64,000 nt of DNA from Planctomycetota bacterium. GTDB taxonomy: Bacteria > Planctomycetota > SZUA-567 > H5-PLA8. Both the position numbers and the translations under genes were made by a program. The stretch lies in NCBI GenBank assembly GCA_038227045.1, contig JBBRQD010000013.1, forward strand, positions 5,262-69,261, in the 5' to 3' direction. The notes under the pieces are model-generated. The model did no database searches. It was not told the DNA's origin and worked only from the letters and a program-made list of their open reading frames with translations. This document shows positions 1 to 64,000 of this stretch, in pieces. Within the stretch, counting starts at the first letter, position 1, and each line of letters starts with the position of its first letter.

Positions 1-374
1 ATCGCACGTATACCCTGTTGATTTTTCATACCAAATTGCAGCGCTGGCTGCAGCCCGGCGGACACTTCGAGCCGGGCGAGTTCGATCCCAGTCTCGCCGC
101 CGCGCGCGAAGTTCTGGAAGAGACCGGCATCCACACGCGCTGGCCCGGCGAACGCCCACTGCTTCTGGACGTGGACGTGCACGAAATTCCGGCGCGCAAA
201 ACCGAACCCGCCCACGGCCATTTCGATCTGCGCATGTTGCTGATTGCCGAACCCGGCGAAGTTCAGGCGCGCGAAGTCTCCGCCGCGCGCTGGTGTGCCC
301 CGCACGAATTTACGTCACTGCATCTCGATCCCGGCACGATCCGTGCATTGAAAAAATGCGGTATGGAGAACTGA
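1..374 (+). CDS. NUDIX hydrolase (5' end outside window)
   Basis: Reading frame is open to the window edge. Nudix box GGHFEPGEFDPSLAAAREVLEETGI present. Stop TGA at 372-374. Confidence 0.8.
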   Translation, partial: RTYTLLIFHTKLQRWLQPGGHFEPGEFDPSLAAAREVLEETGIHTRWPGERPLLLDVDVHEIPARKTEPAHGHFDLRMLLIAEPGEVQAREVSAARWCAPHEFTSLHLDPGTIRALKKCGMEN

Positions 375-426
375 CGTTTCGAACGATAATTGTTCCGGCA
401 CTTTTCTTAAAGGAGATCACGCAATC

Positions 427-690
427 ATGGCAAAAGGCCAATTCCACTCCGCGCATCAGAAGGGCATCATCAAGCGGTACTACGAAAACAAGAGCGATAT
501 CCACACGCAAAAACTGAGCGAGATCGTTTCGGATTTGTACCTCGAAGAGAACCCCGCAAAGCAAAAGCGTCTCTGGGCAAGCGCGGAAACCGCCTTGATG
601 AATTTGGGCGCAAACAAGGCCCAGGTCGACCAGATCGTCGCGGAGAAGAATCTCGCGGCCCTGGCGAAACTCGCGGAAAAGCTTTTCTAA
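427..690 (+). CDS. small hypothetical protein (87 aa)
   Basis: ATG preceded by AAGGAG about 8 nt upstream. Protein-like composition. No domain I can name. Confidence 0.55.
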   Translation: MAKGQFHSAHQKGIIKRYYENKSDIHTQKLSEIVSDLYLEENPAKQKRLWASAETALMNLGANKAQVDQIVAEKNLAALAKLAEKLF

Positions 691-812
691 CCGCGATTAA
701 TTAACCGCTTTCGCCGCGGATTGCCATTTTGCAAAAAGACGGCATACTGTGTGGCGAACGAGTTGCGCCGAAAGTGCTGCGCACCGCGAAATTTCAAGTG
801 GGGAGAGTGGTC

Positions 813-1562
813 ATGAAGGATGATCTTCGCAAACTGCTTGTCTCGGAATCCGAGATGTACTCGACGAACGGCTTTGCCCCCGTGGTCGACGCGCTCCACG
901 AATACCGAAATAGCCTGAGCCGCAACATCGACAACTGCTTGAAATTCATCGCCCTGGCCGGAGTCGTCGGCCTGACGGCCGCGAGCGCCATCGCCTTCAG
1001 CGTCATTTCGGCATCCTATCCCGGCGGAATGTCATCGCTCGGCGTGATGCCTGGCGTCGTCGCGCTGGGCTGCGCGGTTGCTCTGTTGTGCGCGCGCGTT
1101 ATCGACTTCGAAGGGCGCTTTATCCTGGGTAAATACGGCAAGGAGGCGCACGAACGCTACCTCCAATACAGCAGTCCCGCGCAGATGCAAAAACGGCTTT
1201 ACGAAGAAGTCACGCGCTTCAACCGGCTAGTGCGGGCGATCCACGTCAGCGACGAAATCGACGCCGCCGGGGTGCCAGGCGCCAGGATTCAAGACCGCGA
1301 CGCGTTGCTAAAGAGCATGGCCGTCGCGCGAACCGATTTGATGCGCGCATTGAAACTCGAGCGCATCATGCGCGAGCACGCCGATGTATCGAGCGTCGAA
1401 TTCCAGCTCTTCAACGTCGAACTGACGCAAGCCGCCGCGATGGAAGTCGAAGATGCCGCGACGCAGCAAAGCAAACTCATGAACGAAGCCTTCCAAATCG
1501 CGCGCTCGGTGCAGATCGAAGTCCACAAACTGCAAACGCAGGACCGGCAGCGCTCCCTCTGA
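813..1562 (+). CDS. hypothetical membrane protein (two predicted TM helices plus coiled-coil-like C-terminus)
   Basis: ORF track frame 729..1562. Internal ATG at 813 follows GGAGAG. Hydrophobic segments FIALAGVVGLTAASAIAFSVI and GVMPGVVALGCAVALLCA. Confidence 0.5.
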   Translation: MKDDLRKLLVSESEMYSTNGFAPVVDALHEYRNSLSRNIDNCLKFIALAGVVGLTAASAIAFSVISASYPGGMSSLGVMPGVVALGCAVALLCARVIDFEGRFILGKYGKEAHERYLQYSSPAQMQKRLYEEVTRFNRLVRAIHVSDEIDAAGVPGARIQDRDALLKSMAVARTDLMRALKLERIMREHADVSSVEFQLFNVELTQAAAMEVEDAATQQSKLMNEAFQIARSVQIEVHKLQTQDRQRSL

Positions 1563-1568
1563 AATGGT

Positions 1569-2417
1569 CTACGCGTATTTATAAAATCCCTCGCCGCTCT
1601 TCTTTCCCAATTTTCCGGCAGCGACCATCTGGCGCAGCAGCGGGCATGGGCGGTATTTTGAATCGCCGAATCCTTGCTGCAGCACTTCCATGATCGCAAG
1701 ACAAATATCGAGGCCGATGAAATCGGCGAGCTGGAGCGGCCCCATCGGGTGCGCCATTCCGAGCTTCATGATTTCGTCGATGGCCGCAGGCGTGGCGATG
1801 CTTTCATGCACCGCGAAGATCGCCTCGTTGATCATGGGCATGATAATGCGGTTGGACACAAAGCCTGGAAAATCGCGCGCTTCGACCGGCGTTTTGCCCA
1901 TCGAAGCAGCCAGTTCCGCCGCGTTGCGCACGGTCTCGTCGGACGTACGGCTGCCGCGAATCAGTTCGACGAGTTTCATCATCGGCACGGGATTGAAAAA
2001 ATGCATCCCAACGAAACGCTCCGGGCGCTTGACCGCCGCCGCCAGTTTTGTAATGGAGATGCTCGACGTGTTCGACGCAAAGAGCGTGGTCTCCGCGCAG
2101 ATCGCGCTCAAGCGCGTCCAGATTTCCATCTTCGCTGCTTCGTTTTCGAAAATAGCCTCAATGACGACATCGGCATCGGCCGCATTCAGCAGATCGCCGA
2201 AACGGATGATGCGCTTCGAGGTGCTGTCGGCCGCGGCTTGCTCAATGGTGGCTTTCTTCACCAGCCGTTGCAAGGAACTCTCGATGACAGCCACCGCGTG
2301 TTGCAGCGCGCCTTCGTGAGCGTCAATGAGCTTGACCGTGTTGCCGGCCGCGGCCGCGACTTGGGCGATCCCCGAACCCATCGTTCCCGCGCCGATCACC
2401 GCAATAATTTTAGACAC
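1569..2417 (-). CDS. hbd: 3-hydroxybutyryl-CoA dehydrogenase
   Basis: N-terminal Rossmann motif [14 protein letters not shown] and [14 protein letters not shown] motif. GTG start at 2417 preceded by AAGGAG. Overlaps the upstream gene's stop by 8 nt. Confidence 0.9.
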
Positions 2418-2838
2418 CGCGCGACTCCTTCGCTGTGAAATACGAATCAAGATACGCAGTGATTTTTCGCGTATCGGTGCCTGGCGTAAAAATTTCGCCC
2501 ATGCCCAGCGCTTTCAGTTCGTCGATGTCGCGCTGCGGCACGATGCCGCCGCCGAAAAGCAGCACGTCGCCCATGCCATTTTTTCGGAGACCTTCAAGCA
2601 CCGCCGGAAACAGCGTCATGTGCGCGCCGGAGAGAATCGAAAGGCCCACCGCTTCGGCATCCTCCTGCAATGCGGCCTGGACGATCGCTTCAGGCTCCTG
2701 ATGCAATCCAATGTAAACGATTTCGTAGCCGGATTCGGCCAGCGCGCGCGCGACGACTTTCGCGCCGCGGTCGTGTCCGTCGAGGCCGGGTTTTGCGATC
2801 AGGATGCGGTGACACCGACTGGGATTTTCGTTCGCCAT
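2410..2838 (-). CDS. B12-binding small subunit of acyl-CoA mutase (methylmalonyl/isobutyryl-CoA mutase family)
   Basis: Cobalamin-binding DxHxxG motif in [13 protein letters not shown]. About 140-aa Rossmann-like B12 domain. Same operon as the large subunit. Confidence 0.85.
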
Positions 2839-2882
2839 AAGAAATGTTTACCACACTCGCGGCTCAAACGCCAGAGCGCGGA

Positions 2883-2942
2883 AGTTCGGAGTTCAGCCTT
2901 TAGGCTGCCAGTCCCGACAGCCTAAAGGCTGAACTCCGAACT
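2883..2942. repeat. perfect 24-25-bp stem hairpin between the Zn-ribbon ORF and the mutase small subunit
   Basis: 2884-2907 GTTCGGAGTTCAGCCTTTAGGCTG is the exact reverse complement of 2918-2941. Loop is 10 nt. Right arm abuts the stop codon at 2942-2944. Confidence 0.9.
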
Positions 2943-3184
2943 CAACGTTTGAAATGATAGTACAGCGCAATCAAAAAAGGTGCGACTATTCCGATCAGCG
3001 CCAGCCAGCCGGCGATGACCCATAGTGGCGCCAAGCGCTGCCCCGAACGCGCCTCGGGCTTGGCGAAATCGCCGAGACCATCGGTGTAATTTCCGCAACT
3101 GGGGCAGCGCGGCGAGTCGGCGTAAATCCATTTCCCGCAATAGCTGCATTGCTCGTGGTCGGAGTCGAATGCGTCGTCGCCCAT
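2942..3184 (-). CDS. zinc-ribbon membrane protein (80 aa)
   Basis: CxxC...CxxC (CSYCGKW...CPSCGNY) followed by one TM helix LAPLWVIAGWLALIGIVAPFLIALYY. Sits between the mutase large and small subunit genes. Confidence 0.6.
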   Translation of the reverse strand: MGDDAFDSDHEQCSYCGKWIYADSPRCPSCGNYTDGLGDFAKPEARSGQRLAPLWVIAGWLALIGIVAPFLIALYYHFKR

Positions 3185-3190
3185 GAGAAT

Positions 3191-4801
3191 TCAGACCGCC
3201 GCCAGTGCATGATATTCGCCAAACACCGCGCGGCACACGTCCGCCATCTCGCCCAGAGTCGCGTTGGCTCGCGCGCACCCGGCCAGCGCCTCCATGATAT
3301 TTCCCGAGCCGCTTTCGTCGCGGCAGACGATTTCGAGATTTCTTAACGCGGCTTCGACTTTCAGCGCGTCGCGGGTTGCGCGCATCCGCGCGATCCGGGC
3401 GTTTTGTTGCGCTTCGAGCTGCGGATCGATGGACAGTGTGGGCGGAACTTGATCGCCCCCGGATTCATAAGCGTTAACGCCCACGATCAGCCGGCGCTTC
3501 TGCATGATTTCGGTCTGATACGTGAAACTTGAGCGCGCGATTTCGCGGCGAAAAAATCCCGCCTCCAGTGCGGCGAACATGCCACCGGCTTCCTCGATGC
3601 GTTTAAAATAATCGTAGCATTCGCGCTCCAGCCGATCGGTCAACGCCTCGACGTAGTAGCTTCCGCCCAGCGGATCGGCGACCGCCGCGACGCCGGATTC
3701 GAACGCGACAATCTGCTGCGTGCGCAGCGCAATCTGCACGGCTTTTTCCGTGGGCAGCGCGAGCGCCTCGTCAAAGCTGTTCGTGTGCAGGCTCTGCGTC
3801 CCGCCCAGAACGGCAGCGAGCGCTTCGATGGCCGTGCGGACGATGTTATTCTCCGGCTGCTGCGCGGTCAGCGAAACACCGGCGGTCTGCGCGTGCGTCC
3901 GCAGCAGCAGCGAGCGCGGATTCTTCGCGCCGCGTTTTTTCAGTTCGCGCGCCCAGATGCGCCGCGCCGCGCGAAACTTTGCGATCTCTTCGAAGAACTC
4001 AATGTGGACATCGAAGAAAAACGAAAGCCGCGGCGCGAAGTCGTCGATGTCCAGGCCGGCCTTAATGCCTTCGTCGATGTAGCACAGACCGTCGGCAAGC
4101 GTGAAAGCCAGCTCCTGCCCGGCTGTCGAACCGGCCTCGCGAATATGATAGCCGCTGATTGAAGCCGTGTTCCATTGAGGCGTGTGCCGCGCCGCAAATT
4201 TAAAAATATCCGTGATGATCCGCATCGACGGACGTGGCGCAACAAGCCACGAATTCTGCGCATGGAATTCTTTCAGAATATCGTTTTGGATCGTGCCGCG
4301 CAGCGTGTCAAGCTTCACGCCCTGCCGCTCAGCCGCCGCGATGTAAAACGCGAAGAGCATCGCCGCCGGGCCGTTGATGGTCATCGACGTCGAAACTTTA
4401 TCGAGCGGAATTCCGGCGAAGAGCGTCTCCATGTCATCGGTACTGGAGATCGCCACGCCGCAACGCCCGACTTCGCCGCGGCTGCGCGGATGGTCGGAAT
4501 CGTAACCCATCAAAGTCGGAAAATCGAACGCGACGCTCAAGCCCGTCTGCCCATGCGCGAGCAGATATTTAAAGCGCTGATTGGTCTCTTCCGCGGTGCC
4601 AAAACCGGCAAACTGCCGCATGGTCCAAAGCTTCCCGCGATACATCGTTTCATGGATGCCGCGCGTATACGGAAATTCACCGGGATCACCGAGGTCGCGC
4701 GCGTAGTCGAGCTGCGCGGTGTGGGCGGGCGAGTAGACGGGTTTGTTCTCGACGCCGGAGATGGTGGAGGTTAGGGGCTTGATTGTTGGGGTAGCGGGCA
4801 T
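3191..4801 (-). CDS. acyl-CoA mutase large (catalytic) subunit, isobutyryl-CoA-mutase-like signature
   Basis: Strong similarity by eye to the MCM/ICM TIM-barrel domain (WTMRQFAGFGTAEETN, GLSVAFDFPTLMGYDSD, TIQNDILKEF). ATG at 4801 follows AAGGA; the ORF track's TTG at 4828 is less likely. Confidence 0.9.
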   Translation of the reverse strand: MPATPTIKPLTSTISGVENKPVYSPAHTAQLDYARDLGDPGEFPYTRGIHETMYRGKLWTMRQFAGFGTAEETNQRFKYLLAHGQTGLSVAFDFPTLMGYDSDHPRSRGEVGRCGVAISSTDDMETLFAGIPLDKVSTSMTINGPAAMLFAFYIAAAERQGVKLDTLRGTIQNDILKEFHAQNSWLVAPRPSMRIITDIFKFAARHTPQWNTASISGYHIREAGSTAGQELAFTLADGLCYIDEGIKAGLDIDDFAPRLSFFFDVHIEFFEEIAKFRAARRIWARELKKRGAKNPRSLLLRTHAQTAGVSLTAQQPENNIVRTAIEALAAVLGGTQSLHTNSFDEALALPTEKAVQIALRTQQIVAFESGVAAVADPLGGSYYVEALTDRLERECYDYFKRIEEAGGMFAALEAGFFRREIARSSFTYQTEIMQKRRLIVGVNAYESGGDQVPPTLSIDPQLEAQQNARIARMRATRDALKVEAALRNLEIVCRDESGSGNIMEALAGCARANATLGEMADVCRAVFGEYHALAAV

Positions 4802-4950
4802 GGCGAATCCTTGAGCGGCGATAGGCAACTCATCACTAACTATAACATAAAACGTGTGATTCTTCAGAGCGTGTAAAAGAAAAGATGAAGAAGTCGCCAG
4901 AATATTTCAGTTTCCCTCTTGACTTTGCGATTTTCAATACGTTGTATATG

Positions 4951-5310
4951 TAGAAGCAAGCGCTTCATCGGCGCGGGGGCCACCGCGACGGGAGCGCTTG
5001 ATTTATTTGAAGGTGTCTGACGGCTCTATAGCTGAGGTTGTTGAAGTGGCGCTGTGCGGGTTCGGACGCGCGCCGGCTGTTTTCGGGAGTCTTTGTTGCG
5101 CGCGCGGTGCGATGCGGGCAGAGCGTAAACGGGCGGTTTGTGTTCGCTTTCCCACACCATGTTCTACCGTTCTACCTTACCGAAGTGAGCACGACGAGGG
5201 CGGCCCGGCGGGTTTTGACGCAGGGTTGCCTGGGCACGAATGAATTCCGCACGGCGCTACAATTTGGATTGATTTGAGTTGCAAATTTCACTCAAACGTA
5301 AGCAGAATAT
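4951..5310 (+). ncRNA. candidate structured non-coding RNA (unclassified)
   Basis: Lies in a 527-bp gap with only implausible ORFs. TTGACT box at 4919-4924 with a TATAT-like box about 20 nt downstream. Helix 4957-4964/4993-5000 is perfect. Long-range 14-bp helix 5046-5059/5247-5260 has two G-U pairs that work only on the plus strand. Helix 5116-5125/5145-5153 also has a G-U pair. Confidence 0.3.
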
Positions 5311-5355
5311 TCATTTTTTGGACGCGAGCATGTAGAAGCGAGGAGGCTGCTGAAT

Positions 5356-5826
5356 TCAACCGAAATCGTAAACGTACACATCTTGGCTCTTTAGTTGTTC
5401 AGCGATAATCGGTTCTATTTTTTCCCATTTGCCACCAGCCAGCCCACAACCAATTCGCGGCATGTGAATGCTGTGCCCGCTGGATGAACAGAACTCGTCG
5501 ACTTTTTTCAAACACTCCGCCAAAGCGTCATATCGAATCGGCGGAATTCCGTCGCGCGCGCACATTCCATGCTGCGCGATCATATTGCCGACGGTGAGGT
5601 CAGGCGCCACGGAGATGAATCGCACTGCGCCCAATTTGAACTCGGAATTGGGATTGATTCGATTTTTATATTGCTCGCGAAAGGCTGCCTCTGGCGCAGT
5701 CCATTTCTTGGAAATGGCGACAACGAAACCCTTACCCCAGCCGCCCGCATCGTTGCAAATGTGTACGATCAGTTTCTTGCCTCTGGCGTGCGGATTGGTT
5801 GCGTCGCCCTTCAGGAAGTGGATCAT
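5356..5826 (-). CDS. macro-domain protein (ADP-ribose binding/hydrolase family)
   Basis: MIHFLKGDAT...IVHICNDAGGWGKGFV...PRIGCGLAGGKW matches the macro-domain glycine-rich loops. The upstream 29 codons of the ORF track run into a repeat element and are discounted. Confidence 0.7.
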   Translation of the reverse strand: MIHFLKGDATNPHARGKKLIVHICNDAGGWGKGFVVAISKKWTAPEAAFREQYKNRINPNSEFKLGAVRFISVAPDLTVGNMIAQHGMCARDGIPPIRYDALAECLKKVDEFCSSSGHSIHMPRIGCGLAGGKWEKIEPIIAEQLKSQDVYVYDFG

Positions 5827-5844
5827 AGATTCAACACTCTCTTG

Positions 5845-5945
5845 CTGGCACCCCTCCGGGGTGCGGGATGTTTGGGGATCGAATCCGGTGGTGTTGGCCG
5901 GGTACGGCCTCAACCACCGGCTAATTTCTGAAATCCCTTCGGGAT
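5845..5945. repeat. three-hairpin ~100-nt repeat element, copy A
   Basis: Consists of GCACCC-n4-GGGTGC, then CCGGTGGTGTTGGCC-GGGTAC-GGCCTCAACCACCGG, then ATCCC-n3-GGGAT. Same modules recur at 46558-46660 (inverted) and 46712-46813. Confidence 0.85.
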
Positions 5946-5957
5946 AAAATTGAACGA

Positions 5958-7106
5958 TCAGCTTTCCTTCAACACACTCGCCGCAATAACCACCCGCTGA
6001 ATCTCGCTCGTCCCCTCATACAATCTGCAGATGCGGACGTCGCGGTAGTGGCGTTCGACGTCGTAGTCCTTAATGAAGCCGTAGCCGCCGTGCATTTGCA
6101 GGGCGCGGTCGCAGGCTCGGCCGGCGGCTTCGCTGGCGTAGAGTTTTGCCATGGCGGATTCTTTTGTGTAGCGGCGCTGAGCGAGGTCTTTTAGTTTTGC
6201 GGCGCGCAGCATCAGCAGTTCGGCGGCGTCGAGTTCCGTGGCGCTGTCGGCGATCATCCATTGGATGGCCTGCAAATTCGCCAGTGGGGCGCCGAATTGT
6301 TCGCGCGTTTTGACGTGGCGCACGGCGGCTTCGAGGGCGGCGCGGCCGATGCCGATGGCCTGCGAGGCGATGCCGATGCGGCCGCCGTCGAGCGTTTCCA
6401 GCGCGACCGAAAAACCTTTGCCGAGCGCGCCGAGCAGATTTTCTTTGGGCACGCTGCAATTTGTTAGAATGATTTCCGTCGTGCTCGACGCGTTGATGCC
6501 GAGTTTCTGTTCCGATTTGCCCCGCGCGAAGCCGGGGAAACCGGCTTCGACGATGAACGCGGAGATGCCTTTGTGCCCGAGATTTTTATCGCTCGTCGCG
6601 TACACGACCACGATATCCGCGTAACCGCCGTTGGTGACGAAGAGCTTCGTGCCATTCAATTCGAAATGCGTTCCGCGATCGATGAACGAGGTATTCAAGC
6701 GCGACGCGTCGCTGCCAGAACCGGGTTCGGTGAGCGCGTAGGCTCCGAGTTTTTGGCCGGACGCGAGCGGGCGCAGGTACTTTTCTTTCTGCGCGTCGCT
6801 GCCTTGTTTTAGAATGGGATCGACGCACAGGCTGGTATGAGCGCTCAAGATCACGCCGGTGCTTGCGCAGGCTTTGCTGATTTCAAGCACCGCAAGATTG
6901 TACGCCAGCGCGCTGCATCCCGCGCCGCCGTACTGCTCCGGCACATAGACGCCCATCAACCCAAGCTCGCCCATTTCGCGGACAAGCTCAGTGGGAAAAC
7001 GGCCGGTTTGGTCGAGTTCGCGGGCGAGCGGTTTCACTTTGGTTTGAGCGAAATCGCGCGCTGTGTCGAGAACGGCTTGTTCGGATTCGGAAAGCGTGAA
7101 ATCCAT
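5958..7106 (-). CDS. short-chain (butyryl-type) acyl-CoA dehydrogenase
   Basis: 382 aa. ACAD motifs GLMGVYVPEQYGG, ALTEPGSGSD, YEGTSEIQR. Confidence 0.9.
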   Translation of the reverse strand: MDFTLSESEQAVLDTARDFAQTKVKPLARELDQTGRFPTELVREMGELGLMGVYVPEQYGGAGCSALAYNLAVLEISKACASTGVILSAHTSLCVDPILKQGSDAQKEKYLRPLASGQKLGAYALTEPGSGSDASRLNTSFIDRGTHFELNGTKLFVTNGGYADIVVVYATSDKNLGHKGISAFIVEAGFPGFARGKSEQKLGINASSTTEIILTNCSVPKENLLGALGKGFSVALETLDGGRIGIASQAIGIGRAALEAAVRHVKTREQFGAPLANLQAIQWMIADSATELDAAELLMLRAAKLKDLAQRRYTKESAMAKLYASEAAGRACDRALQMHGGYGFIKDYDVERHYRDVRICRLYEGTSEIQRVVIAASVLKES

Positions 7107-7129
7107 GGAGATGCCTCATTTCGTGTTGC

Positions 7130-7774
7130 TCATGCCAACCCAATTGCAGTTCCGCACCATATACAGACATTGTTCTTGCCGGGCCTGATTTTTGTGGATT
7201 TGGCACATTTCGGACAGTTGACGACTGACGCTTTCTGCGGGGCGGCAGCGACGGGCTTTTCTTCCGGGTTCTCTCGCTCGTGTTTTGATTTGCAGATTTT
7301 CGAACAATAGCCTTCGGCACTGAACCCGGCGTACGCGATTGTGAAGACGTTCTCGCATTCGCGGCAGATCCCTTGACCGGGCTGCAAATTGGCCTTGGCT
7401 GCTTCGCGCCGCAAGCCACTCAGGAAGTCCAGTACATTCTGGGGCTGCGCCTGCGTGAGTGCGAAAAAGGTTGGGCTTGAAATTCGCGTTAAAACGTAGT
7501 CGCTTTCTTCGGTGCTCTCGCTGACATTGTCGTTGGCGAATCGCGAAGCCAACCGCCCCACGCGCCCACTCGCCAGCGCTGCCGCGGCAATGCCGGAAGA
7601 CTCCGTCGCATCGCTTTTGTATTCGAAGTGCTTCCGTACACGAATTGTGATATCGAAGGTCGTACCGCGACAAATACACATGCCTTTTGAGGCTTCCAAA
7701 GTATTGGCGTTTGTTTCAACTCCGCAAGTTGAACAGACGATTTTTGGGAACTCGACTTCAAGGTGCTGGAGCAT
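7130..7774 (-). CDS. hypothetical Cys-rich protein with several zinc-ribbon-like CxxC pairs
   Basis: CSTCG, CRECENV, CSKICKS, CPKCAKS...CIWCG. Ends 24 nt upstream of the acyl-CoA dehydrogenase start. A competing same-strand, different-frame ORF (7116..7679) looks less protein-like. Confidence 0.45.
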   Translation of the reverse strand: MLQHLEVEFPKIVCSTCGVETNANTLEASKGMCICRGTTFDITIRVRKHFEYKSDATESSGIAAAALASGRVGRLASRFANDNVSESTEESDYVLTRISSPTFFALTQAQPQNVLDFLSGLRREAAKANLQPGQGICRECENVFTIAYAGFSAEGYCSKICKSKHERENPEEKPVAAAPQKASVVNCPKCAKSTKIRPGKNNVCIWCGTAIGLA

Positions 7775-7811
7775 CTCGTTCTCCCGCTCGCGATTTAAGA
7801 CAATGCGATCA

Positions 7812-8858
7812 TCACAAACTTCGCCCTTTCAATCCCGCCGTCTCAACCAATCCGCACATGATATTCATGTTCTGCAGAGCCTGGCCCGCCGCGCCTTTGA
7901 CCAGATTGTCGAGCGCCGAGGTGATCACGAGCTGGTTGCTGCGTTCGATCAGCGTTACCGAGATGTCGCAATAATTGCTGCGGACGACGTTGCCGATAGC
8001 GACTTCTTCGGGCGTGTTGAGTACGCGCACGAACGGGGCGCTTTGTTCGTTGTAAAAACTCTTCAGGCATGCCAGTGCTTTGGCCGTGGTGACTTTTGCT
8101 TTTGGGCGCGCGAAGATGGTTGTGAGAATGCCGCGGTCGAGCGGCACGAGATGCGGCACGAAGGTCACGACGACCGGCTTGCCCGCGACGATCGATAGCG
8201 TCTGTTCGATCTCCGGCGTGTGGCGGTGGCCGCCAATGTTGTAGGCGCGCATGTTGCCATCGATGTCGGTAAACAGGTTCGAGAGCTTCGCATTGAATTG
8301 CCGCCCCGCACCGCTCAATCCGGAGTACGAATCGACGATGATGCCGTCGAGGTCGATGAGTTTTTCCTTGATCAGCGGTGCAAGCGCCAGGATTGCCGAC
8401 GTGACATAGCAGCCAGGGTTGCCCACGAGCCGCGCGAACTTAATCTGTTCCTTATTCAGTTCGGGCAAGCCATAGACAGCTTGCTCGAGCAGATCTTTTG
8501 CGCCGTGCGGTTCCTTGTACCACTTTTCGTACACCGCCGGATCTTTGAAGCGAAATTCGCCGCCGATGTCGATGACTTTCGCGCCGGCCTGCAGCAGTCC
8601 CGGCACGACCGCGAATGTTTCGCTGCCCTTCTTGGCGGCGAACACGATGTCACTGGCTTTGGCGATGGTTTCCGGATCGGCGCTGACGGTTTCCATATCC
8701 AACTCGCCGCGCAACGGCGGCAACAGATCGCCGATTTTCCTGCCGGCGGCGTGGTCGGAGACGAGCAGCGATAGCTTGCATTGCGGATGCCCGAGCAGCG
8801 CGCGAATGAGACATTCGCCGACGAGCCCTGTGGCGCCGACAATGGAAACACGAATCAT
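7812..8858 (-). CDS. argC: N-acetyl-gamma-glutamyl-phosphate reductase
   Basis: N-terminal VSIVGATGLVG and active-site GNPGCYVTSAILALAPL. Confidence 0.9.
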   Translation of the reverse strand: MIRVSIVGATGLVGECLIRALLGHPQCKLSLLVSDHAAGRKIGDLLPPLRGELDMETVSADPETIAKASDIVFAAKKGSETFAVVPGLLQAGAKVIDIGGEFRFKDPAVYEKWYKEPHGAKDLLEQAVYGLPELNKEQIKFARLVGNPGCYVTSAILALAPLIKEKLIDLDGIIVDSYSGLSGAGRQFNAKLSNLFTDIDGNMRAYNIGGHRHTPEIEQTLSIVAGKPVVVTFVPHLVPLDRGILTTIFARPKAKVTTAKALACLKSFYNEQSAPFVRVLNTPEEVAIGNVVRSNYCDISVTLIERSNQLVITSALDNLVKGAAGQALQNMNIMCGLVETAGLKGRSL

Positions 8859-8877
8859 GTCAAAATTTCCCCAATTG

Positions 8878-8958
8878 CGGTTGAAGGTTTAAAGGTTGAA
8901 TGTTGAAGGTTCAAATCAACAACTTTCAACCTTCAACCTTCTAACTTTCAACAAGTGT
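8878..8958. repeat. imperfect hairpin built from GTTGAAG-type heptamer repeats
   Basis: GGTTGAAGGTTTAAAGGTTGAATGTTGAAGGTTCAAA faces CAACTTTCAACCTTCAACCTTCTAACTTTCAAC. Lies between the argC start and the rsfS stop. Confidence 0.8.
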
Positions 8959-8968
8959 ACTGAGCCGA

Positions 8969-9385
8969 TTATGCTTCGTCGTCTTCGTTGTCATCGTGAC
9001 GCACGAGCAGTTGTGCGATGTGTTTGTCTTTGATTTTTTCGCGTTTCCAATCCACTTTGGGCGCGTCGCCCCACAGGGATTCGAGCGAATAGTATTCGCG
9101 CAATTCAGGCGAAAAAACGTGGATCACGCAATCGGTGTAATCGATCAGCACCCAACTGCCGCCCTCGTTGCCTTCCTGTCCCATCTTGCGGATGTCGATC
9201 GATTTCAATTCCTTCTTGATCGATTCCACCACCGCGCGTACCTGCGAGCGCGAATGCGCGGTTGCGATCACGAAGTAATCCGTCACGTCGGTGATGCCGC
9301 GCATGTCGTAAATTACGATGTCTTCGGCTTTCTTGTCATCCGCAGTCCGGGCGGAGAAAAGGGCAATGTCCCGGCCGTTCGTCAA
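8969..9385 (-). CDS. rsfS: ribosome silencing factor RsfS (iojap)
   Basis: DIVIYDMRGITDVTDYFVIATAHSRSQVRAV...WVLIDYTDCVIHVF pattern. Confidence 0.85.
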   Translation of the reverse strand: MTNGRDIALFSARTADDKKAEDIVIYDMRGITDVTDYFVIATAHSRSQVRAVVESIKKELKSIDIRKMGQEGNEGGSWVLIDYTDCVIHVFSPELREYYSLESLWGDAPKVDWKREKIKDKHIAQLLVRHDDNEDDEA

Positions 9386-9541
9386 TTGTGTGAGTCTCCC
9401 AATAAATGCTTCAAAACGGGGACTATAACACGGATGGGGTCCGGTGGCAAACGAGACGTAAGTTAATGAGGAGCATTGAACTGGAAAGCCGTAGCCCTTT
9501 CCCGAGGGGAAAGGGGATTGCTTGCGCTCTCGCCGCCGCTG

Positions 9542-10591
9542 TTACTCCTGCGGCTTCGGCTTTTCTTTTTTCTTTTCCGGCTTGGGCGCAACCATCGCGT
9601 ACAGCGCGGCGAGTTCCCAGACTTTCGCCGATTTGTCGTCGCTGCCCGTGGCCAGCCATTTTCCGTCGGGTGAAAACGCGACGCAATTAACTCCATCTTG
9701 ATGGCCGACGAAGCCCAGGATTGGGAGGCGTGAAGAGGCATCCCAAAGCTTGATTTCCAAATCCTCAATGCCCGAACAGGCTGACGCCAGCGTTTTGTTG
9801 TCCGGCGAAAACGCGACGCTCTTGACGCGCAGTCCGTCTTTGTGGCCCTTGATCGTTCCGTCCACGGTCAGCGTGGTGGCATCCAGCACGATGATCTCGC
9901 CGGTTCCCGTCGACGCGGCGATCCATTTACCGTCCGGCGAACCCGCCAGCGAATTGATCGCCGCTTCTTCAGTTAGGGGTTTGTATTCACCTTTCTTGAC
10001 CGGGGCCGGCACGGCGAGATCCCAGTATAAAATGGTGCCTTTGCCGTCCGCGGAGACGAGCGCTTTTCCGGTTGAGGCATAGACGATCGCGGTGATCGAA
10101 CATTTGTGGCCGTCCTTCAATTGCGCGAGTTCTTCGCCGGCCGCCAGTTTCCAGATTTTTATGCGGCTGCCCACGGCCGCGGCGATGTTTTTACCGTCGG
10201 GTGAGAATGTTGGCGATTGAACATTGTCGTCCGCGATGAACAGTTTTTTTTTGTTGGCGGCGATGTCCCAAATCAACAATCCGTCGCTGTAATTTTCGTC
10301 CTGCCCGGGAAACGCCAGCAGCGTTCCATCCGTTGAGAATGACGCACCGATGCCGCCCTGAATAGAGGCAATTTCCCTGCCCGTTCCCTTACCGGATTCC
10401 CACTCCCATATCTTGATCACCTGGCCCGTGGAGATCGCCAGCCGCTTGCCGTCCGGTGAAAATGCGACGCCGCGAACGTCGCCCGAAGCGTCCGGAAAAG
10501 TGGCGCGCGGCGGCGGCACGGTCATTGCGCTGCAGGCGCCGGCGAAACACACGGCAAACGTCAACAGCGTCGCTATTCTTTTCACATTCAT
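9542..10591 (-). CDS. secreted WD40 beta-propeller repeat protein
   Basis: Signal-like MNVKRIATLLTFAVCFAGACSAM. Repeated FSPDGK...W(D/E) blades. Start taken at the internal ATG (10591) just after the upstream gene's stop. Confidence 0.8.
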   Translation of the reverse strand: MNVKRIATLLTFAVCFAGACSAMTVPPPRATFPDASGDVRGVAFSPDGKRLAISTGQVIKIWEWESGKGTGREIASIQGGIGASFSTDGTLLAFPGQDENYSDGLLIWDIAANKKKLFIADDNVQSPTFSPDGKNIAAAVGSRIKIWKLAAGEELAQLKDGHKCSITAIVYASTGKALVSADGKGTILYWDLAVPAPVKKGEYKPLTEEAAINSLAGSPDGKWIAASTGTGEIIVLDATTLTVDGTIKGHKDGLRVKSVAFSPDNKTLASACSGIEDLEIKLWDASSRLPILGFVGHQDGVNCVAFSPDGKWLATGSDDKSAKVWELAALYAMVAPKPEKKKEKPKPQE

Positions 10592-10601
10592 CAACTTTAC
10601 C

Positions 10602-11171
10602 CTATGCTTTCTGGTCCCAAAGTACGTCTGGGTTTTGTTTGCAAAAATTTTCATATCGAGCCATGACAAACAGCAGATCGCTCAAGCGGTTCAAATACTG
10701 CACCACCTGAGCGCCGACATTTTCGCGCCGCCGCAATCCCACGACACAGCGTTCGGCTCGCCGGCACACGCAGCGGCAAACGTGCAACTGCGCGGCACCC
10801 AGCGTCCCCCCAGGCAGAATGAAATTCTCCAGCGGCCCCAGCGATTCCTGCAGCTTGTCGATCCACTTCTCGAGTTCCGTCACCTGCGCCGCTTCAATGC
10901 CGCGAACTTTGTACGTCTCCTTGTCGCGTTCCAACATGCACAAGTCGCTGCCGACAACGAACAAATCGTTCATGATTGTCTTGCACATGTCCGCCAGCAC
11001 GGGATCCAACCCGCCGGCTTGCGCCACACCAACGCAACTGTTCAATTCATCGACCGTGCCGTACGCCTCGATGCGCAAATCGTCCTTATCGATGCGCTGC
11101 CCGCCGCCCAGCCCGGTGGAACCGTCGTCGCCGGTGCGCGTATATATTTTCGTCAGACGATAGCGTGACAT
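10602..11171 (-). CDS. PduO-type ATP:cob(I)alamin adenosyltransferase
   Basis: N-terminal IYTRTGDDGSTGL and EAYGTVDELNS motifs. Confidence 0.85.
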   Translation of the reverse strand: MSRYRLTKIYTRTGDDGSTGLGGGQRIDKDDLRIEAYGTVDELNSCVGVAQAGGLDPVLADMCKTIMNDLFVVGSDLCMLERDKETYKVRGIEAAQVTELEKWIDKLQESLGPLENFILPGGTLGAAQLHVCRCVCRRAERCVVGLRRRENVGAQVVQYLNRLSDLLFVMARYENFCKQNPDVLWDQKA

Positions 11172-11234
11172 AGTATTTTCGGCATTTTCGCCGGAATCTT
11201 CCTAAAAATCCAGATCCAAAGTCCGCGATACCCC

Positions 11235-12479
11235 TTAGAATTCAAAACCGCGGCCAACTTTTTTCTTTCCGTCCGGCCCGGTTTCCATCACGGAAGGCAC
11301 GGGAGTCCCCTGTTGTGGCGTTCCGGATTTCCCACTCAGCGTACTAAACTTATTGCGATTTTGCGGAGGGGGGCCTTGATTCGTCGGAATGGTCGTTTCA
11401 TCCGACGACGTTCCGCGCCTGATGCCGCGCATCATCAGCACCAAATCCTCCGGAGAACTGCTGCTGACCTTCGCCTCTTCCTCGGTGATCACGTTTTTCT
11501 GCCAAAGATTGTAGAGCGCCTGATTGAAGGTCTGCATTTTGTAATGCGAGCCTTCCGCGATGGCTTTTTCAATGTCGCGCGTCGAACCTTCTTCAATCAA
11601 TTGCCGGACGTAAGAGGTATTCAGCATGACTTCGAGAGCGGCGACGCGCCCTTGGCCATCCGCACGCTTAACCAGGCGCTGGCAGACGACTCCGCGCAGC
11701 AGCAGCCCCAATTGCAGGCGCACCGTTTTGGCTTCCGGGCCTTCGAAACTGTCGAGGATGCGGTCCAGCGACTGCTTGGCGTCGTTGGTGTGAAGCGTCG
11801 AGAAGACCAAATGCCCGGTCTCGGACGCCGTAATCGCAAAGCGAATCGTTTCGGCGTCGCGCATTTCGCCCATCAGAATCACGTCCGGATCCTGGCGCAA
11901 TGCGGCGCGCAGCGCGCGGTGCAATTCGTGGGTATCGATGCCCAGTTCGCGCTGGTTGATCGTGCTGCGAATGTCCGTGTAAACGAATTCGATCGGGTCT
12001 TCAAGTGTGACGATGTGATACGGGCTCTTCTGGTTGATGCTCTCGATCATCGCGGCGAGCGTCGTCGATTTGCCGGAGCCTGTCGGGCCGGTGACAATCA
12101 CGAGGCCGTTTTCGTGGTTGCAGAGATCGCGAAGCACTTCCGGCAAGCCCATTTGCTCGATTGTGGGGACTTCCAGCGGCACGTAACGCAGCACGGCACC
12201 AATCTCACCGCGCTGGATGAAGGCGTTGACGCGATAGCGTCCGACGCCCGGGATTTCGTAGGAGAAATCCGCTTCCATTTCCTGCATGAAAATGCGCGAG
12301 CGTTCCGGCCCCATGACATGCGTCAAGGCGAATTTCATCTCTTCGGGCGTGATCGCCGGATAGGTGTCTTGCGGTACCAAATCGCCGGAGATTCGAAAGA
12401 GCGGCGGCCGGCCCGTCTTGAGATGCAAGTCGGAACCCGCGTTGTCTCTGAGTTCCACCAGCAATGAATCCAATTCCAT
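11235..12479 (-). CDS. pilT: type IV pilus retraction ATPase PilT with ~60-aa low-complexity C-terminal tail
   Basis: GSDLHLKTGRPPLFRISGDL, Walker A GPTGSGKSTT, LRQDPDVILMGEMRD. At 414 aa it is longer than typical PilT. Confidence 0.85.
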   Translation of the reverse strand: MELDSLLVELRDNAGSDLHLKTGRPPLFRISGDLVPQDTYPAITPEEMKFALTHVMGPERSRIFMQEMEADFSYEIPGVGRYRVNAFIQRGEIGAVLRYVPLEVPTIEQMGLPEVLRDLCNHENGLVIVTGPTGSGKSTTLAAMIESINQKSPYHIVTLEDPIEFVYTDIRSTINQRELGIDTHELHRALRAALRQDPDVILMGEMRDAETIRFAITASETGHLVFSTLHTNDAKQSLDRILDSFEGPEAKTVRLQLGLLLRGVVCQRLVKRADGQGRVAALEVMLNTSYVRQLIEEGSTRDIEKAIAEGSHYKMQTFNQALYNLWQKNVITEEEAKVSSSSPEDLVLMMRGIRRGTSSDETTIPTNQGPPPQNRNKFSTLSGKSGTPQQGTPVPSVMETGPDGKKKVGRGFEF

Positions 12480-12496
12480 GAATGCTTCTCCGAGAA

Positions 12497-12647
12497 TGGA
12501 GAGGGGTTAGGGGCTAGGGAGTAGGGACAAGGGAGTAAAAATAGAGCTTCTACGCGTCCTTTAAGTCTCAAAAGCGCGAAGCGCTTTCCCTCCCTAATCC
12601 CTAGCCCCTAATCCCTAGCCCCTAATCCCTAACCTCCTAACCCCTAA
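12497..12647. repeat. G-rich/C-rich heptamer-repeat inverted repeat (GGGGTTAGGGGCTAGGG vs CCCTAATCCCTAGC x2.5)
   Basis: G-rich arm at 12499-12535 and C-rich arm at 12587-12646 with 7-nt periodicity. Lies between the aminotransferase stop and the pilT start. Confidence 0.85.
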
Positions 12648-13819
12648 TTAATCACCGCCACTGCCGCCTCGACACCTGCTCCCGCGTCGATCGTGCAACC
12701 TTGCTTTTTCAATATGCCGCCCACCGCGCTCAGGAACAAGAGTACGGGGTTGGGGCGCGCTCCTTCACCCATTAGACCCACGCGCCAGGCCTTACCCTTC
12801 AAATCTCCGAGTCCTCCGCCAATTTCCAGATTATGCTGCTCTAAAAGAGTCTTGCGCGTGACGACGTCATCCGCGCCTTCCGGCAGCAGCACCGTGGTCA
12901 GCGTCGGGCAGCGATCCGCGGGATTTTGCACGAAAAGTTTCAGCCCCATCGCTTCAATGCCCGCATGAAGTGCGCGTGCCATTTTGGCATGACGCGCAAC
13001 TCGAGCGGCCAGGCCCTCTTCTACAATCAGCCGCAAACCTTCGTGCATGGCGTTCGTCATGTTGACCGGACCAGTGTGATGATAGACGCGCTTTTCGTTC
13101 CAATAATCGCGCACGAGGGTCATGTCCAGATACCACGATTGGACCTTGTGTTTGCGCTTGGCGATGACCTCTTCCGCGCGCTTGCCAAATGTGATCGGCG
13201 CGACCCCCGGCGGCACGCCGAGGCACTTCTGCGAACCCGAATAAACCACGTCGATGTCCCAAGCGTCGGTCTTGAAGTCGGTCCCGCCCAAGCTGGCGAC
13301 TGTGTCCACCAGCAGCAGCGCGCCGTGCGCATGGCAAAGCATGGCGATTTCGGGCAGATGACCCTGCATCACGCCGGTGGACGTTTCGCCATGAACCAGC
13401 GCGACGACTTTTGCGGGCTTTTCTTTCAAGGCGTTTTCGATTTCCTCGGGCTGAACCGCGCGGCCCCACGGAATCTTGATCTCGCGCACGGCCGCGCCGC
13501 AGCGCCGGGCAATCTCCGGCATGCGCCCGCTGAAGACGCCGCCGTTGCAGACAATCAACTCGTCGCCGGGTTCGAGCAGATTCGCCATGGCCGTCTCCAT
13601 GCCGGACATGCCCGTGCCGGAGATCAGCAGCGTCAACTCGTTCTTAGTAATGAAGACCTCGCGCAACATGGCCTGAACGGCGTCCATGGTCTTGAAATAA
13701 GTCGGGTCCATGTGCCCAACGGTAGGCATCATAAGTCCCCGGTAAACGCGCGGTGGCACGATGCTGGGTCCGGGGCCCATCAGAATGCGCGCGGGAGGAT
13801 CGATTTCGGGGAAAGTCAT
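12644..13819 (-). CDS. class V aminotransferase (alanine-glyoxylate / serine-pyruvate type)
   Basis: PLP-lysine context SGSQKCLGVPPG. ATG at 13819 preceded by AAGGAG. Confidence 0.85.
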   Translation of the reverse strand: MTFPEIDPPARILMGPGPSIVPPRVYRGLMMPTVGHMDPTYFKTMDAVQAMLREVFITKNELTLLISGTGMSGMETAMANLLEPGDELIVCNGGVFSGRMPEIARRCGAAVREIKIPWGRAVQPEEIENALKEKPAKVVALVHGETSTGVMQGHLPEIAMLCHAHGALLLVDTVASLGGTDFKTDAWDIDVVYSGSQKCLGVPPGVAPITFGKRAEEVIAKRKHKVQSWYLDMTLVRDYWNEKRVYHHTGPVNMTNAMHEGLRLIVEEGLAARVARHAKMARALHAGIEAMGLKLFVQNPADRCPTLTTVLLPEGADDVVTRKTLLEQHNLEIGGGLGDLKGKAWRVGLMGEGARPNPVLLFLSAVGGILKKQGCTIDAGAGVEAAVAVIN

Positions 13820-13932
13820 GGATGGCTCCTTATAAGTGTGCGGATGAAGGATGTATTTCACCACAAGATTTTTCGGCGTCAAGTTGCGCAAGAGTTACCG
13901 GCACTATTGAGATTTTGATGAGGCAACTCGGC

Positions 13933-16395
<2,463 letters not shown>

Positions 16396-16644
16396 GATTC
16401 GAAGCTCTGAATTGGAAGGTGAAGACGCGCACGAAATGTACGTGGCGGAGTTTAATTTGTCATTCGCCAATTGTCATTTGGTTTTCTCGCCGAGTCTCTG
16501 AGTCTCCTTGTCTCCCTAATCTGCCCTTGTGCGGTTAAAAAGATATTTAACCGGTGGTTTCCAATTGAACTGGGCAATTATATCGATACTTTATAGCAAC
16601 GAGTTTTAAGCCGATTGTCACTGAATTTTAATGGAACAGATCGG

Positions 16645-17364
16645 ATGACCATTGAATCGATACTAGGGCACGGGCTATACGTCTGCCTGACGCTGACACT
16701 GTTTGTCTGTGGAATCGGCGTGCCATTGCCCGAAGAAGGTGTGTTTCTGGCCGCAGGCTGGTACGGGCAGGATCACGGCGCAAACGTGTGGATTTTGTGC
16801 GCCTGCGGAGTTTTGGGAGTCTTAATGGGCGATTCGATTCCCTATTGGATGGGGCGAAAACACGGCGTTCGATTGTTGAAGAAACGCCCGTTTTCCTGGT
16901 TCTTAAAAGAAAAAGGCATTCAAAAGACGCGCGAGTTCTTTGGAAAAAACGGCTCGAAGACGGTCTTCGTCGGGCGCTTCATCGCCGGTTTGCGAATGCC
17001 GACGTTCTTCATGGCCGGATCGATGGGCGTGTCGTATTGGACATTCCTTTTTTGGGATTTGCTGGGCGCGTTGATTTCGTGTCCGACGTCCATCTGGCTG
17101 GCGTACACGTACGGCAAACGCGCCGAAGTCATGCTCACCGAGAGCAAAACGGTGCTCTTCACCGTCTTGGGTCTGATCGTTCTCTATATGGTTTACCACG
17201 TCTGGAGCCACCGCGAGAAACCGGAAGACAAAGCCCTTGCGGCCTTCGGGGTCGAATCGCCAAAACTCCAAGCCGACGACACGTCCGCGGCTCTGCCGGC
17301 CCTGACGGAGAAGCGCGAAGTGACGCGCGCGCCGAGCTCCAAGAACATCAAGTTCAACGTTTAG
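16645..17364 (+). CDS. DedA/SNARE-associated family membrane protein
   Basis: PLPEEGVFLAAGW and FVGRFIAGLRMPTF motifs with multiple TM segments. Start is uncertain (TTG 16615 or ATG 16645). Confidence 0.8.
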   Translation: MTIESILGHGLYVCLTLTLFVCGIGVPLPEEGVFLAAGWYGQDHGANVWILCACGVLGVLMGDSIPYWMGRKHGVRLLKKRPFSWFLKEKGIQKTREFFGKNGSKTVFVGRFIAGLRMPTFFMAGSMGVSYWTFLFWDLLGALISCPTSIWLAYTYGKRAEVMLTESKTVLFTVLGLIVLYMVYHVWSHREKPEDKALAAFGVESPKLQADDTSAALPALTEKREVTRAPSSKNIKFNV

Positions 17365-17470
17365 ACTTCTTGGCTTTTCGCGGCGTTGCACTGCCACGTT
17401 CGGCTCCAATATTTTGCAATGCGGACAGCCAATCGCCGCGAAGACTCCAAATTTCTGCGCGAGAATTCCG

Positions 17471-18811
17471 ATGCCGACGCCTGTCCTGCCGCCCGGTCCC
17501 AAACATTGGCTGTCCGTCAAAACGATTTTGACGTTTCGCCGCGATCCGTTGAGCTTCCTGCTAAATGCGGCGCGCGACCACGGCGACATCGTTCATTTCA
17601 AGCTTGGGCCGCAGGCTACTTATTTCTTCAATCATCCCGACCAGATCAAAGACGTTCTGGTCACGCGGAACGACAGCTTCATGAAAGGCCGCGCGCTGCA
17701 GCGCTCCAAACGGATTCTCGGCGAAGGTTTGTTGACCAGCGAAGGCGAATTTCACCGCCGGCAACGGCGGCTGGCGCAGCCCGCGTTTCAACCCCGCCGC
17801 CTGCCCGCGTACGGCGCGGCGATGATCGATTTCGCCTCGCGGACATCCGCGCGCTGGCGGCACGGCGCATCCTTCGATGTCTCTAGCGAAATGATGCGGC
17901 TGACACTCGGCATCGTCGGCAAAACGCTTTTCGACGCCGACGTCGAATCCGAAGCGCAGGAGATTGGCGAAGCGCTCGGCGTACTGATGAAGACATTCAG
18001 CGCGATTTTTTTGCCGTTCTCCGAATTGCTCGAGAAACTGCCATTGCCGCAAACGCGCCGCGTCGCCAAGGCGATTGCGCGCCTGGATGCGACGATTTAC
18101 AGATTGATCGAAGACCGCCGGCGCAGCGGCAAAGATCACGGCGATCTGCTCTCGATGCTGCTGAACGCGCGCGACGTCGAAGGCGATGGCGGCGGCATGA
18201 GCGACAAGCAATTGCGCGACGAAGCCCTGACGATTTTTCTCGCCGGCCACGAGACCACAGCCAACGCGCTGTCGTGGACATGGTATCTCTTGTCGCAGAA
18301 TCCGGACGCCGAAGCCGAACTCCACGCCGAACTGGACCGCGTGTTGAACGGGCGCTCGCCGGCGCTCGACGACATTCCCAATTTGAAATGCACGGAAGCG
18401 GTGCTGTCGGAATCGATGCGCCTTTATCCCCCTGCGTGGGCCATCGGACGCTTGGCGCTGAAAGAATATTCGGCCGGTGAATATCTGCTGCCAAAGGGCT
18501 CGCTGGTAATCTTAAGCCCTTATGCCACACACCGCGACGCGCGTCTTTTTCCGAACCCCGAGCGCTTCGATCTGCGGCGTTGGACGCCCGAAGCGCGCGA
18601 GGCTCGGCACCCCTTCGCCTACTTCCCGTTCGGAGGCGGACCGCGACGCTGCATCGGTGAAGGTTTCGCGTGGATGGAAGGCATTTTGCTATTGGCCACG
18701 CTGGCGCAACGCTGGCGGCTGAAACTCGATCCGAACCAAAATATCGTTCCGTTTCCGAGCATCACGCTGCGCCCGAAGCACGGAATAAAAATGACGGCGG
18801 AAGCGCGGTGA
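17471..18811 (+). CDS. cytochrome P450
   Basis: Heme loop FPFGGGPRRCIGEGFA, I-helix FLAGHETTANAL, ExxR (ESMR). Confidence 0.9.
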   Translation: MPTPVLPPGPKHWLSVKTILTFRRDPLSFLLNAARDHGDIVHFKLGPQATYFFNHPDQIKDVLVTRNDSFMKGRALQRSKRILGEGLLTSEGEFHRRQRRLAQPAFQPRRLPAYGAAMIDFASRTSARWRHGASFDVSSEMMRLTLGIVGKTLFDADVESEAQEIGEALGVLMKTFSAIFLPFSELLEKLPLPQTRRVAKAIARLDATIYRLIEDRRRSGKDHGDLLSMLLNARDVEGDGGGMSDKQLRDEALTIFLAGHETTANALSWTWYLLSQNPDAEAELHAELDRVLNGRSPALDDIPNLKCTEAVLSESMRLYPPAWAIGRLALKEYSAGEYLLPKGSLVILSPYATHRDARLFPNPERFDLRRWTPEAREARHPFAYFPFGGGPRRCIGEGFAWMEGILLLATLAQRWRLKLDPNQNIVPFPSITLRPKHGIKMTAEAR

Positions 18812-18821
18812 CGCGGTTCCG

Positions 18822-19352
18822 CTACGTCGCGCTGTCCGTTTTGCGCCTGTTCTTGCATCTGCCATTCACTGAATCGATGGCATGCCGCAGCACATGCTTG
18901 AGTATTTCGAGTTGCTCGATCGCGGCTTTCGCGTTGCCGGGGATCGAAAGAACCAGGCATCCCTTCGACACGTAGCCGCCGCAGCGGCTCAAGTGGCTGT
19001 TCAACGAATGCTTCAAGCTCCCCGCGCGCAGCATTTCGCCGATGCCGGGAATGGCGAAGTCGCAGAGCGTTTCCAATGTTTGAGGAGCGATGTCGCGTGC
19101 GCCTATGCCCGTGCCGCCGCAGACGACCAGCAAATCCGAACGATCGCGCAACGCACCGAAGGCGCGCGATAATTCACCGGTATCGAAGTCGATTGTCACG
19201 CCATCGTCCGCGGTCCATCCCTGAGCGCGAAGCCAGCCGCTGACCGTGACGCGCGCCGTATCGCCGTGGCTGGCACGGCGTGCCGGTTCGCAGAGCACGA
19301 TTGTGGCGGCGCGAATAGCTTCGGTGCCGGATGCAGAATTATCTGGGATCAT
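18822..19352 (-). CDS. MogA/MoaB-family molybdenum cofactor biosynthesis protein
   Basis: LLVVCGGTGIGARDIAPQ motif. ATG at 19352 lies 5 nt after the upstream ALDH stop. Confidence 0.75.
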   Translation of the reverse strand: MIPDNSASGTEAIRAATIVLCEPARRASHGDTARVTVSGWLRAQGWTADDGVTIDFDTGELSRAFGALRDRSDLLVVCGGTGIGARDIAPQTLETLCDFAIPGIGEMLRAGSLKHSLNSHLSRCGGYVSKGCLVLSIPGNAKAAIEQLEILKHVLRHAIDSVNGRCKNRRKTDSAT

Positions 19353-19356
19353 TAAA

Positions 19357-20808
19357 TCACGCATCGACATAAATTGTTTTGGTCTGCGAATAAAAATCGA
19401 GCGCGCTCTTGCCCATTTCACGCGAGCCGCTCGTCGAATCCTTGCAGCCGCCGAATGGCGCTTGCAGCTCGACGCCGGCGGTCGGCGAATTGACATGGAT
19501 CATGCCCGCGTCGCTGCGCCGCGCGAATTCCTGCGCTGCCTTGAGATCGCGCGTGCAGATGCCGGATGCCAGGCCGTACTCCGTCCGGTTCGCCACGGCG
19601 ATCGCTTCGTCCAGATCCTTCACTTTGATCACGCCCAGCACCGGCCCAAAAATCTCGTCCTGAGCGAACTTCGAATCCTGCTTAAAATCCACAAACACAG
19701 CCGGTGAAATGTAGCAGCCCTGATCGTAAATCCCGCCGCTCAGGCGTTCGCCACCCACGAGACAGCGCGCGCCGTCGCTTTTGGCCTGCGCGATGCAATC
19801 CTGAATCTTTTTACACTGCCGTTCGTCGATGATTGGACAAATTTCAGTCTTCGGATCCATGCCGTCGCCGACGCGCAAACCTTTCGTCCGCGCCACGACT
19901 TTGTCGACGAATTCGTCGTAGACTTTTTCCAAAACGATCGCGCGGCTGGTCGCGGTGCATTTGTGTCCCGCGGCCCAAAACGCGCCCGTTACGGTATCCT
20001 CAACCGCGCGCGCCATGTCAGCGTCCGGCATGATCACCATGGGGTTCTTGCCGCCCATTTCAAACGCGATGCGGATCAGCCGGTCGGCGTTTTTGCGCAT
20101 GATGGCCTTGCCCGTCTCGCGCGAACCCGTGAATGAAATCGCGCGCACGCGCTTGTCGCCCACGACCGCTTCGCCGATCTCGTTTCCGCCGCCCGTGACG
20201 AGATTGAAGACGCCCGGCGGCAAGCCCGCTTCCGCGTACACTTCCGCGATAATCGCCGCCGATTGCGGCGCCAGCGGGGAGGGCTTCAAGACCACAGTGT
20301 TTCCGCACAACAAGGCCGGCGCGGATTTCCAGACCGGGATCGCCGACGGAAAATTCCACGGCGAAATCAACGCGACGACGCCCAAGGGCGCGCGCAGCGT
20401 GTACAGAAAGCGGCCGTCTATAAAGGAGGGAATCGTCTCGCCGCTCAGTCCGGCCCATTGTCCCGCGTAGAAGCGCAGCAGCCCCACGCTGCGATCGATT
20501 TCACCGCGCGCTTCGCCGATGTTCTTGCCTTCTTCCTTCGTCAAAATTTCAGCGGCTTCGTCGCGGCGGCGAACGAGAATGTCGGCGGACTTGCGCAAAA
20601 AATCCGCGCGTTTTGGCGGCAGTAATTTCGACCAGGCGCCAAAAGCCTGCTCAGCCGCACCCACTGCGGCTGCGGCGTCGGCCGCGCTGGAATCCTGAAA
20701 TTCCGACACGACCTCGCTCGTCCGAGCCGGATTGAAATTGGAAAATGTCTTTTTCGACGCGGACGAAGCCCATTCGCCGTTGATGAAATTGCCGTACGTT
20801 TTTGCCAT
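19357..20808 (-). CDS. NAD(P)-dependent aldehyde dehydrogenase
   Basis: FEMGGKNP and catalytic-Cys context AAGHKCTATSR. Start MAKTYGNFINGEW at 20808. Confidence 0.9.
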   Translation of the reverse strand: MAKTYGNFINGEWASSASKKTFSNFNPARTSEVVSEFQDSSAADAAAAVGAAEQAFGAWSKLLPPKRADFLRKSADILVRRRDEAAEILTKEEGKNIGEARGEIDRSVGLLRFYAGQWAGLSGETIPSFIDGRFLYTLRAPLGVVALISPWNFPSAIPVWKSAPALLCGNTVVLKPSPLAPQSAAIIAEVYAEAGLPPGVFNLVTGGGNEIGEAVVGDKRVRAISFTGSRETGKAIMRKNADRLIRIAFEMGGKNPMVIMPDADMARAVEDTVTGAFWAAGHKCTATSRAIVLEKVYDEFVDKVVARTKGLRVGDGMDPKTEICPIIDERQCKKIQDCIAQAKSDGARCLVGGERLSGGIYDQGCYISPAVFVDFKQDSKFAQDEIFGPVLGVIKVKDLDEAIAVANRTEYGLASGICTRDLKAAQEFARRSDAGMIHVNSPTAGVELQAPFGGCKDSTSGSREMGKSALDFYSQTKTIYVDA

Positions 20809-20887
20809 GATATTTTCCCCGCCGCAGATGTGGCGCCCGCCCGTTGAAGTGGTCATCTCAATTGAATGCATTATCATGCATATCGCG

Positions 20888-22015
20888 ATGAATTCAAACA
20901 CGTTCGAAAACTCTTCCGCAGCCGAATATCCGCGGCTCTGTCCGCCCCGGCCGGGCGCGTCCCGCCTCCTTTATAAGGCCACGCCCGATGATTTTCTCGT
21001 CGAAGAAATTCCGCAGTACGAACCCAGCGGCACGGGCACGCACACCTGGATCTGGATTGAAAAGCGTGGCATGACCACTCACGCCGCCGCCCGCTCGCTC
21101 GCCCAGAAGCTCCATAAAAATCCCGGCGACGCCGGCATCGCCGGACTCAAAGACGCGCAGGCCGTCGCACGGCAGTGGATTACGTTCGAAAACGTTGCGC
21201 AAAGCGCCGACGAAATCGCGGGGTTCTCGGACGAGAAGCTGAAGGTGCTTGCCGTGTCGCGCCACGCGAACAAGCTGCGCATGGGACATCTGCGCGGAAA
21301 TCGGTTTGTCATTCGCATCAACATTGCCGAGCCGGCAGAAGCGCAGCCGGAAATATCCGCGCCGACGGAATTGCTGGCGCGCGCTCAAAACGTTCTTTCG
21401 ATATTGAAGCAGTGCGGGATTCCGAATTATTTCGGCGAGCAGCGCTTTGGAAACCAGCGAACCAATGCCGCGATGGGCAGGCTGCTCGTTCTCGGCGACA
21501 GTGCCGGTTTCGACGCCGCAATGGCCGTTGCGGGACAGGCTCGCCAGGCCCGCGATCGCAAGATGCGCAACCTGCTGGTGAACGCGTTTCAATCCGAGCT
21601 TTTCAACTGCGTGCTCGCAGCAAGGCTGTCAGACATGGGGACGATTCTGGCCGGTGATCTCGCCAGCCTGCACCGCAACGGCGCGGTGTTCAAAGTCGCG
21701 ACGGAAGACGACGCGCGCAAAGAACAGCCGCGCGCCGATGCGCATGAAATCAGCCCGTCGGGCCCGATCTTCGGCCCCAAAATGGCTCAGCCCGAAGGCA
21801 AACCCGGTGAACTCGAAGCGCGCGTGCTCAACGACGCGGGCGTCGCGCTCGCCGATTTCGGACGCAATGAAGCCGAACGCCAACCCGGCGCGCGCCGTCC
21901 GCTCCGGATCTTTTTTCTCGACGAACCCGAAGCCCGAGCCGACGGCGGCAGCGTAATCTTGCGTTTCACGCTGCCCTCAGGATCGTATGCTACAGTGGTG
22001 TTGAATGAGCTGTGA
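20888..22015 (+). CDS. truD: tRNA pseudouridine(13) synthase TruD
   Basis: FLVEEIP, GIAGLKDAQAVARQW (catalytic Asp context), NYFGEQRFG. Confidence 0.85.
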   Translation: MNSNTFENSSAAEYPRLCPPRPGASRLLYKATPDDFLVEEIPQYEPSGTGTHTWIWIEKRGMTTHAAARSLAQKLHKNPGDAGIAGLKDAQAVARQWITFENVAQSADEIAGFSDEKLKVLAVSRHANKLRMGHLRGNRFVIRINIAEPAEAQPEISAPTELLARAQNVLSILKQCGIPNYFGEQRFGNQRTNAAMGRLLVLGDSAGFDAAMAVAGQARQARDRKMRNLLVNAFQSELFNCVLAARLSDMGTILAGDLASLHRNGAVFKVATEDDARKEQPRADAHEISPSGPIFGPKMAQPEGKPGELEARVLNDAGVALADFGRNEAERQPGARRPLRIFFLDEPEARADGGSVILRFTLPSGSYATVVLNEL

Positions 22016-22030
22016 GTGTCCCGTACCGTG

Positions 22031-22119
22031 ACTAGGATTTAGAGGGTAGGGTTTAGGGAATAGTGGGAAAGAAATGTGTTGCAGTACCCTAGCCCCTAAC
22101 CCCTGTCCCTTAGTCCCTG
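22031..22119. repeat. G-rich/C-rich repeat pair of the GGGGTTAGGGG family
   Basis: The complement of 22086-22119 contains GGGGTTAGGGGCTAGGG, the same 17-mer as 12494-12510. Partner arm AGGGTAGGGTTTAGGGAATAGTGGG lies upstream. Confidence 0.75.
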
Positions 22120-22149
22120 CACTTTTTTAAAGAAACGACCAATACCGCC

Positions 22150-22950
22150 ATGATTGACGTTCGCGGCATCAAAATGATTTTCTACACGCACGAAGGCAAA
22201 GAGCAGCTTGCCGTCGACGGCTTGAGTTTTCATGTCGGCGCCGGAGAAGTGTATGGATTGCTCGGCCCAAACGGCGCAGGCAAGACGACGACTCTGCGCA
22301 TGCTCGCCGGCTTGATGAATCCGTCCGCCGGGGAAGTGTTCATTGACGGCGTCAGCGGCGCGTCCGATCCGATGGCGCTCAAAATGCGCGCCGGTTTTCT
22401 CACCGCCAACACCGGACTTTACGCGCGGCTGACTCCGCGCGAAACGCTCGCGTATTTCGCGCGTCTTCGCGGCGTGCCTGAAAATAAACTCGTTGCGCAC
22501 GTGAACCACCTGGTCGATTTGTTGAGCCTCACGAGCTTCGCTGATCGCCGCTGCGAAGGCATGTCCACGGGCGAACGTCAGCGCGTCCAAATCGCCCGCA
22601 CGCTGGTCGGCGATCCGCCGGTACTGATCCTAGACGAACCCACGCTCGGCCTGGACGTTCTCACCAACCGCCTGATTCTTCATTTCGTGCGCGACGCCGC
22701 GAAGCTCGGCCGCACGATCATCCTCTCAACGCACCACCTTGACGAAGTTGAAACGATCTGCCATCGCTACGGCCTGATGCACCGCGGCCGCATGTTGGCC
22801 GAAGGTACGCTCGCCGAATTGCGCGCTCTCTCCGGACAGGAACGGCTCAGCGAAATATTTTTAACGCTCGTCGAACGCGTCGAAGGAAAAGCAGTGGAGG
22901 AGGAAGAAGTGCTTCATGGCGAGATCGGCACAAATCCAATTGAAGGTTAG
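22150..22950 (+). CDS. ABC transporter ATP-binding protein (NatA-like single NBD)
   Basis: Walker A GPNGAGKTT, signature MSTGERQR, Walker B ILDEPT. The last codons (IEG-stop) are supplied by the heptamer repeat. Confidence 0.85.
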   Translation: MIDVRGIKMIFYTHEGKEQLAVDGLSFHVGAGEVYGLLGPNGAGKTTTLRMLAGLMNPSAGEVFIDGVSGASDPMALKMRAGFLTANTGLYARLTPRETLAYFARLRGVPENKLVAHVNHLVDLLSLTSFADRRCEGMSTGERQRVQIARTLVGDPPVLILDEPTLGLDVLTNRLILHFVRDAAKLGRTIILSTHHLDEVETICHRYGLMHRGRMLAEGTLAELRALSGQERLSEIFLTLVERVEGKAVEEEEVLHGEIGTNPIEG

Positions 22951-23028
22951 AAGGTTGAAGGTTTAGAACGGAGATCACTTTGTCGTGAGTATTTAACCTT
23001 CAACTTTCAACCTTCAAACCTTCAACCC
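22940..23028. repeat. GTTGAAG-heptamer hairpin
   Basis: TTGAAGGTTAGAAGGTTGAAGGTTTAGAA faces TTAACCTTCAACTTTCAACCTTCAAACCTTCAACCC. Overlaps the 3' end of the ABC ATPase ORF. Confidence 0.8.
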
Positions 23029-23059
23029 AAGAAAAGCCCTCGAAGGAAAATACGCTCGC

Positions 23060-24343
23060 TTGCCCCTCTCCCGAAAACCCGCCGCGGCCTCCGCTCCGCC
23101 ACCGTCGTTCTTCGTCCGCATCAGCGCGCCGGGCACGGGCGGCATCGCCACGTATGTGCTCGACGGCTGGGGCCTGGCGTCGCGATTGCAACCGATCTTT
23201 CGTTCGAAACGCGAACTGCGGCTCAGCGAAAGCGGCGATTTGATCTTTGGCCGCTTGATCGATCGCAACGGCGGCGTTATCGACGAAGCGATCGTCTCTT
23301 TTCTGGGATCGAACGAAACCGCGACGGGCTTCGAGCAAATTGAACTTTCTTGCCACGGCGGCGCGGGCGCATCGCTCGCGGTCGAAGATGCGCTGTTGAA
23401 AGCCGGCTTCGAGCGCGGCACCGGTGCCGATCTTCTCGCTCGTGGACACCTGAATAACAAGCTTTCAATCGTCGCCGTTGAAGCCCAGCTCCTGCTGGCG
23501 CGTGCCGCCACCGGTCGACAGGCGGAGTTTCTGTTGGGCGGCAGCGTCTTTCAAAAACGCTGGGAACATTTGGGCTTCGACGCGGCGATGGGACTGCGCA
23601 GCAACGATCCCGCGTGGCGCGCAAGAACTCTGGATGCCGCGCGAAACGAAATCGCCGCGGCGAAAGGCGGAATGGCCTTGTTGCGGCACCATCATGCCGT
23701 GCTGGCCGGGCCGGTGAACGCGGGCAAATCGACATTGGCGAATCTGCTCGCGCGCATCGACAAACACATCGTCAGCAGCATTCCTGGCACGACGCGCGAC
23801 CGGCTCGATACGCGTGTCTGCGTGCGCGGATTGGATGTCACGCTTTCGGACACGGCGGGACTGCGCGACGCGGAGGGCGAGATCGAGCGCGAAGGCCAGC
23901 GTCGCGCGCGCGCCGCCCTCGACACCGCCGCGCTGCGCATGATCGTGCTGGACGGATCCCGGCCGCCTGCGGAGGTGGACCTTGAATTAATCGCGCAATG
24001 CACCGCGCTGGGGCCATCGCTTCTGGTTCTAAACAAAGAAGATTTGGGACTCGACGAATCGGCTGAAGGACTTGGATTTCTCGCGGGAGTTGAGCCTGTG
24101 GCATTGAGCGCGCGCAGCGGCGCGGGAGCCGAACGGCTCGAAGCGGCCATCGAAACCGCGCTGCTAAACGGCACGACACCGAAGCCCGGCGATGCGTTCA
24201 CCCAGCGCCAAATCAACGTGCTCAACGAGATTAAAGATTGCCTTGAGAATGGCTGGGAAGACACGATGGTCATCCGCTCGATTTCGAAATTGGTTGGAAC
24301 GCGCGCTCAACCGGAACAGCTTCAGATTGTTTTGAAAAACTAG
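23060..24343 (+). CDS. divergent MnmE(TrmE)-like GTPase
   Basis: N-domain pattern SAPGTGGIATYVLDG...ELSCHGG. G-domain GPVNAGKSTLANLL, GTTRD, DTAGL, NKED. No C-terminal CIGK motif. Start codon uncertain. Confidence 0.65.
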   Translation: MPLSRKPAAASAPPPSFFVRISAPGTGGIATYVLDGWGLASRLQPIFRSKRELRLSESGDLIFGRLIDRNGGVIDEAIVSFLGSNETATGFEQIELSCHGGAGASLAVEDALLKAGFERGTGADLLARGHLNNKLSIVAVEAQLLLARAATGRQAEFLLGGSVFQKRWEHLGFDAAMGLRSNDPAWRARTLDAARNEIAAAKGGMALLRHHHAVLAGPVNAGKSTLANLLARIDKHIVSSIPGTTRDRLDTRVCVRGLDVTLSDTAGLRDAEGEIEREGQRRARAALDTAALRMIVLDGSRPPAEVDLELIAQCTALGPSLLVLNKEDLGLDESAEGLGFLAGVEPVALSARSGAGAERLEAAIETALLNGTTPKPGDAFTQRQINVLNEIKDCLENGWEDTMVIRSISKLVGTRAQPEQLQIVLKN

Positions 24344-24353
24344 ATTTTGATTT

Positions 24354-26606
24354 CTATTCCGAAGCGCCGAGCGACCAGGTGCCGCGGTCGCGCATGTCGT
24401 TGAGTAATTCGACGATTTTGCGATGCGCTTCCGGGGCGTGGACGACGACCAGTTTTTGTGTGCCGCGATGAAAAAACACCAGCGTTCCCGGATCGTTCCA
24501 AGACGCGGGATAGACGCGCGAACGGACTTGGTGCGCGATGGCTTCGCCGCTTAAGAACAAGGCCGCTTCCGGTGTGAGCGCGGCGAAAAGCGTCGTGAGA
24601 TCGTAGGCTCGCACCTCCGCCGAATCCCACAGCAATTCGCCGGTTGGAAACGGGCGCGGACCTTTGTAGAACCAAACTCCGGCGGGCGCTTCGATCGAGC
24701 AGCCATTGAAACCCGCGTCGTCAACGAGGTCGCGCAACACCTGGCGCAACGGCGCGTTTTCATAGGCGATTTTCAGATACGGCAGTCCCCTGGGAAATTG
24801 TTTCGGATCGAAACCGATGGCCAGTCCGGAGTCATGCGCCAGATCGCGAAACAGCCGGTCGATTCGAAAGCGTCCGCGCAGCGTCACCGTTTTTTCGCCG
24901 AGCGCCCGGCGCAGGCGTTCTTCCGCTTTGCTCGGCGGTTCGGGAATTGGGAGGCCAATGCCCGCCGGTTCGCGCAACACTTGCGCGATTTCGCGCAAGC
25001 GCGCGCAGGCCGTTTTGGGCAGCATCGCCACAACGGCCTGCTGGTCGGCTTCAAACGAAATGGAGGTGCCTTCCTGCGCCGCGAGCGGCACTTTGAAAAA
25101 CTGCTTCAGAGGCGCCATCAGATCGGACCCGTCGGCTCGTTCGTGCAGCGCGTCGACGCCAGCCGCGGCGGATTCCAGCTTCTCGTCGCGAAATGCATCT
25201 TCGGCCCGGATGAGATAGAACGCCCGGTCGGAATCGCGCCGGTAACGCGTGCCGGTCTGGCGCGCAATGCCGTCGAGCAAATGGCGCAGCGGCGTCTTGT
25301 TGGCTTCCAGCGCGAGTTGAAAATCCTTGAAATGCCCCGGCCGCGCGACGCCCGGATTGATCACCAGCGCGACGCCGCAGCGATTCGGAAATAGCTGGAC
25401 CGCGCGTTCCAGGCCGGAATCGTTGGGAATAAAAAGCGTGCCGTCCGCCAGCGGTTCGGCCGGCCAAATTGCCAGCGAGACGCGTTGCATCAGCAGATCC
25501 GCGGCGATCTTCGCCGGATCCACGTCACCCTCCGATGCGGTGTCCGGCGCAGTGAGATCGACGCCGGCCTCTTCGCCCGGCGCGATGTCGATGAGCACGG
25601 TGACAGGCGCAGAATCGAGCCGTCCATCGGAGACGATGAGACTCGCGCTGTATCCGCCGGGACGCTCGGCTTTAAAAACCGCGCGGACGCCGGGCTGCGG
25701 ATCGAGAGTCGCGCCGCGCTTTAAATCGGGCGTGGTCCAGATTGCTTTGAGCGCCGGCGTGTCGTCGTCGTCGGGGTCCATCGAGAGCGAGCCATCAAGG
25801 ATCAAAGGGCGGCCCGCGAATCCGTTTAGAGTTCTCGGAAGGTTGGCGATGGGGCGGCGGTCGCCGAGTTTTCCGTCTTTGGCGGGCGGGACCAGAATGC
25901 CGCGCCGCTCGGGCAAGCCATCGAGGCGCGGGGCTTCGAAGACATACAGGCCCGCATCGTTAGGGCGAACGGCGACGCCGCTTTCCGCGGGGCGGAACGC
26001 GGCGGCCGGCCCGGCGATCTGCCGCCAGCCGTTGCCCGGCAGAACGATGCGCTCGCAGCTTCCGGCGCGCTGAAATCCGTCCTGCTCGCTCAAGAATGGC
26101 CGGCCCTGCATTACGGCGAAGCGCACTTCAGCCGGAGCGCCCCAGCCGTTTTCGTTGCGCGCGCGGAATGTGAAGGCGTAGTTGCCGGGTTTAATCAGGA
26201 ACAGCCAGAGTTCGGCTTGCTTGAAGAATTCATCGGGAATCGCGGTTTTCGGCCCGGCTTTTTGAGTCCATTCGACCTCGGTAATTTTCGATGCGTCCGC
26301 CGAATTCGTCAACCGTCCTTCAAGTTTGCGCCACGATCCGGGATAAACTTCGCCGTCGATTGCGATGCCGGCGCGCGGCAAATTCTTGAGACCCGGCGCG
26401 ACAGCGTTCGTGGTCGCGTCGAGCACCTCGGCGGCGGTGCGCGGCGCGTAATCTTTCAACACGCCCGGACCATCCGCGGGATCGGCGAGGCGCGGCGTTT
26501 CGGCGCGCGCGGACAAGGCCATCAGAATTGCGTATGCGCACAAAATCCAGCGTGCGCGAAGACGCAATTCGGTGGCACGGTGTATGAAGCTCACGACGCA
26601 ACGCAT
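24354..26606 (-). CDS. large secreted hypothetical protein (Ig/PKD-like region plus repeated secretin-N/STN-like modules)
   Basis: Signal-like WILCAYAILMALSARAETP after the ATG at 26606. Repeated modules end in patterns such as LVVVHAPEAHRKIVELLNDMR. Confidence 0.6.
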   Translation of the reverse strand: MRCVVSFIHRATELRLRARWILCAYAILMALSARAETPRLADPADGPGVLKDYAPRTAAEVLDATTNAVAPGLKNLPRAGIAIDGEVYPGSWRKLEGRLTNSADASKITEVEWTQKAGPKTAIPDEFFKQAELWLFLIKPGNYAFTFRARNENGWGAPAEVRFAVMQGRPFLSEQDGFQRAGSCERIVLPGNGWRQIAGPAAAFRPAESGVAVRPNDAGLYVFEAPRLDGLPERRGILVPPAKDGKLGDRRPIANLPRTLNGFAGRPLILDGSLSMDPDDDDTPALKAIWTTPDLKRGATLDPQPGVRAVFKAERPGGYSASLIVSDGRLDSAPVTVLIDIAPGEEAGVDLTAPDTASEGDVDPAKIAADLLMQRVSLAIWPAEPLADGTLFIPNDSGLERAVQLFPNRCGVALVINPGVARPGHFKDFQLALEANKTPLRHLLDGIARQTGTRYRRDSDRAFYLIRAEDAFRDEKLESAAAGVDALHERADGSDLMAPLKQFFKVPLAAQEGTSISFEADQQAVVAMLPKTACARLREIAQVLREPAGIGLPIPEPPSKAEERLRRALGEKTVTLRGRFRIDRLFRDLAHDSGLAIGFDPKQFPRGLPYLKIAYENAPLRQVLRDLVDDAGFNGCSIEAPAGVWFYKGPRPFPTGELLWDSAEVRAYDLTTLFAALTPEAALFLSGEAIAHQVRSRVYPASWNDPGTLVFFHRGTQKLVVVHAPEAHRKIVELLNDMRDRGTWSLGASE

Positions 26607-26730
26607 TGAATCATAATACGATTTTTTCGCGCGAAACGACAGACTTTTTCGCCGGCATGTTTGACGCCGGGCCGATATGGGAGTATGACACATACCGTAC
26701 ACGAATTCACAGAAAGCAGGTAACCGGCTA

Positions 26731-27018
26731 ATGCCGAAGACGATTTTTAAGGCCGACGCGCACGTTCCCGAAATGCCCACGGTGCGCTTCATGCGCAAGA
26801 CCGCGCCCGGAAGCGACGCCCCGTTCACCGATGTCACGCGCCAGGTTGCACGTCTGGAAATCGAGACGCTCGACGATGGCACGCATGCCTGCGCGCTGCA
26901 GCGGCTGGATGAAAAGGGCGAGCTTGTGTGGCGCACGATTCACCCGTCGTCTGAAGAGGCGCGCTGGCAGGCGCAGCACGAATACTCGATCGAAGAAAAA
27001 GATTGGAGCGCGTGTTGA
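26731..27018 (+). CDS. hypothetical protein (95 aa)
   Basis: Protein-like composition. Divergent from the 24354-26606 gene. Weak RBS. Confidence 0.4.
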   Translation: MPKTIFKADAHVPEMPTVRFMRKTAPGSDAPFTDVTRQVARLEIETLDDGTHACALQRLDEKGELVWRTIHPSSEEARWQAQHEYSIEEKDWSAC

Positions 27019-27033
27019 CGTTGAATTGGCGTC

Positions 27034-27345
27034 TCAGCGATGCGGCCCGCAGACAGTGTATAGCAGTCCCCCGAAACCGATGCCGAATATCAGACCGAGC
27101 GCGTAGCGGGAGAGAAAGGCCAGTTGGTAATTTCGGTCGAGATTGACGGAGCTTACGAGCAGGAAGAACATCAACACGAAACCCACCGGCAGTTCAATTC
27201 CGCTAAACAGCATCGAGATATTAATGGCGAAAATAAAGCCGACTATAGTCCCGGGAATTAAACTCAACGCAAACAGGCAACCCGACGAGCACGATGGTTT
27301 GGGTAAATATTGACCGTTTGGCTCCTTTGGATATGAGTCGCTCAT
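27034..27345 (-). CDS. small hypothetical membrane protein
   Basis: Three hydrophobic helices. Starts MSD. Confidence 0.5.
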   Translation of the reverse strand: MSDSYPKEPNGQYLPKPSCSSGCLFALSLIPGTIVGFIFAINISMLFSGIELPVGFVLMFFLLVSSVNLDRNYQLAFLSRYALGLIFGIGFGGLLYTVCGPHR

Positions 27346-27357
27346 TTCTTGACGATC

Positions 27358-27672
27358 CTATTTGCCGCCGCACAGCGACGCGAGCATCGCGGCCATGGCA
27401 ACCGGCATGCTCATGCCAAGCAGAAATCCAGACCAGCCCCAGCGCTTCAAGGTGCTGCCGATCAGGATCGCGCCGAAGAATAACGCCACTCCGGTCAGGC
27501 TGAGCACCAACGTGTATACTTGAGGTTTGGCTTGTCCTGCAAGGCCGAGCGTTCCCACGATCAGCCCGCATCCGGCGAGAAATCCCGGCATCGTCAAGAG
27601 AATGAATTTCAAACCGCCATGCATCGGCGTCTTCACCACTGGTGGAGCCGGTTTCTGGATTTCATCGCTCAT
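27358..27672 (-). CDS. small hypothetical membrane protein
   Basis: ATG at 27672 preceded by AAGGA. Three TM-like helices. Starts MSD like its neighbour. Confidence 0.5.
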   Translation of the reverse strand: MSDEIQKPAPPVVKTPMHGGLKFILLTMPGFLAGCGLIVGTLGLAGQAKPQVYTLVLSLTGVALFFGAILIGSTLKRWGWSGFLLGMSMPVAMAAMLASLCGGK

Positions 27673-27747
27673 GCAATCGATCCTTTGTTGAGGATTCGCG
27701 TACATTATCAAGAATCGAGAAGTGAAACAAGAGCGCCTCAGCCAAAT

Positions 27748-27777
27748 AAAAAAGCGGCCCATGAAGGCCGCTTTTTC
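27748..27777. terminator. bidirectional intrinsic terminator
   Basis: AAAAAGCGGCC-catgaa-GGCCGCTTTTT with A/T tracts on both sides, 48 nt downstream of the secDF stop. Confidence 0.8.
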
Positions 27778-27824
27778 TTAAAACATTAACTCTCAACTTT
27801 AAACCTTCAAACCTTCAACCGCCG

Positions 27825-30800
27825 TTAAATATGCGCGTTCTGCGCAGTCGGCGCATCGGTCTTGGATCGATTGCTCGTCGGGACCGGCGCGCGGCCCGTA
27901 CCGAAGCGCTTGTACCACCAGATCATCAGCGGGCTGGCGATGAAGATCGAGCTGTACGTTCCGACCAGGAACCCGACCAGCAGTGTAAACGCCATGTCCT
28001 TGATCGTCGGTCCGCCGAAGATCAGCAGGCTGACCACCGACAACAACACGGTCAAGCTCGTCAGAATCGTCCGGCTCAGCGTGGCATTGATCGCTTCGTT
28101 GACGATGTCTTCGTAGCTGCGAGTTGGATGCGCCGCTTTCACTTCGCGGATACGGTCGAAGACGACGATCGTATCGTTGACCGAGAAGCCTGTAATCGTC
28201 AGCAATGCGGCGACGATGTTCAAGTTGATCAGGATTGGGAATCCGCAGATGTGCGCGACGATCACCGCGCCAGCCGCGATAACCACATCGTGAATCAGAG
28301 CCACGATCGCGCCGAAGCCCCATGCGCCCGAGAACTCGAAGCGGAACCACAGGTACACGAAGACCGCCAGATTCGCGACCAGCAGCGCCGCCAGCGACAT
28401 CAGCCCCGTTTCCTTGGCCACTTGAGCGCCGAAGGCATTCGTGCGGCTGATCGGTCCGCCGACGCGCGCTTCGCCGAGATCCGCCAGTTCCAGCACCTGC
28501 TTCACGCGCTGCACGCGCAGCGTTTCTTCAGGCGTCGGTTTCTCTTTATTGGCCGGAGTATAGCCCGCAATTTCGGCCTGTGTGTAATCGTCTTTTGCCG
28601 CCGCGGAAACGACGGTGAGCTTCAGCAACTCAGCTTTGATGTCGCCATTTTCCGGCTCCTGAGCCGCCTTTTTCATCGCGCTTTCCAGCGCATTGGCAAC
28701 GGCTTCCTTGGAGAGGTCGGCCTTCTTCAGCCGCAGCGTCATCGTCTTTTCGTTCAACTGCACGGCCTCGGGTTCGAGTTCTTCGCCGTACACTTTGCGC
28801 AGCACGTTGGCCAATTCGCCGGTGATTAGATTGCTGACGATGCGCGTGGTCAGCGTGAACTGACGGAATTTTCCGTTTTCCGTCGCTTCGGGCTTTCCGA
28901 ACGACTGTGAGGTCAACTCGTCGCCGCTCTTGAGCAGCTTGAGTTTCTCTTCTAAATCGGCGATTGATTCGGCCAGTCCGCCCTTGCGCACCGACGCGTC
29001 CTTCGCGATCACTTCGCCGTTCTGTGGGATCACTCTGACCAGTTCGGCATGGAGTTCATGATCGAACTTGGTCTGGAGCTTCTTCGCCAGTTCGGCGTCG
29101 TTTTTCGCAGCCTCCATCTCCTTGGCGTAGTCTTTGTTTTCGGTTTTTACTCTTGTTTCCACGGCCACCTGCGCGTCCTTAAGCGTCTTGACAAGCTGTT
29201 CGACGCTCGTGGCCAATGCCGGTGAGACCTTCTCTTTGACTTCCTTCTTCACGTCGGCGTCAGTCCGTGCCTTGCCTTTGGCGAAGTTGAATTGAATCAG
29301 CGTGCCGCCGGTGAAATCCACGTCGTAAATGTCTTTCGACGTGGAGGTATGGTAGACGAACAGGACGAATGAAATCGCCGCGGCTCCGCCGGTGAGCGTC
29401 ATCCACAAGCGGCGGTTGCCCATGAAATCGATATGCGTTTCTTTAAAGAACTGCATCATGTTGAACCCGCCGACGGCTTCACGGTTGACCAGCCATTCGG
29501 TCAGAATCCAGTTCAGCCACAGATTGCAGAACAGCGTCGTCAGGATACCCATCGACAGCGAGACCGCGAAACCGCGCACGGGGCCGGTGCCGAGGTAGTA
29601 CAGCACGATCGACGAAATCAGCGTGGTCATGTGACAATCGATGATCGTCAGGAAGGCGCGTTCGAAACCGTGCGAGACGGCCTGCTTCAACGAGCGGCCG
29701 CGCGCGAGTTCTTCACGCAAACGTTCTATGATAAGCACGTTGGCGTCCACGGCCATACCGAGCGTCAGCACGATGCCGGCGATGCCGGGCAGCGTCAGCG
29801 TGGCTTTGAAGAAGCCCATCATGCCCAGCAACATCGGCAAATTCAGCAACATACACAGCGCCGCGATTGCGCCCGACAGGCGATAGTACAGCAGCATGAA
29901 CAGAATCACGACGACGGTTGCAATCACCGTAGCCAGTACGCCGCTCTGCACCTGCTCAGCACCCAGGCTCGGCCCGACGAAGAAGGTCGTGTCTTCAATG
30001 ACCTCGGCCGGCAACGAACCTTGAGTCAGCACGTTGGCGAGCTGCTCGGCTTCCTCTTTGTTGAAGTTGCCGGTGATTTGACAGACGTTCGAAATTTCGC
30101 TCTGAATGACGGGCGCGGACTTGGCCACGTTGTCGAGTACGATGGCCATGGGTTTTTTTAGATTCTGGCCGGTCAGGAAGGCGAAATCCGTGCTGCCCTG
30201 GGCGTCGAAGCGCACTTCGATTTCCCAGCGGCCATCCTGCGGATTCTGCTTCGCCAGCGCGACGACAATATGCGAGCCGTCCATTTCTTTATCTTGCACG
30301 CCGCGGTACGCGACGATCGTGTGCGAATCGAACTCCTGCTTGCGAATTTTCTTCGGCGTCTTGATGGTCATCTGCATGTAGGTGATGCCGTCCGGCGCCG
30401 AATAAATACGATTGTGATAGGCGTCTTCCGGAGCGTTCTTGGCGGCCTGAATGATGTCTTCTTTGTCGGTGCAGATTTGGAACGTCAGGCGGCCTTGCGT
30501 CTTGATCGCGGTCTTGATGCGTTCGACTTCCATCTGCGACGCGTGCGGCAACTGGATGCGCAGCCGTTCGCGATTGTTTCCGAACGTCGTCACGGGGATG
30601 CCTTTGGTGCCGTTGGGATCGACGCGGTGGCGCAACACTTCGGCCGCTTTGTCGGGCGCGGTTTCCTTGCTCTTCCGCAGGCTTTCCAACTGGTCCTGCA
30701 ACTGGCGGACTTTTTCGTCGAGTGTCGTGGCCGTATTCAGTTTCGAATTCGGATCCTGCCGCTTGGCCGCCGCTTCCGCCGTGCGGGCTTCGTCGGCTTT

Positions 30801-31268
30801 GCGCTTGGTGTCTTCGATGCGCTTCAGCGTCGATTCGATGTTGCGGTCGATCGCGTCGTATTTCAGGATGTAGATCAACTCGGTTCCACCCGCGAGATCG
30901 ATGCCCATCGGGTACTGATTGTCGCGCACGACGACCAGATTGCCTTTGTCGTCTTTGCGCATCTTGGTGGTCATGGTATTGGTCTTTTCGTCACGTTCCT
31001 TCACGGGCGCGTCGAGCAGGAAGACGAAATAAGCGCCCAGCATCGAGATGACCCACAATGCAAACACCAACCGTCCGGTATTGCGCTGAAAAAAGCGCCG
31101 CAGCGTGTTGAGCAGCAGGGCGAAGACGCCGACGATCGCGCCGAGACAAACCAGACCCTGCCAGGTTTTTCCCAACTCGAGCATGTCGTATGTTTCAAAC
31201 GAAAGAAAGCCGAAGACGGCAATCACGATGGCAATGATCGCCAACGCTTGCGGAATGAGCAATGACAT
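27825..31268 (-). CDS. secDF: SecD-SecF fusion protein-export membrane protein
   Basis: Two SecD/F 6-TM modules (GLDLxGG-like IDLAGGTELIY; SLGAEQV; TLPGIAGIVLTLGMAVDANVLI; second module ...TGFSVNDTIVVFDRIRE). ATG at 31268 preceded by AAGGAG. Confidence 0.9.
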   Translation of the reverse strand: MSLLIPQALAIIAIVIAVFGFLSFETYDMLELGKTWQGLVCLGAIVGVFALLLNTLRRFFQRNTGRLVFALWVISMLGAYFVFLLDAPVKERDEKTNTMTTKMRKDDKGNLVVVRDNQYPMGIDLAGGTELIYILKYDAIDRNIESTLKRIEDTKRKADEARTAEAAAKRQDPNSKLNTATTLDEKVRQLQDQLESLRKSKETAPDKAAEVLRHRVDPNGTKGIPVTTFGNNRERLRIQLPHASQMEVERIKTAIKTQGRLTFQICTDKEDIIQAAKNAPEDAYHNRIYSAPDGITYMQMTIKTPKKIRKQEFDSHTIVAYRGVQDKEMDGSHIVVALAKQNPQDGRWEIEVRFDAQGSTDFAFLTGQNLKKPMAIVLDNVAKSAPVIQSEISNVCQITGNFNKEEAEQLANVLTQGSLPAEVIEDTTFFVGPSLGAEQVQSGVLATVIATVVVILFMLLYYRLSGAIAALCMLLNLPMLLGMMGFFKATLTLPGIAGIVLTLGMAVDANVLIIERLREELARGRSLKQAVSHGFERAFLTIIDCHMTTLISSIVLYYLGTGPVRGFAVSLSMGILTTLFCNLWLNWILTEWLVNREAVGGFNMMQFFKETHIDFMGNRRLWMTLTGGAAAISFVLFVYHTSTSKDIYDVDFTGGTLIQFNFAKGKARTDADVKKEVKEKVSPALATSVEQLVKTLKDAQVAVETRVKTENKDYAKEMEAAKNDAELAKKLQTKFDHELHAELVRVIPQNGEVIAKDASVRKGGLAESIADLEEKLKLLKSGDELTSQSFGKPEATENGKFRQFTLTTRIVSNLITGELANVLRKVYGEELEPEAVQLNEKTMTLRLKKADLSKEAVANALESAMKKAAQEPENGDIKAELLKLTVVSAAAKDDYTQAEIAGYTPANKEKPTPEETLRVQRVKQVLELADLGEARVGGPISRTNAFGAQVAKETGLMSLAALLVANLAVFVYLWFRFEFSGAWGFGAIVALIHDVVIAAGAVIVAHICGFPILINLNIVAALLTITGFSVNDTIVVFDRIREVKAAHPTRSYEDIVNEAINATLSRTILTSLTVLLSVVSLLIFGGPTIKDMAFTLLVGFLVGTYSSIFIASPLMIWWYKRFGTGRAPVPTSNRSKTDAPTAQNAHI

Positions 31269-31377
31269 GGAAATGAACTCCTTGAATGTGCACGAAAAAA
31301 TAGATGAATTAGCAGAGCCGAAATCCGTTCGGCTCACTGAAGATCGAATCTTAAAACAAGCCGAATAGAATTCGGCT

Positions 31378-31848
31378 CTACGATGGCAGCGTCGGCGGGC
31401 CGCGAACTGGAGGAGAGATGAAATTGAACGTTTCTGGCAAGTGACTGTTGAACACGGGACGGGCGATTTCTTCGGATTCGATCCATGCGGAAACGCGTGC
31501 GGAAACGGGCGCGCCGCTCAAATCGAAGTGAATCGATTGCGCGGATTCCAGCGTTTCGGGCACGGCGTTGAGCAGCCGTTCGGTTGTTTTGTTTTCGCTC
31601 TTCGAATTTTGCTTTGCGCCAGTCTTCGAAACTGAATTCGCGCGTTGCCGGGCATTGATAAAATTGCAATCGCAAGTCAGTACGATCCGAAACGAACTCT
31701 CCGCGCCCGCTTTGCCAGTTTCGCTGACTTCAATCAACCGCAGCGTCTGCGAAAACGGACCCCATGACGCAGCCAAAATGATGCCCAGCGCTGCAGTGAG
31801 GCGCGCGCCGAGGCGGCGATTGAGTGGGGTGGGGTTGGATGGGTTCAT
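31378..31848 (-). CDS. hypothetical secreted protein inside the yajC-secDF operon
   Basis: N-terminal RRLGARLTAALGIILAASW signal-like segment. No SD seen. Confidence 0.4.
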   Translation of the reverse strand: MNPSNPTPLNRRLGARLTAALGIILAASWGPFSQTLRLIEVSETGKAGAESSFRIVLTCDCNFINARQRANSVSKTGAKQNSKSENKTTERLLNAVPETLESAQSIHFDLSGAPVSARVSAWIESEEIARPVFNSHLPETFNFISPPVRGPPTLPS

Positions 31849-31868
31849 GACTTGTTCTAAATACGGAA

Positions 31869-32306
31869 CTATTTCTTGTCCTTCTCTTCCGGGTTGACTA
31901 CTCCGCCGATCGCGTCCTTGCGGACTTTAATGCGGACGTCTTTCTTTGGATCGATGATCAGCGTGACTTCTTCGCCGTCGATATCCGCGACGGTGCCGTA
32001 AATGCCAATCGCCGCGAGCACGACTTTGTCGTTTTTCTTGATCGCCGAGAGCACCGCCAATTGCTCTTCGCGGCGCTTCTTTTCGGGACGGATCATCAGG
32101 AAATAGAAAATGATGATCATGGGCAAAACCATCATCACCGTGCCTTGAAGATCGAATCCCTGCTGCGGCAGTGGTGTGGTTTTGTTCGTGCTTATGGGGA
32201 CGCCGACTGTCTCAGTCGTCTTTGAATCGCTGGGCTTGCCTTGGGTGATCACGGGAGTGTCCGACCCCGGTGTCGCAGGGGCCGATTCTTTCTTTTCTTC
32301 AGCCAT
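31869..32306 (-). CDS. yajC: preprotein translocase subunit YajC with extended N-terminus
   Basis: MIIIFYFLMIRPEKKRREE...KKNDKVVLAAIGIYGTV. Start overlaps the tgt stop by 1 nt. Confidence 0.85.
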   Translation of the reverse strand: MAEEKKESAPATPGSDTPVITQGKPSDSKTTETVGVPISTNKTTPLPQQGFDLQGTVMMVLPMIIIFYFLMIRPEKKRREEQLAVLSAIKKNDKVVLAAIGIYGTVADIDGEEVTLIIDPKKDVRIKVRKDAIGGVVNPEEKDKK

Positions 32307-33430
32307 TACTCGTCGCCTGCTCCCGAATTCCAGCGTGCCAGAAAGTCCTTCGAATACGTTTCAAAACGCTTCAGCAAAATGGCCTCCCGAATCTCTTTCA
32401 TGAGATTCAGGTAAAATGCCAAGTTGTGAAGGCTGATCAAGATAGCCGCATTCATCTCGCGGGCAAGCAATAAATGACGCAAAAATGCGCGACTGAAACC
32501 ATTGCACGTGTAACAGCCGCAATGCGGGTCGAGCGGTTTGTCGCTGCGCGTGTGCTGCGCGTTTTTGATGCGCACTTTTCCCTGTGACGTAAAAGCCAGC
32601 CCGTTGCGTCCATTGCGCGTCGGCAGCGTGCAGTCGAAGAGATCGATGCCGTGCGCCACGGCCAGCAGACTATCGACCGGAGTGCCCATGCCCATCAAGT
32701 AGCGCGGCCGGTCAGCCGGCATTTTGGGCGCGGTGAACATGATTCCGCGATGCGTGTCCTCAATCGCTTCGCCGACGCAGAATCCGCCCAGCGCCATTCC
32801 GGGAAACGGAATCGCAGCCGTCGCCTCGAGCGAGCGTTGGCGCTCTTTTTCGTCGAAGCCGCCCTGCACGATGCCGAAGAAGTTGACGTCGGTTCGCCCG
32901 GACGCCTGCGCGTGCTTAAACGAACGTTCAGCCCAGCGAACGCTACGGTCAACGGCGCTCGAAAGTTCGAGCGGCGTGCACGGATACGGCGGGCATTCGT
33001 CGAGAACCATCGCCATGTCAGGCGCGAGCGCCAGTTCGATGTCCACGACCGATTCGGGCGAAAACAGCCGCACCGTGCCATCGACGGCGCTGGCAAAGAG
33101 CGCGCCGTCTTCGTTGATCTTGCGCAGCCCCGGCAGCGAGAAAATCTGGTAGCCGCCGGAGTCGGTGAGAATCGGCCGGTCCCAGCCGGTGAATTTGTGC
33201 AGGCCGCCAAGACTCTTGACAATCTCTTCGCCCGGCCGCCACGCGAGATGAAACGCATTCATCAGCATGACCTGAGCGCCGCAATCGAGAATCTGCTGAG
33301 GCGTGACGCCCTTGGGCGCGCCGAGCGTGCCGACCGTCATGAAATTGGGAGTGTCAATGATGCCGTGATCGGTTGCGAGCGTTCCGGAACGAGCAAGGCC
33401 GTCGCGATGAGATATGGAGAGTTTGAGCAT
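32306..33430 (-). CDS. tgt: queuine tRNA-ribosyltransferase
   Basis: LTDSGGYQ, GFCVGE, zinc site CGCYTC...H. Confidence 0.9.
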   Translation of the reverse strand: MLKLSISHRDGLARSGTLATDHGIIDTPNFMTVGTLGAPKGVTPQQILDCGAQVMLMNAFHLAWRPGEEIVKSLGGLHKFTGWDRPILTDSGGYQIFSLPGLRKINEDGALFASAVDGTVRLFSPESVVDIELALAPDMAMVLDECPPYPCTPLELSSAVDRSVRWAERSFKHAQASGRTDVNFFGIVQGGFDEKERQRSLEATAAIPFPGMALGGFCVGEAIEDTHRGIMFTAPKMPADRPRYLMGMGTPVDSLLAVAHGIDLFDCTLPTRNGRNGLAFTSQGKVRIKNAQHTRSDKPLDPHCGCYTCNGFSRAFLRHLLLAREMNAAILISLHNLAFYLNLMKEIREAILLKRFETYSKDFLARWNSGAGDE

Positions 33431-33502
33431 GAAGTTGTTTTACGGCGGCCAACTACTCCTTCCAATTTGAGACGTCCAGCCCACGAACTTCAAGTGGGCC
33501 GC

Positions 33503-34072
33503 TTACACCGTCATCACTTCCTGCGATTTCCGCTCGAACGACGAATCCAATTGACCTTCGTACTGCTTGGTCAAGTCGTTGACGCCGTGCTCCGCTTTCT
33601 TCACGTCGTCTTCGCTGTGCCCCGCGCCCTTCTCCATCGCCTTCAGCGCTTTTTGGCCTTCGTGGCGGATGTTGCGGATGGTAACTTTGTGCTGCTCGAG
33701 GCGCTCTTTGATCTGCTTGACCTGCCGCTTGCGGTTCTCTTCCGACATCGGTGGAAAACCCACGCGGATGATCTTGCCGTCGTTGTTGATCGACAGGCCC
33801 AGATTCGCGGCGCTGAAACCCTTTTCAATATCCTTGATTGTCTTGGGGTCGAACGGCTTGACTGTCAACATGCGCGCGTCCGCTTTGGCGATGACGGCGA
33901 GGCTCTTGAGCGGCGCGGGTTCGCCGCCGTACGCAGCGACTTCGATGTGTACGTGTTCGATGGCCTCAATGCTCGCCTGTCCCGAGCGGACCGTTTTCAG
34001 GTACGCATCGAAATCCGCGGTGCTCTTGCTCATGCGGTCTTCGGTGTCCAGCAGAATGTCGTCAATATCCAT
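33503..34072 (-). CDS. frr: ribosome recycling factor
   Basis: 189 aa. LKTVRSGQASIEAIEHVHIE...ENRKRQVKQIKE pattern. Confidence 0.9.
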   Translation of the reverse strand: MDIDDILLDTEDRMSKSTADFDAYLKTVRSGQASIEAIEHVHIEVAAYGGEPAPLKSLAVIAKADARMLTVKPFDPKTIKDIEKGFSAANLGLSINNDGKIIRVGFPPMSEENRKRQVKQIKERLEQHKVTIRNIRHEGQKALKAMEKGAGHSEDDVKKAEHGVNDLTKQYEGQLDSSFERKSQEVMTV

Positions 34073-34165
34073 GGTGGTGCGTGCTCCTTCGATTTACCTA
34101 TTGGCATTATAAAGCCAAGCGCGATTCGCGGTATGATAGAATTCCCGTTCTCGCAGTCTCTTTTT

Positions 34166-34280
34166 TTCTCTCGCAAAGACGCAAAGGCGCAAAGAACGGC
34201 AAGAGAGATGAGGAAAATCCCTTGTTACACTCCCTTATTTGAATGGCTGTTCTTTGCGTCTTTGCGCCTTTGCGAGAGAA
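34166..34280. repeat. 32-bp-arm inverted repeat (CGCAAAG octamer repeats) between pyrH and frr
   Basis: 34166-34197 pairs with 34249-34280 with one mismatch and one wobble. Loop is about 51 nt. Confidence 0.85.
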
Positions 34281-34285
34281 TCAAA

Positions 34286-35002
34286 CTACCCCTCTGCGCA
34301 AACGATCGTTCCAATATTTTCCTTCATAACCGCCTTGCGGATGTTGCCGGATTCTTTCAGGCTGAACACGAGAATCGGCAGATTGTTGTCCATGCACAGT
34401 GAAATGGCCGTCGTGTCCATCACGTTCAGGCGGTCCTGCAGCACTTTCATGTAGGACAGCTTGTCATACTTGCGCGCGTTCGGATTTTTATTTGGATCCG
34501 AATCGAAGACGCCCGAAACCTTGGTGGCTTTCATCAGGATTTCGGCGCGCAGTTCCATCGCGCGCAGCGCGGCAGTGGTGTCCGTGGTGAAATACGGATT
34601 GCCCGTGCCGCCGGCGAGGATCACGATGCGCTTGAGTTCCAGATGACGCAGCGCTTTGCGGCGAATGTACGGTTCGCAAACTTCCTCAGCCTTGATCGCC
34701 GACATCACGCGCGTCTCGGCGCCCATGCTTTCGAGCGCGTCCTGCAATGCGAGCGCGTTGATCACTGTCGCCAACATGCCCATGTAATCGGCGGTAGCGC
34801 GATGCAGCAGCCCGGATTGCTGCGCGGCTTTTTCGCCGCGCATGATATTTCCGCCGCCGATCACAACCGCGATTTCGACGCCCAACTTGCCGACCTCGAT
34901 CACCTGTTCGCAGATGCTGGCCAATGCCGGCGTGTCGAGCCCCTTGCCGGCTTCGCCGCCAAGCATTTCACCGGAGAGTTTCAGGATGATGCGTTTGTAC
35001 AT
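34286..35002 (-). CDS. pyrH: UMP kinase
   Basis: MYKRIILKLSGE..., VIGGGNIMRG, GTGNPYFTTDT. Confidence 0.9.
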   Translation of the reverse strand: MYKRIILKLSGEMLGGEAGKGLDTPALASICEQVIEVGKLGVEIAVVIGGGNIMRGEKAAQQSGLLHRATADYMGMLATVINALALQDALESMGAETRVMSAIKAEEVCEPYIRRKALRHLELKRIVILAGGTGNPYFTTDTTAALRAMELRAEILMKATKVSGVFDSDPNKNPNARKYDKLSYMKVLQDRLNVMDTTAISLCMDNNLPILVFSLKESGNIRKAVMKENIGTIVCAEG

Positions 35003-35046
35003 GCGCGCTGTTTCCTTTCCGGGGAAGTGGTTTGTCGAAGCTGAAG

Positions 35047-35094
35047 TTGTGGTGCGGGCATCTTGCCTGCGCAGGCTGGAAACCCGCACCACAA
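35047..35094. repeat. 12-bp perfect-stem hairpin between tsf and pyrH
   Basis: TTGTGGTGCGGG ... CCCGCACCACAA enclosing the palindrome GCCTGCGCAGGC. Confidence 0.8.
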
Positions 35095-35097
35095 TAT

Positions 35098-35964
35098 TTA
35101 AATCACGCCGACTTCAAACCGCGTGAACCGCTTCACCGTCGCGCCGCTTTCGGCCAGCACTTTCGCGACCGTCTTGCTGCCGTCCTTGTAGTATTCCTGG
35201 TCGGGCAGCACGAGCGTCGAGTAAAACTTGTTCACTTGTCCCGCGACGATTTTCTCCAGAATTGCGGCCGGCTTGCCTGCGTTCTTCGGATCGGTCTTCA
35301 GCTTGTCCATCGCGATGTCCATCTCTCTTTTCAGCAAGTCCTGTGAGACTTCTTCGCGTGTCAGGCAACTGGGCTTGGCGAAGACGATATGCATGGAAAT
35401 ATCCTTGCCCACCGCAACCGCTTTTTCGCCGGTGACGCCCGCCAACTCCACGACTGCGCCTTGCTTGTTGTCGTGATGAATATAGAAGCCGATGTCGCCG
35501 TGGTAATGGACGACGCGCTTGATCGCAATGTTCTCACCGATTTTGCCGGCCAGAGTTTTCACCGCGTCCGACACGCTGATGCCATGAAGCGTCAGCGCAT
35601 TGAGCTTCTCGACGCTGTCGAGCTTGCCCTTGTCCGCCAGTTCGACCAATTCGCCGAGCAGTTTCGTGAACTCGGCATTCTTCGCCGAAAAATCAGTGCT
35701 CGCCGTCATCTCGACGACGGTAAGTGTTCTGCCATCGCTGGAGACTTTGTGTCCCAGCAAGCCTTCGGTCGCGGCCTTTTCAGCCATCGCGCTGCCTTTG
35801 TCGAGGCCCTTCTTGCGCAGCCAGGCTTCGGCCGATTCGATCCAGGCGGCTTCGCCTTTTCCGCCGTCCGCCAATGTTTCGGTGAGGGCTTTTTTGCAAT
35901 CCATCAAGCGCTGCCCAGTCTTTTCGCGCAGTTTGCCAACGATTTGTGCGGTGATTTCTGCCAT
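35098..35964 (-). CDS. tsf: translation elongation factor Ts
   Basis: MAEITAQIVGKLREKTGQRLMDCKKAL. The upstream 42 codons of the ORF track lie in a repeat and are discounted. Confidence 0.9.
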   Translation of the reverse strand: MAEITAQIVGKLREKTGQRLMDCKKALTETLADGGKGEAAWIESAEAWLRKKGLDKGSAMAEKAATEGLLGHKVSSDGRTLTVVEMTASTDFSAKNAEFTKLLGELVELADKGKLDSVEKLNALTLHGISVSDAVKTLAGKIGENIAIKRVVHYHGDIGFYIHHDNKQGAVVELAGVTGEKAVAVGKDISMHIVFAKPSCLTREEVSQDLLKREMDIAMDKLKTDPKNAGKPAAILEKIVAGQVNKFYSTLVLPDQEYYKDGSKTVAKVLAESGATVKRFTRFEVGVI

Positions 35965-36013
35965 GATATTCGTTCTCCTTGCTCTATTAAAATTCGAATT
36001 CAATTCGATGTAA

Positions 36014-36454
36014 TCAGGTGCCACGATTCGGTTCCCCTCTCCCCAGCGGGGGAGAGGGGTTAGGGGTGAGGGGGAAAGTCTGCCGCTCACGAAATGTGTT
36101 AAAAATCAGCTCCAACACGCCGTCGAGATTCGTAAATATCTCAATATCCCAGACGCGTATAACTTTGATACCTTCGCTCGCGAAACACACGTCTCTGCGA
36201 GCGTCGTTGCGTTCTCTGCCGGCGTGCGAATCGCCATCCAACTCAAGGATGATCTTTGCGTCCGCGCAGTAATAGTCCGCGATGTATTTTCCGACCGGTT
36301 GTTGACGCCGGAATTTAATTCCGGCGTATCGTCGCCCGCGCAATCTCGCCCACAGCATTTTCTCGGAGGGCGTCAAGCGTTTTCGAAGTGCTCTTGCTTT
36401 TTCGATCTTCGTCAGCGGGATTGCAGCTATTTCGGGAGTTGCTGGTGAATTCAT
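36014..36454 (-). CDS. DUF559 (Vsr-like endonuclease fold) domain protein
   Basis: LRKRLTPSEKMLWARLRGRR...FRRQQPVGKYIADYYC...LELDGDSH pattern. The C-terminal ~20 aa are encoded by the flanking repeat. Confidence 0.75.
   Translation of the reverse strand: MNSPATPEIAAIPLTKIEKARALRKRLTPSEKMLWARLRGRRYAGIKFRRQQPVGKYIADYYCADAKIILELDGDSHAGRERNDARRDVCFASEGIKVIRVWDIEIFTNLDGVLELIFNTFRERQTFPLTPNPSPPLGRGEPNRGT
36031..36076. repeat. left inverted repeat flanking the DUF559 ORF
   Basis: GTTCCCCTCTCCCCAGCGGGGGAGAGGGGTTAGGGGTGAGGGGGAAAG matches the reverse complement of 36456-36502 at about 44 of 47 positions. Confidence 0.85.
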
Positions 36455-36455
36455 G

Positions 36456-36502
36456 CTTCCCCCTCACCCCTGACCCCTCTCCCTCGCTGGGGAGAGGGGA
36501 CC
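36456..36502. repeat. right inverted repeat flanking the DUF559 ORF
   Basis: CTTCCCCCTCACCCCTGACCCCTCTCCCTCGCTGGGGAGAGGGGACC ends 1 nt from the DUF559 ATG. Each copy also contains an internal CCCCTCTCCC/GGGAGAGGGG hairpin. Confidence 0.85.
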
Positions 36503-36520
36503 GGGATCCGAGACTTGATA

Positions 36521-37288
36521 TTATTTTTGCCCTTCGGCGTTGATGTCCACCTTTTTCACGTACTCCTGATGCTGCGCCTTGCGGGCCAGTTCCGGCGCGG
36601 ACTTGCGCAGGTTGGCGCCTTCGAGACAGCCGTCGGCAAGTTTCGATACCACGAGATCGATTGAGCGGATCGCGTCGTCGTTGGCCGGAATCGGCAGATC
36701 GATCAGCGTCGGATCGGCGTCGGTGTCCAGCATCGCGATCACCGGAATCGAGAGGCGGCGGGCTTCCATCACCGCGTTGCGTTCGACCGTCGGATCGATC
36801 ACGAAGAGCGCGCCCGGCAGGCCTTCCATCGCGCGGATGCCGTCCAGATTGCGCTTGATCTTGCGCTTTTCGCGGTTCAACGAGGACTGCATTTTTTTCG
36901 AGTGCGTGTTGATCGAGCCGTCGGCGTCCATGCCTTCGAGTTCGATCAGGCGCTGCACGCGCAAGCGGATTGTGGACAGATTCGTCAGCGTGCCGCCCAG
37001 CCAGCGTTCGGCGGCGTAGGGCTGCCCGCAGCGTTGCGCGTGCTGCGTGATCAATTCTTTCGCCTGGCGCTTGGTGCCGATGAAAAGCACCTGTTTGCCT
37101 TCGGAGACGATCTTCTTGCAGAAATGGTACGCCGCGATGACGCCGCGAACGGTTTCCTTCAAATTGATGATGTGAATCTTGTTGCGCTTGCCAAGAATGT
37201 ACGGCTCCATCTTGGGATTCCAACGCGACGTGCGGTGCCCGAAGTGGGCGCCGGTGAGCAGCAGATCTTTGGCATTGACAATGGCCAT
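36521..37288 (-). CDS. rpsB: 30S ribosomal protein S2
   Basis: [18 protein letters not shown]...GGTLTN pattern. Confidence 0.9.
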
Positions 37289-37537
37289 CGTAAAACAATT
37301 CTTTCCGGAGCGTCTATGCGCTCCATTACCGAGCCGCGAGCCGATTTCAGATCACCTTTACTATAGGCAATCAGGCGCTGTTGAACCACAGCAGCCGTTC
37401 AAACCGACGCCGCGAATGGCGGCGATCCAAGTATTCATGCGGCTTTCAAGTCTCTGGCAACAAAACAGCCGCGAACGTTTTGAGCCGTAGCACTATACGG
37501 ACGAGGGGAGGGGATGTCGAGTGAAATTGGGAAAGAA

Positions 37538-37864
37538 TCAGGGCGATTTTACATCATCCCAGAACTCCTCCGTATAATCGCTAAACAAACCGCTATAAAC
37601 GCTCCCGCACTTTACATATCCGGATCGAACACTTCCATCTTGGCGGCGTACGCGAACCCGAAAGATATGCTGCAATTTGCTGGTTCCTTGGCGAAATGGA
37701 TTGTCCAAAGACGCGTCGTCGGACATCAGCAGGACGAGTCCGCGCTTTTGTGCCCATTGTTTCACGCGTTTTTCAGGGAGCACAAGCATGACATACAGCC
37801 CGTAAATTGTCACGACAATCATTCCAACACCACATAGAGCCACGACAATCAGTTGGGTTGTCAT
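37538..37864 (-). CDS. small hypothetical membrane-anchored protein
   Basis: N-terminal TM LIVVALCGVGMIVVTIYGLYVMLV. GAGG upstream of the ATG. Confidence 0.5.
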   Translation of the reverse strand: MTTQLIVVALCGVGMIVVTIYGLYVMLVLPEKRVKQWAQKRGLVLLMSDDASLDNPFRQGTSKLQHIFRVRVRRQDGSVRSGYVKCGSVYSGLFSDYTEEFWDDVKSP

Positions 37865-37885
37865 AGTCGAACCTCAAGCAGAGCC

Positions 37886-39010
37886 TTATTGCCCTCGACC
37901 CATCTCCCACACCTTCTTCGCCATCTCATCCGTCACATCCGTAATCACCTTTGCCGAGCCAATCCGCTCCGTCACAATGAAGCGCAGCTTCCCCGCCGCG
38001 ACTTTTTTGTCGCGGAAACTGGCGGCGTGCAGCGTCGCGGTGTCCGGATCGCCCGGCTTGATATGGGTCGGCAGGCCCGCTTTTTCGATCAGCGCTTTGA
38101 TCCGGTCGCGGTCTGCTCGAGTCAACAGATCCAATTCCACCGATAATTCCGACGCCAGTACCATGCCGATGGCCACCGCTTCGCCGTGAATGTACGCCTT
38201 GTAATCCGTCGCCGATTCCAGCGCGTGCGCGAAAGTGTGGCCGAAGTTCAGCAGCGCGCGCGGGCCGCCTGCCGTTTCGCGCTCGTCCTGCGAGACGATC
38301 CGCGCTTTGATTGCGGCACACTTTTCGATCACATGCACCAGCGCAGTCGGCTCTTTTTTCAGCAGCGACTCCATGTTCACTTCGAGATAGCCGAACAACT
38401 GCGCGTCGTCGATCACGCCATACTTGATCACTTCCGCCAAGCCCGCTTTCAACTCGCGGTCGGGCAGAGACATCAGCGTCAGCGGATCGGCCAGCACTAC
38501 TTTAGGCTGAAGAAACGCGCCGATGGCGTTCTTCGCTTTCGGATGATCCATGCCCGTTTTGCCGCCGATGGCTGCGTCCACCATGCCCAGCAGCGTCGTC
38601 GGAACCTGGACCAGCGCGATGCCGCGGTAGAATGTCGCCGCGACGAATCCGGTCAGGTCGCCGATCACGCCGCCGCCCAGCGCCAGCAGCACGCTGTCGC
38701 GGTCGAGCTGCGCTTCGATGCAGCGGTCGTACAGAAATTCGGCGAATTTCATTTTCTTCGCGTCTTCGCCCGGCGGCAGCTCGACTGCGCTGCCATCGAA
38801 GCCCGCCTTCTGCATCGAACTGGCCAGCAGCGTGCCGTACTTCGGGCCGACGTTGCGGTCGGTCACGACCAGACAGCGCCGCCCCTTGATCAACCCCGCG
38901 ACGATCTCGCCCGCTTCCGCGATTGCGCCGGGCCTGACCAAAATATCGTAGCTGCGCTCGCCCAACTCCACACGCAAGGCTGGATTTGGTGTATTCGTTT
39001 CGTTGTCCAT
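37886..39010 (-). CDS. aroB: 3-dehydroquinate synthase
   Basis: GGGVIGDLTGFVAATFYRGI, VPTTLL, DAAIGGKTG, GHTFAHA. Confidence 0.9.
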   Translation of the reverse strand: MDNETNTPNPALRVELGERSYDILVRPGAIAEAGEIVAGLIKGRRCLVVTDRNVGPKYGTLLASSMQKAGFDGSAVELPPGEDAKKMKFAEFLYDRCIEAQLDRDSVLLALGGGVIGDLTGFVAATFYRGIALVQVPTTLLGMVDAAIGGKTGMDHPKAKNAIGAFLQPKVVLADPLTLMSLPDRELKAGLAEVIKYGVIDDAQLFGYLEVNMESLLKKEPTALVHVIEKCAAIKARIVSQDERETAGGPRALLNFGHTFAHALESATDYKAYIHGEAVAIGMVLASELSVELDLLTRADRDRIKALIEKAGLPTHIKPGDPDTATLHAASFRDKKVAAGKLRFIVTERIGSAKVITDVTDEMAKKVWEMGRGQ

Positions 39011-39144
39011 TTAATAGTGGTCCAATATCCCATGTCCAAAAGTTGAAATCGCGTCTGGAAGTTAAGGGTTTGCGGTTCAAAGTTCAAGAGCGAACGTAAA
39101 GTTGGATGGCTCTGGAAGCCGTCCTATACCCCAAGGAGGAAGTC

Positions 39145-39858
39145 ATGCGGTTGCTGCAAATTTGTCTGGCGTTGTTCTGTGCGAGTACTCTTGTGTCGTT
39201 CGCGGCCGACGCCCCGGCGTTGAAGAAGGACGACAAGATCATCATGCTCGGCGATTCGATCACTCAGGGCGGCGGCAATCCGCAGAATGAAAAAGACAAG
39301 AATTCAAAGGGCTACGTCGTTCTTTTCCAGAAAGCCATGGATGAAAAACACAAGGATCTCGAAATCAAAGTCATCAACAAAGGCATCAGCGGAAATAAAG
39401 TCAGCGATCTCCAGCGCCGCCTGCAAAAAGACGTGCTCGACCTGAAGCCCAACGTAGTCTACATCTACATCGGAATTAATGATGTCTGGCACTGGGACCT
39501 GGGGGGCAACCACAAAGGCACGACCAAGGAAGACTTCGAATCGGGCTTGAAGGACATCATCGGCAAGATCAAAGGCGTCGGCGGCCGCGTGATACTCTGC
39601 ACCCCCAGCGTGATCGGCGAAAAAACCGACGGAAGCAACAAGCAGGACAAGATGCTGGCCGAATACGCCGACATCAGCCGCAAAGTCGCCAAAGACGAAG
39701 GACTCACGCTCTGCGATTTGAACAAAGCGTTCATTGACTACTTGAAAGAGAACAACAAGGACAACAAAGAAAAAGGAGTCCTCACCGGCGACCGCGTGCA
39801 TCTCAACGAAGCCGGCAACAAACTCGTTGAAGAGACCATGCTGAAAGCACTTGAATAA
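39145..39858 (+). CDS. secreted SGNH/GDSL hydrolase
   Basis: Signal MRLLQICLALFCAS. GDSIT block and DxxH (DRVHLN) block. AAGGAGG upstream. Confidence 0.8.
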   Translation: MRLLQICLALFCASTLVSFAADAPALKKDDKIIMLGDSITQGGGNPQNEKDKNSKGYVVLFQKAMDEKHKDLEIKVINKGISGNKVSDLQRRLQKDVLDLKPNVVYIYIGINDVWHWDLGGNHKGTTKEDFESGLKDIIGKIKGVGGRVILCTPSVIGEKTDGSNKQDKMLAEYADISRKVAKDEGLTLCDLNKAFIDYLKENNKDNKEKGVLTGDRVHLNEAGNKLVEETMLKALE

Positions 39859-39864
39859 CCGCGA

Positions 39865-40049
39865 AACGGCTTTTTAACATCGAATCGCGCGGATCATCGC
39901 GAATCTTCACAGATGTTTCTTGAGGTTATTGAACGTCTCGGATTAATGCTGACGCCTAATTCAATTCGAGACAGTTAATACAAAACTCTTCAGAAATTAT
40001 CCGCGAAGATTCGCGATGATCCGCGCGATTCGATGTTTTAAAAGCCGTT
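39865..40049. repeat. 44-45-bp-arm near-perfect inverted repeat with ~96-nt spacer
   Basis: 39865-39908 pairs with 40005-40049, differing only in T/A-run length. Lies between the convergent SGNH hydrolase and exbD genes. Right arm overlaps the exbD stop. Confidence 0.9.
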
Positions 40050-40476
40050 ATTGTTTCAGTCCCTGCACCGCCAGATTGATCTTTTCCACGCCCGACTGCC
40101 GGATAATCGAAACCACTCTCATCACCGTTTCATACGAAAGCCGGCCGTCGCCGTTGATCGTCAAAATGTCTTTTTCGTGGCCTTTCAACAGCGCGGGAAG
40201 CTGCGCCGGGACTTCTGACGGTTCGAGTTTTTTGCCGGAGACGTACACGCGCCCGGTTGTATCAATCGTCAGCGACCACGGCACAGCCGCTTTTCCCTGG
40301 CCGGTTTTGCTGCCATCGGCTTTGGGCAGTTGCACGTCCACGCCGCTCTTGTCCAGCATCGGCGCGGTCACCATGAAGATCACCAGCAGCACGAGCATGA
40401 CGTCCACCAGCGGCGTCATGTTGATCTCGGCCATCGGCCTGCGCTTGCCGCCACCCGCGGCCGAACCCATTGACAT
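40048..40476 (-). CDS. ExbD/TolR family biopolymer transport protein
   Basis: EINMTPLVDVMLVLLVIFMV motif. Confidence 0.85.
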   Translation of the reverse strand: MSMGSAAGGGKRRPMAEINMTPLVDVMLVLLVIFMVTAPMLDKSGVDVQLPKADGSKTGQGKAAVPWSLTIDTTGRVYVSGKKLEPSEVPAQLPALLKGHEKDILTINGDGRLSYETVMRVVSIIRQSGVEKINLAVQGLKQ

Positions 40477-40499
40477 AGTTCACTGTCCTTTTTAGTCTG

Positions 40500-40580
40500 C
40501 CAGAGCCGCGCACGTCAGTAAGCGGCTTATACTTGCATTCCGAAAAAGTCTTTGCCGCTTACTGACGTGCGCGGCTCTGG
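40500..40580. repeat. perfect 27-bp stem hairpin between exbB-like and exbD-like genes
   Basis: 40500-40526 CCAGAGCCGCGCACGTCAGTAAGCGGC is the exact reverse complement of 40554-40580. Loop is 27 nt. Confidence 0.9.
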
Positions 40581-40586
40581 TGTGAG

Positions 40587-41465
40587 TCACTCTGCGTTTG
40601 TCGTTTGATGCGATACAGGTGCCGGCGCGGGCGCATTGGGCTTGATATGCACGGTCGGAACGCCCGTCGATACCGGTGCCGCCGATGGAATGCCGGCCAC
40701 ATGCCCGGACGAAATAATGGGTTTGTGCGCAACGGTGTGCTCGGGCACGCTGCCGCTGCTGCGGATCAGCATCATGACGCGTTCGACGAAGCGGTCGGTC
40801 TTGTCCTGCATCGCGTCAATGCTGGCCAAAAACGCGTTGTACGCAATCACCGCCGGGATCGCCACGGCCAGACCCGCAGCCGTCGCAATCAGCGCGGAGG
40901 AAATGCCCGAACCGACGCCCGCAAGATTGCTCGTGTCCGATTTGCCGATATGCCGGAACGTATTCAAAATACCCCAGACCGTGCCGAACAGCCCGATGAA
41001 CGGCGTCGCGCTGCCGGCTGTTGCCAGGAAGCCCAGCCCATATTGCAATTTCGAAAAATAGTCGCGCGCGGTGTGCCGCATGCTCAACTCGATGACTTCT
41101 TCGCGCGTCGCGCCGGGATTGATCTTGATGCCACGCGCGTCGGCGGGAACGGCCGCCGCGGCGTTGCGGTTTTCGAGGGTCAGCATGGCCGCTTTGAAAA
41201 CCGACATCACCGGAGACTGCCCGGTGCCCGAACCATGCGCCATGGCTTCGCCGAAACTGTCCGCGCCATCGAAGACCGCCAGGAATTTTTGGCTGTTCCG
41301 GCGCGCTTCGAAAAAGCTGAAGAGTTTCCAGAAGATAATCGACCACGAGACCAGCGAGAATCCGATCAGCATGTAGAAGACGGATTTTTCGACGCCGCCC
41401 GATTCGCTCATCGTTTTACTGAGCATGTCCCAAAGCGTGTCGTCGGCAATTAAAAGAGTTGGCAT
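40587..41465 (-). CDS. MotA/TolQ/ExbB proton-channel protein with Ala/Pro-rich C-terminal tail
   Basis: GLFGTVWGILNTF...ALIATAAGLAVAIPAVIAYN. Confidence 0.85.
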   Translation of the reverse strand: MPTLLIADDTLWDMLSKTMSESGGVEKSVFYMLIGFSLVSWSIIFWKLFSFFEARRNSQKFLAVFDGADSFGEAMAHGSGTGQSPVMSVFKAAMLTLENRNAAAAVPADARGIKINPGATREEVIELSMRHTARDYFSKLQYGLGFLATAGSATPFIGLFGTVWGILNTFRHIGKSDTSNLAGVGSGISSALIATAAGLAVAIPAVIAYNAFLASIDAMQDKTDRFVERVMMLIRSSGSVPEHTVAHKPIISSGHVAGIPSAAPVSTGVPTVHIKPNAPAPAPVSHQTTNAE

Positions 41466-41656
41466 GAGCGCTTCCGAATTCGGGTTTCAAGTTCTGAAAT
41501 CAAAACGACTATCCTACACCAATTCGAGTTCATTCGCGTGGAATGCGCTCGATGTCCTTCTCAAAAATGCGTTCAATACTCAAACAGACGTACCCAGCCC
41601 AGGTATCTTGAAATTTCCTGCTTTAATGTCGAATTGCATTCAAGCCACTTGCCGTT

Positions 41657-41684
41657 GCTAACCGCTAACCGCTAACCGCTAACT
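41657..41684. repeat. tandem heptamer GCTAACC x4
   Basis: GCTAACCGCTAACCGCTAACCGCTAACT lies immediately 3' of the HlyD-like gene's stop. No complementary arm found. Confidence 0.85.
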
Positions 41685-41685
41685 C

Positions 41686-43023
41686 CTATTTCCCCGTCGC
41701 ATCGATAAACACATCGACCTGCTGCCCGACGTACAGCACGGTATTGGAATCGGCGACCTTGTAAATGACTTCAAGCACGCGCGTGTCGACCATTTCGTGC
41801 TGGCTGTTTGTCAGGGATCGTTTTGGGATGATGAAGGGATCGACACGGACAAATTCCAATGGAATCCGAATCGAATTGATCCCTTTGGGGAGCGCGATGG
41901 CTTTCACTCCCGGCCCCGGTTTGAAACGCGGCGCGTCGAATTCGTCGATGCCCGCCCGGACGTGCAGCGGCTCGATGACGCCAAGGACAATCGGCGCGCT
42001 TTCGGGCTCGGGCGCCAATGCCATGGCGTATTCGCCCATTCTCAAATTGACGCGCAGGACCGTCGCGTCAAGCGGCGCGCGAACCGTGTGGCGCGCGATT
42101 TCACGCTGAATGCGATCGACTTCCGCTTGAGCCGTGGCCACGCCGGCCGCGGCTTCGGCGACGTTGGCCTTGGCCTCGCCCACGGCCACTTTCGCTTCCT
42201 CCACGGATGCTTTGGATTTGTCGACGTCCGGCTGCCATGCGCCCGCCAAAAAGGTGTTCAAGTCGGCTTGAGCGGACTGTAGCGCGGCCTCCGCGGTCTT
42301 GACTCGCGCCTTCGTTGTGGCCACGTTTGTCTGGGCAGTGGCGAGTCTGGCTTTATCGAGTTGCAATTGGAACCGCGCGCGCGAAGTCAATTGCTGAGCG
42401 GACGCGCCGTCGATTTCGGTCTTCTCCAAGCGCGTCAATTCGGTTTGCGAATCGGCGACGGTGATGGGCAGTTGTGCCGCCGTGGCCTCGGCCTCGATAA
42501 CCGCGTTTTTAGCCTCCAGCACAGCGGCGTCGGCCTGAGCCACTTTGGCGCGCAGACCCGGTTCATCCTCTTTGCGCCGGAAGGCGGTCACGCGATTCAA
42601 GTCCGCCGTGGCGCTGAGCACCGCCGCCTCGGAACGTGCGGCCGTCGCTTCGAATCTTTTGACGGTCGCCTCGGCCTTTCGGACAGCGGCTTCTGCGGCG
42701 ATGCGCTGATGGTCCAGGGATCGCGCGTCGATCTCGAAGAGTTTGTCGCCCTTCTTTACTTTATCGTGCTGCTTGACAAACACGCCGGTGACCATGCCCG
42801 GATCGGGAACCCCGATCACGATGTTTTCGCTGGACGGTTCGACCAGCCCCGACGCCGCGATGCCCTTGTCGAATGGATTGCGCACCGGATCGGCCTGCAG
42901 CGGCGGCACGGGTATCGGCGCGACGCTGCGTTGCGCTTGAACGATGCCAAAGACAGCGCCCACCACGGCCAAAACCGCGATCATCCATTTCCACATGAGC
43001 GATAAAGATCCCCGAGTTTCCAT
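41686..43023 (-). CDS. HlyD-family membrane fusion / periplasmic adaptor protein
   Basis: N-terminal TM, lipoyl-like hairpin (VKKGDKLFEID), ~170-aa Ala-rich coiled coil, beta-barrel C-terminus. Start uncertain (43032, 43023 or 42996). Confidence 0.75.
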   Translation of the reverse strand: METRGSLSLMWKWMIAVLAVVGAVFGIVQAQRSVAPIPVPPLQADPVRNPFDKGIAASGLVEPSSENIVIGVPDPGMVTGVFVKQHDKVKKGDKLFEIDARSLDHQRIAAEAAVRKAEATVKRFEATAARSEAAVLSATADLNRVTAFRRKEDEPGLRAKVAQADAAVLEAKNAVIEAEATAAQLPITVADSQTELTRLEKTEIDGASAQQLTSRARFQLQLDKARLATAQTNVATTKARVKTAEAALQSAQADLNTFLAGAWQPDVDKSKASVEEAKVAVGEAKANVAEAAAGVATAQAEVDRIQREIARHTVRAPLDATVLRVNLRMGEYAMALAPEPESAPIVLGVIEPLHVRAGIDEFDAPRFKPGPGVKAIALPKGINSIRIPLEFVRVDPFIIPKRSLTNSQHEMVDTRVLEVIYKVADSNTVLYVGQQVDVFIDATGK

Positions 43024-43127
43024 GCACAACATTCAATTCACAGCAGATTCTATTGTCGAATGTGTTGATATCAAACGAGGTTTGGACGAACAAATAGATG
43101 TGTCGATCGCAGCGTTATCATCGAGAT

Positions 43128-44069
43128 TCATGCTTCGCGTTGCGAAAGCCATTTGCGCAGCAACCCGCCGGGAAAAACCAGCAGGAACGCGACCATTGCA
43201 GGGATTGAGAGATCGATTCCGCCAAAGATTAGCAACATGGCCGAGTCTAGAAGGCAGTATCCTTTGACTCCCGCGAGTACCAAGCCGCGAGCGGCTTCAG
43301 GTGAACCTGTTCCAAGCAGCGTTCGCGTGCGTGCAGCAAGCTGGCAAAACAAAACCGCAATCGCCAAAAACCTCAATCCATTCAGGACGTTCACAGGCGA
43401 CCACTTCGCGTTCAAAGCAATCAGTCCCGCCGCAACCAATCCAGCCATCGTAAAAATCCATCCGAGCACCAGCGCGCCACGACTCTTGCCCTCTTCCTCT
43501 TGAGCCGAAAACGCCGTCACGCCCGCGCCATAAAGCCCCGATGCAATCGCCGGCAGCCACGGCAATCCCCACACCGGCGCGGTGCGCAGCGTCTCCAGCG
43601 CTTCCGACGAATTGTACGCCGCGCTCATGCCCAGCAGCACATTCGAAAAACGGCACACGCCCAGCGCCAGCGGCCCGGCCAGCGTCCGGCCTTTGCACAC
43701 GAAATCGTAGGCGACGATCGCCGCCGACAACACCGCCGCGACGATCAGCGTCGAGCGCCCTGTCCACGCCGCGATTTGAATTCCCGCCAGCATCAGTCCG
43801 CACGCGCACAGGATCGCGCCGCGCAGCGGCACCGCACCCGACGGAATCGGCCGGCCGGGGCGCACGCGCGCGTCTTCCTCGCGGTCGGCGATGTCGTTGA
43901 ACGCCATCCCCGAAAGATACAGCGCCGCCGACGTCGCGCACAGCGCGGCAAACACAGCCCAATCCGGCATGCCATGCACGGCATAATTGGTTAAAAAATA
44001 ACCGGCGATAATGTCGGCGAATGCCGTGAAAACGTTGGGCAGGCGAATCAGGCGAAGGTATGCGATCAC
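43128..44069 (-). CDS. UbiA-family prenyltransferase
   Basis: LIRLPNVFTAFADIIAGY and Asp-rich NDIADREEDAR motif. Polytopic membrane protein. Confidence 0.8.
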   Translation of the reverse strand: MIAYLRLIRLPNVFTAFADIIAGYFLTNYAVHGMPDWAVFAALCATSAALYLSGMAFNDIADREEDARVRPGRPIPSGAVPLRGAILCACGLMLAGIQIAAWTGRSTLIVAAVLSAAIVAYDFVCKGRTLAGPLALGVCRFSNVLLGMSAAYNSSEALETLRTAPVWGLPWLPAIASGLYGAGVTAFSAQEEEGKSRGALVLGWIFTMAGLVAAGLIALNAKWSPVNVLNGLRFLAIAVLFCQLAARTRTLLGTGSPEAARGLVLAGVKGYCLLDSAMLLIFGGIDLSIPAMVAFLLVFPGGLLRKWLSQREA

Positions 44070-44147
44070 ATTTAATCCAGAAAAAAACTCAAGCCCCCAT
44101 TACTGGAGGCTTGGTGGAGTCAGCGTTCAGAGTCGGCACCCACTGCA

Positions 44148-45032
44148 TCAAAAGCCCGTATTCATGTTGTTATTGGAATTATTTCCGCCGCGCTTACGTC
44201 CGTTGTTTCGCCCGTTATTATTATTGTTATTGTTGTTATTATTGTTGTTGGCGTTGTTATTGGTCTGCTTCGGTGGCGCTGCTTTAGGTGCTGCGGGCGC
44301 TGCCGCGGGCGTCGGTTTTGCTTCCTTGGCAAGAGGTTTCTTCTTGACCGGTTTTTCTTCGTCGCCGGTATCGCCGCCGCCACTGCCATCGTCCGCGAAG
44401 CTCAAATCGCGCGCGACGAACACGCGATCTTTGTCATCGGTGACCCAAATCGCCTGTTTTTCTATCTTCGTTACCGTGTATTTGAAATCTTCCATATAGT
44501 CGCCGACCTTGACCTGTATGGTTTTGTCGTCTTTATCTTTCAATAGCGCATAAGTGATTCCATTCATTCTGGCTACCGCAGAAAATTTCACTTTCGCGAC
44601 GACGTCGTTTATGCCAAACCTATTGGGATCCTCTTCGACATTTTTAACTATCGGCTGTGGCTCGGGGGGCGGCGGGGCAACTGGCTGTGCCGGAATAGGG
44701 GCCGGTGCTTTTACGCCCTCGGTACCCGGCTTCGCAATCTTAGGCACCGAAACGAAATCATCAATCGGTTCGAACGGATTCTTTCGATCGCGGTTCACCG
44801 CGACATCTCCAAATTTACCAGTCTCTAAATAAGGTATTACATTCGCCATGCGCGTGTCGAGTTTATCGGGTGTCAGCGGAGCGGGAATGGGCAGGGGGGT
44901 TACCGGCGTGGTCACTTCCAGCGCCACCGGCTGCGACGCGAAAAAATTGTACGAGCTCCCGGCCAGCAGCAATGCCGCCACCAGTAAGACCAACTTCTCT
45001 TTATTGAATCCGTATGAGGCTTGCCGCTTCAT
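44148..45032 (-). CDS. pilus/secretion accessory-like protein (PilP/GspC-like beta domain) with poly-Asn C-terminus
   Basis: N-terminal anchor LVLLVAALLLAG, Pro-rich linker, VKVGDYMEDFKYTVTKIE domain. Tail TNNNANNNNNNNNNNNNNGRNNGRKRGGNNSNNN. Confidence 0.6.
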   Translation of the reverse strand: MKRQASYGFNKEKLVLLVAALLLAGSSYNFFASQPVALEVTTPVTPLPIPAPLTPDKLDTRMANVIPYLETGKFGDVAVNRDRKNPFEPIDDFVSVPKIAKPGTEGVKAPAPIPAQPVAPPPPEPQPIVKNVEEDPNRFGINDVVAKVKFSAVARMNGITYALLKDKDDKTIQVKVGDYMEDFKYTVTKIEKQAIWVTDDKDRVFVARDLSFADDGSGGGDTGDEEKPVKKKPLAKEAKPTPAAAPAAPKAAPPKQTNNNANNNNNNNNNNNNGRNNGRKRGGNNSNNNMNTGF

Positions 45033-45129
45033 GGTTGTTCGACCTTTATATAATCAGTATAACCCGTATGTACTCAAATTGCACCTATCAGACTTCGGAA
45101 TTGCTGCGTACCTCAAATCCCTCGCCCGA

Positions 45130-46506
45130 TCATTGCGGCGGCTTTGCGGCTCCACCCAGCACGCGGCGCCCCGGTCTGTTGCCCACCGGCTTATTCACTT
45201 CCTTTTTCTTTTGATAAAATCCGCCGGGTTTTTCAATCGGGTCGAAAAAGTCCATTCCGGCCGCGATCATCGTCACCAGAATTTGCTCCGATCTTTCCGG
45301 AAAACGCCGCTTCACCTGCAAGTCGTTGGCGTCCGTTCTAAATTCTTTCAGTTCCGTCTTATCGCGGTTGCTGTGTTCAAAGGACGGTGAAAGAATTTCA
45401 AGCTGCCGGAACACCAGGAACTGCCCTTCCAGCACGATAACCGGATTGCCGTGTTCGTCGGCGAAAGTGATGCCGAGCGGGTCGATCTTCGTCACCGTAT
45501 ATTTGTAGTCGGGAAGATAGTCGCCAACCTTTACATCCATTGTCTTGCCGCTATCGCGAAATTTCAATTGCGGCATGCGCGGGCCGTTGACGGGCGGATT
45601 CCACGCGGAGTTGATCGGCGTAACACCCGTGAATTCCAAGTTGGGATCCTTGGGCGTCCGGACCGAATGCATGAATTGGATAAACGTATTCGTGTCGCAG
45701 ATCAACTGAATCTTGACCGGGTATTCCTGGATGAAAACAGGCCACGATTCGACGTTGAATTTTCGAAATTTCGCGCTGCTGGGGTTTTTTTCAGCCGGAT
45801 CGTATTTCGGATTCGGGATCAGCGCCGTCGGTCCGGTCGTCTCCGAATCGCGCGGCTCCACCAGCATGATGCGCATGTACGCCTCGGGCTTGAAACCGAG
45901 GCTGCGCTCGCGATTCTCCTCGGCCAGTTTCGCCTGAATGCACAGATCGATAATCCTTTCGGCAATATACAATTCGCGCAGAAATTCCAACGCTTTATCC
46001 CGGTCGGGAATATTGCCGGAGATCCGCTTGAAACCGATGTCCGCATCGTCGACTTCCACATGCGCGTTCTTGCAGGCGATCTCCACTACGTTTCGGTGGT
46101 TCTCCCAGGTTTTTCGGAAATAAAGCCCGGGGTCGCGCTCGTCAGTCTCCGTCCACGTCGGATAGGCAATGCGATTGGCACTTTGCTTTTCTTCGATCTT
46201 TGCTTTCGTGAACTCGTTCGCATCATCGTACAGCTTCTTCAGCCCTTCGATGGGATGATCGTCGCCGGAGGAAATGTTGGGCTCCCCGCGTTCGCCGTAA
46301 TGAACCGGCTGAATGGGCGAGTGGTACGTGTCATAGTTGCCACCCGTCGTTTTTAAATTTGCGCGCGCATTGGATTCCTGTTCCGCCAGAGCCGAATAAC
46401 CGGCGAGACCCAGCCATCCCGCCGGCCAAAAGTACACCACTCCGAAGATCACCGCCCCGATGATCGCGCCGTTCACCAGCCGTTGATCCGACTTGTCCAA
46501 TGCCAT
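45130..46506 (-). CDS. membrane-anchored pilus-assembly-like protein (PilO/GspM-like plus inserted PilP-like domain)
   Basis: N-terminal TM GAIIGAVIFGVVYFW. Contains VKVGDYLPDYKYTVTKID, nearly identical to the downstream gene's motif. Confidence 0.55.
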   Translation of the reverse strand: MALDKSDQRLVNGAIIGAVIFGVVYFWPAGWLGLAGYSALAEQESNARANLKTTGGNYDTYHSPIQPVHYGERGEPNISSGDDHPIEGLKKLYDDANEFTKAKIEEKQSANRIAYPTWTETDERDPGLYFRKTWENHRNVVEIACKNAHVEVDDADIGFKRISGNIPDRDKALEFLRELYIAERIIDLCIQAKLAEENRERSLGFKPEAYMRIMLVEPRDSETTGPTALIPNPKYDPAEKNPSSAKFRKFNVESWPVFIQEYPVKIQLICDTNTFIQFMHSVRTPKDPNLEFTGVTPINSAWNPPVNGPRMPQLKFRDSGKTMDVKVGDYLPDYKYTVTKIDPLGITFADEHGNPVIVLEGQFLVFRQLEILSPSFEHSNRDKTELKEFRTDANDLQVKRRFPERSEQILVTMIAAGMDFFDPIEKPGGFYQKKKEVNKPVGNRPGRRVLGGAAKPPQ

Positions 46507-46557
46507 GGCGTTTCGTCCTGTTTAAACAACCCTAATTCAGTCGTTGCTTTCGCTCCC

Positions 46558-46660
46558 ATCCCGAAGGGATTGAAAGCGATTAGCCGGTGGTTGAGGCCGT
46601 ACGCGGCCGACACCACCGGATTCAATTCAAAATCGTCCTGCACCCCGGCAGGGGTGTCAG
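46558..46660. repeat. three-hairpin repeat element, copy B (inverted relative to A and C)
   Basis: ATCCCGAAGGGAT ... CCGGTGGTTGAGGCCGTACGCGGCCGACACCACCGG ... GCACCCCGGCAGGGGTG. Confidence 0.85.
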
Positions 46661-46711
46661 CCTGGACTTGCCGTAACAATCCAAGCTGTATTTTGTGCGT
46701 TTCGAACTTTG

Positions 46712-46813
46712 CTGGCACCCTTCCAGGGTGCGGCACTTTTGTCTCGTCTATTCCGGTGGTGTCGGCCGGGTACGGCCTCAACCACCGGCTAATCGCTGGC
46801 ATCCCTCCGGGAT
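46712..46813. repeat. three-hairpin repeat element, copy C
   Basis: CTGGCACCCTTCCAGGGTGC ... CCGGTGGTGTCGGCCGGGTACGGCCTCAACCACCGG ... ATCCCTCCGGGAT. With copy B it forms an inverted pair around a 51-nt spacer. Confidence 0.85.
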
Positions 46814-46917
46814 GACGGCAATTCAACCGTTTGCGTTGACGAGTCACTGCTATTTCAAATCACCATGCATCGACCTCGAAGTCACCGGCAAATTAAGGCG
46901 CGTCCGATGTCGCACAA

Positions 46918-49900
46918 TCATTGTTTCGCGTCCTTGGGAACTTTCTCGGGAGCCACGGCCGGCTCGTCCGGCACCACATAAACAGGCTTGCGCTTCGGTT
47001 CCGGCACGGCCGGCTGATTGTTTGGGACCGCCGGTATCAATGGCCGCGCAGGTACCGGAGTGGCTATTACGGGTCGCGCCGGGATTACTGGATTGATCGG
47101 TTGCGCTGCGGGCCGCGCCGGTTGAACGTCCTGAATCGGCTGCTCGACCAGACCGGGCTGCGGTTGATTCTGACGAACTGCGGGTACCAAAGGCGGCGTG
47201 ACTGGAGCTTGCGGCACAAATGGATTTGCGCGCGGATTCGCGGGCAGAACCGCCGGCGGATTGACCGGAACGATTGGTTTTCCTACAGGAGTTTTCGGCA
47301 CATCTTTCTTGACGTTCCTTTTATCGCCGGCGTTCTTCGGATTTGTCGTATCGGTCTTAGCAGTTGCGTCCTTTGCTGCCGCCGCAGTGTACGCTTCGAG
47401 CACGAATTCCTTGAGATACAATCCGCCATTCAAGTTATCTTCTTTGCTGATCCAAATCGGACGAATGTCCTTGAATAAATTCGCGGGGTTGTCCGGGTCC
47501 AGCGGAAATGGCACCAGTTTGTCGTAAAAATCCTGGATCGGCTTGATCAGGCTTTCCTTCTGTTTGCCGCGCGCAAACCCCCGCAAATAAACGCGCCGTT
47601 GCGCCAGGAACGAGTCCGGTTCCTTGTTGGCTTCTGGCGGCTTGCCGCCTTCCGATGTGGTGGCCTCGGCCATCACCACGGCAGGCATGGTCGTGGAGAT
47701 CGAAGTCAGATAAATGTCGTCCTGGATGCGCTGCTTGCTCTTCAATTCCGCCAGCAGATTCAGGAAATAATCCCCGGACTGGACGTTGTCGGTGATCGTC
47801 TTGAGCCGGTGGCGCAATTCGTTATTCTCTTTTTCCTGCTTTTTAACGGCGTCGTTTTGAGTCCGCGCGAGTTTGAACGCCTCGTCTGCGCGCGTGAAGT
47901 TTTCGTTGAGCGCGTCGGTATTTCTGTACGGCGTGTAAACCAGCAGCCCCAGCGCCAGCGCCGCGGCGCCCGCCGCGTAATAGTGGTACGCGCCGCGCGC
48001 CCAGAACTCGCGGCGATTTTTGATCGACTGCGGCAGAAGCTGGAAATTGAACGAGCCCTTTCGCAGGTCGCTCAGCGCAAGCCCTAGCGCCACACCCAGC
48101 GTGTGCTGTTCGCCGCGCAGCGCTTCCGCCGCGGCGGGACTTAAGCGGGCCAGCGACAGATTGCGCAGCGGTTCCAGCATCTGCACTTCGACGCGCAGAC
48201 GCCGGCCCATGAATTCCGGCAAGCCTTTCAGTTTGCTGCCGCCGCCGGTGATATACAAGCGGTCGAGTTTCATCTGCGGCTGCTTGGCCTGCTGCTTGGC
48301 GTTGAGCATCACGTTTTCAACCGCCGCGCACAGCACCGCGGCTTCGCGAACGAGCGCGGCCGTCGTCTGCCGTTTGCGCCTGTCTTTGTCGTCGTTCAAG
48401 GCCGGCGTGCCGCTCGAACTTGCGGAAAGATCCGCAATCTCCTGCGACGCTCCGCCGGAGGGCGCAGCGTTTTCGGAAGCGCTTTTTGCGCCGTCGTTCA
48501 CTGGCATCAGATCGACGCTGGCTTGCGGCACTGGAGGCGCAACGTATTGAGTTGCGGTCAGCGGCGAAGGCTTGAGCCCGGCGCTATTCGGCGCATCTTT
48601 CTTTTCGTCGTCGATCGGCTGCAACTCAAAATCATCCAACGCGGCGGGCGCGGCCGCGGCAACGGGAACCGGCTTGGGCGCGACAGGCACGGGCGCGGCA
48701 CTTGCAGCAGACGCGGCGGGCGTTCGAACAACCTTGAGGGGTGCGGACGGCGTTGTATCCAATTCGAGCTCTTCCAGCGAAGGGGCCGAGTAATCGCTGG
48801 GGATCATCACCATCGCGGCAGGCAATTTTTGTGATTGCGCAGGGCTGGGAGCGACAGCCGAACTCGCTGGACCCGGAGCAGGTTGCGGTGCTCCTGCCGG
48901 AGATTGTCCCGATGGGGCGGCTAGTGGCACAGCGGGTTTGATCTGCGATCCCGCCGGACTTCCTGGAGTGGGGGAAGGGCGGACGTTCATTTTCGGACCG
49001 TCCGGTACGCGCGCGCGCCGCGATTCTTCGCTGCCACCAGCGGGCGCAACAGCCCCTGCGCTCGGCACAGGAACGATCCCCGAACGCGCCGGCGCGCCGC
49101 TCGGATTTACACCGGATGAACCGGCTGCGTCGGGAGTCTGAATACCTGGGACGACGTTCGACGCGCCGGGTTTGCCCGGCATGCTCGAGCGCGGAAGGCT
49201 CAACGTCGCGCCGGTGCGCTGCAAGCGCGGGCGGGCAGTCGTGCTTCCCGCCGCCGGCGGTGCATCGAAAACGATCTCTGCGGTCGTCTTCTTCAAATCG
49301 TCCGCTTCGGACCAATCGAGCTTTAAATCGTCCGCCAAATTTTGAGTGAACCTTCGGCCGCCGCCCAGCAGAGTGCGCGCATAATACAGCGCGCCATTCT
49401 TGCAGATCAGCACCGTCAAATCGTCGGCGCCTATGTCGGCCACCGCCACCGTCTTATCCGCGTCGAAGCCGTGCCCGTGGTAATACGCGCTGTACAAAGC
49501 AAGCGCTTCCAGATCGATCTCGATTTCGCCCAGCCCGCCGGACTTCGCTTGTCCGAGCAGTTCGGTGGCGTAGCTTTCACGGCACATGCCGATGATCACC
49601 GTGTACTGTCCGTTGGATTCGGGCACGTCCATGATGTGGTAGTCGGAGCAATTGGCCTCCTTCTCTTCGGCGCGTTCTTCGACCTCGTATTTGACAAGCA
49701 TCTCCAGACGCCACGGTGGAACCGGCGGAATTTGAAGATAGCGGATCGAGGTTCTGCCACCCGACGCGCCGACGCGGCGGGTCTCCGCGCGCAACCGCGC
49801 GCTGCGCACCAATTCCCGCAGCTTTTCGCCGATCGCCAGCGCACGATCCGGGCTTTCCGCCATGCGGGTGAGATCCGCGATCGGCATGGTTCCAGCCCCG

Positions 49901-49989
49901 ATCACCTCTACCGGACCGGTTTTTTCGGCCTTCAGAACAACGCCTTTGATCGCTTCGGATCCGATATCGATTCCCGCAGTCGTGCTCAT
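46918..49989 (-). CDS. PilM-like actin-fold ATPase fused to a PilN-like TM/periplasmic module (GspL-like architecture) with long Pro-rich inserts
   Basis: N-terminal GIDIGSEAIKGVVL. After a ~290-aa P/A/S-rich insert: LYITGGGSKLKGLPEF, then LLPQSIKNRREFW plus TM and coiled coil, then a Pro-rich tail. ATG at 49989 preceded by GGGAG. Confidence 0.7.
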   Translation of the reverse strand: MSTTAGIDIGSEAIKGVVLKAEKTGPVEVIGAGTMPIADLTRMAESPDRALAIGEKLRELVRSARLRAETRRVGASGGRTSIRYLQIPPVPPWRLEMLVKYEVEERAEEKEANCSDYHIMDVPESNGQYTVIIGMCRESYATELLGQAKSGGLGEIEIDLEALALYSAYYHGHGFDADKTVAVADIGADDLTVLICKNGALYYARTLLGGGRRFTQNLADDLKLDWSEADDLKKTTAEIVFDAPPAAGSTTARPRLQRTGATLSLPRSSMPGKPGASNVVPGIQTPDAAGSSGVNPSGAPARSGIVPVPSAGAVAPAGGSEESRRARVPDGPKMNVRPSPTPGSPAGSQIKPAVPLAAPSGQSPAGAPQPAPGPASSAVAPSPAQSQKLPAAMVMIPSDYSAPSLEELELDTTPSAPLKVVRTPAASAASAAPVPVAPKPVPVAAAAPAALDDFELQPIDDEKKDAPNSAGLKPSPLTATQYVAPPVPQASVDLMPVNDGAKSASENAAPSGGASQEIADLSASSSGTPALNDDKDRRKRQTTAALVREAAVLCAAVENVMLNAKQQAKQPQMKLDRLYITGGGSKLKGLPEFMGRRLRVEVQMLEPLRNLSLARLSPAAAEALRGEQHTLGVALGLALSDLRKGSFNFQLLPQSIKNRREFWARGAYHYYAAGAAALALGLLVYTPYRNTDALNENFTRADEAFKLARTQNDAVKKQEKENNELRHRLKTITDNVQSGDYFLNLLAELKSKQRIQDDIYLTSISTTMPAVVMAEATTSEGGKPPEANKEPDSFLAQRRVYLRGFARGKQKESLIKPIQDFYDKLVPFPLDPDNPANLFKDIRPIWISKEDNLNGGLYLKEFVLEAYTAAAAKDATAKTDTTNPKNAGDKRNVKKDVPKTPVGKPIVPVNPPAVLPANPRANPFVPQAPVTPPLVPAVRQNQPQPGLVEQPIQDVQPARPAAQPINPVIPARPVIATPVPARPLIPAVPNNQPAVPEPKRKPVYVVPDEPAVAPEKVPKDAKQ

Positions 49990-50166
49990 GGAAACTCCCG
50001 TGCTTCGATGTCTGGCAACACGCACCGTCCGCCGCTTTAGTTCATACCGGTGAAAGGGGCTTTAGTAACTGAAAAGTAAGAGTGAAATTCGAGGGAAAAC
50101 GCACATATGTGAACGCACTTTGGAATGTGTTTCTAAACACAAATTTCGCGGTCATGAACAGCAAGC

Positions 50167-50646
50167 TCAGGCGCGATCAAAGGCTTCTTTGAGCTTTTTA
50201 TAATCAAGTTTGACCATTTTCCACATCGCTTCGGTCATGGCCTGTTTCTTTTTCTTGTTCTTGCTGGCTTGCCACTTTTCGATTTCGACGGGAAAGACCT
50301 GCCAACGGACGCCAAACTTGTCGATCAACCAGCCGCATTGCACGGGCTTTCCGCCGCCTCGGAGGAGTTTTTTCCAATAGGTGTCGATCTCGCGTTGGGT
50401 TTTGCACGGCAAGACTAAGGAGACGGACTCGTTGAACGGCACCTTGCTAAACCCGTTCAAAAGCATGATCCTTTGTCCCAGCACGGTGATGTCCATGGTC
50501 AGCACGGAGCCTTCCTTGACTCCCATGCGATTGGGGCCCCAATACCACGTTTTACCGATCTTGGTGCCTTTGAAGACGGATTTGTAGAATCTGGCCATGT
50601 CCGCGGCTTTGTCGTTGGACCAGAGGGAGATGTAAATTTTAGGCAT
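50167..50646 (-). CDS. VOC-family (PhnB / 3-demethylubiquinone-9 3-methyltransferase-like) protein
   Basis: IYISLWSND..., FNESVSLVLPC, YWKKLLRGGG..QCGWLIDKFGVRWQV pattern. Confidence 0.75.
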   Translation of the reverse strand: MPKIYISLWSNDKAADMARFYKSVFKGTKIGKTWYWGPNRMGVKEGSVLTMDITVLGQRIMLLNGFSKVPFNESVSLVLPCKTQREIDTYWKKLLRGGGKPVQCGWLIDKFGVRWQVFPVEIEKWQASKNKKKKQAMTEAMWKMVKLDYKKLKEAFDRA

Positions 50647-50673
50647 GTGAAGTTCTCCTGCAAGGGATTTCGC

Positions 50674-53385
50674 TCACTTCAGCGGTACGAGCTCCCCCGC
50701 CGTGCTGGAAGCCGGCGTTTTCGCCGTAACCGGCGCATCGATTTCTTCTTCACGCGGCACCGCCCAGCCATTGACGGGGCGGGCGGATGCGATTTTACGG
50801 GCGGAATTGGCGAGGCGTTCCATGCGCTCCTGGTTCGACAGGGCCGTCACGCGTTCGCCGCGTTCGATTGTGACCGAATTGCGTTGCGCTGCGCCCATTT
50901 CGACCGTTTGCGCATACGCCTTCGCGGGGTTGTTGGACAACGGAACTACTTTGCGCGTGTCGCCGTTTTGCGAGGTGGGGCCGACACCGCTTTCAAATGG
51001 CGCCGGACAGTAGCTCTGCGAATACGGCTGCCGGATCGGGAACGTGTCGTTCACCTGCCCCGGCGCCTTGTTCGAACTGCCTTCGCGGATGTCCACTTCG
51101 TCAATCGCCGGCTTCGTGTAGTACGACCGACCGCTGGGCGCAATGATGCTCGCTTCGACGATGATCATCAAATTGCTCTTCTGTTTAGTTTTGTCGAGCG
51201 ATTTGAACAGGTTGCCCAGCACCGGAATCTTGCTCAGACCCGGGATGCTGCGGTTCTGCGTTTCGGTGCGGTTGCGGATCAATCCGCCGATGATGCAGTA
51301 ACCGTTGTCTTCCAAAACCACGTCCGTTTCCAGGCTGGTCTGATCAATCGTCGGGCGCTGAATCGTCGGCGGGTTTGCGGCGTTCGTCGTGGAGTTGATC
51401 GCGAACGTCTGGAATTGTGAAATGTTCTGCCCCTGCGCCAGCGAATCGATAATCGGATTGAGATGCAGGTTGATCGTCTTCAAATCGCGGCCGATGGACG
51501 GCGTGACAGTCAGCGTGAAGCCGATGTTTTCTTCGTCGAACTCCGGAATGAAGCCCGACGTGCTCTGAATCGCCGTGCCGACGCCGGCCGTCGTCGTGCT
51601 TTGAATCGGGCGCAGATCGGTGATGTACGAGAAGTGCGTCGTGACGTCGATGACGGCCTCTTTATTGTTGATCGCCAGCACCTGCGGCGCGGAGAGAATC
51701 TTGGTCTTGTCGCTGGTCTCCAGCGCGGCGATCGTGAGCTGGTATGCCGGATCCGTCTTGCGGCCAACTAGGCTCAGCACCGTTGCGCCGGGTGTTCCCG
51801 CAGTCGTGAACACGCCGTTTCCGGCCGAGAGCGTAAACCCATTCGTCGGATCCTTTGAAGTGCTCGATGGCGTTTTTCCGTCGGGACGGAACAATGTTCC
51901 CACACGGCTGGACAAGCTGTTGATGTTCGCGCCCAGCGACAGTTCGCTGTTCCATTGAATGTCCAGGAAGCGTGTCTTGATCAGGCATTGGATCGCCGGC
52001 TGATCGAAGAAGTCGAGGAATTGAGAGACGCGTTCGTGGCCTTGCGGCGTGGTCAGAACGATCAGCAAATTGGACTGCCGGTCGATCTGATAATCCGAGC
52101 CCTCGGGCAGAACGTACGGGGACTTGGTATCCTTCATCCATTTCAATACGGTTTCAAGATACGTCGGTTCCTGCTGCTGGCCGTTTTGGCCGCCCTGGCC
52201 CCCCTGTTGTCCGCGGTTGCCGCCACCTTGCTGCTGTCCGCCGCCTCGTCCGGAGCGCCCATTCGTTCCACTACCGCCTCGGCCTCCTCCTCCGCCCCCA
52301 CCGCCCCCACCGCCGCCGCCACCGCCACCACCGGCATTGGCGACGGTGCTGACCAGGCCGTAGTGCAACGGATATACGCGCGGAAACATGATTTTCTTCA
52401 AATCGGTCTCGGAACTTGCGGTAATCCAGATCGAGTCTTCGGTGATGTTATAGGTGATGCCGTCGTTGTTGCGGACGATGTATTCGAGAATCTCACGCAG
52501 CTTCAAATCGTTGACGTGCATGGTGATCGTTTTGCCGTCCAGCGCCGCGGGGTCGGCAATGATGTTCACACCGGTCAAGTCGTAGAGCGTGTTCATCACG
52601 AAGTCGAGATCGGCTTTTTGGAACGACGCGGTAATCGGCTGCTCGAGCGCTTCGGCGATCTTTCGGCGCCGGTAAATGCTGGGATCGTCGTTGCGCGTGG
52701 CCAGGTGCGGCCGCTCGGTCGGAATCTTGGGGAGCGGCGCAGCCGCTTCTTCGTCGCTTTGCAGGATGCGGCTGCGATCGATGCGGTCGCGGGCGAATTC
52801 GGCGATTTTCTCGTCTTTCGCGTCGAGATGGCCGCGCGCATTTCGGCGCATTTCGGCGGCTTCCACGCTCGATGGGTCGGAGCGGATGACGTCTTCGGCG
52901 ATGTTAAACGCCCGATGGTAGTCTTTTTCCTTGTACGCGCGCTTCGCGTCTCTCAAATTCGCTTGGGATTGAGAGACCAGCGTGCGATGTTCCTCAGCGG
53001 CTTCGCGAAATTTTTCAGACGACTCCGTCAGCGGCGGGCGCTTTCCGGGAAGCACCAGGTTGTCGTTGCTTCCATCGCGCGGCGACTTATAGCCTTCCGA
53101 CGTCGCCATGTTGCCGTCGGCCGGTTCGGGAATTTTCCCGGAATCGGCGTCCTTCGATTTCGCCACCGGATCGTCCAGCCAATACTTCGTGCGCGGACGC
53201 GCGCCTTTGTTCAAGTCGGGTTTGACATCCACCTTGCCATCGCCGGGCAATACCGGGGCGGTCGGATCTGCTTCGCCTCCAAATGCGTGTGAACCGATCA
53301 TGACCAAACAAGGCACGATGGCTTGCAGGACGATGGTGCGGAAAGATGTGTGGCGCGGTTGACGCGCGCAGTGGGTGTTCATCAA
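50674..53385 (-). CDS. secretin (PilQ/GspD family) with N-terminal TPR-like region, Gly/Arg/Gln low-complexity insert and C-terminal extension
   Basis: Signal peptide. STN-like ITMHVNDLKLREILEYIV. Secretin core ILSAPQVLAINNKEAVIDV ... IPVLGNLFKS...NLMIIVEASII. Confidence 0.85.
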   Translation of the reverse strand: MMNTHCARQPRHTSFRTIVLQAIVPCLVMIGSHAFGGEADPTAPVLPGDGKVDVKPDLNKGARPRTKYWLDDPVAKSKDADSGKIPEPADGNMATSEGYKSPRDGSNDNLVLPGKRPPLTESSEKFREAAEEHRTLVSQSQANLRDAKRAYKEKDYHRAFNIAEDVIRSDPSSVEAAEMRRNARGHLDAKDEKIAEFARDRIDRSRILQSDEEAAAPLPKIPTERPHLATRNDDPSIYRRRKIAEALEQPITASFQKADLDFVMNTLYDLTGVNIIADPAALDGKTITMHVNDLKLREILEYIVRNNDGITYNITEDSIWITASSETDLKKIMFPRVYPLHYGLVSTVANAGGGGGGGGGGGGGGGGGRGGSGTNGRSGRGGGQQQGGGNRGQQGGQGGQNGQQQEPTYLETVLKWMKDTKSPYVLPEGSDYQIDRQSNLLIVLTTPQGHERVSQFLDFFDQPAIQCLIKTRFLDIQWNSELSLGANINSLSSRVGTLFRPDGKTPSSTSKDPTNGFTLSAGNGVFTTAGTPGATVLSLVGRKTDPAYQLTIAALETSDKTKILSAPQVLAINNKEAVIDVTTHFSYITDLRPIQSTTTAGVGTAIQSTSGFIPEFDEENIGFTLTVTPSIGRDLKTINLHLNPIIDSLAQGQNISQFQTFAINSTTNAANPPTIQRPTIDQTSLETDVVLEDNGYCIIGGLIRNRTETQNRSIPGLSKIPVLGNLFKSLDKTKQKSNLMIIVEASIIAPSGRSYYTKPAIDEVDIREGSSNKAPGQVNDTFPIRQPYSQSYCPAPFESGVGPTSQNGDTRKVVPLSNNPAKAYAQTVEMGAAQRNSVTIERGERVTALSNQERMERLANSARKIASARPVNGWAVPREEEIDAPVTAKTPASSTAGELVPLK

Positions 53386-53797
53386 AAAGTCCCCCCGGCA
53401 CTTATTGACAACTCGTTAGATTGTCGACACGTACGAAAGCTGTTTTTTCCAACTGGCCCGGTATTTGGCTAGCACACGCGAAGCGCTCCGCCGGTCACAT
53501 GCAACCACGCGCTTGCGATGCTTAAAATAAAGACAGATCAAGAGTTTAGTGTAACGCATTCCGGGCGCGATAGCAAGAGGAATGCAGCCGCTTTGCCTTG
53601 CGCGAGTTGCTGTATCCAAATCCGGAAAATTCGCAGTTCAGGGTGCAGTCTCCCGCTGCTACAGCCGATAGATTCTGTGTGTGGCACTGACCGGGGGATT
53701 GGTGTCACATATCGAGGAGCCGATGGGTCCGTCGTGTTGTCCAGGGATCTCGCGGCAATCTCCCATCGCCATCCGATTAGCGGAGAGTATTTACGCC

Positions 53798-55327
53798 ATG
53801 AACATTGACTCGCAATCCGCTTCGGCCACGCTCACCGCGTCCACCGGGTCGCATTCTTCATTCAGCAACGCCGAAACGTCCCAGCCCTGCATGCCCAAGC
53901 GCCAGCGCTCCATTTCGGAAAAGGGCGCAACGCCGGACGCCGACACCCTCGCCCGCGCGCAAACCGCGCTGGAGCGGGAATTTATCCGTCACTGCCCGCG
54001 ATCCGCGCAACTGTACGCCCGCGCGCTGCAAGTTTTCCCCGGCGGCGTGACACACGATAACCGCCGCGTGCTCGGCCACAGTCTCTACATCAACAAAGCC
54101 CGCGGCGCGCGCAAGGTCGACGTCGATGGCAACGAGTACATCGATTTCTGGATGGGCCATGGCGCGCTGATCAATGGTCACAATCACAATGACGTCGTCG
54201 AGGCCGTGCATCTCTCCGCTATGGACGTGATGCACCCTGGCGCCTGTCACGAACGCGAAATCGTCTGGGCCGAATTGGTCAAGGAAACGATTCCCAGTGC
54301 CGAGCGCGTGCGCTTCACCGCTTCCGGCAGCGAGGCGACCGCGCTGGCATTCAGACTCGCCCGTGCGATGCACGGCAAACCCGTCTTGATCAAATTTGAA
54401 GGCCACTTCCACGGCTGGCTGGACCACGCCGTCAACGGCGTCGACCTGCCCTACGACACGCCGTTCAGCGCGGGCGTGCCCGGCGCCGTTCGCGATTTAA
54501 CGCTCGTGCTTCCGCCGCGCGATTTGAACCGCGTCGAAGATACGCTGAAGAACCGCAAAGACATCGCCGGCATTATCATCGAACCGACCGGCGCGTCCGG
54601 CGGATCGGTGCCGGTCAAACCCGAATTCCTCAAAGGTCTGCGCACGCTGGCGGACAAATACAACGTCGCGTTGATTTTCGACGAAGTCATCACCGGATTC
54701 CGGCTGGCTCCCGGCGGCGCGCAAGCGCGCTTCGGAGTCATGCCGGACCTGACCTGTCTCGCTAAAATTCTGGCTGGCGGCATGCCCGGCGGTGCAGTCT
54801 GCGGATCGAAGGCGTACTTCGCAAAGATGGATTTCACCACCGATGCCAAGCACGACCGGGTCAATCGCGTCACGCACTACGGCACATTCAATGGAAATCC
54901 CGTTTCGGCCGCGGCGGGCATTGCCACGATCAAAGCGGTGCGCGCGGACGGCGGAGAAGTCTGCAAGCACGCCGAAGCCTTTACCGAAAGTTTGCGCAAC
55001 GCCTTGAATACGCTCTTCCGCGTGCAGAATGTGCCTTGGGCCGTGTACAGCAACGGATCCGTTTTCCACATCCTCACGTCCGATCCGGAAACAGGCATCG
55101 CGCTGCGCGACCGCAAACTCGACGCCACCGACGCCGACCCGCGCATGCTCAAGCAAAAGGGCTCGCTCGACGGCATCCTGCGCCGCGCGCTGCTGCTGCA
55201 CGGAGTCGACATTCCGCAGGGACGCCAAGCCTGGACCAGCGCCATTCACACACCGCTCGAAGTGCGCGAAACAATGGAAGCGTTCGGGCTTGCCATCGAA
55301 CGTCTTAGAACACTCAAATGTCTCTAA
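53798..55327 (+). CDS. class III aminotransferase (glutamate-1-semialdehyde aminomutase-like)
   Basis: DEVITGFRLAPGG and PLP-Lys context DLTCLAKILAGG. ATG at 53798 follows GGAGAG. N-terminal ~60 aa is low-complexity. Confidence 0.8.
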   Translation: MNIDSQSASATLTASTGSHSSFSNAETSQPCMPKRQRSISEKGATPDADTLARAQTALEREFIRHCPRSAQLYARALQVFPGGVTHDNRRVLGHSLYINKARGARKVDVDGNEYIDFWMGHGALINGHNHNDVVEAVHLSAMDVMHPGACHEREIVWAELVKETIPSAERVRFTASGSEATALAFRLARAMHGKPVLIKFEGHFHGWLDHAVNGVDLPYDTPFSAGVPGAVRDLTLVLPPRDLNRVEDTLKNRKDIAGIIIEPTGASGGSVPVKPEFLKGLRTLADKYNVALIFDEVITGFRLAPGGAQARFGVMPDLTCLAKILAGGMPGGAVCGSKAYFAKMDFTTDAKHDRVNRVTHYGTFNGNPVSAAAGIATIKAVRADGGEVCKHAEAFTESLRNALNTLFRVQNVPWAVYSNGSVFHILTSDPETGIALRDRKLDATDADPRMLKQKGSLDGILRRALLLHGVDIPQGRQAWTSAIHTPLEVRETMEAFGLAIERLRTLKCL

Positions 55328-55387
55328 AAAACGGTTTCAAGTTTCAGGTTCAACATTGGAAGCAACCTGAAACCTGAAACCCGTTTT
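55328..55387. terminator. bidirectional hairpin of GTTTCAG heptamers between convergent genes
   Basis: AAAACGGTTTCAAGTTTCAGGTT ... AACCTGAAACCTGAAACCCGTTTT with A/T runs on both sides. Confidence 0.7.
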
Positions 55388-55988
55388 AACGCAACGCTCC
55401 GCCCGGCCCCGGGCGCATCGCGCCTTTCTGCGCCGCTTGCGCGGCCATTTGCCGCTGAAGTTCCTGCGCGATCGTCGCGAAATGTGTCTTTAAATCGTGC
55501 AACACGCTCGTCAGAGCCTTTTGCTCGGTTTCGTTGAGATTGCCATTCGTCTTCGCCAGAATGACGGCGAGCAATTCGATCGTGTAGCGCGCGCCTTGCA
55601 GATCCATCTCCGCCTGCCCGGTGTACGGGTTCTCCAATTCGCCCATTTGCATCAGCGCCTGCTGCGCGAGACCATCGATGAAATTCAAAAAGATTTTCGT
55701 CTGCTGCTGTTCAATCGGCGAGAGTTGTTTGGCCGGAGGCACCGCGTCACCGGGCGTCGCGGAGGCGGAATCGTCAGGCGCCGCGCCGCCTGCTTCCGCT
55801 GCCACTGCGGGTGCATCGGTCGGAGCGGCGTGAGCCGCGGCCGGGCGAGGACTGGCCGCCGCACGAGCGGCTTCGCGCTCTTTCCGCGCTTCTTCTTTCC
55901 AGCTATCGTCCACTTTCTTCGGCGAAAACTTGAAAGCGGGAATGTCCTCTTTCTTCTCGTCGGACTTTTTTTCGTTTGGGTCGGCCAT
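55386..55988 (-). CDS. DUF1844-domain protein
   Basis: FLNFIDGLAQQALMQMGELENPYTGQAEMDLQGARYTIELLAVILAKTNGNL matches the DUF1844 pattern as I recall it. Confidence 0.7.
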   Translation of the reverse strand: MADPNEKKSDEKKEDIPAFKFSPKKVDDSWKEEARKEREAARAAASPRPAAAHAAPTDAPAVAAEAGGAAPDDSASATPGDAVPPAKQLSPIEQQQTKIFLNFIDGLAQQALMQMGELENPYTGQAEMDLQGARYTIELLAVILAKTNGNLNETEQKALTSVLHDLKTHFATIAQELQRQMAAQAAQKGAMRPGPGGALR

Positions 55989-56080
55989 CGCGTCGTTCCT
56001 CTAATGAGTTCGCTGCTGCGGTTCCATTTCAGGATACTCGAAGCAACTCAATAATGGAAGTGAGGCCGGCTCGCCGCATT

Positions 56081-57331
56081 TCATTTTTCCCATGTCAGGC
56101 ACTGCAACTTAGTGCCGGTTCGCATGACGAGACGCGCGGGCGCAAGCGGCATCGGTGCGCTCCAGCATTCAGTTTTGTCGTCCGCCGCGGGATACTCCGC
56201 GAGCAATTTCATCGGCTCGTTTTTGATCTCGATGAACTTCAGCGTCCCATCATGAAGCCGGCCGATCAACACGTTCCCCCACGCCACAAGCGCGCAGTAT
56301 TGCGCGTCCGTCTCCAGAGACGACAGTGTTTTTCCGTTTGCCGGATCGAGGCTCAAAATCTTCTGCCCGTCAAACATGTAGATCCGGCCGTTGGCAAAGA
56401 TGGGCGTTGACAGATTTCCACCCAACTCCAGGTGCCACGCTTCCTCGCACTTTGCCGCGCCAGGAAATACCTTCAGCGCGACAGTCGCTTCGTGACTCGT
56501 GAGCAGCACGCGGTTCTCGCCGATTGGCACGGGCATCGCCGAGTTGCCGTCGCCGCCACCTTTCAATTCAAACGTGAATGCGGGAACGTATTTCTCGCCA
56601 TCTTTTCTTAAAACAATTAGTTCGTTGAACAACAGCGTCGCCACGTGCGGCTTGCCATCCAACACAAGCGGCATGAAGGAACTGTAGCCGGGCGCGGAAG
56701 TGGGCAATTCCCATGCGGTTGTGCCGTCGCTCATTTTCAACGCCAGCGCCTTGCCCGTTTCCTTGTTGCCAATGGGCAGCAGCAGATTCGTTTCATCCCG
56801 AATCGGCGACGCCGCGACGCCGTATTGCTGGCGAAATCCTCCGGCTTTCCATTCGGCGGGAAGATCGCGCTTCCACCGAATCTCACCGGTTTTGGAATCG
56901 AGTTTGAACACAGCGCCGGTCAGCGAATGAACGAACAGCGATCCGGGAATGCCGCAATCGGGTGTGGGCGCGGGATCGTGTGTCTGCGGCTCGCTGATCT
57001 CCGAAAGTTTCGCTTTCCAGAGCATTTTGCCCGTTGGCGCATCGAACGCACTGACAAATTCCTGCGTTTCCGAACGGTGCTGCACATACACCGTTGCGCC
57101 GTCGCAGACCGGAGACGAGAATCCAATGCCCACCGGAGTCTGCCAGACAACCGTCAATTTCTTCGGCCACGCGGCGGGTTCTTGAAACGCCGAGCGCTCA
57201 ATGCCGTCGTGCCGCGCGCCGCGCCAACCGTTCCACGGAGACTCTGCGTTCTCCGCGTGGCACAACGACGCCGACGCGCACACGATCAGGGTCAGGAAAA
57301 GGGAATTGGGATTCATGTTCGATTCGCTCAA
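56081..57331 (-). CDS. secreted PQQ-like beta-propeller repeat protein
   Basis: Signal LFLTLIVCASASLCHA. Repeated W...G...SSP blades. Confidence 0.75.
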   Translation of the reverse strand: MSESNMNPNSLFLTLIVCASASLCHAENAESPWNGWRGARHDGIERSAFQEPAAWPKKLTVVWQTPVGIGFSSPVCDGATVYVQHRSETQEFVSAFDAPTGKMLWKAKLSEISEPQTHDPAPTPDCGIPGSLFVHSLTGAVFKLDSKTGEIRWKRDLPAEWKAGGFRQQYGVAASPIRDETNLLLPIGNKETGKALALKMSDGTTAWELPTSAPGYSSFMPLVLDGKPHVATLLFNELIVLRKDGEKYVPAFTFELKGGGDGNSAMPVPIGENRVLLTSHEATVALKVFPGAAKCEEAWHLELGGNLSTPIFANGRIYMFDGQKILSLDPANGKTLSSLETDAQYCALVAWGNVLIGRLHDGTLKFIEIKNEPMKLLAEYPAADDKTECWSAPMPLAPARLVMRTGTKLQCLTWEK

Positions 57332-57425
57332 AAGGTGGCTTGCGCGCCGTCAATCCGCTCCGGTAGAGTCTTGCGGACAACTATCGAATACACTGCACTG
57401 CACGTTTTGGGATTTAGAGGTAAGC

Positions 57426-58496
57426 ATGGCGGAGTTGGAATTGAACGGTGCCGCGCGCGGCTGGCGCAGGCTCGCGTGGCCGCTGATGCTGGCGCTCGGC
57501 ACGGCCACCGTACTCGCGTTGGCAATCGTATTGATCGGGCAAAATCCAGAACTGGCGTTTTCGGAATTCGTGTCGGGATCGGTGGGATCGTTGACGGGGC
57601 TGGGCGGCACCGCGGCGCGCGCGACGATTTTGATTTTTTTTGCGCTCGGGATCGCCTTGAGTTTTCGCGCGGGACTAATCAATATTGGCGCCGAGGGTCA
57701 GGCGCGCGTTGGCGCGGCGGCGGCGGTGGCGCTGACGATGGGCGCGCAGGGCGCGCTCTTTTCGGCGCATCCGTGGCTGGGCATTTCGGCGATGCTGCTC
57801 GCGGGCGCGGCGGCCGGCGCGTTGTGGTCGCTGCTGGCAGGTGCGATGAAGCGCTGGCGCGGGGTGTCGGAAGTCGTCGCGACGCTGATGCTGAATTTCG
57901 TGGCCATCCAACTGGTTCGTTTCTTCGTCAGCAGTCACGATTGGCTTCAAGGCCGCGACACGGATCTGCAACAAAACGAGTTGCCGGCGGCGCTGAAATT
58001 CTCAGGCTGGAGCGGAACGGATTTTCATTGGGGCGTGTTTCTCGCGATCCCCGCCGCGCTGGCGGCGCATGTGTTTTTATTTTACACGGCGGGCGGCATG
58101 CGCCTGCGGGCCATGGGTTTGAATCGCGGCGCGGCGCGCGCCTGCGGCGTGCCGTGCGACACGCTGACGCTGTGGGTCTTCGGGATATGCGGTGCGCTGG
58201 CCGGAATGGCCGGGGCGCTCGGTGTCATGGCGGTCGGAAAGCTGGGGACCGAACCGGCGTACTCCGAGTTCGGCTATATGGCGGTCTCGGTCGCGCTTGT
58301 CGCGGAATTGAAGCCGCTGCCCATCGTCGCCGTCGCGCTGATCTTTGCGGCGATGGACATGGGTTCGGGTTCGATGGAAGCCACCGCGGGCGTTCCGCAC
58401 TGGATCGTATACGTGCTCAACGGACTGATGATTCTGGCGATGCTGGCGCGCGACGCGGGATCGAAAAATCTGCGCGTGAAAAGGATCGGCACATGA
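57426..58496 (+). CDS. ABC transporter permease (BMP/simple-sugar family)
   Basis: About 10 TM segments. FRAGLINIGAEGQ motif. ATG at 57426 after GAGG. Confidence 0.8.
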   Translation: MAELELNGAARGWRRLAWPLMLALGTATVLALAIVLIGQNPELAFSEFVSGSVGSLTGLGGTAARATILIFFALGIALSFRAGLINIGAEGQARVGAAAAVALTMGAQGALFSAHPWLGISAMLLAGAAAGALWSLLAGAMKRWRGVSEVVATLMLNFVAIQLVRFFVSSHDWLQGRDTDLQQNELPAALKFSGWSGTDFHWGVFLAIPAALAAHVFLFYTAGGMRLRAMGLNRGAARACGVPCDTLTLWVFGICGALAGMAGALGVMAVGKLGTEPAYSEFGYMAVSVALVAELKPLPIVAVALIFAAMDMGSGSMEATAGVPHWIVYVLNGLMILAMLARDAGSKNLRVKRIGT

Positions 58497-59395
58497 GCCC
58501 GGTCGAGTACGCCATCGGCGCCAGCGTGCGCATTGGGACGCCGCTATTGCTGGCCGGGCTGGGCGAACTCGTGCTGGAACGCGCCGGGATGATCAACATC
58601 GGTATTGAGGGCGTCATGCTCTGCGGCGCGTTCGGCGGATTCTATGCCGGCTGGGCGTCACAGTCGCCGCTGCTAGGCGCAATCGTTGGCGCACTGACGG
58701 GTGCGGCATTCATGCTGATTTTTGCGTTCATGACCCTGAAAATCCGCGCCGAACAGATTGTCACGGGAATGGCCACGAACCTGATCGCGGCGGGCGCAAC
58801 GAGCACGGCGTTCGACGCGTTAAGCGCCGCGCATCCGGGCGAATCGCTGAGCGTGCCGCAATGGGCAGGCGTGTTGGAACAATGGAAAGACGCGCCGATC
58901 ATCGGGCCAGCGCTGTGCGAACAAACACCTCTGACCTGGCTGGCGCTCGCGCTCGTTCCAGTGATCTGGTTGTATTTCGAGAAGACGGAACGGGGGCTGG
59001 AACTACGCGCGGTCGGAGAAAATCCGGCGGCGGCGCAAGCGGCGGGAATCAACGTCGCCGCCGCGCGGCTGAAGGCCTGTTTGGCATCGGGAGCATTGTG
59101 CGGATTGGGCGGAGCGTTCCTGACCGTTTCGCAGACCAGCAGCTACGCGGCGAATTGCACGAGCGGACGCGGTTTCGTGGCGTTGGCGGCGGTTGTGCTC
59201 GGGCGCTATACGACATTCGGAACAACCGGCGCGTGCATCCTATTCGGAACGGCATTCTATCTGCGCGACGCCATTCCAACCCACAGTGCGGCAGTGGAAC
59301 TCGTCGAAATATTGCCCTACGCGCTGGCCCTCGCAGCCCTGTGCTGGAAATTCAAATCAGGCGTCGCACCCGCAGGACTGGGGAAAAACACGTAA
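58493..59395 (+). CDS. ABC transporter permease (second subunit)
   Basis: ERAGMINIGIEGVML motif. ATGA start/stop overlap with the preceding permease. The long upstream extension in the ORF track is spurious. Confidence 0.8.
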   Translation: MSPVEYAIGASVRIGTPLLLAGLGELVLERAGMINIGIEGVMLCGAFGGFYAGWASQSPLLGAIVGALTGAAFMLIFAFMTLKIRAEQIVTGMATNLIAAGATSTAFDALSAAHPGESLSVPQWAGVLEQWKDAPIIGPALCEQTPLTWLALALVPVIWLYFEKTERGLELRAVGENPAAAQAAGINVAAARLKACLASGALCGLGGAFLTVSQTSSYAANCTSGRGFVALAAVVLGRYTTFGTTGACILFGTAFYLRDAIPTHSAAVELVEILPYALALAALCWKFKSGVAPAGLGKNT

Positions 59396-59403
59396 ATAAA
59401 AAC

Positions 59404-59503
59404 GGTTGAAGGTTGAAGGTTCAAGGTGATCAGGCACCCGAACCATGAACTTAAAAACCTTCAACCTTCAACCTTCAACCTTCAACCTTAAAACCTTCAA
59501 CCC
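59404..59503. terminator. GGTTGAA-heptamer hairpin between convergent genes
   Basis: GGTTGAAGGTTGAAGGTTCAAGG faces (CCTTCAA)x4-CCTTAAAACCTTCAACCC. Confidence 0.7.
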
Positions 59504-59507
59504 AAAT

Positions 59508-61688
59508 CTACTTCGTTTCGTTTTCAACCGGCTTGTTAGCAGCGGTTTTATCGGTGATCCAGGTGGTTGCCATGTCGGCGGCGATCAATGCGGCTTCGTC
59601 GGCCTGCGGATCTTTTTCATCCTTTTTCTTTTCAATCGGCGGAGCGTCGTCCGGATGATCTTTTTGAGCCGCGGCCTTTTCAGCTTTTTCCGCTTCGTAC
59701 TTCGCTTTGCGCTTCTTCAAATCGAAGAAGTCCTTGTATTCCTGGTTCGTTGCAAGGCGTTTCTTTGAATTTTCCTGAAGCATCGCGACGTTGTTCTTCT
59801 TCCACTCAGACCACAGCAGAACGTTCTTGTTGGTGGCGTCCACGCTGCTGTCAATCTTGTTCCAAGGAACGGGATTGTCCGACGCTTTTTCGAGCAGATC
59901 GTCGACCAGCTTCGAACCCGGAATGAACACGTCCGGCTCGACGCCTTTTAATTGCGTCGATGCGCCGCCCGCGCAGAAATACTGGTGAGTCGTGATCTTG
60001 ATTTCGCCCGGCAGGCGCAGCGCGGCCGACAGCGGAATCACGCGCTGGACCGTGCCCTTACCAAACGTCTGCGTGGGTCCGACAATCATCGCCCGGTTGT
60101 AGTCCTTCAGCGATCCGGCGACGATCTCCGACGCGCTAGCCGACAATTGACTTGTCAAAATCACCAGCGGCTGAGTGAAGTAGAACGGATCTTTGTCGTA
60201 CATCCATTTCACCAGACCCATGCCGTCGCGTTCGCCAACCACCGAACCGGTCTCGATAAACAAGCCGGCCAGTTCGACGGCTTCGTCGAGATACCCGCCT
60301 TGATTGGTGCGGAGGTCGAGCACGATGCCGGCCAGAGGATCGGTCTTGTTTGCTTCGATCAGGCGCTCCTTGACATCCTTGTGCACGCCGCGGTAAAAGC
60401 TGGCGACCGAGATCAGGCCGATCGTGCCTTGCGGCGTCTTGTATTTCTTGACCTTGACGCGTTCGTCCGCCAACTCAATTGTGGCGCGTTTCAGTGTCAC
60501 GATCTCAGTTGATTTGTCCTTGCGTTTGATGATCGTCAAGCGGACTTCCGTTCCCTTTTCGCCTTTGATCTTCTGGACGATCTTGCTGATCGGCAAGCCT
60601 CCCAGCGAAAAGCCATCGACGGCAATGATCTGGTCGCCCGGGTCGATTTTGCCGGACTTATCGCACGGTCCGTCTTTAATGAGTTCGTCCACGGCCGCGC
60701 CCATCGGGCACGGACGGATTTTTACGCCGATCCCCGCGAAACTCGGTTCGAGACCGCTGCCGAAGGGCTCGTCGTCCCCGTCGAAATAAACAGTGTGCGG
60801 ATCCATCGCGGCCATGAATGCCTTGAGGAACAGCTTGGGTGTTTCGGTTTCGACCGCGAATTTCTTGTATTTGCGGTGCTCTTCGGAGACATTTTGCAGC
60901 GCGAGTTTCATGGATTCCGCTTCGCTTAAATAACCTCTGTTCATGCGGTAGTTGCCGGCTGCGAATTTGATCAGGCGCGTCATGCGGTCTTCGTGCGTGG
61001 CGGGGCGCTCCGTCCACTTGATCTTGGTGTCGGCGTCTTCTTCTTCGTCGTCCGCAACCACCGGTTCGGCTTTCTTGGCGTCAGCCGCGGGGTTTTCGAC
61101 TTTCTTGATATCGTTCTTGGGAATCCCTTTTGCGGCCTCTACGTCGCCGGTTGGCGGCTCGACTTTTTTGTCCGTTTTGTCAGGATCGGCTTTGGGTTTC
61201 GGATCGACGGTCTTTGCACCCGCAACCGGCTTTGTCGCTTCTTTGCGCTCGGCTTCCTTCTTGATATCCGGGCGGCGCTCGTCGATGGTGTCATAGAACT
61301 TGTCGTCGCGCGCGATTTGCGTGTCGATGAAGCCTTGAAGAATATCTTGGAAAAACTTCAGGTCTCCGGCCATTGCTTTATCGGCGAGTTTTTGCAACTC
61401 GTCGTCGCTCTTGTTCATCAGCGCGTCGGCTTCGGATTTGAGATAGAAGCGGTTGTAGGGATCGAGCTGCGTCAAATATTCCTTGATCACGCGCTTGGTA
61501 AACGCGGGCGCCATTTCGTGCTGCGACAGATGCAGGCGAAAGAGCTGCGGAACCAATTCCCGGACGTTGTCGGCGGTTAGCTTTTCCGCTGAGAAGGAGG
61601 GCAACGTAGAGGTAAGAAGTGTCGCCACCAGAATCAACACGGAGGCGGCCTGCCAGCCAAACTGCAAAATCGCGACTTGTTTCCGCAC
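59508..61688 (-). CDS. S41 carboxy-terminal processing (tail-specific) protease
   Basis: PDZ region, then catalytic SQLSASASEIVAG and TFGKGTVQ. Proposed GTG start at 61688 after GAAAGGG gives a signal-like N-terminus; the ORF track's start at 62048 is unlikely. Confidence 0.8.
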   Translation of the reverse strand: MRKQVAILQFGWQAASVLILVATLLTSTLPSFSAEKLTADNVRELVPQLFRLHLSQHEMAPAFTKRVIKEYLTQLDPYNRFYLKSEADALMNKSDDELQKLADKAMAGDLKFFQDILQGFIDTQIARDDKFYDTIDERRPDIKKEAERKEATKPVAGAKTVDPKPKADPDKTDKKVEPPTGDVEAAKGIPKNDIKKVENPAADAKKAEPVVADDEEEDADTKIKWTERPATHEDRMTRLIKFAAGNYRMNRGYLSEAESMKLALQNVSEEHRKYKKFAVETETPKLFLKAFMAAMDPHTVYFDGDDEPFGSGLEPSFAGIGVKIRPCPMGAAVDELIKDGPCDKSGKIDPGDQIIAVDGFSLGGLPISKIVQKIKGEKGTEVRLTIIKRKDKSTEIVTLKRATIELADERVKVKKYKTPQGTIGLISVASFYRGVHKDVKERLIEANKTDPLAGIVLDLRTNQGGYLDEAVELAGLFIETGSVVGERDGMGLVKWMYDKDPFYFTQPLVILTSQLSASASEIVAGSLKDYNRAMIVGPTQTFGKGTVQRVIPLSAALRLPGEIKITTHQYFCAGGASTQLKGVEPDVFIPGSKLVDDLLEKASDNPVPWNKIDSSVDATNKNVLLWSEWKKNNVAMLQENSKKRLATNQEYKDFFDLKKRKAKYEAEKAEKAAAQKDHPDDAPPIEKKKDEKDPQADEAALIAADMATTWITDKTAANKPVENETK

Positions 61689-62162
61689 GCAAATCACCCT
61701 TTCTGACGATGTCCGAAACGCGTTCGGACTAATTTGACAAGCCGGACTTTTTCGGCGATTGCCGTGGCCTGTTGGCCGCTGCCAGAGCCAACTCACCATT
61801 GAACTTATACCACTCACGCGCAGCACGGCACATGAAAAAAAAACCATAATTTGCAAATTCGGCTGCAATTCTCCACCACCGTGCCCTAAATTACACACCG
61901 TGTCGCACACACGCATGGCCTTCCACAAAGGACTGTCCAATTCAAAGAAAACATGCGATGAAATCGATGGATTCTTAAAATCGCGTTGAAAACCACGACG
62001 CGCTTTACGCGCGATTGGAGAGAAGGCATTTCCCGGCACAATACTCATTGCAACCGACGCCGGCTAAATCATTTCTTTGACGTATCTGCAAGGCTCGAAC
62101 TTCACTTTGTTTTTAACGCCATTCGTACGTGACAAAAATATCATTGCAAACTGTCCCAAGTC

Positions 62163-63257
62163 TTACTTGACTCCCTTCGCCAGCGCTTTCGCGGTCGCAT
62201 TGATGATGGCTTCGGACGTAATTGTCGCGCCAGTGAATGTGTCGATACCCTTGACCGTTTGCTTCTGAATAATTTTTGCGGGCGTCTCCGTCAGCGAGCC
62301 GTAATACTGCTTCTCCGTATGTTTGACGACTTTCGACGATTCGATCTTGTTCGATTTCACCGTGACCGCCACGCTCACGATCCCGGAATATCCAGTGCTT
62401 TCGCTGGCATACGTGCCGTCGGCGATTTTAGCCAGGTCGAGCGTATCGTATAATTTGACCGCCTCCATGCTGGCCCGCGCGCGCGATTTGCTCTGCTTGA
62501 TATCGCGGCCGGCCTTTTTGTCATCCATCGACAGCACCTTTTGAAAATAATCGATGGCCTCCATGGGCTTGCCCATTTTGCGGCAGGTTTCTCCGGCCAT
62601 CAAAAAGGCAATATCGGGATTGGTATCTTCCTCCGCTTTGACTTTCGCGACTGCCAGCGCCTTGTCGTAGTCCCCCATATCGGTCCATAATTTGATCGTT
62701 TCGCCATGCCGCGATTCATCCTTGTCGACGGCCACGAGTATGGTGCGCGGAAAGTCCTTGTTACCCAATTTAAGAAAACAATCGGCCAATTCGACCACAT
62801 CGCTGGGGTCGCCCGTTTTTTCGATCTCCGATTTTCGCCACCAATAGGCCGCGCGTAGCGGGTCCAATTGCAGAAATTGATAGTTGCGCGCAATGGCCTT
62901 CATGGTCTGTTTGGACTTTTCGGGATCGTCCTTATTCAGGTCGTAAACATGGTAGAGAAGTCTCAATCCTTCGCGCCAGCGGCCGGAGTTTTCGTTGATG
63001 ACGCTCCAGACGTACTGAGAAAGGTATTTATTGGGCGTCCACGGCTCCTTGTTTTGGGGTTTTTCCCAATGTAACTGGAGTGTAGGCGGAAAATTGAGTT
63101 TGACGGCCTCAAGCCATTCGGGCTTCGTCGATCCACCGCTTTGGATCAGCTTGTCGACCTCGGCCTGAGTCCGCGTGACCATGGCGCTTTCAACGGCGTT
63201 CGCCGGCAGGCAAAACGACAAGAGGAGTATCATCGTATTAAGTATCGACGAGCGCAT
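62163..63257 (-). CDS. secreted TPR-like protein with C-terminal FMN-binding (FMN_bind) domain
   Basis: Signal MILLLSFCLPANA. C-terminal GIDTFTGATITSEAI matches the flavinylation motif (S/T)GAT-x-(S/T). Confidence 0.7.
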   Translation of the reverse strand: MRSSILNTMILLLSFCLPANAVESAMVTRTQAEVDKLIQSGGSTKPEWLEAVKLNFPPTLQLHWEKPQNKEPWTPNKYLSQYVWSVINENSGRWREGLRLLYHVYDLNKDDPEKSKQTMKAIARNYQFLQLDPLRAAYWWRKSEIEKTGDPSDVVELADCFLKLGNKDFPRTILVAVDKDESRHGETIKLWTDMGDYDKALAVAKVKAEEDTNPDIAFLMAGETCRKMGKPMEAIDYFQKVLSMDDKKAGRDIKQSKSRARASMEAVKLYDTLDLAKIADGTYASESTGYSGIVSVAVTVKSNKIESSKVVKHTEKQYYGSLTETPAKIIQKQTVKGIDTFTGATITSEAIINATAKALAKGVK

Positions 63258-63358
63258 AAATACTCCATTCCCTACTCAATCGCAGATGAACGCGGATGAA
63301 CACAAATTACCGCGGATAAACATGGTCCTCATTTGAAAAACTGCGAACGGAGCACCAT

Positions 63359-64000
63359 TCATACCAACGGAAATCCTTTTGTTTTAAAGGTTCTGCCGTC
63401 TTTGGTAACAAGATACGCGTCGCAGCCGGGCATCGATTCCACCACTGCCAGGCCTTTTTCCACGCCCAGTATAAACACCGGCTTGGTCAAAGCGTCGGCC
63501 AACATGCCGGTGGGTGCGACGATGCTCGCGCTGGCGAGCTCGAGCGGTGAGCGGCCGGTGGAGGGATCGAAAATGTGGTTGTACAGGAAGTCGTCGCTGA
63601 AATACGTGGCGTAGTCGCCCGACGTGGCCAGAGCTCGGCCGTCCAGCGCGCAAATGCCGATGAACGCATCGGGATGGCGCGGATGTTGAATACCTACGCG
63701 GAATGGGCCACCGTCGGCTTTGTGCCCTTCCGACGTGATTTCGCCGGTATCGATGAGCGCATGTTCGATACCATGCATTTTCAACACGGATAACACGCGG
63801 TCCGCCGCGTATCCTTGTGCTATACCATTAAAGGTGATCTTCATGCCGGGCGCTGCAAACGCGATCGCGTCGCCGGATTGTACAATCTTTCGATAATCGA
63901 CTTTTGCGCGCGCGGCTTCGATCGCCGCCGGATCGGGGAGCACATTTTTCTGTTTGGCGTCGAAATACAGCTCCCACAGTGGCTGCACGGATACGTCGAA
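63359..64000 (-). CDS. apbE: FAD:protein FMN transferase ApbE (N-terminus beyond window end)
   Basis: GIAQGYAADR, ATSGDY, HIFDPSTG, ADALTKP motifs. Frame is open to the window edge. Confidence 0.85.
   Translation of the reverse strand, partial: FDVSVQPLWELYFDAKQKNVLPDPAAIEAARAKVDYRKIVQSGDAIAFAAPGMKITFNGIAQGYAADRVLSVLKMHGIEHALIDTGEITSEGHKADGGPFRVGIQHPRHPDAFIGICALDGRALATSGDYATYFSDDFLYNHIFDPSTGRSPLELASASIVAPTGMLADALTKPVFILGVEKGLAVVESMPGCDAYLVTKDGRTFKTKGFPLV

What the first reader, a model, noticed from the sequence alone, without database searches (positions are those of the whole stretch)
4829..5355. 527-bp GC-rich non-coding gap with plus-strand-specific helices: candidate novel structured RNA
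The gap between the mutase operon start and the macro-domain gene stop has no credible ORF; the 79-81-aa candidates are Arg/Cys/Gly-rich nonsense. It contains a TTGACT box (4919-4924) with a TATAT-like box downstream. It also holds a nested 5' hairpin (4957-4964/4993-5000 perfect, enclosing 4972-4976/4983-4987). A long-range 14-bp helix (5046-5059 with 5247-5260) includes two G-U pairs (5048/5258 and 5053/5253). Another helix, 5116-5125/5145-5153, also has a G-U pair. Further local hairpins include CTTAC-CGAA-GTGAG and CAGG-GTTG-CCTG. The G-U pairs would be C-A mismatches on the minus strand, so the fold is specific to the plus strand, antisense to all flanking genes. I could not match it to tmRNA, RNase P, SRP, 6S or cobalamin-riboswitch consensus features.
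Basis: partly seen in the sequence, partly recalled or inferred. Interest (0 to 1): 0.6.

Follow-up and report, generated by a model that had tools for sequence, protein, structure and literature searches.

The report
New multicopy structured RNA gene
The gap holds a roughly 355-base plus-strand gene for a highly folded non-coding RNA from a previously undescribed family, found in 2 to 5 copies per genome in two related soil Planctomycetota; its function is unknown.

Summary
The gap 4829-5355 is non-coding and carries a plus-strand structured RNA of about 355 nt (~4951-5305).

- **Copies.** This genome has a second copy (83% identical). A congeneric MAG has at least five. All sit in unrelated gene neighbourhoods. 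All are preceded by the same conserved block, TTGAC-N16-CGT..TATATAGAAGC.
- **Not coding.** Indels of 1, 2 and 4 nt separate the paralogs, and no peptide is shared in any of six frames.
- **Shared fold.** All six full copies have a 5' hairpin, a three-way core and a conserved 3' hairpin.
- **Covariation.** 95.7% of pair cells are standard pairs, against 84.7±1.3% in shuffles. 19 pairs change on both sides, including 12 of the 13 pairs of helix H2.
- **Strand.** G·U outnumbers A·C 44 to 4, and the plus strand folds better in all six copies.
- **Known families.** Rfam 15 gives nothing even at E≤5. tmRNA and RNase P lie elsewhere in the genome.
- **Limits.** No transcript data (the run finder was closed), and the family was detected in only one genus.

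I read it as a new, lineage-restricted family of stand-alone RNAs that probably share regulation.

The parts
4905..4957 (+). Conserved upstream promoter-like block: TTGAC (4919-4923), a 16-nt spacer, CGT (4940-4942), then TATATGTAGAAGC (4945-4957), which probably holds the transcription start.
   Evidence: Sequence. The block is aligned in front of all 7 copies, with CGT and GAAGC invariant. The pattern CGTN{3,4}AYATRTRGAAGC hits only these loci in 17 family genomes. It occurs only at the two copies in this genome. The sigma-70 scan does not call it.
4951..5305 (+). Predicted RNA, about 355 nt. Both ends are inferred from where similarity between copies starts and stops.
   Evidence: Similarity between copies runs from the TAGAAGC motif to about 10 nt past the 3' hairpin. 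Copies are 362-518 nt over this span and 66-86% identical.
4957..5000 (+). P1, the 5' hairpin: 4957-4966/4991-5000 enclosing 4972-4976/4983-4987.
   Evidence: MFE folds. It is kept in the paralog with one compensatory and several one-sided changes. The apex varies in length, and several copies in the other species carry a palindromic insert there.
5046..5071 (+). 5' strands of the closing helices Pa (5046-5060), Pb (5061-5064) and Pc (5067-5068, 5070-5071). The sequence GCGYYGTGCGGRWT(N)GRRCGCGCRCC is conserved.
   Evidence: Helices 1 and 2 hold 23 pairs, 96-100% paired, 4 of them with changes on both sides. The pattern is specific to the six full copies in 62 genomes of the class.
5073..5136 (+). 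H1, a long irregular hairpin: 5073-5075/5134-5136, 5077-5085/5124-5132, 5091-5097/5117-5123 and 5099-5101/5114-5116. Its apex is 5103-5105/5109-5111, closing a GGU triloop at 5106-5108.
   Evidence: Pairs checked in both copies of this genome. An equivalent long hairpin with a GGU triloop is recovered independently in the other species, with compensatory changes at the apex and base (columns 216-286).
5138..5194 (+). H2, a 13-bp helix (5138-5150/5182-5194). Its 31-nt loop carries CACACCAUG (5153-5161) and three UACC repeats (5165-5168, 5173-5176, 5178-5181).
   Evidence: Present in the separate MFE fold of each copy tested. 12 of 13 pairs change on both sides and 94.9% of cells are paired (helix 6). 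The loop motif CACACSAYG..UACC is conserved. Two copies carry an extra 13-bp hairpin in the loop.
5198..5231 (+). H3, the third branch. The base helix 5198-5201/5228-5231 is conserved; the interior varies.
   Evidence: helix 7 (4 pairs, one with a change on both sides). The other species has a longer H3 with compensatory changes (columns 385-431).
5234..5260 (+). 3' strands of Pc (5234-5235, 5237-5238), Pb (5241-5244) and Pa (5246-5260).
   Evidence: CGCACGRCGCYACA is conserved in all six full copies.
5273..5305 (+). 3' hairpin (5273-5279/5290-5296) with the conserved loop UGCAAAUUUC (5280-5289), followed by the conserved tail ACGUAAG. Similarity between copies ends here.
   Evidence: GCAAATTTCACTC is identical in 5 of 6 full copies across both species. 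No T-run terminator follows in most copies.

Best explanation
Window ~4951-5305 (+) encodes a stand-alone, highly structured non-coding RNA. It belongs to a previously undescribed multicopy family.

**Shown**
- The unit consists of a conserved promoter-like block, a 5' hairpin, a three-way-junction core (H1, H2, H3) closed by a roughly 21-bp composite helix, and a conserved 3' hairpin.
- It occurs twice in this genome and at least five times in a congeneric soil Planctomycetota MAG.
- It always lies between unrelated genes, and downstream genes are often convergent.
- Selection keeps the helices through compensatory changes while loop sequences stay fixed.

**Inferred**
- Each copy is transcribed on its own from the shared upstream block. 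The invariant TTGAC-N16-CGT geometry resembles promoters of ECF-type alternative sigma factors, so the paralogs would be co-induced by one signal.
- The RNA acts in trans. It would present its conserved single-stranded elements (the H2 loop CACACSAYG plus repeated UACC, the GGU triloop, the 3' loop UGCAAAUUUC) to a protein partner or to target RNAs.
- It would therefore work as a redundant regulatory or scaffold RNA.

My odds are about 0.8 that it is a real plus-strand structured RNA gene. They are about 0.25 for the specific co-regulated, partner-binding mechanism.
For: - **Paralog in this genome.** 79% identity over the BLAST match and 83% over the full unit, with frame-breaking indels.
- **Congener copies.** Five promoter-motif hits, four of them full copies.
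- **Covariation on six copies.** 95.7% of cells are paired against 84.7±1.3% in shuffles (0 of 500 reach it). 19 pairs change on both sides against 8.4±1.9. Slid controls give 32-48% paired. H2 has 12 of 13 pairs changed on both sides.
- **Independent recovery.** The same helices appear in each copy's own MFE fold. They also appear in an RNAalifold run on an unfitted MAFFT alignment of the congener's copies alone.
- **Strand.** 44 G·U cells against 4 A·C cells. Core fold z-scores are -1.6 to -6.6 on the plus strand, and less negative on the minus strand in all six copies. The promoter block lies on the plus-strand 5' side.
- **Not coding.**
- **Not a known RNA.** Rfam gives nothing at gathering or at E≤10 and E≤5. 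ARAGORN finds nothing here. The real tmRNA and RNase P genes lie on other contigs.
- **Neighbours.** Unrelated genes flank the copies: SecDF, acyl-CoA dehydrogenase, HEAT/cytochrome c, FGE-sulfatase, DUF2252, PMT_2 and DUF5650.
- **ECF comparison.** An ECF sigma gene in the congener has GGAAC-N16-CGTA upstream. The AAC/CGT rule for ECF promoters is my own knowledge.
Against: - There is no transcript evidence.
- Only two genomes of one genus carry it. Two other congeners, 58 further genomes of the class and 400 of the phylum gave nothing. The genome search missed known copies scoring 20-41 bits, so absence is weak.
- The six sequences form about three lineages. The main count was made on a model-fitted alignment, which leans towards the structure.
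- No sigma-70 promoter or intrinsic terminator is called, so both RNA ends are inferred.
- The -35 element is TTGAC, not the AAC-containing ECF consensus.
- TTGAC-N16-CGTY is not enriched genome-wide.
- Nothing identifies a partner or a target.
Confidence: 0.8

Rival explanations
1. It is the orphan RNA component of a mobile or defence-type system, or itself a selfish promoter-carrying RNA gene. Candidates would be a guide or scaffold RNA like IscB/TnpB omega RNAs, or a retron-type RNA. Copy number and changing positions would then reflect mobility rather than a cellular regulatory role.
For: - Copy number differs between congeners (2 against at least 5), and no copy is at a syntenic position.
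- The orthologous acyl-CoA dehydrogenase/mutase locus of the congener lacks both the RNA and the macro-domain gene.
- Several copies lie at contig ends, as repeats do in MAGs.
- The distribution is very narrow.
Against: - No transposase, reverse transcriptase, IscB/TnpB or integrase appears among the neighbours scanned.
- No terminal inverted repeats or sharp high-identity boundaries are seen. Copies are 66-86% identical and carry compensatory changes, so they are old and under selection.
- Rfam families such as HEARO, group II introns and retron RNAs do not match.
- Nothing similar is in the phage or plasmid collections or in viral contigs.
Confidence: 0.1
2. It is a DNA-level structured repeat, like REP elements, integron attC sites or IS200/IS605 ends, recognised as folded single-stranded DNA and not made into a functional RNA.
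For: Such elements are multicopy and keep their structure through compensatory changes. This genome has REP-like palindromes, one right next to the macro-domain gene at 5842-5945.
Against: - The unit is 360-520 nt with a multi-branched fold, a promoter-like block and conserved loops, far larger than REP or attC sites.
- G·U cells outnumber A·C cells 44 to 4. That fits a folded RNA of one strand.
- No recombinase is nearby.
Confidence: 0.04
3. It is a cis-acting leader on the minus strand, for example a cobalamin riboswitch or attenuator in front of the B12-dependent mutase.
For: On the minus strand the element would lie about 100-130 nt upstream of the mutase start. A B12-dependent enzyme is a classic riboswitch target.
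Against: - No cobalamin or other riboswitch match appears even at E≤10.
- The orthologous mutase of the congener has no such element upstream.
- The other six copies are next to unrelated genes.
- The fold is better on the plus strand in all copies.
- The conserved promoter block would lie downstream of a minus-strand RNA.
Confidence: 0.03
4. It is a highly divergent version of a housekeeping RNA that Rfam fails to find in this lineage, in particular a 6S-like RNA that binds RNA polymerase.
For: RF00013 (6S) finds nothing in either genome that carries the family, so that role is unassigned. 6S-type RNAs can have paralogs and their own regulated promoters.
Against: - The architecture is a three-way junction plus extra hairpins, not a rod with a central bubble.
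- The length is 360-520 nt against about 185 nt for 6S.
- It was detected in only 2 of 62 genomes of the class.
- The 6S model is insensitive anyway: it scored in only 5 of 14 control genomes.
Confidence: 0.03

Closest known systems
Redundant multicopy regulatory sRNA families with a shared promoter (Qrr1-5 of Vibrio, RsmX/Y/Z of Pseudomonas, CsrB/C)
   Same: Several diverged paralogs per genome sit at unlinked loci. Each has its own strongly conserved upstream block, conserved single-stranded motifs presented on stable helices, and no linked target gene.
   Different: Those RNAs are 100-370 nt and simple stem-loop arrays, with many GGA motifs or one seed. This RNA is 360-520 nt with a long-range closing helix and a three-way junction. 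No sequence or Rfam similarity exists. No regulator, partner or target is known.
Large 'ornate' orphan bacterial RNAs (OLE, raiA, GOLLD, ROOL, HEARO)
   Same: It is a large, multi-helix non-coding RNA supported by covariation, with conserved junction and loop nucleotides. It is not tied to a downstream gene and its biochemical function is unknown.
   Different: No match to any of these Rfam models. It is multicopy with an obvious promoter block, restricted to one genus as far as detected, and not associated with prophages, IS elements or the gene partners of those RNAs.
sRNAs transcribed from ECF sigma promoters (sigma-E-dependent MicA, RybB and MicL of E. coli)
   Same: The upstream block has the ECF-like geometry of a -35 element, a 16-nt spacer and an invariant CGT. 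It compares with GGAAC-N16-CGTA in front of an ECF sigma gene of the congener.
   Different: The -35 element is TTGAC, not AAC-containing. Dependence on any sigma factor is untested. The known ECF-dependent sRNAs are short Hfq-binding base-pairing RNAs.

Membership tests
Any Rfam 15 family (4227 models) | Score at or above the family's gathering threshold, or at least a consistent weak match across copies | tested here: not met
   0 matches in the whole window at gathering. Only two chance hits to eukaryotic families at E≤10 in 4700-5500. 0 matches at E≤5 over all seven copies.
Cobalamin riboswitch (RF00174, RF01482, RF01689) | Match to the B12-box and aptamer model, and a position in the 5' leader of a B12-related gene on the same strand | tested here: not met
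   No match at E≤10. The fold is on the strand opposite to the mutase. The other copies are not next to B12 genes.
tmRNA | tRNA-like acceptor and T-arm ends plus a tag reading frame; one gene per genome | tested here: not met
   ARAGORN finds none in the window or in three other copies. The genome's tmRNA is on contig C96 with tag ANPFAVQGNLAMAA.
RNase P RNA (RF00010) | Match to the type A model with conserved regions CR-I to CR-V | tested here: not met
   The real RNase P RNAs score 279 and 268 bits on other contigs of the two genomes. The element gives no match.
6S RNA (RF00013) | About 185-nt rod with a closing stem, a central bubble and a terminal loop | tested here: not met
   No RF00013 match in either genome or at the element. 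The supported fold is a three-way junction. Binding to RNA polymerase cannot be tested here.
IscB/TnpB omega RNA (HEARO) or retron msr-msd RNA | Adjacent iscB/tnpB or reverse-transcriptase gene and transposon ends; match to the RNA model | tested here: not met
   Pfam annotation of the neighbours of the copies shows none of these genes. No Rfam match.
Protein-coding gene or pseudogene | A reading frame or peptide similarity conserved between copies | tested here: not met
   Frame-breaking indels between paralogs. 0 cross-species peptide matches among 80 stop-to-stop segments of at least 25 aa in six frames.
Structured non-coding RNA (general criterion) | Helices kept through compensatory changes beyond controls, on one strand | tested here: met
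   (0 of 500 shuffles reach the observed value on all five measures; slid controls 32-48% paired against 95.7%). (independent recovery). (strand).
Structured non-coding RNA (general criterion) | A transcript of the predicted strand and size exists | not testable with these tools

The most novel reading that the evidence does not exclude
The family is a new class of large folded bacterial RNA with an activity of its own, such as a ribozyme, a self-assembling scaffold or the RNA core of an unknown RNP. It would spread within genomes as a self-contained unit of promoter plus RNA, a bacterial counterpart of SINE-like RNA genes. That would explain the differing copy numbers and non-syntenic positions in two congeneric species.
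Probability: 0.1. Interest if true: 0.8.

Novelty: new variant of a known kind. Interest (0 to 1): 0.55.

Why it matters
Planctomycetota are almost unexplored for regulatory and structural RNAs. Few large, covariation-supported bacterial RNA families remain without a description.

This one is unusual in three combined ways. It has a complex fold of 360-520 nt. It has several diverged paralogs per genome. It has a sharply conserved promoter block that may tie it to an alternative sigma factor.

If transcription is confirmed, it provides:
- a defined RNA with clear conserved loops for partner hunting;
- a candidate read-out of a stress regulon in an uncultured soil lineage;
- a seed alignment for a new Rfam family.

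Its narrow detected range limits its general importance.

Tried and rejected
- **Wider homolog searches.**
  - The GTDB-wide and metagenome pattern scans (scored in 26) returned only the congener's contig and its metagenome twin; the rest were chance hits.
  - Viral contig scans gave chance hits or nothing.
  - Plasmid and phage BLAST gave nothing.
  - Covariance-model searches of the family, class and genus and pattern searches of the class and phylum found nothing outside two genomes.
  - The genome search misses known copies, so these are weak negatives.
- **Model R1.** It was built on the RNAalifold consensus of the two local copies and had the interior wrong. R2, with a hand-set structure, scored the congener copies better. 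R2 still gave a 23.5-bit false hit inside the acyl-CoA dehydrogenase gene.
- **MAFFT across species.** Alignments put H2 and Pb out of register, so they were not used for cross-species pair counts.
- **Test of a predicted partner strand.** The truncated fifth congener copy (contig C106) should have a 3' strand reading CGCACGACCGC. No such site sits next to the 3' hairpin motif, so the rest of that copy is probably unassembled.
- **Exact-protein look-up** of the mutase for strain variants: not on record.
- **tmRNA resemblance.** GGAUUCGAACG and GGUGCAU in the congener copies recalled tmRNA. I rejected this: ARAGORN finds nothing, there is no conserved tag frame, and the real tmRNA is elsewhere.
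- **Genome-wide enrichment** of TTGAC-N16-CGTY: none.
- **Literature.** One search found no description of such an RNA.

Full report
**1. What is at 4829-5355**

The gap lies between the start of the mutase large-subunit gene and the stop of a small macro-domain gene.
- The mutase gene is 3191..4801/4828 on the minus strand.
- The macro-domain gene is 5356..5826 on the minus strand. Pfam Macro scores 22.1 bits, just over the cut-off.

Rfam 15 finds nothing in the whole window at gathering thresholds. In 4700-5500 it finds only two chance hits to eukaryotic families at E≤10.

Folding the window copy alone is not impressive:
- z = -0.97 on the plus strand and -1.02 on the minus strand for 4940-5300.
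- The simple scan calls no sigma-70 promoter or terminator.
- The gap is 47-58% GC, below the flanking genes; only the core reaches 61%.

**2. The element is a repeated, diverged unit**

- A search of the window's own genome found a second copy on contig C93, minus strand, ~1480-1870. It is 79% identical over the BLAST match and 83% over the whole unit.
- The two copies differ by indels of 1, 2, 3 and 4 nt and by longer ones. These break the candidate reading frames.
- A covariance model of the two copies found a diverged homolog in a congeneric genome. That genome is G002, whose GenBank record is titled Planctomycetota bacterium isolate SMAG_U9752.
- A pattern for the conserved 5' motif, CGTN{3,4}AYATRTRGAAGC, then found five loci in that genome and none in the other 15 genomes of the family.
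- Four of the five are full copies (contigs C146, C8, C199, C255). The fifth (C106) is cut by a contig end.
- Full copies are 362-518 nt. Identity is 66-71% between the species and 73-86% within G002.
- No peptide is shared between the two species' copies in any of the six frames.

The unit is therefore conserved, non-coding and multicopy.

**3. Structure**

I set a structure from the two local copies and built model R2 from it. R2 aligned the congener copies at 20-41 bits.

On that six-sequence alignment:

| Measure | Observed | Control |
|---|---|---|
| Cells forming standard pairs | 95.7% | 84.7±1.3% in column shuffles (0 of 500 reach it) |
| Pairs changed on both sides | 19 | 8.4±1.9 (0 of 500) |
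| Cells paired when partners are slid 1-3 columns | – | 32-48% |

- H2 (window 5138-5150/5182-5194) has changes on both sides in 12 of its 13 pairs and is still 94.9% paired.
5048·5258 is G·U here, A-U in the paralog and G-C in G002. 5053·5253 is U·G here and C-G elsewhere. The neighbouring pair is C-G in this genome and U-A in G002.

This alignment was fitted to the model, so I looked for independent support. RNAalifold on a plain MAFFT alignment of the four G002 copies alone recovers the same plan:
- the closing helix Pa/Pb and the short helix Pc;
- a long hairpin H1 ending in a GGU triloop;
- H2 and H3.

That run has 17 pairs with compensatory changes.

The apex of H1 closes the same GGU triloop in every copy with different pairs: CGC/GCG here, CGCU/GGCG, CCGGC/GCCGG and CGGC/GCUG in G002 (sequences).

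Length variation sits where a folded RNA tolerates it:
- an extra 13-bp hairpin inside the H2 loop of two copies;
- palindromic inserts at the apex of the 5' hairpin;
- an extra GC hairpin before the 3' hairpin in two copies.

**4. Strand and ends**

- In the consensus helices, G·U cells outnumber A·C cells 44 to 4. That gives 95.7% standard pairs on the plus strand against 82.5% on the minus strand.
- The cores fold better than dinucleotide shuffles on the plus strand (z = -1.6 to -6.6). In all six copies the plus strand beats the minus strand.
- Upstream on the plus strand, all copies share a block with invariant CGT and GAAGC. Most share TTGAC exactly 16 nt before the CGT.
- In this genome the motif occurs only at the two copies.
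- Similarity between copies ends about 10 nt after a 3' hairpin. Its loop and 3' arm, GCAAAUUUCACUC, are identical in five of six copies.

I therefore place the RNA at about 4951-5305. Both ends are inferences.

The promoter type is also inferred. An ECF sigma gene of G002 has GGAAC-N16-CGTA upstream, and 'AAC ... CGT' is the usual ECF signature (my own knowledge). The block's TTGAC-N16-CGT geometry is ECF-like, but its -35 differs. TTGAC-N16-CGTY is not enriched in the genome.

**5. Context**

- The neighbours of the seven copies have nothing in common: mutase and macro domain; DUF5650 repeat protein and PMT_2 glycosyltransferase; acyl-CoA dehydrogenase and an anti-sigma/ECF sigma pair; DUF2252; SecDF; HEAT/cytochrome c and FGE-sulfatase.
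- In three loci the downstream gene converges on the RNA.
- The orthologous mutase locus of G002 has the acyl-CoA dehydrogenase gene about 420 bp from the mutase, with no RNA and no macro-domain gene. G003 differs again.

The unit is therefore a stand-alone gene whose positions and copy number change between species. It is not a leader of the mutase. No transposase, reverse transcriptase, IscB/TnpB or integrase is adjacent. Nothing similar is in the plasmid, phage or viral collections.

**6. What it is not**

- tmRNA is on contig C96.
- RNase P RNA is on contig C86, and on C56 of G002.
- ARAGORN finds nothing at the copies.
- All seven copies give zero Rfam matches even at E≤5. This excludes the cobalamin riboswitch that the neighbouring B12-dependent mutase would suggest, and also HEARO, group II introns, OLE, GOLLD, ROOL and raiA.
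- A 6S model finds nothing in either genome. However, the fold here is a three-way junction twice the size of 6S, and the model is insensitive.

**7.

Confirmed:
- the lack of a credible ORF;
- the TTGACT/TATAT boxes;
- the nested 5' hairpin;
- the long-range helix with its two G·U pairs;
- the plus-strand call.

Not supported: helix 5116-5125/5145-5153 and the two small hairpins CTTAC-CGAA-GTGAG and CAGG-GTTG-CCTG. Their bases belong to H1, H2 and H3, and they are not kept in the other copies.

**8. Distribution and limits**

The family was detected in 2 of 4 genomes of the genus, 2 of 62 of the class, and none of 400 sampled from the phylum. In the metagenome scan it was found only in the contig that duplicates G002's.

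These negatives are weak, for three reasons:
- The genomes are 74-95% complete MAGs.
- Multicopy elements tend to drop out of MAGs.
- The genome search missed known copies.

No transcript data could be consulted. A combined model of all six copies could not be calibrated.

**9. Explanation and verdict**

The evidence supports a real plus-strand structured RNA gene of an undescribed, lineage-restricted multicopy family. My odds are about 0.8.

The most likely mode of action is a set of redundant, co-regulated trans-acting RNAs. They would be transcribed from a shared, possibly ECF-type, promoter. They would present conserved loops (H2 loop CACACSAYG plus UACC repeats, the GGU triloop, the 3' loop UGCAAAUUUC) to a protein or RNA partner. 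This is inference, at about 0.25.

The main rival is an orphan RNA of a mobile or defence-type system, or a self-propagating RNA gene, at about 0.1. DNA-level repeat, minus-strand leader and divergent 6S are each unlikely.

The finding is a sound candidate for a new RNA family. It is of moderate interest because of its complexity and multicopy organisation, and is limited by its narrow range and unknown function.

Noticed in passing
window 5842-5945 and 46575-46825: A REP-like palindromic repeat (core CCGGTGGTGTYGGCCGGGTACGGCCTCAACCACCGG) lies between the acyl-CoA dehydrogenase and macro-domain genes. It recurs, partly inverted, about 40.7 kb away. It overlaps the upstream part of the long TTG-started version of the macro ORF, so the ATG at 5826 is the likelier start.
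   Followed up: partly
window 4829-5957 compared with L065 (G002:C230) 2020-2438: Compared with the congener, this genome has about 1.1 kb extra between the acyl-CoA dehydrogenase and the mutase. The extra DNA holds the REP-like repeat, the macro-domain gene and the RNA gene. The congener has only a gap of about 420 bp there.
   Followed up: partly
L041 (G002:C146), L051 (C199), L052 (C255): first ~60 nt of the RNA: Three full G002 copies carry a palindromic GGGCC/TATAGGGCC-type insert at the apex of the 5' hairpin; the truncated C106 copy has a different insert there. A similar sequence follows the 3' end of the C146 copy. It looks like a species-specific REP-like element that the RNA tolerates at that position.
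   Followed up: no
L011 (G002:C146) 5530-5575, minus strand: A textbook ECF-type promoter, GGAAC-N16-CGTA, lies upstream of an ECF sigma gene (4661..5458) and its PDZ-containing anti-sigma partner (3245..4207), next to one RNA copy.
   Followed up: partly
window 6309-6501 (+): Covariance model R2 gives a 23.5-bit, apparently significant hit (E = 6e-5) inside the acyl-CoA dehydrogenase coding region. This false positive shows how high the noise of a GC-rich two-sequence model reaches.
   Followed up: no
genome contigs C96:18187-18570 and C86:14700-15178: The tmRNA (tag ANPFAVQGNLAMAA) and RNase P RNA (279 bits) of this genome are here. No 6S RNA is detectable with RF00013 in this genome or its congener.
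   Followed up: partly
window 8889-8953, 22978-23027, 27771-27820, 59453-59502: A short tandem-like motif family (CCTTCAACC / AACCTTCAA runs) recurs at four or more intergenic places in the window, on both strands.
   Followed up: no
L050 (G002:C106) 101-265: A fifth G002 copy has the same promoter block but a much shorter and diverged 5' domain. Its 5' closing strand reads GCGGTCGTGCGG. It is cut by the contig end, and its 3' half was not found in the assembly.
   Followed up: partly

What the first reader, a model, noticed from the sequence alone, without database searches (positions are those of the whole stretch)
46558..46813. Three-hairpin ~100-nt repeat family present in three copies, two forming a 256-nt inverted pair
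Copies at 5845-5945, 46558-46660 (inverted) and 46712-46813 share the same three modules. Module 1 is GCACCC-n4-GGGTGC. Module 2 is a 36-nt hairpin, CCGGTGGTGTYGGCC-GSGTAC-GGCCTCAACCACCGG. Module 3 is ATCCC-n3/4-GGGAT. The linkers between modules differ while the stems are kept. Read on the strand complementary to copies A and C, the central hairpin has an internal loop UGA/GAC or UGA/AAC, which could form tandem sheared G-A pairs. Copies B and C face each other in the 411-bp gap between the PilMN fusion and the next cluster gene. Copy A sits directly upstream of the macro-domain gene. ORF-track peptides such as GYGLNHRLI and RVRPQPPAN are read-through artefacts of this element. It could be a MITE-like repeat or a dispersed structured RNA motif.
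Basis: seen in the sequence. Interest (0 to 1): 0.6.

Follow-up and report, generated by a model that had tools for sequence, protein, structure and literature searches.

The report
REP-like repeats of an IS200-type transposase
The three-hairpin repeat is a small non-coding mobile DNA element, most likely copied by a single-copy IS200-like transposase whose gene it flanks elsewhere in the genome, and its compact relatives are already listed in Rfam as the "Acido-Lenti-1 RNA" of unknown function.

Summary
Three ~110-nt units lie at window 5841-5950 (+), 46553-46664 (-) and 46708-46818 (+), each with the same three hairpins. The genome holds about 50 such units, all between genes. Thirty of them form 15 inverted doublets that always have the same geometry.

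On another contig, a (-) unit and a (+) unit in that geometry bracket a 148-aa HUH/Y1 transposase gene. The same arrangement recurs in at least 9 genera of the family, and also in Gemmataceae and two Verrucomicrobiota lineages.

The stems show abundant compensatory changes (23 of 25 pairs across genera). G·U and A·C are equally rare (~1% each), so the constraint acts on DNA hairpins or on both strands, not on one RNA strand.

The window's doublet site is empty in two congeneric genomes, and units cluster by genome.

The transposase carries the signature of TnpA_Y1 subclass 1.2, which the literature lists as having no REPs.

Hairpin 2, the CTAAT foot and hairpin 3 match Rfam RF01687 (Acido-Lenti-1). 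The window's units fall below its threshold. The sister families around two paralogous transposases in this genome score above it. RF01687 co-occurs with the transposase across the phylum (28 of 29 genomes versus 11 of 122).

Verdict: a new variant of the known REP/REPIN-RAYT kind.

The parts
5841..5950 (+). Unit A, a single unit. Hairpin 1 at 5848-5864, hairpin 2 at 5885-5920, CTAAT foot at 5921-5925, hairpin 3 at 5933-5945.
   Evidence: Covariance model R1, 117.1 bits; sequence; DNA fold z = -4.1. It lies between two minus-strand genes, antisense to them.
46553..46664 (-). Unit B, left arm of the doublet. On the + strand it reads hairpin 3' at 46558-46570, ATTAG foot at 46579-46583, hairpin 2' at 46584-46619, hairpin 1' at 46640-46657.
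   Evidence: R1, 108.2 bits; sequence; DNA fold z = -4.3.
46665..46707 (.). Spacer between the two arms. It is weakly homologous to the spacers of other doublets.
   Evidence: Alignment of the inner flanks of 33 units; alignment of 13 doublets.
46708..46818 (+). Unit C, right arm of the doublet. Hairpin 1 at 46715-46731, hairpin 2 at 46753-46788, CTAAT foot at 46789-46793, hairpin 3 at 46801-46813.
   Evidence: R1, 116.3 bits; DNA fold z = -6.1; weak Rfam RF01687 match at 46766-46814, 19.7 bits against a gathering score of 37.
46553..46818 (.). The whole inverted doublet (REPIN-like), with the feet and hairpin 3 on the outside and hairpin 1 on the inside. It can alternatively fold into one long hairpin.
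   Evidence: I4 arms 98% complementary. The 46550-46825 fold gives -99.4 kcal/mol, z = -14. The same (-)/(+) geometry is seen in 15 doublets of this genome. The site is empty in G001 and G002.

Best explanation
The repeat is a REP-like element family, and its inverted doublets are REPIN-like. It is the cognate DNA substrate of a low-copy HUH/Y1 (IS200-like) transposase of subclass 1.2.

Shown:
- Each ~110-nt unit is three DNA hairpins. A long central hairpin has a conserved unpaired foot next to it (CTAAT, which reads 5'-TTAG or GTAG on the other strand). Two small hairpins that resemble each other flank it.
- About 50 units sit between genes, most of them as doublets with one fixed geometry.
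- The same geometry brackets the transposase gene in this genome and in many other genera and two phyla.
- Units and the transposase co-occur across genomes.
- Stems are kept by compensatory change with no strand asymmetry.
- Sites turn over between species.
- Different subfamilies have expanded in different species.

Inferred:
- The transposase binds the folded hairpins in single-stranded DNA, for example at replication forks.
- It uses the foot and the main hairpin for recognition, as TnpA_REP uses GTAG plus the REP hairpin.
- It cuts and rejoins through a 5'-phosphotyrosine link, and so copies or moves doublets into new intergenic sites.
- Because the elements lie inside operons they are probably transcribed passively. 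They may have secondary effects on mRNA stability, as REPs do.
For: 1. Copy number and geometry. The genome has 50 units, including 15 doublets that are always (-) then (+).

2. Link to a transposase gene. On contig C81 a (-) unit, a 148-aa Y1_Tnp gene (Pfam 81 bits) and a (+) unit lie in that same geometry.

3. The link recurs. Model R1 finds a (-) unit ending about 10 nt before the gene and a (+) unit starting about 10 nt after it, whichever strand the gene is on. This holds in G001, G013, G014, G007, G004, G009, G017 and G008. It holds in a Chthoniobacterales locus, and units also flank the gene in Verrucomicrobiae and Gemmataceae loci.

4. Co-occurrence. Among 41 relatives, 17 genomes have both units and the transposase, 2 have units only, 1 has the gene only, and 21 have neither.

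5. The enzyme is intact. DH[VI]H, WQ and Y...Q..HH are kept in all 20 orthologues and paralogues. NCBIfam assigns the IS200/IS605 transposase family at 63 bits against a cutoff of 55. The nearest solved structures are ISDra2-type TnpA.

6. Paralogue-specific repeats. Each of the three subclass-1.2 paralogues in this genome has its own version of the three-hairpin unit.

7. Structure conservation. In this genome 10 of 25 pairs show double changes. Across genera it is 23 of 25, with 97.3% of cells paired. G·U counts are 8 and 4 against A·C counts of 9 and 6, among about 890 Watson-Crick cells per alignment.

8. Foot motif. It reads TTAG in 32 of 38 units and GTAG in 3 of 38.

9. Mobility. The orthologous site is empty in G001 and G002.

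10. Population behaviour. Units cluster by genome: 10 label changes against 34 in shuffles, 0 of 200 shuffles as low.

11. The doublet copies as one unit. Doublet spacers are homologous.
Against: - No transposition event, excision product or biochemical activity was observed. The mechanism is inferred from IS200/IS605 and TnpA_REP.
- No target-site signature or exact element end could be defined.
- The units that directly flank the transposase in this genome belong to a variant subfamily (CCGGGGG type), not the main window type.
- G002 has 36 units but no close orthologue of the gene in its assembly, and its best homologue locus had no flanking units.
- Terminal branches of about 9% divergence mean the copies are old. 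Current activity is therefore unproven.
- By sequence the protein is closer to IS200 transposases than to canonical RAYTs. The REP_Tyr_transpos model gives 22.8 bits against a cutoff of 80.
Confidence: 0.85

Rival explanations
1. It is a structured non-coding RNA: an sRNA or a cis-acting mRNA element related to the Rfam Acido-Lenti-1 RNA. On this reading, function at the RNA level maintains the hairpins and the transposase association is incidental.
For: There is strong covariation. Compact relatives are catalogued in Rfam as a probable RNA. Most units lie inside co-directional gene clusters and so are probably transcribed. Six of seven single units in tandem gaps are antisense to the flanking genes, a weak hint of orientation bias.
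Against: G·U is as rare as A·C, about 1% each, so neither strand is favoured. Doublets present both orientations to any transcript. No promoter-like or terminator-like sites were found in the doublet. Units bracket the transposase gene in one fixed geometry across two phyla. The site is empty in congeners, although the flanking genes are conserved. Presence of units tracks presence of the transposase.
Confidence: 0.06
2. The units are host-exapted DNA sites, for example binding sites for a nucleoid protein or gyrase, or operon-internal mRNA stabilisers. They would now be maintained by host selection regardless of how they spread.
For: The copies are old (about 9% terminal divergence), yet the stems are kept while linkers decay. 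Placement is tight between genes, with mild avoidance of divergent promoter gaps: 2 of 29, p = 0.02 against a base-pair-weighted background. This matches what is known for REPs (PMC3733652).
Against: Sites are not conserved between congeneric species, which argues against site-specific host function. This reading does not explain the fixed association with the transposase gene. It complements the main explanation rather than replacing it.
Confidence: 0.06
3. It is a classical MITE: a deletion derivative of a DDE-type insertion sequence, with long terminal inverted repeats.
For: The doublet looks like a ~265-nt element with ~110-nt inverted ends.
Against: No target-site duplication or conserved termini were found. 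Single units are common, at about 15 of about 35 elements. The only gene found between such ends is a Y1/HUH transposase. Stems inside each arm covary, which terminal inverted repeats alone do not require.
Confidence: 0.02

Closest known systems
REP/BIME and REPIN-RAYT systems (REPtrons) of Proteobacteria (Nunvar 2010; Bertels & Rainey 2011, PMC3116915; Ton-Hoang 2012; Di Nocera 2013, PMC3733652)
   Same: Both are extragenic palindromic repeats in tens of copies. Many are inverted doublets with the feet outside ('HH dimers'). There is an unpaired tetranucleotide foot next to the main hairpin (TTAG/GTAG here, GT[AG]G there). A low-copy Y1 transposase gene is bracketed by inverted units. Each paralogue has its own repeat family. 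Repeat populations are lineage-specific.
   Different: The unit is ~110 nt with three hairpins instead of one 20-40-nt hairpin. The foot is mostly TTAG. The transposase is not a class-2 RAYT: its motif is Y...Q..HH rather than Y...NP, and the NCBIfam RAYT model scores 22.8 against a cutoff of 80. The hosts are Planctomycetota and Verrucomicrobiota.
TnpA_Y1 subclass 1.2 (Quentin et al. 2018, PMC6006769)
   Same: The signature matches: DH[IV]H, WQ and YIKNQKEHH there, against DHVH, WQ and YITNQEEHH here. The median length is 148 aa and this protein is 148 aa. There is a conserved C-terminal tail. The copy number is low and copies within a genome are about 36-38% identical.
   Different: That paper lists subclass 1.2 as 'REP: no', without typical end structures, and mostly in Cyanobacteria and Bacteroidetes. 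Here the genes are flanked by dispersed structured repeats in a REPtron-like layout, in PVC bacteria.
Rfam RF01687, Acido-Lenti-1 RNA motif (Weinberg et al. 2010, PMC2864571)
   Same: The architecture is the same as hairpin 2 + CUAAU linker + hairpin 3. The units around two paralogous transposases in this genome (42-57 bits) and in genus g7 (up to 61.8 bits) pass the gathering score of 37.
   Different: The window's own units score only 17-23 bits, because hairpin 2 is enlarged to 36 nt with an internal loop. The Rfam model lacks hairpin 1. Rfam treats the motif as an sRNA of unknown function and records no transposase link.
TIRtrons/TIRYT and composite ends of a degenerate REP plus unrelated stem-loops in Pseudomonas (Di Nocera 2013, PMC3733652)
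   Same: Y1 transposase genes are flanked by long inverted ends made of several palindromes. Moderately abundant dispersed copies are organised as dimers.
   Different: According to Quentin 2018, those transposases fall mostly in subclass 2.1, with HTH tails and a GGGGWSAS motif. Neither feature is present here.
IS200/IS605 insertion sequences and their MITE-like derivatives
   Same: The transposase is closest in sequence to this group (NF033573 at 63 bits; PDB 2fyx and 2xm3). Within a unit, hairpins 1 and 3 are similar small hairpins in direct orientation, which recalls the left-end and right-end subterminal hairpins.
   Different: The gene is single-copy and its paralogues are 38% identical, not multi-copy near-identical elements. 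The gene's flanks are inverted, not direct. There is no tnpB.

Membership tests
REP / REPIN-RAYT (REPtron) | Many dispersed extragenic palindromic units | tested here: met
   50 units, all between called genes.
REP / REPIN-RAYT (REPtron) | Inverted doublets with a spacer (REPIN) | tested here: met
   15 doublets, always (-) then (+). Spacers are 14-47 nt and one pair overlaps. Spacers are homologous.
REP / REPIN-RAYT (REPtron) | Low-copy Y1 transposase gene bracketed by inverted units | tested here: met
   C81 locus; 8 further genomes with both flanks; the Chthoniobacterales locus.
REP / REPIN-RAYT (REPtron) | Conserved 5' GT[AG]G foot at the hairpin | tested here: inconclusive
   The foot is conserved but reads TTAG in 32 of 38 units and GTAG in 3 of 38.
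REP / REPIN-RAYT (REPtron) | Unit is a single 20-40-nt hairpin | tested here: not met
   The unit is ~110 nt with three covarying hairpins.
REP / REPIN-RAYT (REPtron) | Transposase is a class-2 RAYT (Y...NP; NCBIfam NF047646) | tested here: not met
   22.8 bits against a cutoff of 80. The motif is YITNQEEHH.
TnpA_Y1 subclass 1.2 (Quentin 2018) | Motifs DH[IV]H, WQ, Y...Q..HH; about 148 aa; C-terminal domain; low copy number | tested here: met
   Alignment of 20 proteins. Three paralogues are 38% identical. Compared with Table 1 of PMC6006769. The authors' own HMM was not available.
IS200/IS605 insertion sequence | Y1 HUH transposase of the IS200 type | tested here: met
   NF033573 at 63.1 bits against a cutoff of 55; Pfam Y1_Tnp at 81 bits.
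IS200/IS605 insertion sequence | Several near-identical full-length copies per genome | tested here: not met
   One copy. The next best copies are 38% identical.
IS200/IS605 insertion sequence | Left-end and right-end hairpins in direct orientation on one strand, no inverted ends | tested here: not met
   The flanking units are inverted, whichever strand the gene is on.
Rfam RF01687 Acido-Lenti-1 | Covariance-model score at or above 37 bits | tested here: not met
   Window unit C scores 19.7 bits. Nine further main-family units score 17-23 bits. Sister families in the same genome do pass, at 42-57 bits.
Rfam RF01687 Acido-Lenti-1 | Architecture of hairpin, CUAAU linker, small hairpin with a CUUCGG-type loop | tested here: met
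   cmscan alignments.
Classical MITE | Target-site duplications and defined termini shared with a DDE insertion sequence | tested here: not met
   The outer flanks show no direct repeats or a sharp common end. No DDE gene was found between units.

The most novel reading that the evidence does not exclude
[quoted passage not shown] On this reading it is not primarily an RNA. It is the DNA recognition core (main hairpin, CTAAT foot and small hairpin) of REP/REPIN-like elements. These are serviced by TnpA_Y1 subclass 1.2, a subclass reported to have no REPs. The system would be widespread in PVC bacteria. It would be an evolutionary intermediate between IS200 insertion sequences and domesticated RAYT-REP pairs. 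The two similar small hairpins in each unit may be the counterparts of IS200 left-end and right-end hairpins.
Probability: 0.6. Interest if true: 0.65.

Novelty: new variant of a known kind. Interest (0 to 1): 0.55.

Why it matters
- It gives a concrete, testable origin for an orphan Rfam family. It also warns that covariation alone cannot separate RNA motifs from hairpin DNA recognised by HUH transposases. The symmetry test of G·U against A·C used here is a cheap discriminator.
- It assigns a substrate to a Y1 transposase subclass that was thought to lack one. That makes the subclass open to biochemistry, because the hairpins and the foot are defined.
- It extends REPIN-RAYT-type systems to Planctomycetota and Verrucomicrobiota with an unusually large, three-hairpin unit. 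This bears on how IS200-like elements became domesticated.
- For annotation, it removes spurious ORFs and explains contig breaks in these MAGs.

Tried and rejected
- Rfam at gathering threshold on the window found nothing. Only the permissive search on related loci revealed the RF01687 link.
- K-turn or tandem G·A reading of the hairpin-2 internal loop: rejected as a defining feature, because compact relatives have no internal loop.
- Bidirectional promoter in the spacer: rejected. No promoter-like sites were found, and one doublet shares a single hairpin 1 with no spacer.
- Intrinsic terminator: rejected. No T-run follows any hairpin.
- Class 3 TnpA_Y1, the Planctomycetes-rich class of Quentin 2018: rejected. 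That class has NHVH, W[TA] and Y....Q, and this protein does not.
- Defining exact ends and a target site from orthologous empty sites failed. The congeners are only about 70-75% identical in the flanking genes, and the intergenic DNA cannot be aligned.
- Copy A's site is a synteny break in G002 and G003, so it says nothing about insertion.
- Searching Weinberg's supplementary files for an IS200 or transposase context of Acido-Lenti-1 found nothing.

Full report
**Observation.** The three copies exist as described. A covariance model built from the genome's copies places them at window 5841-5950 (+), 46553-46664 (-) and 46708-46818 (+). Each unit has four parts:
- hairpin 1: a 7-bp stem, GCACCCC/GGGGTGC;
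- a variable linker of about 20 nt;
- hairpin 2: 36 nt, with an 8-bp outer stem, an internal loop and a 4-5-bp apical stem, followed directly by a conserved CTAAT;
- hairpin 3: ATCCC/GGGAT.

Hairpins 1 and 3 resemble each other, including their 5' flanks (repeat D9). As single-stranded DNA, each unit folds into the three hairpins on either strand with z-scores of -4 to -6. The doublet can alternatively form one long hairpin of -99 kcal/mol, z = -14.

**Genome-wide picture.** The window is part of a 6.45-Mb, 285-contig Planctomycetota MAG. nhmmer finds 50 units:
- 15 inverted doublets, always (-) then (+), so that the hairpin-1 sides face each other and the foot and hairpin 3 point outward;
- one trio;
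- about 15 single units.

With a self-trained ORF caller, all units lie between genes. Of the 29 elements whose two neighbouring genes could be called, 21 lie between co-directional genes, 6 between convergent genes and 2 between divergent genes. The genome background is 69%, 16% and 15%. Doublet spacers are weakly homologous to one another, so the doublet propagates as a single unit. No target-site duplication or sharp common terminus was seen.

**The key link.** On contig C81 the space between a (-) unit and a (+) unit is about 480 nt. It holds a gene for a 148-aa protein that matches Pfam Y1_Tnp at 81 bits.

The covariance model was run on the loci of the protein's closest relatives. It finds a (-) unit just left of the gene and a (+) unit just right of it, regardless of the gene's own strand, in G001, G013, G014, G007, G004, G009, G017 and G008. 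In four more genomes only one flank was found, some of them at contig ends.

Homologues about 65-70% identical occur in Gemmataceae, Pirellulales, Verrucomicrobiae and Chthoniobacterales. Four loci fetched from these lineages all carry the same units next to the gene. The Chthoniobacterales locus has the canonical (-) gene (+) layout.

Among 41 related genomes:

| Units | Transposase | Genomes |
|---|---|---|
| yes | yes | 17 |
| yes | no | 2 |
| no | yes | 1 |
| no | no | 21 |

**The enzyme.** NCBIfam assigns the IS200/IS605 transposase family at 63 bits against a cutoff of 55. The REP-associated tyrosine transposase model reaches only 22.8 bits against a cutoff of 80. The nearest solved structures are ISDra2-type TnpA.

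The motifs DHVH, WQ and YITNQEEHH, the 148-aa length, the conserved C-terminal tail and the low copy number with divergent paralogues all match TnpA_Y1 subclass 1.2 of Quentin et al. 2018 (PMC6006769). They do not match that paper's Planctomycetes-rich class 3. All 20 orthologues and paralogues examined keep these motifs. That paper lists subclass 1.2 as not associated with REPs.

This genome has two further subclass-1.2 paralogues, on C7 and C61, each 38% identical to the C81 protein. Each is flanked by its own sequence version of the same layout of small hairpin, long hairpin and small hairpin. A fourth gene, a class-2 RAYT on C22, has its own simpler REP.

**DNA or RNA.** Covariation is strong. 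In this genome 10 of 25 pairs show double changes, and none of 500 shuffles reach that. Across at least 10 genera, 23 of 25 pairs show double changes and 97.3% of cells are paired.

Wobble pairs, however, are almost absent and symmetric. G·U occurs in 8 and 4 cells and A·C in 9 and 6 cells, among about 890 Watson-Crick cells in each alignment. An RNA read from one strand should tolerate G·U on that strand. The symmetry fits hairpins that must form in DNA, or on both strands.

No promoter-like or terminator-like signals lie in the doublet. Read on the opposite strand, the CTAAT next to hairpin 2 is a 5' foot. It reads TTAG in 32 of 38 units and GTAG in 3 of 38, close to the GT[AG]G foot of canonical REPs. 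The doublets correspond to Di Nocera's 'HH dimers', with the feet outside (PMC3733652).

**Mobility and population behaviour.** The window's doublet site lies between the PilM-containing ORF and the next gene. In the two congeneric genomes where the locus could be found, the gap is only about 60-75 nt and contains no unit. Copy A's site is a synteny break in G002 and G003.

In a tree of 78 units from three congeners, units cluster by genome: 10 label changes against 34 in shuffles, and 0 of 200 shuffles are as low. Different subfamilies have expanded in different species. The variant type that flanks the transposase in this genome is the abundant type in G002. Terminal branches of about 9% divergence show that the copies are not recent.

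**Link to a catalogued family.** A permissive Rfam search gave a weak hit of unit C to RF01687, Acido-Lenti-1 (19.7 bits against a gathering score of 37). The hit recurred at 17-23 bits on nine more main-family units. The model's consensus is hairpin, CUAAU linker and small hairpin, which is hairpin 2, foot and hairpin 3.

Units with a compact hairpin 2 pass the threshold:
- around the C61 paralogue: 56.8, 48.2 and 42.0 bits;
- around the C7 paralogue: 43.6, 43.5 and 42.6 bits;
- in genus g7: up to 61.8 bits.

RF01687 tracks the transposase closely.

| Sample | Transposase-positive genomes with RF01687 | Transposase-negative genomes with RF01687 | Test |
|---|---|---|---|
| 41 relatives | 18 of 18 (8-108 hits each) | 3 of 23 (1-5 hits each) | Fisher p = 7.5e-9 |
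| 151 genomes across the phylum | 28 of 29 | 11 of 122 | odds ratio 283, p = 2e-20 |

. At least a dozen more loci have a hit 50-130 nt from the gene.

Weinberg et al. 2010 say only that the motif is found in Acidobacteria and Lentisphaerae and is sometimes near group II introns. [quoted passage not shown] In the searchable library, no paper that mentions Acido-Lenti-1 connects it to a transposase.

**Interpretation.** The finding is a REP/REPIN-like family whose cognate enzyme is an IS200-like, subclass-1.2 Y1 transposase. The association, structure conservation, turnover and population structure are shown. The mechanism is inferred from IS200/IS605 and TnpA_REP: hairpin recognition in single-stranded DNA, and cleavage and rejoining through a phosphotyrosine link.

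The kind is known. REPtrons and TIRtrons have been described, and Di Nocera reported a 'plethora' of tyrosine transposases with flanking repeats in R. baltica. Three things are new:
- the three-hairpin ~110-nt unit;
- the association with subclass 1.2;
- the identification of Acido-Lenti-1 as the core of such elements.

**Limits.**
- The genome is a fragmented MAG.
- Element ends and target site are undefined.
- The subclass assignment rests on published motifs, not on the authors' HMMs.

Noticed in passing
own genome contig C7:83790-84230 and flanks; C61:25397-25825 and flanks: Two further subclass-1.2 Y1 transposase paralogues (Y-motifs YIRSQRTHH and YILDQKERH). Each is flanked by its own three-hairpin repeat family that passes the Rfam RF01687 threshold. 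The C7 type is dispersed on at least 12 contigs. The C61 type has few copies.
   Followed up: partly
own genome contig C22:57716-58084: A class-2 RAYT-like gene (LDHVH, YMHNNP) flanked by its own simpler REP (GGCCCACCCCGGCTTGCTGGGGTGGG...), with 15 or more dispersed copies. The right flank also abuts a ~150-nt sequence repeated at 94-99% identity on 6 small contigs.
   Followed up: no
own genome contig C81:25326-25620: A ~230-nt stretch immediately left of the transposase locus is itself a dispersed repeat, 72-77% identical on contigs C108, C129, C30, C113, C228 and C91. Its nature is unknown.
   Followed up: no
window 8874-8953, 22945-23027, 27771-27822, 59401-59507: Hairpins whose arms are arrays of the heptamer AACCTTC/GAAGGTT, at several intergenic sites. 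At the orthologous pilM site, G002 instead carries a different short tandem array (AGTCCTGAGTGCTG-like).
   Followed up: no
window 36025-36076 and 36457-36508: 52-nt G-rich inverted repeats (90% complementary) bracket about 380 nt. The related G-rich motif GGGGTTAGGGG also occurs at 12495-12644 and 22087-22118.
   Followed up: no
window 2883-2942, 34161-34285, 39871-40042, 40500-40580: Several long, near-perfect hairpins (25-53-nt arms) unrelated to the unit studied. The genome is generally rich in palindromic intergenic elements.
   Followed up: no
L081 (Verrucomicrobiae JAHCLO010000001.1), 1-4447: The 148-aa transposase and two units sit inside a type I restriction-modification locus, between hsdS and a DUF4062/HATPase/Fic-like gene that is followed by hsdR.
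   Followed up: no
window 46473-46847 (-), 46483-46815 (+), 46695-47096 (+): ORFs of 110-133 aa run through the doublet. They are read-through artefacts with a coding score near the floor of the self-trained caller, and could be mis-annotated as genes.
   Followed up: partly
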